Assembly: GCA_016839945.1 (NCBI GenBank)
Contig: JAEOTE010000042.1
Coordinates: 1 to 12,857, forward strand
Source: Candidatus Heimdallarchaeota archaeon
GTDB taxonomy: Archaea > Asgardarchaeota > Heimdallarchaeia > Heimdallarchaeales > Heimdallarchaeaceae
Length of the DNA stretch: 12,857 nucleotides
Direction: 5' to 3'
The position numbers were made by a program, and so were the translations under genes. Positions 1 to 12,857 of this stretch are shown piece after piece (position 1 is the stretch's first letter; each line of letters begins with the position of its first letter). The notes under the pieces are model-generated. The model searched no databases. It was given only the letters and a program-made list of their open reading frames with translations, and was not told where the DNA came from.

Positions 1-80
1 TCAAAGTCACTTTACTTTTTGATAATTGTAATTCAATACATAAAATATCTTTCCATTACTCACAAAGTGCACTACTAATC

Positions 81-99
81 AAAAACTATATAATATAAA
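81..99 (+). promoter_or_regulatory. Putative archaeal BRE/TATA promoter of the subunit D gene
   Basis: An A-run is followed by TATATAATATAAA (87-99), starting about 30 nt upstream of ATG 117. No obvious SD, which fits a leaderless or short-leader transcript. The AT-rich background weakens the call. Confidence 0.4.
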
Positions 100-116
100 C
101 TTCTAAATCATCGTTG

Positions 117-764
117 ATGGCAACTCCCGAATTTGGTACTATAAGCGCTACAAGAATGGAGCTCCTTAATACACGTGCTCGGATACGTTTAGCTCAAAAA
201 GGACACGATCTCCTCAAAGAAAAGATGGACGCACTAGTAATTGAGTTATATGCCATTAAAGATGAAGTTCGTCAAGCTAGAAAACAAGTAGAAGAGGAGT
301 TACTAATTGCGTATCAATCCTTAACAAAAGCGGAAATGATTGTAGGTCCTGATAAAATAAGAGACTTAGCACAGTATGCTCCTTCAGTGTTAGAAATAAA
401 AACACAAACTGTAAGTATTATGGGGGTAAAATCAGCTCGTTTCATTGTTGATGAAGTCCAAAAAGAAGGAGAAGAAGTGTTTTATGGCTTAACTAGCTCA
501 AGCGCACAATTAGATAGAGCTATTGTTTATTTCAGAAAATCTCTTAGAACTCTTATGATAATTGCTGAAAAAATGACCTTATTGGAGAAATTAGCAACTG
601 AAATAAATAAAACAAAAAGAAGAGTAAATGCTCTTAACTATATCTTGATACCAAAACTTAGAGCAACTGCTACTTTTATCGCTAGTACTCTTGAAGAACA
701 AGAGAGAGAAACATTTTCAAGATTAAAGAGAGTTAAAGCTATCTTGGAAGCAAAAAAGAAATAG
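117..764 (+). CDS. atpD: A/V-type ATP synthase subunit D (central stalk)
   Basis: Family motifs ATRMELL..R.R..LAQKGHDLLKEKMDAL, SIMGV and LATEINKTKRRVNALNYILIPKL...I...LEEQERETFSRLKRVK. ATG 117 is preferred over the adjacent TTG 114. Confidence 0.96.
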   Translation: MATPEFGTISATRMELLNTRARIRLAQKGHDLLKEKMDALVIELYAIKDEVRQARKQVEEELLIAYQSLTKAEMIVGPDKIRDLAQYAPSVLEIKTQTVSIMGVKSARFIVDEVQKEGEEVFYGLTSSSAQLDRAIVYFRKSLRTLMIIAEKMTLLEKLATEINKTKRRVNALNYILIPKLRATATFIASTLEEQERETFSRLKRVKAILEAKKK

Positions 765-963
765 TAAAACAAGTTGATTATTTTAACAAATACTTTGTCC
801 TAAACTTTAATATTTTCATTTAGCTTTTAAAATGATATTTTCAAGATAATATTACCCTTTTTAACTTGGCAACATTAATAGAGTTTATTAATTATAATAT
901 CTGTATTAATGACAGAGAAAGAAATAAAAATCTTCGATATACAAAAATAATAGAGGCAAAGAT

Positions 964-1827
964 ATGACAATTGTAGATTGGTTTCAAAATTTACCTCCAC
1001 TGGGTTTAGACCCTGGCATTAAAATGATAATTTATCTTCTAGTTATCTTTACACTCCTAAGCAGTTTGATAGTACTTCTTACTACAAGAGCTTACAGAAA
1101 AGGGAAAGGACCCTCTTTGCTGGATTTAGATCTTGATTCAGATATACCGACACCTACTGATATACCTGCATCAGAAAGAATAGCAATTTTAAACATTGAA
1201 AAGGCTAAGTTTGAAGGAGGACAACGTGCATTATCTGATGCTCATAGGAAGAAGGAGATAAGTGAATCAATTTTTGGTAGATTATCTGTTAGATATGCAG
1301 GCGATGTTAAGAAGATTGAGGATGAAATTGAGAAGACATCAAGAGAAGCAGAGGTATCTCAACTTGAGGAAGAATTAAAGAAAATGCAAGGTGATTATTT
1401 AAGCAAGATTAAAGGAGAAGAGACGATAGCAGTTCCAACTCCAACACCAAGTGAAGCACCACCTGCACCTCCTAAAAAGAGGAGAAAAAGAGGTGCACCA
1501 GCAGCAACTCCAACTCCACCAGCACCTACACCAACACCACCAGCACCAAGCGCAGCACCACCACCTCCAACTGTGGGTAAAACACCACCTGCTACAGCTG
1601 TTCCAACACCTCCAATGCCTACAGTACCACCAAAAGTAACACCTCCAAGCGCAGCACCCTCAATTCCAGCACCAACCGTTCCAACTCCCAAACCCCCATC
1701 TGCTACTCCATCTGCAGGAGAAGGAGAAGGAGATTTGTTCGCAAAAAGTACATCTATCGCTGCATTACGCAAAGAAATGCTCAAAGAATTAGACAGACTT
1801 AAGAAATTCATGAGCGAGCAACAGTAA
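964..1827 (+). CDS. Uncharacterised single-pass membrane protein: TM helix, coiled coil, basic patch, Pro/Thr/Ala-rich linker, C-terminal amphipathic helix
   Basis: 287-aa ORF with GAGG upstream. Hydrophobic aa 21-40 followed by RAYRKGK; charged helical aa 71-150; PPKKRRKR aa 169-176; Pro-rich aa 157-250; terminal helix SIAALRKEMLKELDRLKKFM. Confidence 0.9.
   Translation: MTIVDWFQNLPPLGLDPGIKMIIYLLVIFTLLSSLIVLLTTRAYRKGKGPSLLDLDLDSDIPTPTDIPASERIAILNIEKAKFEGGQRALSDAHRKKEISESIFGRLSVRYAGDVKKIEDEIEKTSREAEVSQLEEELKKMQGDYLSKIKGEETIAVPTPTPSEAPPAPPKKRRKRGAPAATPTPPAPTPTPPAPSAAPPPPTVGKTPPATAVPTPPMPTVPPKVTPPSAAPSIPAPTVPTPKPPSATPSAGEGEGDLFAKSTSIAALRKEMLKELDRLKKFMSEQQ
1432..1713 (+). repeat. Low-complexity CCA/ACA/GCA-rich tract encoding Pro/Thr/Ala repeats
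   Basis: Recurrent PTP, PPAP and PSAAP units. Exact 14-bp direct repeat ccaagcgcagcacc at 1546-1559 and 1645-1658. Confidence 0.8.
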
Positions 1828-1853
1828 ACCATTGTAGGTAAGAGCACAATCAT

Positions 1854-1900
1854 AAATAGAAAATGGAAACTATTTTATTTTCTGTTTTTCTCTTAATTTT
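1854..1900 (+). terminator. Possible terminator: imperfect AT-rich hairpin plus T-rich tract
   Basis: aaatagaaaat (1854-1864) pairs with attttctgttt (1877-1887) with one G-U pair. T-rich sequence follows, just downstream of the stop at 1827. Confidence 0.3.
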
Positions 1901-1911
1901 ATTTGGAATAA

Positions 1912-2331
<420 letters not shown>

Positions 2332-2350
2332 TGTTTTTTTTTATTTTTAT
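2332..2350 (+). terminator. Oligo-T tract, archaeal-type terminator candidate
   Basis: tgtttttttttatttttat immediately follows the yccF stop codon. Confidence 0.4.
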
Positions 2351-2398
2351 ACACTATTCTTATATGTTCATTACTGGAATTAAAATAAGAGAGTAAAA

Positions 2399-3112
2399 AT
2401 GGCTAACGAGAGAGACAATAATTCAACAAAAGAACAAGAGAAAACCCAAGCAGCATTAAAGGTAGCAAAGGAATTCATTTATGACGATTTTGTACTAGGA
2501 ATCGGGACAGGGAGTACTGTAAAATTTTTCATTAAAGCTATCGCAGAATTGATTGAGAAAAACGGTCTTGATATTATATTAGTTCCTTCTTCATTAGATA
2601 CACAGTTGGAATTAGCCAAAGTGGGATTATCTTATTCATCTTTGTTGGAATTTCCAGATTTAGATGTTTACGTTGATTCTGCAGATATTATTACAAAAGA
2701 TCATGTTCTGATAAAAGGGGGAGGAGCGGCTTTAACAAAAGAAAAAATAATGGCGAAAGCTGCAAAGGAATTCATAGTAATAGTTGATGATTCAAAATAT
2801 CCAAGAAATCTATTGAGTCACCCTGTACCAGTTGAGTTGTTACCTTCAGCAATTAATACCATTATTCAACCCATTTTCAATCTTGGAGGAGAATTTGAGC
2901 TTCGTTATGGAAAAGGAAAGATTGGTCCAATTATTACTGATAATGGAAATTGTATAGGCGATATCTCTTTTAGTGCCCTCTATGATCCTACGGAAATGGA
3001 AAAAGTGCTTAATATTATTCCTGGAATTATAGAAAATGGTTTATTCGTTTCTTATGCTCATCGAATTATCATAGGACGCAAAGACGATGTTGAAATAATT
3101 GACTTAATGTAG
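2399..3112 (+). CDS. rpiA: Ribose-5-phosphate isomerase A
   Basis: Motifs GIGTGST, VPSS..T, DSAD (DGAD variant), IKGGGAALTKEKI, PVE, ITDNGN and IPGIIENGLF. Confidence 0.96.
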   Translation: MANERDNNSTKEQEKTQAALKVAKEFIYDDFVLGIGTGSTVKFFIKAIAELIEKNGLDIILVPSSLDTQLELAKVGLSYSSLLEFPDLDVYVDSADIITKDHVLIKGGGAALTKEKIMAKAAKEFIVIVDDSKYPRNLLSHPVPVELLPSAINTIIQPIFNLGGEFELRYGKGKIGPIITDNGNCIGDISFSALYDPTEMEKVLNIIPGIIENGLFVSYAHRIIIGRKDDVEIIDLM

Positions 3113-3116
3113 AAAA

Positions 3117-4931
3117 TTAGAGAATAGCAGAAATTGTAGCCCCTCGGCTATATGCATTCATTATTTTTCTTCCAATTTGACTATTCTTATCAATGCTAAT
3201 TTCACTTGTTTTTCCAACTGTTAATTGTATTAGTTCATCTCCATCTATGGAAACAACTACATCTTTTCCAATTAGCAGACTGGGAAAGATCAAATTCACT
3301 TTGTTTTTGATTGGATAAACATCAATTATGAATTCAGCTTCTTCAGTTCTTTCGTCAAAAGTTCTTACATCAATGGATAAACCTAATTTTTGTTCAATTT
3401 CTTCTATTCTTTTTCCATTTTTCCCTATTATCCTTGGTTTGTCTTTTTTAGTTACAAATAATGTTAAAGAATCCGGAGAATTAAAATCAAAGTTATAATC
3501 ATATATAGAATATTTCTTTAGTGTTTTTTGAATAATTGAAGGTGACACAGTTTTTTGAGTCATAAAACTTTTTCTTTTAGAGTCTGACCCTTTAAGCGGA
3601 GCAACAACAATTTGTTCTCCAAAGGTGTATATCTCATATTCTGGGGCATTAGTATGAAAATCTTTCACAATAACTACTGGGCGAGTTAAATCCCTTTCTC
3701 GCATTCCAGTTGGTAATTTAATCGTTAATTCAAGAGTATATGTCTTAGCTATATCTCCCTTATCAATGAAGATAATTGTATCTACAATAGAAGGTATAAC
3801 TCCTAAATCTACTCTTTTGATGAAACGTTGAATTCCATCTATTGCTTGTGTAGCATGAACAACTCCAATTAGCCCAATTCCAGCAAGTCTTAAATCAGAA
3901 TAGGTTTCAAAATCTTTGGTTTTTCGTAATTCGTCATAAATTACATAGTCCGGTCTCATTAGAAGCACTAAATCCGCAGAAGCTGAAATATCACCTTCAA
4001 ATCCAGACATTTGGGTTATTCTGTTATCTACTTGGAGATCTCTTGGATTCTCAAATGTTTTTACAATCCTATCCTTGTCTGCATAAAATTCTGCAATAGC
4101 TGTAGCAAATGTGCTTTTTCCAGCTCCTGGTGGTCCTGCAATAATGATACCATCTGCTTTTTTCTCGATTCTCTCTAATAAAGTAGGATCTAATCTATAA
4201 TCTTTCAAAGAAAGTTTCAATATTGGTTTTACTGCAGTGATTTCCATTGCATCACTGAAAGGAGGTCTTATAATAACTATTCTTGACTTTTTTAGCTGTA
4301 CAACTGTTGTTCCATATTGGTCAGATTCTATAAAACTATCTTTTTCCCTTCTAGCTCTTTCAACTATATCTTTAGATAAATCTTCTAAAAATTCTCTTGA
4401 GAGTATTTCTTCCTCAGATAATGACACTAATTCAAAATTACCTGGTTTTCCTTTCTTTGCTAGAGGACGATTTTCTTCCCTTAGATGAATAGACATAGTA
4501 GTTTCATCAAAATAATCTTCAATTTTCTTTCCTAGGCTTTTTGTTGTTTCTTTGATATAAACAACAGCTAAACCTTCAGCTTTTCCTATTTCAGCCATCA
4601 CTCTATCAGATGTAACAAGGATGGCTTGATATTCCTCTGCCAATTCTCGAATTTTTGCATCTAGTTCTCCAGCAAATGCTCCTCGTATTTGATTATATGT
4701 AGGTCTACTGCCATCTATAATGATGCTAAATCCTTTTTCTGCACAAAAATCTCTCATTCTTTGTAATTCTTCTAAAGCTGCAATTCCAGTTGTTTTAGCT
4801 TGATTTGCCATGTTCTCAATTTCAGCTACAACTACTCTTGATAAGATGATTTCCTCAAGATCTTTTTGTTCTGAAATATATTTTAGAAATTGTCCGTTAA
4901 TAATTGTTGATGTATCAGGAACATACTTCAT
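3117..4931 (-). CDS. PINA-type ATPase: PIN/VapC domain, PilT/VirB11-like P-loop ATPase and KH domain
   Basis: PIN motifs YVPDTS, VVAEIE, GELDAKIRE and VTSD. Walker A GPPGAGKST, KTFENPRDLQ, Walker B RPDYVIYDELR, GVVHA and KH loop IIGKNGKRI. 604 aa. Confidence 0.93.
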   Translation of the reverse strand: MKYVPDTSTIINGQFLKYISEQKDLEEIILSRVVVAEIENMANQAKTTGIAALEELQRMRDFCAEKGFSIIIDGSRPTYNQIRGAFAGELDAKIRELAEEYQAILVTSDRVMAEIGKAEGLAVVYIKETTKSLGKKIEDYFDETTMSIHLREENRPLAKKGKPGNFELVSLSEEEILSREFLEDLSKDIVERARREKDSFIESDQYGTTVVQLKKSRIVIIRPPFSDAMEITAVKPILKLSLKDYRLDPTLLERIEKKADGIIIAGPPGAGKSTFATAIAEFYADKDRIVKTFENPRDLQVDNRITQMSGFEGDISASADLVLLMRPDYVIYDELRKTKDFETYSDLRLAGIGLIGVVHATQAIDGIQRFIKRVDLGVIPSIVDTIIFIDKGDIAKTYTLELTIKLPTGMRERDLTRPVVIVKDFHTNAPEYEIYTFGEQIVVAPLKGSDSKRKSFMTQKTVSPSIIQKTLKKYSIYDYNFDFNSPDSLTLFVTKKDKPRIIGKNGKRIEEIEQKLGLSIDVRTFDERTEEAEFIIDVYPIKNKVNLIFPSLLIGKDVVVSIDGDELIQLTVGKTSEISIDKNSQIGRKIMNAYSRGATISAIL

Positions 4932-5483
4932 TTAATTCTCTCCTAAATCTAGATTTATTTTCTCAAATTCCAACTCACTTACACTGTAATAGGAGACATC
5001 ACCTAAACTATCAATCACAGCAAAAATTAGTAATTTACTTATCTTTTTTGCTTCTGAAACAATCTGATCGATGTCATCAATATTAAATAATGACCCCTCA
5101 ACCATAGGCACTACAAGAGCTAGATGTTGAGCATTTTTTGGTGTTGCACCCCTTTCATAAAGTTCAAAATATTTTTCGTTAATTGAATGTCTCTTAACAA
5201 CATAACCTCTAGCTCTTAGATCTTTAAATAGAAGATAATGAACCAAAAATTCTTTAATGTTATTAGAAAAGAATGCTACAACTTCAGAAAGTGAAAGATT
5301 TTGGTTTTTTGTCTCTTGTACTTCAATTTTTTTCCTTTCCAATAATAATACAGTTTCATAAGGATCTAGTTTTAGATGACCAGATTTTGTGAATTTTCCA
5401 AACCAACCTTGACTGTATATTGAATTACCATTTTTATCTTCTATCAAGGAATATTCATTATGAAGTTTTGCTATTGGGGTCAT
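4932..5483 (-). CDS. endA: tRNA-splicing endonuclease (EndA) family protein, possibly a structural subunit
   Basis: N-domain pattern L.LDPYE...L.E...IEV, then FKDLRARGYVVK, FELYERG and LLIFAVIDSLGDVSYY. Single-unit length of 183 aa. Confidence 0.85.
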   Translation of the reverse strand: MTPIAKLHNEYSLIEDKNGNSIYSQGWFGKFTKSGHLKLDPYETVLLLERKKIEVQETKNQNLSLSEVVAFFSNNIKEFLVHYLLFKDLRARGYVVKRHSINEKYFELYERGATPKNAQHLALVVPMVEGSLFNIDDIDQIVSEAKKISKLLIFAVIDSLGDVSYYSVSELEFEKINLDLGEN

Positions 5484-5548
5484 TTGTTTCTAAATTAATG
5501 AAAAGAGGATAATATTAAAAATTGGTGTTAAAAGATTCTTTAGATTTA

Positions 5549-6382
5549 ATGAAAATAAAGAATAAATTACAGAATTCACTGAAAGGTAAAATAGACCCTT
5601 CTTTATTGGATAAAATACCTTCTGGATATTCGGTAATAGGGGATATTGCTATTTTTCATCATATTAATGAAGGTTTAAATTCCATCAAAGAGCATATTGG
5701 GGATTTAGTAATTCAATTTGATCCACAAGTTTCTGTTGTAGTTGAACAAATCGAAACAAAATCCATATATCGTAAACCCGTAATTGAATACATAGCAGGG
5801 GAGAAAAGAGCTTTAACAATCCATAAAGAATACAATACACTTTTTCATATTGATGTTTCAAAAATAACATTTTCTCCAGGGAATAAAGGAGAAAGAGGTT
5901 TTTTAATTAATACAGTAAAAAATGGAGAGATAGTTTGTGATATGTTTGCTTGTATAGGAAATTTATCTCTTCCAATTGTTGTTAACAATCCAAGTATAAC
6001 TGTCTATGGAATAGAAGCAAATAAAGACGCATTTGATTTTTTGAAAAAAAACATAAAAGAAAATGACGTTCAAGGAAGATATCATCCTGTTTTTGGTGAT
6101 AACCGTATTAAAACACCGGAAGGAATTGCTAACAGAGTTATAATGGGATTTTTTGAGACTGACATAATACAATTCACAAAAGCTGTTGATGCAATACAAA
6201 ATGAGGGGTGGATTCATCACCATTTTATTTCATCTCGCAATCTTAATTATAAGATTGAAGATATGATAAAATCTACAAAAAACAAAGTAAAATTCAGAGT
6301 AGAATCAACTGAAATTAGAAAAGTTAAGAAAGTATCTCCTCGCCTTATTCATCATTGCGCAGATATTAAAATACGGAAGTAA
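5549..6382 (+). CDS. taw2: Trm5/Tyw2 (Met-10+) family SAM-dependent enzyme, most like the Taw2 wyosine aminocarboxypropyltransferase
   Basis: IPSGYSVIGDI, TIHKEY...F.IDVSKITFSPGN..ER, DMFACIGNLSLPI, IEAN..AF.FL..NI..N, GDNR, ANRVIMG and GWIHHH. FSPGN and RVIMG favour Tyw2 over Trm5 (RIIMNLP). The start could also be TTG 5522. Confidence 0.8.
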   Translation: MKIKNKLQNSLKGKIDPSLLDKIPSGYSVIGDIAIFHHINEGLNSIKEHIGDLVIQFDPQVSVVVEQIETKSIYRKPVIEYIAGEKRALTIHKEYNTLFHIDVSKITFSPGNKGERGFLINTVKNGEIVCDMFACIGNLSLPIVVNNPSITVYGIEANKDAFDFLKKNIKENDVQGRYHPVFGDNRIKTPEGIANRVIMGFFETDIIQFTKAVDAIQNEGWIHHHFISSRNLNYKIEDMIKSTKNKVKFRVESTEIRKVKKVSPRLIHHCADIKIRK

Positions 6383-6450
6383 TTTTGAGTAAAAACTCAT
6401 GGATTGTTATATTTAGAAAATGTTAAAGCGTATGGATTGAAAGTAAAACA

Positions 6451-6933
6451 ATGTCTAGAGAAAAACCTAATTCTTTCGAACTAAGAAAACTAAGAGGTAT
6501 TGCTGATTACCAATTTGGAAAAGGCTCAGGAGAAGTCTTGTTTCCAAAAGATATAACTATTGAACGATCAAGAGGAACAAAAAGAATCCGTTTTATCTAT
6601 CTAGATAATGAAAGAATCTGTTCTTTTAGAGTTCGAGATGGTTTTTTAATACCGTCATTATTAGGTGGTGAGATTCTCTATAAAAACAATTTTGCACATA
6701 AAGTTAAAGTTATTCTAGAAGCAGAACCTTTTGTAAGAAAAGGTAAATCCTTGTTTGCTAAACACGTTATTGAAGCGGATCAAGGAATTTCTGCAAAAGA
6801 AGAAGTGATTTTGATAAATGAACAAGGAGGCTTCATTGGCATAGGAACATCTAAATTATCTGCTGAATTAATGCTTGAGATGCAAAGTGGAGTTGCTGTT
6901 GATACCAGAAAAGGAGTTGGAGAGAATAAATAA
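6451..6933 (+). CDS. Stand-alone arcTGT C2-like plus PUA domain RNA-binding protein
   Basis: IADYQFGKG.G..LF, S..T.RIR.IY and R.RDG...PS..G, followed by the PUA motif EPFVRKGKSLFAKHVIEADQGI...EEVILI...G..IGIG. Confidence 0.88.
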   Translation: MSREKPNSFELRKLRGIADYQFGKGSGEVLFPKDITIERSRGTKRIRFIYLDNERICSFRVRDGFLIPSLLGGEILYKNNFAHKVKVILEAEPFVRKGKSLFAKHVIEADQGISAKEEVILINEQGGFIGIGTSKLSAELMLEMQSGVAVDTRKGVGENK

Positions 6934-6934
6934 C

Positions 6935-7300
6935 TTACTTCTTGGTTTTAAGTCTCATAATTGCTCCAGCCAAATCTCCCTTTTCCTCTTCTATCGCATT
7001 CCTTGCTTCTTCTTCTGATGCACCAGTTTGATTCATTATTAGTTTTACATCGTCTTCAGAGATAGCAACTGCTGCTGCTTCAACACCAGTACTTCCTTTC
7101 TCCCTTTCTATTCCTGAACCCACCACTTGATAGATTTCTCCACCAAGAATTATTTTACTCACTTGTGGAGAAGGAATAACAATATCTTTATCTTCAAGTC
7201 GGATAATTACTTCCTCTACACCTTCTAACTCTTCAGTTTTCATTTGTCCCCTCATTCTTTTCATTTCTCTGGGACTCATAGGTCTTTTTGGGGTTGCCAT
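6935..7300 (-). CDS. nac: Nascent polypeptide-associated complex protein (NAC plus UBA domain)
   Basis: M.PREMKRM, EELEGVEEVIIR, I..PQV and YQVVG, followed by UBA-like ISEDDVKLIMNQTGASEEEARNAIEEEKGDLAGAIMRL. Confidence 0.95.
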   Translation of the reverse strand: MATPKRPMSPREMKRMRGQMKTEELEGVEEVIIRLEDKDIVIPSPQVSKIILGGEIYQVVGSGIEREKGSTGVEAAAVAISEDDVKLIMNQTGASEEEARNAIEEEKGDLAGAIMRLKTKK

Positions 7301-7306
7301 TTTAAT

Positions 7307-7582
7307 TTACCTGTTTTTTTTCTTCTCAATTTTTTCTTTTTCACTAATGTCTCCAATCATCCCTTCTTTTGGAGCTCTTGTTTTAAGGAAATTCCATCCT
7401 ATCCATGCCATCAAGATTAAGAAAATGAATATAATAATAAAGACTACAATAGCTAGAGCTAAATAGTATTTCAGTGAAATTTGTTTCTCAATTATAGGGA
7501 GTAGAATGGTCCAAACAAAAAGGAAAGCAGCGATAGCAAATGAGCTAAAAATCATTACTATTCCTATTATTTTGTCATTCAT
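7307..7582 (-). CDS. Small two-TM membrane protein, DPM2-like
   Basis: 91 aa with SD-like GAGGT upstream. Two hydrophobic helices, with D..IG, WTILLPII, KYYL, AWIGW..LKT and a Lys/Glu-rich tail. The ORF is well supported; the DPM2 assignment is a by-eye alignment. Confidence 0.7.
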   Translation of the reverse strand: MNDKIIGIVMIFSSFAIAAFLFVWTILLPIIEKQISLKYYLALAIVVFIIIFIFLILMAWIGWNFLKTRAPKEGMIGDISEKEKIEKKKNR

Positions 7583-7636
7583 TCTCTGACCTCTTAAAAA
7601 GAGTATAAACTACATTTATTTAGTTTTTTCCTCTCC

Positions 7637-7966
7637 TTACATCTCTATATCAATGCCTAAAGCCATTTTAATTAAGGCGCGAACTTGATCTTCAGCACTT
7701 TCATATTGAGCTTTTTTTCCTGGGACTTCTACAATTACAGGATAAGGATTCATTCGAATTCTTCTAATCAAATCAGCGTTTGCTTTTGCTACTTCCTCTG
7801 TTATTATTAGGACTGCAATCTCTGGATCATCTGCAATAGTACGTAATAATTTCGCAGACTTTTCAGGTTCTTCTGTATAAATCTCAGAAATTCCTGCTAG
7901 CTTAAATCCCATTGAAGTTTCTTCATCGCCTATGCTTACAATCTTATTCCTTTGTTTAGAACTCAT
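7637..7966 (-). CDS. atpF: A/V-type ATP synthase subunit F
   Basis: KIVSIGDEETSMGFKLAGI, IAVLIITE, PVIVEVP and IKMALGIDI. Confidence 0.95.
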   Translation of the reverse strand: MSSKQRNKIVSIGDEETSMGFKLAGISEIYTEEPEKSAKLLRTIADDPEIAVLIITEEVAKANADLIRRIRMNPYPVIVEVPGKKAQYESAEDQVRALIKMALGIDIEM

Positions 7967-7980
7967 TAAAAATACACTTC

Positions 7981-8289
7981 TTAGAATATATTAGATAAAA
8001 TGTAATCAACTGCTTTTTTCTCTATTTTCTTTGCCTTTTCCTTAAGTTTATTCTGTTCTTCTTCAAAGATGTTGAGGACTTTAACGTATTCCTTTTCTAC
8101 TCTGTCTCCAACACTAGAGAGTATTTTATCAGCTTCTTCTTTAGCTTGGATTTCAGTATCTCTAACTCTTAGTACTGCAGATTTCTCTGCTTCCATAATA
8201 GCGTTCTGTTTTGAAGTTTCAGCTTTCTTTAGCTTTTGTTCACATTTTTTCTCTGTTTCTCGGATAACCTTTAGGAATTCAACACTCAT
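7981..8289 (-). CDS. atpH: A/V-type ATP synthase peripheral stalk subunit H (G)
   Basis: 102-aa Lys/Glu-rich coiled coil starting E.LK.IRE.E and ending EKKAVDYILSNI. Lies 14 bp upstream of subunit F. Confidence 0.8.
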   Translation of the reverse strand: MSVEFLKVIRETEKKCEQKLKKAETSKQNAIMEAEKSAVLRVRDTEIQAKEEADKILSSVGDRVEKEYVKVLNIFEEEQNKLKEKAKKIEKKAVDYILSNIF

Positions 8290-8432
8290 AGTATCGCCTA
8301 TTTGATTAGTTCTTGAAATATACCTTAACTACATTTTTAAAACATTTTGTTACGTCTTCTTCGACTGTTTTTTACAATATTTTTTTTCTTTTGTCGAAAA
8401 AGATTTAATTATACACTAGAATCAAGAATACA
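8290..8432. promoter_or_regulatory. Divergent promoter region between atpH and the phosphohexomutase gene
   Basis: Plus strand: purine run then TTTAATTA (8404-8411), about 25 nt before ATG 8433. Minus strand: TTTTAAAA-type box near 8335-8342 and SD-like AGGCGAT (8293-8299). Confidence 0.4.
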
Positions 8433-9797
8433 ATGAAAAGAAAATTTTTTGGTACAAATGGTATTCGAGGAGAAATCGGAGAACTTTTTACGCCAGTTTT
8501 TGTATCGAAAATGAGTTCAGCTATTGCTACCTTCATGAAAAATAAAGGAACTATGGTTATTGGATCAGATAGCAGAACAAGCAGTCCTGCAGTTAAATAT
8601 GGAGTAATTTCTAGTATACTATCAACTGGAATTGAAGTTATTGATTTAGGTATGGTTCCTACCCCTCTTCTTCAATTTGCTGTTACTTACTTGAAAGTGG
8701 ATTTTGGCATAATGGTTACTGCAAGTCACAATCCACCTCATTTTAATGGAATTAAGGTAGTTGACTATGATGGCATTGAAATCGACATACATAAACAAAA
8801 GTCAATCGAGGAGATTTATGAAGGAGATAAATTTGATTATGTATCATGGGAAAAAAGCAAAGAAGTAACAAAAATTGATTTGATAAAAGAGTATATTGAT
8901 CAAATAACAAGCTTTGTCAATGTTGAAAAAATACAAAAAAGAAAACTCACTTGTGTTGTAGATAGTGGGAATGCTGTAGGTGCGCTTACTACTCCTCTAG
9001 TATTGAAAAACTTGGGAGTTCGAGTATTTAGCATTAACAGTAATTTAGATGGGCATTTTCCAGGTAGAGGAGTGGAGCCTATTCCAAAGAAATTAACATT
9101 AATGGGAAAAACTGCTTTGCAAGCGAAAGCCGACTTTTCTATAGCTCATGATGGAGATGCTGATAGAGCTATTTTTGGGGATGAAAAAGGCGTTGTGCAC
9201 TATGGAGATAAATCTATAGCTTTGTTCCAGAAATGGTTATTACAAGATGAGCCAAACAAGAAGTTTGTTACACCAGTAAGCTCATCTAAAATTATCGAAG
9301 ATGTATCAGAAGAAATTGGTGGTGAAATAGTTTGGACACCAGTTGGATGCATTTATGTGAGTAGAACCATGAAAGAGAAAAATTCCCTACTAGGAGGAGA
9401 AGAGAACGGTGGAATCTTTTATGCTCCTCATCAATGTGTTAGAGATGGTTCAATGGCTGCAGCATTAATGGCTGATATTCTAGCTCAAACTAATAAAACG
9501 TTTAGCAATCTAGTAGAAGATCTTCCACAATATTATCAGAAAAAAGACAGTATAGATTGTCCTAACAAATTGAAAGAAAAAGTAATGGAGTATGTTAAGA
9601 ATAATGTACAAGAAGCTTCAGAGATACTAACAATAGATGGTGTAAAATTGGTTTATCCAGATAGTTGGATTTTAATCAGACCTTCAGGAACTGAACCTAT
9701 ATTCAGAATTTTCGCAGAAGCAAAAACACATGATAAGGCAGAGAAAATGATAATTGATGGCTTAGATTTGGTTAAGAAAGCTCTAAAGAACATATAA
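8433..9797 (+). CDS. Alpha-D-phosphohexomutase (phosphomannomutase/phosphoglucomutase or phosphoglucosamine mutase)
   Basis: FGTNGIRG, catalytic TASHNP, metal loop HDGDADR, sugar loop GGEENGG and phosphate loop IRPSGTEPIFRIFAE. Confidence 0.95.
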   Translation: MKRKFFGTNGIRGEIGELFTPVFVSKMSSAIATFMKNKGTMVIGSDSRTSSPAVKYGVISSILSTGIEVIDLGMVPTPLLQFAVTYLKVDFGIMVTASHNPPHFNGIKVVDYDGIEIDIHKQKSIEEIYEGDKFDYVSWEKSKEVTKIDLIKEYIDQITSFVNVEKIQKRKLTCVVDSGNAVGALTTPLVLKNLGVRVFSINSNLDGHFPGRGVEPIPKKLTLMGKTALQAKADFSIAHDGDADRAIFGDEKGVVHYGDKSIALFQKWLLQDEPNKKFVTPVSSSKIIEDVSEEIGGEIVWTPVGCIYVSRTMKEKNSLLGGEENGGIFYAPHQCVRDGSMAAALMADILAQTNKTFSNLVEDLPQYYQKKDSIDCPNKLKEKVMEYVKNNVQEASEILTIDGVKLVYPDSWILIRPSGTEPIFRIFAEAKTHDKAEKMIIDGLDLVKKALKNI

Positions 9798-9938
9798 TAA
9801 CTGGTTTTTTTCACAAAAACAAATTAAATAACCAAAATTTGATTTAAGAAGTTCTACGTTCAAGATTACCAAGATGTGATTTAACAAAACTTAAAAAAAG
9901 AAACCTAAAAGTTGGGTAACAAACTGAGAGTAATTGAT

Positions 9939-11732
9939 ATGGCAGTAGCTGATTCTGAACAAATTGGTGTAATAGAGAGAATTGCGGGGCCTGTAGTTCA
10001 AGCCTCAAATATGTTAGGTTCAAAGCTTTACGATGTAGCTAGAGTTGGAGAAGAGAAACTAGTTGGTGAGATAATTCGTCTAATTGATGATATAGCTACA
10101 ATTCAAGTTTATGAAAATACAGAGGGTTTAATGCCAGGAGAACCAGTTTATTTAACTAATGCCCCATTATCTGTTGAGCTTGGACCGGGACTAATAAGAC
10201 AAATCTTTGATGGTATTCAAAGACCCCTACCTTTGATTAGACTTCAATCTGGAGATTTCATCAATAGAGGAATAGAAATTCCAGGTCTAGATCACAAGAA
10301 ACTATGGGATTTTGAACCAACAGCAAAAGTTGGAGATAAAGTAGAAGGAGGAGATATAATAGGTGAAATTCCAGAAACACCGACTGTTGACTTTAAATTA
10401 TTGATTCCCCCTAATGTCCGAGGAAAACTAGATTTTATTGCAAAGAAGGGAGATTATACAATTGACGAAATTGCAGCTACTGTTGCAACACCTGAAGGGA
10501 AAAAAGTTGATTTACAATTTTATCACGAATGGCCAGTAAGACAGCCAAGACCATATAGTAGTAGATTACCATCAAATGTCCCCTTAATAACAGGACAAAG
10601 AATTTTTGATACCTTTGCGCCTATAGCGAAAGGAGGAACAGGAGCTATTCCTGGTGGTTTCGGTACAGGAAAAACTGTTAGTCAACATCAGTTAGCCAAA
10701 TGGTCAGATGCCAAAATAGTTGTTTATGTTGGATGTGGAGAAAGAGGTAATGAAATGACTGATGTACTCAGAGAGTTTCCAAGATTAGTAGATCCTTATA
10801 CTGGTGGTCCTCTAATGGATCGAACAGTTTTAATCGCAAATACATCAAATATGCCCGTTGCTGCAAGAGAAGCAAGTGTTTATACTGGAATTACTTTAGC
10901 TGAATTCTTCAGAGATATGGGATATGATGTAGCAATGATGGCGGATAGTACTTCAAGATGGGCTGAAGCCATGAGAGAAATCTCGGGAAGATTAGAAGAG
11001 ATGCCTGGTGAAGAATCATTTCCTGCTTATCTTGCATCTAGGATTGCACAATACTATGAACGAGCAGGAAGAGTACTAACAATTGGAACCAATCCACGTG
11101 AAGCGAGTATAAGTGTTGTTGGTGCAGTTAGTCCTCCAGGTGGTGATTTCAGTGAACCTGTTACACAGAATACATTGAGAATAGTAAAAGTATTTTGGGC
11201 TTTATCTAAGGAATTAGCAAGCCGAAGACATTTTCCTGCAATTGATTACTTGCTTAGTTATACACTTTACTGGTCTGCTTTAGAGAAATATTATGCAGAC
11301 AATGTTAGTCAAGAATTTCCACAATTAAGGGCAGAAGCATTAGCATTACTCCAAAAGGATAAAGAGCTTCAAGATATTGTCGCACTTGTAGGACCTGATG
11401 CATTACCTCCAACTGAAAAAATAGTTTTAGAAACTGCAAGGATGATAAAAGAAGACTTTTTACAACAAAACGCATATCATGATACAGATAGTTTTTGCAG
11501 TCTTCAAAAACAATATTTGATGCTAAAAACGATATTACGTTATTATGAAAAAGCTTCTGAGCTTTATAGACGAGGAATTAATGTTACTGATATTTTTGAG
11601 CACGATATTGTTACAAAAGTAGCTAGAATGAAATATATTGAAAGAAGTGATGTTGAAACTAACCTAAATGAATTAATGAAAGAGATAGATGGTTTAGTTG
11701 CACAAGATTTTGGAGATGAGGGATTAGTATAA
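9939..11732 (+). CDS. atpA: A/V-type ATP synthase catalytic subunit A
   Basis: IQVYE.T, WPVR.PRP, P-loop [41 protein letters not shown] and [16 protein letters not shown] 9939 is preferred over TTG 9912. Confidence 0.98.
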
Positions 11733-11746
11733 GGAAGGTTATAAAA

Positions 11747-12857
11747 ATGACAGTGAAAGAAAAATATGAATCTAGAGAATTTCAAACTGTAACTGAAGTT
11801 TCAGGACCATTAATGTTTGTTGATTTAAAAGAAATGGGTGGAGTATCTTATGGTGAAATAGCAGAAATTACAACTACAACTGGAGAAAGAAGAAGGGGAC
11901 AAGTGTTAGATGTCTCAAAAAATTTAGCCGTCATTCAATGTTTTGAAGGTACTTCAGGATTGGAAACTAAAGATACAATCTGTCGATTTCTAGGTGAAAC
12001 TATGAAAATTGGTGTTAGTCGTGAAATGCTTGGTCGTGTTTTCAATGGAAGAGGAGAACAAATAGATGGGGGTGGGGACATAATACCAGAAAAAATACTT
12101 GATGTTACTGGATCTCCCATAAATCCTTCTGCACGTCGTTATCCAAAAGAGTTTATTCAAACAGGAATTAGTACAATAGATACTTTACTAACACTTGTTC
12201 GTGGTCAAAAATTGCCATTATTCAGTGGAAGTGGGCTTCCACATAATATGCTTGCTGCTCAAATTGCACGCCAAGCTAAAGTTCTAGGTTCAGAAGAGGA
12301 ATTTGCTGTTATTTTTTCTGCAATGGGAATTACTGCTGATGAAGCACGTTTTTTCAGGGATGACTTTGAAGAAACAGGATCTCTTGACAAAGTTGTTTTG
12401 TTCCTTAATCTTGCAGATGATCCAGCGATAGAAAGACTCCTGACACCTAGATTGGCATTGACTGTTGCAGAACATCTTGCATTCGATCACGATTATCATG
12501 TTTTAGTAATTCTTACAGACATAACTGCTTATGCTGAATCTCTCCGAGAAGTAGCTGCTGCACGAAGTGAAGTTCCAAGCAGAAGAGGATACCCAGGATA
12601 TATGTATTCAGATTTCTCTACTATTTACGAAAGAGCAGGAAGAATACATGAGAAAAAAGGATCAATTACTCAAATTCCTATTTTAACACTACCCAATTAT
12701 GATATTACACACCCTGTTCCTGATTTAACCGGGTATATTACAGAAGGTCAAGTTTATGTTGATATAGGATTGAATCGAAAAGGTCTTTACCCCCCAATTA
12801 ATCCTTTGCCTTCACTATCAAGACTCATGAAAGATACTATAGGACAAGGATCTACAA
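11747..12857 (+). CDS. atpB: A/V-type ATP synthase subunit B, 3'-truncated by the window end (absent from the ORF track)
   Basis: My translation from ATG 11747 is open to the end: [25 protein letters not shown]...[19 protein letters not shown]...[17 protein letters not shown]...RRGYPGYMY...[17 protein letters not shown]...[10 protein letters not shown]-like GGAAGGT follows the atpA stop. Confidence 0.98.

Follow-up and report, generated by a model that had tools for sequence, protein, structure and literature searches.

A membrane-anchored member of an Asgard-wide protein family with a conserved and putatively docking C-terminal helix

To our knowledge, there is no known way by which the ESCRT and actin machineries of Asgard archaea are tied to the membrane. 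A gene on a 12.9-kb contig from a Heimdall-group Asgard genome raises the question of what such a tie could look like, as a reading of its sequence alone had proposed that it encodes a tether recruiting a soluble machine, either ESCRT/Vps4 or actin, to the membrane. We refer here to the whole stretch of DNA analyzed (12,857 nucleotides) as the window. The open reading frame in question is a genuine gene, and with 82 full-length homologues and a near-invariant C-terminal run of 28 residues, its features lie far beyond what chance would give. It is the membrane-anchored form of an Asgard-wide family that combines an anchor, a probably assembling hairpin, a flexible arm, and a putative docking helix (Table 1), and we found no paper that describes this family. 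A tether remains the best reading of the protein, while the specific partner named in the sequence-only reading, ESCRT/Vps4 or actin, is still a guess.

Table 1. Positions of the gene, its parts, and its flanks in the window
Feature	Residues	Position	Strand	Remark
AT-rich intergenic region upstream		765..963	+	GAGG 8 nt 5' of start codon
Whole gene	287 aa + stop	964..1827	+	ATG start; membrane-anchored member of pan-Asgard family
Extracytoplasmic N-terminal stub	1-20	964..1023	+	W6 and LPPxGL motif preceding membrane helix
Transmembrane helix	21-41	1024..1086	+	Single; N-out/C-in signal anchor
Juxtamembrane basic stretch, then acidic spacer	42-68	1087..1167	+	Model confidence low
Helical hairpin stalk	69-152	1168..1419	+	Helices 69-95 and 101-152
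Disordered Pro/Thr/Ala-rich arm	153-256	1420..1731	+	Length and composition vary among relatives
Basic cluster KKRRKR	171-176	1474..1491	+	Within arm; in part of family only
Terminal helix (putative docking)	257-287	1732..1824	+	Pan-Asgard core aa 264-283
Intergenic region downstream		1828..1953	+	T-rich (oligo-T) tract 3' of stop codon
Shadow ORF	152 aa	1395..1853	-	Antisense to Pro-rich region

The anchor proposed from the sequence is borne out as one membrane helix, aa 21-41, which is the sole hydrophobic segment (Kyte-Doolittle 2.85). It is preceded by an acidic flank with a single K or R and followed by 4 within 15 aa, and the C-side flank is likewise the more basic in 90 of 90 TM-bearing relatives (15-residue flanks; mean K+R of 3.7 vs 1.3). 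The stub in front of it is itself conserved, with W6, P11, and P12 invariant in the family alignment and the LPPxGL motif retained in the distant members P0085-P0090. In soluble relatives that share this arm and helix, hydrophobic segments are entirely absent (19-residue hydropathy reaches at most 1.1), and these forms must therefore be cytoplasmic. As the positive-inside rule holds in 90/90 members and the arm and helix recur on soluble forms, the window protein is predicted to have its long C-terminal part in the cytoplasm rather than outside the cell, in agreement with the sequence-only reading. Archaeal surface proteins commonly carry PT-rich linkers, which would suit a Pro/Thr-rich extracellular stalk protein on the cell surface. 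However, we reject this very improbable reading because the flank charges of all 90 members and the relatives that carry the same arm and helix with neither signal nor membrane segment place the C-terminal part in the cytoplasm, and the linker contains neither sequons nor Cys. The earlier claim that the protein is not a surface PT-rich stalk is thus upheld.

We identified 82 full-length homologues in a word-indexed search of 5.8 billion proteins, none with a Pfam domain and nearly all named by their sources as hypothetical proteins of the Heimdall group or of Asgard archaea in general. When aa 1-165 were searched exhaustively against 1.84 billion representative proteins, there were 6 matches, all belonging to the same family, of which 4 are distant (27-32% identity) and share the same layout. 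The same end helix is present in 2 of these 4 distant relatives and in 3 proteins found via the tail alone. Pfam searches with the whole protein and its pieces at E up to 10 returned only composition or coiled-coil noise, and no NCBIfam or PDB family matches the protein; a BimA hit in NCBIfam (16.7 bits against a cut-off of 600) was dismissed as a reflection of proline composition.

The most striking feature of the family is its C-terminus. In a 23-sequence alignment, 28 consecutive residues (256-283) are invariant or nearly so, whereas the remainder of the protein drops to 55-58% identity. The last ~25 residues follow the consensus S-I-x-x-L-R-x-E-M-L-k-E-L-x-R-L-K-k-phi-M, and among 28 phylum-wide sequences, L268, M272, L276, and L279 are invariant, with R269, E271, L273, E275, R278, and K280 near-invariant. 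The short terminal amphipathic helix that had been read from the sequence is reproduced by AlphaFold2 at aa 257-286, and its conservation across the phylum removes the objection that it might not be shared among homologues. The variable positions (266/267, 270, 277, 284, and partly 274 and 281) line up as a single stripe, from which it follows that ~70% of the helix surface is constrained, as would be expected if the helix were enclosed by a deep groove or a bundle. From this pattern, the terminal helix appears to be the functional unit of the family, and we infer that it docks onto a partner. Being more conserved than almost all else in these proteins, the tail offers a direct handle on that partner.

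A six-frame search of 400 Asgard genomes with a 38-column profile of the tail gave matches in 335 of them, including 78/90 high-quality genomes, and in 73/85 genera. As the helix is common to most Asgard archaea, it probably docks onto a conserved cell machine such as ESCRT/Vps4 or actin. In every locus read, the tail lies at the extreme C-terminus after a low-complexity variable linker, and orthologues conserve both ends around this linker, as seen in the 23-sequence alignment and in the phylum-wide helix, which is the pattern that the sequence-only reading had anticipated. The family profile matches the window tail with 82.4 bits (E 6e-23), the window sequence being the first row of the family alignments, and this genome carries no second tail copy even with 12/25 mismatches allowed. 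A profile search of the 5.8-billion set for longer proteins gave 284 that carry the helix; the 120 of these that were listed are 86-338 aa long and have no Pfam domain, and every source name given is Asgard (Heimdall, Hod, Odin, Loki, Hel, Promethearchaeota), with a hypothetical or loose automatic label. In word-based searches, the tail turned up solely in Asgard proteins, none of which has a Pfam domain.

Three types of N-terminus precede this tail. The first, to which the window gene belongs, has a single membrane helix and the hairpin stalk. The second has a polytopic membrane domain of about ten helices followed by the same stalk (~560 aa, in tandem pairs) and is found directly upstream of RpiA and a PIN-ATPase-KH gene, like the window gene, and it is therefore the positional orthologue in a sister family. 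The third is a soluble, ~60-aa helical head with a short, LLFNMLSG-like hydrophobic motif.

The conserved helix could also have a different use. It may dock on some other conserved Asgard protein, or it may self-associate as a zipper or bundle, such that the protein becomes a scaffold with multivalent arms to which ligands bind. We consider these options jointly to be somewhat doubtful but worth retaining. Constraint on ~70% of the circumference exceeds what a one-sided groove needs, the PDB sequence nearest to the tail comes from the end of the GCN4 zipper (E 0.14), unrelated N-termini carry the same helix, and independent support is absent for any candidate partner. However, simple oligomerization helices usually drift, whereas here the polar residues R269, E271, E275, R278, and K280 are near-invariant phylum-wide, and no motif that might act as a ligand site is universal in the arm.

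The arm itself agrees with the Pro-rich disordered linker of the sequence-only reading, with pLDDT <50 across 152-256 and, over aa 156-254, 38% Pro, 21% Ser+Thr, 17% Ala, no Cys, and no N-x-S/T sequons. Less of what had been built on it survives. The basic cluster KKRRKR is present in the window protein, but it occurs in part of the family only and cannot bear the weight placed on it; nor can proline richness, as some members, such as P0087 and P0090, have acidic, Pro-poor linkers. No Pro-motif (PTAP, polyPro, PxxP, or PPxY) is common to all members, although FH1-like GPP/PPPP repeats occur in many. Given the acidic, Pro-poor linkers in some relatives and the partial occurrence of the cluster, the arm is mainly a flexible spacer rather than a conserved polyproline ligand.

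An initial AlphaFold2 model based on 23 homologues consisted of the membrane helix, a helix at 69-151, disorder at 152-256, and a helix at 257-286. For the stalk, this single 83-residue helix was superseded by a model from an alignment restricted to the stalk, again of 23 sequences but more diverse, which yielded a hairpin of aa 69-95 and 101-152 (core pLDDT 94-97, pTM 0.56). Because of this hairpin from the deeper alignment and the weak heptad periodicity across the region (p 0.04), "hairpin stalk" is a better description than the "~80-aa coiled coil" initially proposed: the helical stalk stands, while the coiled coil gives way to a helix-turn-helix. Its conserved blocks are ERIAIL-IEK, the SHOCT-like EIS-F-RLSVRY, and EVSQLEEELKKMQGDY. 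The stalk probably self-assembles.

When the hairpin was compared to known structures with Foldseek, the top matches included the human ESCRT-I headpiece (6VME; E 0.099, TM 0.78), yeast Vps23/Vps28 (2F6M, 2F66), and the CdvA filament (9S9G; E 0.63). In the VIA fold search, CdvA 9S9G aligns over 71 residues with Z 9.3 and rmsd 1.5, a score that many unrelated hairpins equal, and ESCRT-I hairpins are near the top (Z 9.2-9.5) but likewise tied with others and below significance. The first row of the VIA-wide search, which is independent of Foldseek, is the cytoplasmic domain of Asgard OST1, and as every row is tied at Z 9.0-9.7, this search identifies a generic hairpin only. Profile searches of the PDB with the stalk and with the tail gave nothing below E 0.08, and the ESCRT-I headpiece/steadiness box (PF09454) has no Pfam match in the window protein or its pieces. 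The Pfam CdvA model (PF18822) reaches 20.8 bits on the stalk of a distant orthologue, the best in the family against a cut-off of 30 bits, and has no Pfam match for the window protein. The stretch that matches (profile positions 4-40) corresponds to the short SHOCT-like motif G-E-I-x4-Y-x2-L-x3-Y, which also matches an unrelated bactofilin-like protein in this genome.

The sequence-only reading regarded the overall layout as eukaryote-like and uncommon in prokaryotes. This is not supported, as prokaryotic precedents exist in ZipA and TonB and in CdvA. ZipA crosses the membrane once with its N-terminus outside and continues into a charged region, a long, flexible Pro-rich linker, and a terminal module that ties a cytoplasmic polymer to the membrane. 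CdvA of TACK archaea (PF18822; PDB 9S9G) has an assembling hairpin, a flexible linker, and a C-terminal peptide that recruits ESCRT-III, and its membrane tether is described as unknown in the structure paper (PMC12818579). The likeness to CdvA comprises this order of parts, the presence of the CdvA hairpin among the top, though non-significant, fold matches, and the below-threshold match of distant orthologues to the Pfam model. In contrast to CdvA, the window protein lacks a PRC barrel in Pfam and begins with a true transmembrane anchor, its tail is a helix of unrelated sequence rather than the E3B peptide, and the only shared sequence is SHOCT-like. On both the profile match and the N-terminal PRC barrel, the protein therefore falls outside the CdvA family.

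Taken with the topology, these features suggest that the protein is most likely a tether that would present a docking peptide to a highly conserved cytoplasmic partner. A short N-terminal stub would lie outside the cell and one membrane helix would anchor the protein; the cytoplasmic helix-turn-helix hairpin would form a stalk, probably self-assembling, and ~100 flexible residues would act as a spacer arm. The last ~25 residues would then form an amphipathic helix that docks on a cytoplasmic partner conserved across Asgard archaea, which may thereby be held or concentrated at the membrane. If that partner is ESCRT, the protein would work like CdvA of TACK archaea, with the membrane anchor built in.

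ESCRT/Vps4 and actin are about equally likely as this partner, and for the membrane form we place ESCRT slightly ahead because the hairpin points the same way. We estimate a probability of roughly 0.35 for the ESCRT machinery as partner, in which case the tail would be a MIM1-type ligand bound by the MIT domain of Vps4. The MIM1 consensus is (D/E)xxLxxRLxxL(K/R), and the tail fits it at positions 4, 8, 11, and 12 (M272, L276, L279, and K280), while position 7, Arg in the consensus, is Glu here and in Asgard ESCRT-III tails. The ESCRT-III of this genome ends in DLEEELESLKKK, and it shares the register phi-x-x-E-[LI]-x-x-L-K-K with 12 ESCRT-III C-termini from five other Asgard genomes; the window tail falls in the same register with M272, E275, L276, L279, K280, and K281. 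With a scoring matrix made solely from the 12 ESCRT-III tails, the window tail scores 9.9 bits in the ESCRT-III register, below the 14th-best of this genome's 4452 ORF C-termini (11.7 bits) and its own ESCRT-III (29.5 bits), and Loki- and Thor-type tails score 12.8-15.4 bits, although such a rank is suggestive only because E/K/L-rich helices are common. Tails of the Asgard Vps2/24/46 class have been published as MIM1-like ligands of the Vps4 MIT domain (PMC7240154), and like them, the window protein ends in an extreme C-terminal amphipathic helix after a flexible linker. Unlike them, it has no ESCRT-III core, and its helix is longer (~20 constrained residues) and far more conserved.

The distribution of the tail points both ways. 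In favor of ESCRT, a five-genome family (75-83% complete) has actin in 5/5 but neither MIT nor Snf7 nor the tail. Against it, a second family has MIT in 7/7 genomes and no tail, and the tail is thus not needed for ESCRT. No Vps4 or ESCRT-III gene was found within 1.5-5 kb of a family gene in ~45 loci checked. Between Heimdall and Thor-like forms, the tail core is identical at 13/20 positions, against 29% identity for the MIT domains and free variation among ESCRT-III tails; judged from these comparisons, a tolerant MIT groove does not explain such constraint on the tail. Statistically, the fold matches are weak, with Foldseek E values no better than about 0.1 and ties with unrelated hairpins, and the CdvA match is confined to the SHOCT-like motif, with no Pfam CdvA match in the window protein. 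A predicted complex of the Vps4 MIT domain and the tail reached a best score of 0.25 relative to a mark of 0.32, which counts neither for nor against the interaction. The Vps4 of this genome is encoded on contig C129, with its MIT region at aa 10-95.

The same tether could instead bind actin (Lokiactin or a paralogue), most likely with the docking helix in a hydrophobic groove, and so tie actin to the membrane or control it at that site, perhaps with the Pro-rich arm feeding in profilin-actin. This tentative alternative draws on gene order that ESCRT lacks. In one Thor-like family, a soluble family gene lies 0.14-3.3 kb upstream of an actin paralogue and co-directional with it in 10/11 sampled loci and 6/7 genera. 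The main actins of a Thor-like genome and of a Heimdall genome from the genus of the window share 72% identity, so that the conservation of the tail core (13/20) is far closer to that of the main actin than to that of MIT (29%). In Pyrobaculum, the final 17 residues of arcadin-2 bind the groove of crenactin at 31 nM (PDB 5LY3; PMC5173319). As in arcadin-2, a conserved C-terminal helix alone is predicted to dock a cytoskeletal partner, and a family gene is found beside an actin-family gene, if in one Asgard family only; unlike the window protein, arcadin-2 has no membrane anchor and is soluble, and the tail lacks an equivalent of its key Trp. The FH1-like repeats carried by many members also fit, as Heimdall and Thor profilins bind polyproline weakly (PMC8410842).

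Several observations weaken the case for actin. The adjacency is restricted to that one family, whereas Loki, Odin, and Heimdall neighborhoods consist of housekeeping genes, and the neighbor is a paralogue (PF00022, ~295 bits) rather than the main actin, which is elsewhere in the genome (~441 bits). Three near-complete genomes with the tail have just one actin, for which reason we rejected the presence of an actin paralogue as a correlate of the tail, and two families retain actin without it. Because some arms are acidic and Pro-poor, profilin recruitment cannot be general. The text of a preprint on Lokiactin co-IP names neither such a protein nor a membrane anchor, and its authors describe the method as biased against membrane proteins (10.1101/2025.11.30.690169). 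In comparison to regulators of the WH2/Ena-VASP/WAVE type, the window protein has its parts in a similar order, with a helix followed by a basic patch, a proline-rich region, and a terminal helix containing LKK, but the Asgard family conserves neither the basic patch nor proline richness, and WH2, EVH1, and FH2 matches are absent. WH2 (PF02205) has no Pfam match in aa 245-287 at E up to 10, nor does any other family, and LKK is within the continuous helix 257-286 rather than after one. By the tests run, the protein belongs to neither WH2 nor VASP.

A third polymer system to be weighed is the FtsZ division ring, for which, or for SepF, the protein might be a ZipA-like membrane anchor. We regard this as unlikely. 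The layout is similar to that of gamma-proteobacterial ZipA in its N-out anchor, charged region, long Pro-rich linker, and (here putative) terminal binding module, and FtsZ is found in nearly all Asgard genomes searched. However, ZipA ends in a globular FtsZ-binding domain, whereas the window protein, which has no homology to ZipA and no Pfam match to PF04354, ends in a single helix with no globular domain of any kind. Furthermore, FtsZ is retained in both families without the tail, gene linkage is absent, and FtsZ copy number, which does not vary with the presence of the tail, was rejected as a correlate.

A combination of anchor, flexible arm, and short docking motif is regulatory logic typical of eukaryotic cell biology, and if the partner is Vps4, ESCRT, or actin, this logic would predate eukaryogenesis. 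In a broader and more speculative version of the tether, which we consider possible though not favored, the helix and its receptor would constitute a phylum-wide peptide-docking system older than eukaryotes. Its membrane form would be the missing organizer that positions ESCRT-III/Vps4, on a CdvA-like template, or actin, and the soluble and multi-pass forms would deliver the same machine elsewhere.

Finally, the flanks of the gene are as the sequence-only reading described them, with gaps of 199 bp (765-963) to an A/V-ATPase subunit D gene upstream and 126 bp (1828-1953) to a YccF-family gene downstream. Read directly, the upstream gap probably contains a promoter of the gene's own. The run of RpiA, PIN-ATPase-KH, EndA, and Trm5 downstream is kept class-wide, while AtpD upstream and YccF downstream are seen in some relatives' loci only; as the surrounding genes are housekeeping genes, we rejected the neighborhood as a functional clue. 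The antisense shadow ORF does not represent a gene, but it is a hazard for mis-annotation. An orthologue of 268 aa lies on the minus strand of CP104013 at about 729.4 kb. At the locus of the L. ossiferum orthologue, the gene collection contains gene calls on both strands.

Two short motifs recur in the family proteins. The first lies in the short extracytoplasmic stub, where an LPPxGL motif and an invariant Trp directly before the membrane helix are conserved and persist even in relatives at 27-32% identity (P0085-P0090). The second, of the (D/E)-phi-F/W-x-x-phi kind, separates the arm from the stalk or head in family members of the multi-pass and soluble types (L020:3289-4959 and 5487-7187; L016-L019; L025-L037), with KFLFDAAL, LLFNMLSG, and DLWSVLMG as examples. 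In the window-type protein a similar DLFAKSTS runs straight into the end helix.

In the five related Asgard genomes of family f25 (G292-G296, 75-83% complete), Lokiactin-type actin and one FtsZ are present, MIT/Vps4 and Snf7/ESCRT-III were not detected, and no member of the proposed docking-helix tether family was found.

At the L. ossiferum locus (L103), the gene collection calls both strands, listing the family gene together with a shadow ORF opposite its Pro-rich region, and the window holds a counterpart of the same kind. Elsewhere in the source genome, the match of the CdvA Pfam model is a 303-aa SHOCT/bactofilin-like protein that opens with the SHOCT-like motif NGEIDKTSYAELKERY. Main actin is encoded here in two pieces that overlap by 41 residues; the split is an assembly break, and the gene itself is not broken.

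Features of the window and of related loci
Feature	Position	Strand	Remark
Extracytoplasmic stub	964-1023
Shadow ORF, window	1395-1853	-
Family gene, L. ossiferum CP104013	L103:1955-2761	-	true gene, called
Shadow ORF, L. ossiferum CP104013	L103:1968-2660	+	called
303-aa protein	C62:65965-66873	+	SHOCT-like start, then bactofilin-like Gly/Ser repeats
Main actin, two pieces	C75:28-714; C64:18073-18585		contig ends
91-aa membrane protein	7307-7582	-	sub-threshold DPM2, PIG-P matches
PIN + secretion-type ATPase + KH protein, 604 aa	3117-4931	-	adjoins tRNA-splicing endonuclease
A/V-ATPase subunit D	114-764		isolated, at contig start
A/V-ATPase subunit F + 102-aa helical ORF	7637-8289	-
A/V-ATPase subunits A and B	9912-12856		contig end, behind phosphohexomutase

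Among the other window genes, the 91-aa membrane protein matches two Pfam models below threshold, DPM2 (23.1 bits vs a cut-off of 27.3) and PIG-P, and a gene of equal size is kept at its position in L001 and L002. The pair formed by the PIN-ATPase-KH protein and the tRNA-splicing endonuclease is retained, with RpiA and Trm5/TYW2, in every Heimdall-class locus seen (L001, L002, and L020). The A/V-ATPase genes are dispersed over the window, and their order recurs in the 701-kb contig of a relative (L002).

Follow-up and report, generated by a model that had tools for sequence, protein, structure and literature searches.

The window analysed here, the whole of a 12,857-bp contig (C9) from an archaeal genome of 3.0 Mb that is 88% complete, contains a 91-residue open reading frame (ORF) whose product (P0001) was likened in a preliminary description to DPM2. 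This raises two questions: whether the likeness reflects common descent or simply the composition of a short hydrophobic protein, and what such a protein would do in an archaeon. DPM2 and PIG-P are small subunits of two ER enzymes, one of which stands at the beginning of the mannose-donor pathway and the other at that of the GPI-anchor pathway. DPM2 is the regulatory subunit of the eukaryotic type-II Dol-P-mannose synthase, in which it acts in complex with DPM3 and DPM1, stabilizing DPM3, which in turn tethers DPM1; it is also a component of the GPI-GlcNAc transferase, of which PIG-P (Gpi19) is a core small subunit. The names carried by orthologues of P0001 are Candidatus Heimdallarchaeota and Heimdallarchaeaceae.

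The hairpin gene and its predicted product

The ORF runs from ATG to stop at positions 7307-7582 on the minus strand, as given by the ORF list and the translation. The four segments first quoted from it (DKIIGIVMIF, WTILLPIIEKQ, LKYYLALAI and MAWIGWNFLKT) all lie within the 91-residue translation. The gene and its surroundings comprise the following features.

6935..7300, minus strand: NAC protein with NAC and UBA domains (Pfam PF01849 and PF19026), 6 bp 3' of the hairpin gene
7307..7582, minus strand: coding sequence of a predicted DPM2/PIG-P-like two-helix membrane protein, P0001 (ORF, Pfam, orthologues, HMM and AF2 model)
7590..7593, minus strand: GAGG, Shine-Dalgarno-like, 8-11 nt 5' of the ATG (by eye, no statistics)
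7604..7609, minus strand: TTTATA, a TATA-box-like hexamer 22-27 nt 5' of the ATG (by eye)
7637..7966, minus strand: A/V-ATPase subunit F, directly 5' of the hairpin gene (Pfam PF01990, E 3.8e-23; synteny kept in relatives)
8433..9797, plus strand: archaeal GlmM-type phosphohexomutase, of the phosphoglucosamine mutase/PGM-PMM family (TIGR03990 and Pfam)

The NAC gene and the hairpin gene are probably co-transcribed, because they lie on the same strand with a spacer of just 6 bp. The TTTATA hexamer is a possible promoter of the hairpin gene itself, which would then have a leaderless transcript or a short leader. The GlmM-type mutase gene is divergent from the hairpin gene, with approximately 850 bp between them; its product scores 529 bits against NCBIfam TIGR03990 (Arch_GlmM; cut-off 439) and contains four PGM_PMM Pfam domains.

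An AF2 model of P0001, built on a 64-sequence alignment (mean pLDDT 83.9), predicts a helical hairpin followed by a C-terminal helix. Helix 1 spans residues ~3-32 and helix 2 residues 37-67, separated by a loop at 33-36, and the charged C-terminal helix covers residues 73-89. The hydrophobic stretches of both helices are evident in the sequence itself, and the model describes a small integral membrane protein in which both helices are transmembrane (TM). Both ends are probably cytoplasmic. Lys67, Arg69 and Lys72 follow immediately after helix 2, so that the positive-inside rule would place the C-terminus in the cytoplasm; since there are two helices, the N-terminus would be cytoplasmic too.

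With its 91 residues and helices at 3-32 and 37-67, P0001 has the size and the two-TM, short-loop layout of a DPM2-like protein. It resembles DPM2 in length (~80-90 aa), in the two-TM hairpin and in a collinear, near-full-length Pfam match. It differs in its charged C-terminal tail of 25 residues, which the 75-position DPM2 model does not cover, and in belonging to the plasma membrane of an archaeon in whose genome no DPM3 was detected.

Foldseek searches with the AF2 model gave no match at E<=0.001. The weak matches included the TM hairpins at the C-termini of ArnC and GtrB, which were considered and set aside: their Z scores of 5.5-6.1 at 7-10 A rmsd (VIA) are no better than those of MsbA or a designed coiled coil, and the likeness of the modelled fold to ArnC and GtrB is that of a generic helical hairpin and is not counted as evidence. 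Sequence searches of the PDB with P0001 and its alignments returned no DPM2, PIG-P or PIG-Y chain, and only chance matches to hydrophobic proteins.

Relationship to DPM2 and PIG-P

The best Pfam match of P0001 is DPM2 (PF07297; E 9.2e-5), with residues 3-68 aligned to positions 2-72 of the 75-position profile. The score of 23.1 bits is below the gathering score of 27.3, and the threshold for family membership is therefore missed. PIG-P (PF08510) is the second match (E 4.3e-4, 20.6 bits, residues 4-73), again below its gathering score of 39.3, and PIG-Y is the third (E 0.014). The lone DPM2 match lies near the noise expected for two-TM proteins, because an unrelated two-TM family, Phage_holin_3_6, attains the same E-value of 9.2e-5 among the orthologues of P0001. 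Both of these points, the sub-threshold scores of P0001 on its own and the similar E-values of the holin family, would be consistent with a DPM2 likeness that is simply a by-product of hydrophobic composition, P0001 being unrelated to DPM2 and PIG-P. The match of P0001 to the DPM2 profile is, however, collinear and near full length, which argues against this explanation.

The relatives of P0001 argue against it more broadly. Thirty close relatives were found in metagenome-assembled genomes of Heimdallarchaeota, and 22 orthologues (55-95% identity) were aligned. DPM2 is the top Pfam family for 16 of these 22 at E<=0.01, the best orthologue reaching E 1.5e-6. Residues M10, I11, S14, F20, F22, W24, T25, I26, L27, P29, Y40, L41 and A44 are invariant throughout the alignment, as are F48, W60, G62, F65, L66, T68, R69, A70, P71 and K72, so that all 22 keep both W-T-I-L-x-P and WIGW..FLKTRAPKE. 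The W.ILLP motif, which formed part of the original comparison with DPM2, is thus borne out as a conserved feature of the orthologues, and the refuting observation, its loss among them, was absent; only its proline remains in the wider archaeal family.

This wider family was reached by profile comparison. When 1.8 billion representatives were searched exhaustively with a profile, just 17 proteins were retrieved, all of them small archaeal two-TM proteins, with Heimdallarchaeaceae, Kariarchaeaceae, Asgardarchaeia, Bathyarchaeota and Geothermarchaeales among the named sources. Three of the 17, P0039, P0041 and P0042, exceed the DPM2 cut-off (the three scores being 30.1, 32.6 and 36.2 bits), and P0041 exceeds the PIG-P cut-off as well (39.8 bits). 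At E<=0.001, DPM2 is matched by 32 and PIG-P by 29 of the 64 members of the family alignment. P0001 itself reaches 67.9 bits on an HMM built from 53 relatives below 36% identity. On a second HMM, made from 25 archaeal proteins that Pfam flags as DPM2 or PIG-P, its score is 55.5 bits (conditional E 3e-19). The reversed sequence scores 1.4 and -0.2 bits, respectively, against the same two HMMs, and the maximum over 4000 shuffled versions of P0001 (2000 full and 2000 segment-preserving shuffles) is 24.4 bits.

Because the family-level profile signal goes beyond composition and family members lie above curated Pfam cut-offs, the kinship is real: P0001 is a genuine, if distant, relative of DPM2 and to the same degree of PIG-P. 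The explanation by composition is largely refuted by these scores and can be considered very improbable. The homology to DPM2 put forward in the preliminary description therefore holds as a distant relationship visible through the family HMM (55.5 bits, against no more than 24.4 for the shuffles), whereas the Pfam score of P0001 alone does not establish it.

The proposed link between the end of helix 2 and a small archaeal family with an AWIGxT..TTPPPxP motif is supported by profile searches and alignments. The consensus of the wider family reads YWALAIP ... AWIGxTMxTTPPPxP; W60 and P71 are invariant in the 64 sequences, conservation is 90% or higher at D3, G7, I61, G62 and T68, and P29 reaches at least 90% in a 20-sequence alignment. 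P0001 carries all of these family positions: the D-K-x-x-G element, the proline after helix 1, the W-I-G near the end of helix 2, and the T..P that follows. In comparison with a member such as Pyrde_0227 of Pyrodictium delaneyi, P0001 has the same length and topology and shares D3, G7, P29, W60, I61, G62, T68 and P71. The branch to which it belongs is nevertheless divergent from the bulk of the family (22-33% identity), with W-T-I-L-x-P and WIGW..FLKTRAPKE as its own invariant motifs and a tail that is basic, not acidic as in the wider family. With PIG-P, the wider family shares YWALAIP and helix-end motifs of the T-T-P-P-P type; the Heimdallarchaeaceae branch has KTRAPKE in place of TTPPPEP.

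The suggestion that P0001 bridges the archaeal family and DPM2 did not survive these comparisons, in that the wider family scores higher (up to 36.2 bits for DPM2 and 39.8 for PIG-P) than the divergent Heimdallarchaeaceae branch. On the profile scores, it is the wider archaeal family that joins the P0001 branch to the eukaryotic DPM2 and PIG-P models, and not vice versa. The branch is a divergent offshoot, and the gain for the window is modest.

Among 251 Asgard genomes, 227 contain a match to the family profile, usually as a single copy (85 of the 89 genomes of high quality have one). The same holds for 73 of 81 genomes from Thermoproteota, which likewise contain a match. Profile and alignment evidence thereby shows P0001 to be the Heimdallarchaeaceae orthologue in a near-universal, single-copy Asgard/Thermoproteota family homologous to DPM2 and PIG-P. 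The kinship of the archaeal proteins to DPM2 and PIG-P was already known, since precomputed PF07297 and PF08510 matches exist for relatives of P0001 and Kay et al. (2025, Nature; PMC12872463) describe the duplication that gave rise to DPM2 and PIGP as being of archaeal origin and earlier than LECA. The supplement to that paper lists the origin of PF07297 as 'Asgard.' and dates the DPM2/PIGP duplication to 2.51 Ga. P0001 is consequently not a new candidate homologue, as had been proposed.

Gene neighbourhood of the hairpin family

Within the family of the window, the gene order TYW2 - PUA - NAC - hairpin - AtpF - 102-aa ORF - GlmM is kept down to approximately 50% protein identity, and all family-level relatives have the NAC and hairpin genes as a pair. 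A broader comparison drew on 25 diverse loci, 20 from other Asgard families and five from contig look-ups. Eight of the 25 have an orthologue of the GlmM-type mutase gene (33-47% protein identity) 0.1-2.3 kb from the hairpin gene, and this proximity is seen in at least five Asgard lineages (families f7, f10 and f27, an Asgardarchaeia lineage and f1, to label them as in the present analysis). In a further Asgard family (f16), a gene for a sugar-1-phosphate nucleotidyltransferase lies within ~1.6 kb of the hairpin gene, and in a separate set of 30 Thermoproteota loci such a gene adjoins it in four, from at least three lineages including Pyrodictium delaneyi. By chance, a gene of one of these types would be expected within 5 kb at a few percent of the loci, against the 40% found, although this is a rough estimate and the lineages are not independent.

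The conserved neighbour could be read in terms of PIG-P. The hairpin protein would then be a subunit of a GlcNAc-lipid transferase resembling the GPI-GlcNAc transferase, using UDP-GlcNAc and having a catalytic partner of the GT4 type. PIG-P is the second Pfam match of P0001 and the best match of many relatives, and a GlmM-type mutase belongs to the route to UDP-GlcNAc. The archaeal GlmM-type mutases are, however, close to enzymes deposited as PGM/PMM, and therefore the neighbour does not single out GlcNAc. In addition, the PIGA-specific domain, PIG-C/GPI2, PIG-Q/Gpi1 and PIG-H all remained under the family cut-offs in the 88%-complete genome, and none had an intact frame: the best E-values were 0.014 for PF08288 and 0.052 for PF06432, each in a frame with two stops, and PF05024 and PF10181 gave no match. 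A function of this PIG-P-like kind is accordingly judged quite unlikely.

The rpS19 operon adjoins the hairpin gene in 10 of the 25 diverse loci, and the linkage to the mutase may therefore be, in part, inherited gene order amid translation and housekeeping genes. Other neighbours of the hairpin gene include genes for AspRS, RNA polymerase subunits and CDC48, and unbiased clustering of the Thermoproteota neighbours returned PhoU, DHODH, a DEAD helicase and an MBL hydrolase. With queries for three GT2 enzymes, no glycosyltransferase gene was found within 1.5 kb of the hairpin gene in the 30 Thermoproteota loci or within 5 kb in the 25 diverse loci.

Neighbours of this kind raise the alternative of a housekeeping membrane protein outside glycosylation, associated for example with the ribosome or the translocon, of which only the eukaryotic descendants were recruited to Dol-P-mannose synthase and the GPI-GlcNAc transferase. 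The probable co-transcription with NAC, in a pair that is conserved across the family, and the adjoining rpS19-L22-S3 operon are consistent with such a role, as are the AspRS, RNA polymerase and CDC48 genes and a near-universal, single-copy distribution like that of an informational gene. Against it, there is no above-noise match to a small subunit of the translocon, signal peptidase or OST (SPC25, E 0.059), and the sugar-activation neighbours recur in lineages without an adjoining ribosomal operon. This alternative seems rather unlikely, if less so than the PIG-P-like one, and a role of the hairpin protein in glycosylation is likely.

A candidate partner enzyme and the probable role of the hairpin protein

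Among the 11 GT2 matches in the genome is a protein of 239 aa that has no hydrophobic segment (G000:C89:98487-99206). Its best match among solved structures is the Dol-P-Man synthase of Pyrococcus furiosus (5mlz), with E 3.6e-28 for the single sequence and E 4.2e-54 for a profile of ten orthologues, which aligns over residues 22-243 and covers the catalytic domain only. The DxDLQHPP motif is present in the 239-aa protein, together with residues equivalent to Arg117, Arg131, Ser135 and Lys178, which hold the phosphate of Dol-P in Dol-P-Man synthase (PMC12992685). Compared with 5MLZ, a type-III Dol-P-mannose synthase, it retains all the metal-, donor- and Dol-P-binding residues, but stops at the point where the Pyrococcus enzyme continues into its four-helix TM domain. 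Its orthologues are all of 227-241 aa. As judged from its sequence, with donor- and Dol-P-binding residues intact, this protein has the TM-less layout of human DPM1 and is a putative catalytic subunit of a Dol-P-mannose synthase. Being TM-less, it needs some route to its lipid substrate, and it is put forward as the leading candidate in this genome for a partner of the hairpin protein. A literature search for DPM1 in combination with Asgard returned nothing relevant. This TM-less catalytic subunit resembling Dol-P-mannose synthase, with all the Dol-P-binding residues, and the recurrent proximity of hairpin genes to sugar-activation genes are the new observations of the present study; as a candidate partner enzyme and a conserved gene link, they add two testable leads.

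A profile search at E<=1e-30 identified a DPM1-like gene in 43 of 91 Asgard genomes, and all but three of these genes are open frames of 224-273 aa. The hairpin gene is present in 38 of these 43 genomes and in 41 of the 48 without a DPM1-like gene at this cut-off. The absence of any phyletic association means that a dedicated tether for DPM1 is not indicated; the hairpin protein may serve the DPM1-like enzyme but cannot exist for that enzyme alone. In the present genome there is no linkage between the two genes, which are on contigs C9 and C89, and the DPM1-like gene is flanked by a Ras-family GTPase gene and a putative TrpF-like ORF, with no adjoining membrane ORF. DPM3 (PF08285) was not found in the 88%-complete genome, the best match having E 0.655 in a frame with a stop, and the hairpin protein is the sole relative of the Dol-P-mannose synthase accessory subunits that was found there. 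Co-folding of the DPM1-like subunit with the hairpin protein gave a score of 0.00 in two runs, which were made without controls and count neither for nor against a complex.

A narrow reading of this pair is a two-subunit, human-type (type-II-like) Dol-P-mannose synthase, in which the hairpin protein, with its presumably cytoplasmic C-terminal helix and as the anchor of the TM-less DPM1-like GT2, does the jobs of both DPM2 and DPM3. Such an arrangement would be in keeping with the TM-less catalytic subunits, their Dol-P-binding residues intact, of the 43 Asgard genomes, with the hairpin protein as the only accessory-subunit relative, and with its layout of two TM helices and a C-terminal helix, which resembles the DPM3 layout described by Ashida et al. 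(2006), as cited in PMC12992685. The distribution of the two genes (38/43 versus 41/48) and their location on separate contigs argue against it, as do several Asgard families (f7, f8, f13, f16 and f24) that have the hairpin gene but almost no DPM1-like match at E<=1e-30. Furthermore, the hairpin gene is near-universal in Thermoproteota too, where Dol-P-mannose synthases with a TM domain of their own occur (PMC12992685). The two-subunit arrangement is doubtful on this balance, though a less remote prospect than a housekeeping or PIG-P-like function. The multi-subunit Dol-P-Man synthase that had been suggested from the hairpin gene thus gains a TM-less DPM1-like enzyme in the same genome, but neither a DPM3 nor an association of the two genes across the 91 Asgard genomes.

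The best explanation, to which we would give a probability of roughly 0.5, is that the hairpin protein is a non-catalytic membrane accessory subunit of a lipid glycosyltransferase acting at the cytoplasmic face, with the TM-less DPM1-like GT2 as candidate partner. This role is inferred because of the homology to two eukaryotic subunits, the conserved residues at the cytoplasmic interface and the recurrent linkage to sugar-activation genes. By analogy with DPM2 and PIG-P, the protein is most likely not itself catalytic; embedded in the membrane, it would bind, stabilize or position a glycosyltransferase whose reaction would transfer a sugar from its nucleotide-activated form to a membrane lipid, either dolichol phosphate or a polar lipid, on the cytoplasmic side. 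The conserved residues are predicted to cluster on this side, with D3-K-x-x-G7 in the N-terminal part and W60-I-G62 ... T68 ... P71 where helix 2 ends. The GT2 enzyme, which lacks a membrane anchor of its own, would be the presumptive partner.

Several observations count against an accessory subunit of this kind, namely that there is no neighbouring glycosyltransferase, no enzyme fusion, no phyletic association with the DPM1-like gene and no DPM3, and that the neighbours include housekeeping genes. With regard to fusions, a Rosetta-stone search for the hairpin joined to an enzyme domain among proteins of 199-2000 aa found none, which is weak evidence.

A more specific and slightly more tentative version than the two-subunit arrangement itself would be that Heimdallarchaeia run a split, human-type Dol-P-mannose synthase, with a soluble DPM1-like subunit held at the membrane by the hairpin protein alone, and that this was the direct precursor of DPM1-DPM2-DPM3 and, after duplication, of the small-subunit core of the GPI-GlcNAc transferase. 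If true, this would place a two-part ancestral Dol-P-mannose synthase in Heimdallarchaeia, which rank with the nearest relatives of eukaryotes known so far. An archaeal counterpart of DPM2 and PIG-P that is near-universal, together with a TM-less DPM1-like enzyme, also offers a simpler system in which to study the function of the hairpin and the assembly of the eukaryotic enzymes.

The results also bear on annotation. Family members, relatives of P0001 among them, are often annotated publicly as 'transcriptional regulator', a name that is unsupported because neither P0001 nor four relatives matched any NCBIfam family and the only consistent Pfam matches of family members are DPM2 and PIG-P. 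The annotation of P0001 can be corrected from hypothetical protein, and that of its relatives from 'transcriptional regulator', to DPM2/PIG-P-like membrane protein. In the one fusion that was seen in the family, P0047 (locus L034), the hairpin is joined to a helix-hairpin-helix domain.

Conserved neighbourhood of the hairpin gene

Across the 25 diverse loci sampled, the gene encoding the two-helix DPM2/PIG-P-like membrane protein (the hairpin) is immediately adjoined by the ribosomal protein S19-L22-S3 operon in 10 (L007, at 6367-6954 on the + strand, L098, L103, L107 and L111-L116), and a GlmM-type mutase also lies within ~2.3 kb in eight of these 10. The hairpin gene and the S19-L22-S3 operon, together with the GlmM-type mutase where present, constitute a block conserved across Asgard lineages.

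Duplication, fusion and naming of the hairpin family

Two copies of the hairpin gene are encoded in the genomes of f2, a sister family within the same order as that of the window. This duplication is an archaeal event, separate from the eukaryotic DPM2/PIG-P split. In addition, at least two hairpins are fused to a C-terminal helix-hairpin-helix domain: P0047, which carries the label Kariarchaeaceae, and the product of a gene in locus L034 (L034:1489-2094, + strand).

In NCBI, UniRef and JGI records, membrane proteins of the hairpin family, including P0041, P0044, P0110 and others, carry the name 'transcriptional regulator' or 'predicted DNA-binding transcriptional regulator'. Neither a DNA-binding domain nor an NCBIfam model supports this name for the family. 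It might, at a guess, have been propagated from the helix-hairpin-helix fusion forms.

A/V-ATPase genes and an adjacent charged ORF

The A/V-ATPase genes are dispersed over the contig; they are listed here with the charged ORF that lies next to the subunit F gene:

114-764 (+), subunit D, isolated at the 5' end of the contig
7637-7966 (-), subunit F, on the strand opposite to D, A and B
7981-8289 (-), 102-aa ORF, highly charged and without a Pfam family
9912-11732 (+), subunit A, at the 3' end of the contig
11747-12856 (+), subunit B, at the 3' end, the gene continuing past the contig edge

Because the window is the entire contig, its two ends, occupied by D (5') and B (3'), give a false likeness of the canonical B-D junction. 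Operon rearrangement or an assembly effect could account for the scatter.

The 102-aa ORF, probably a coiled coil, is retained immediately upstream of atpF in relatives (54-91% identity), and may encode an unrecognized ATPase stalk subunit, either H- or E-like.

Other genes in the window and the neighbour of the GT2

Two further proteins are encoded in the window:

964-1827 (+), 287-aa protein without a Pfam match; its N-terminal segment is hydrophobic, its middle part charged and helical, and it has a long low-complexity stretch rich in Pro, Thr and Ala
3117-4931 (-), 604-aa protein with a PIN domain, a T2SSE/PilT-like ATPase core and KH domains

The gene for the latter adjoins a tRNA-splicing endonuclease gene (4932-5483). 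Elsewhere in the genome, the TM-less Dol-P-mannose-synthase-like GT2 (G000:C89:98487-99206, equivalent to L018:1468-2187, + strand) has as its neighbour a divergent Ras-family small GTPase gene (L018:793-1359, - strand; Pfam Ras, E 3e-48).
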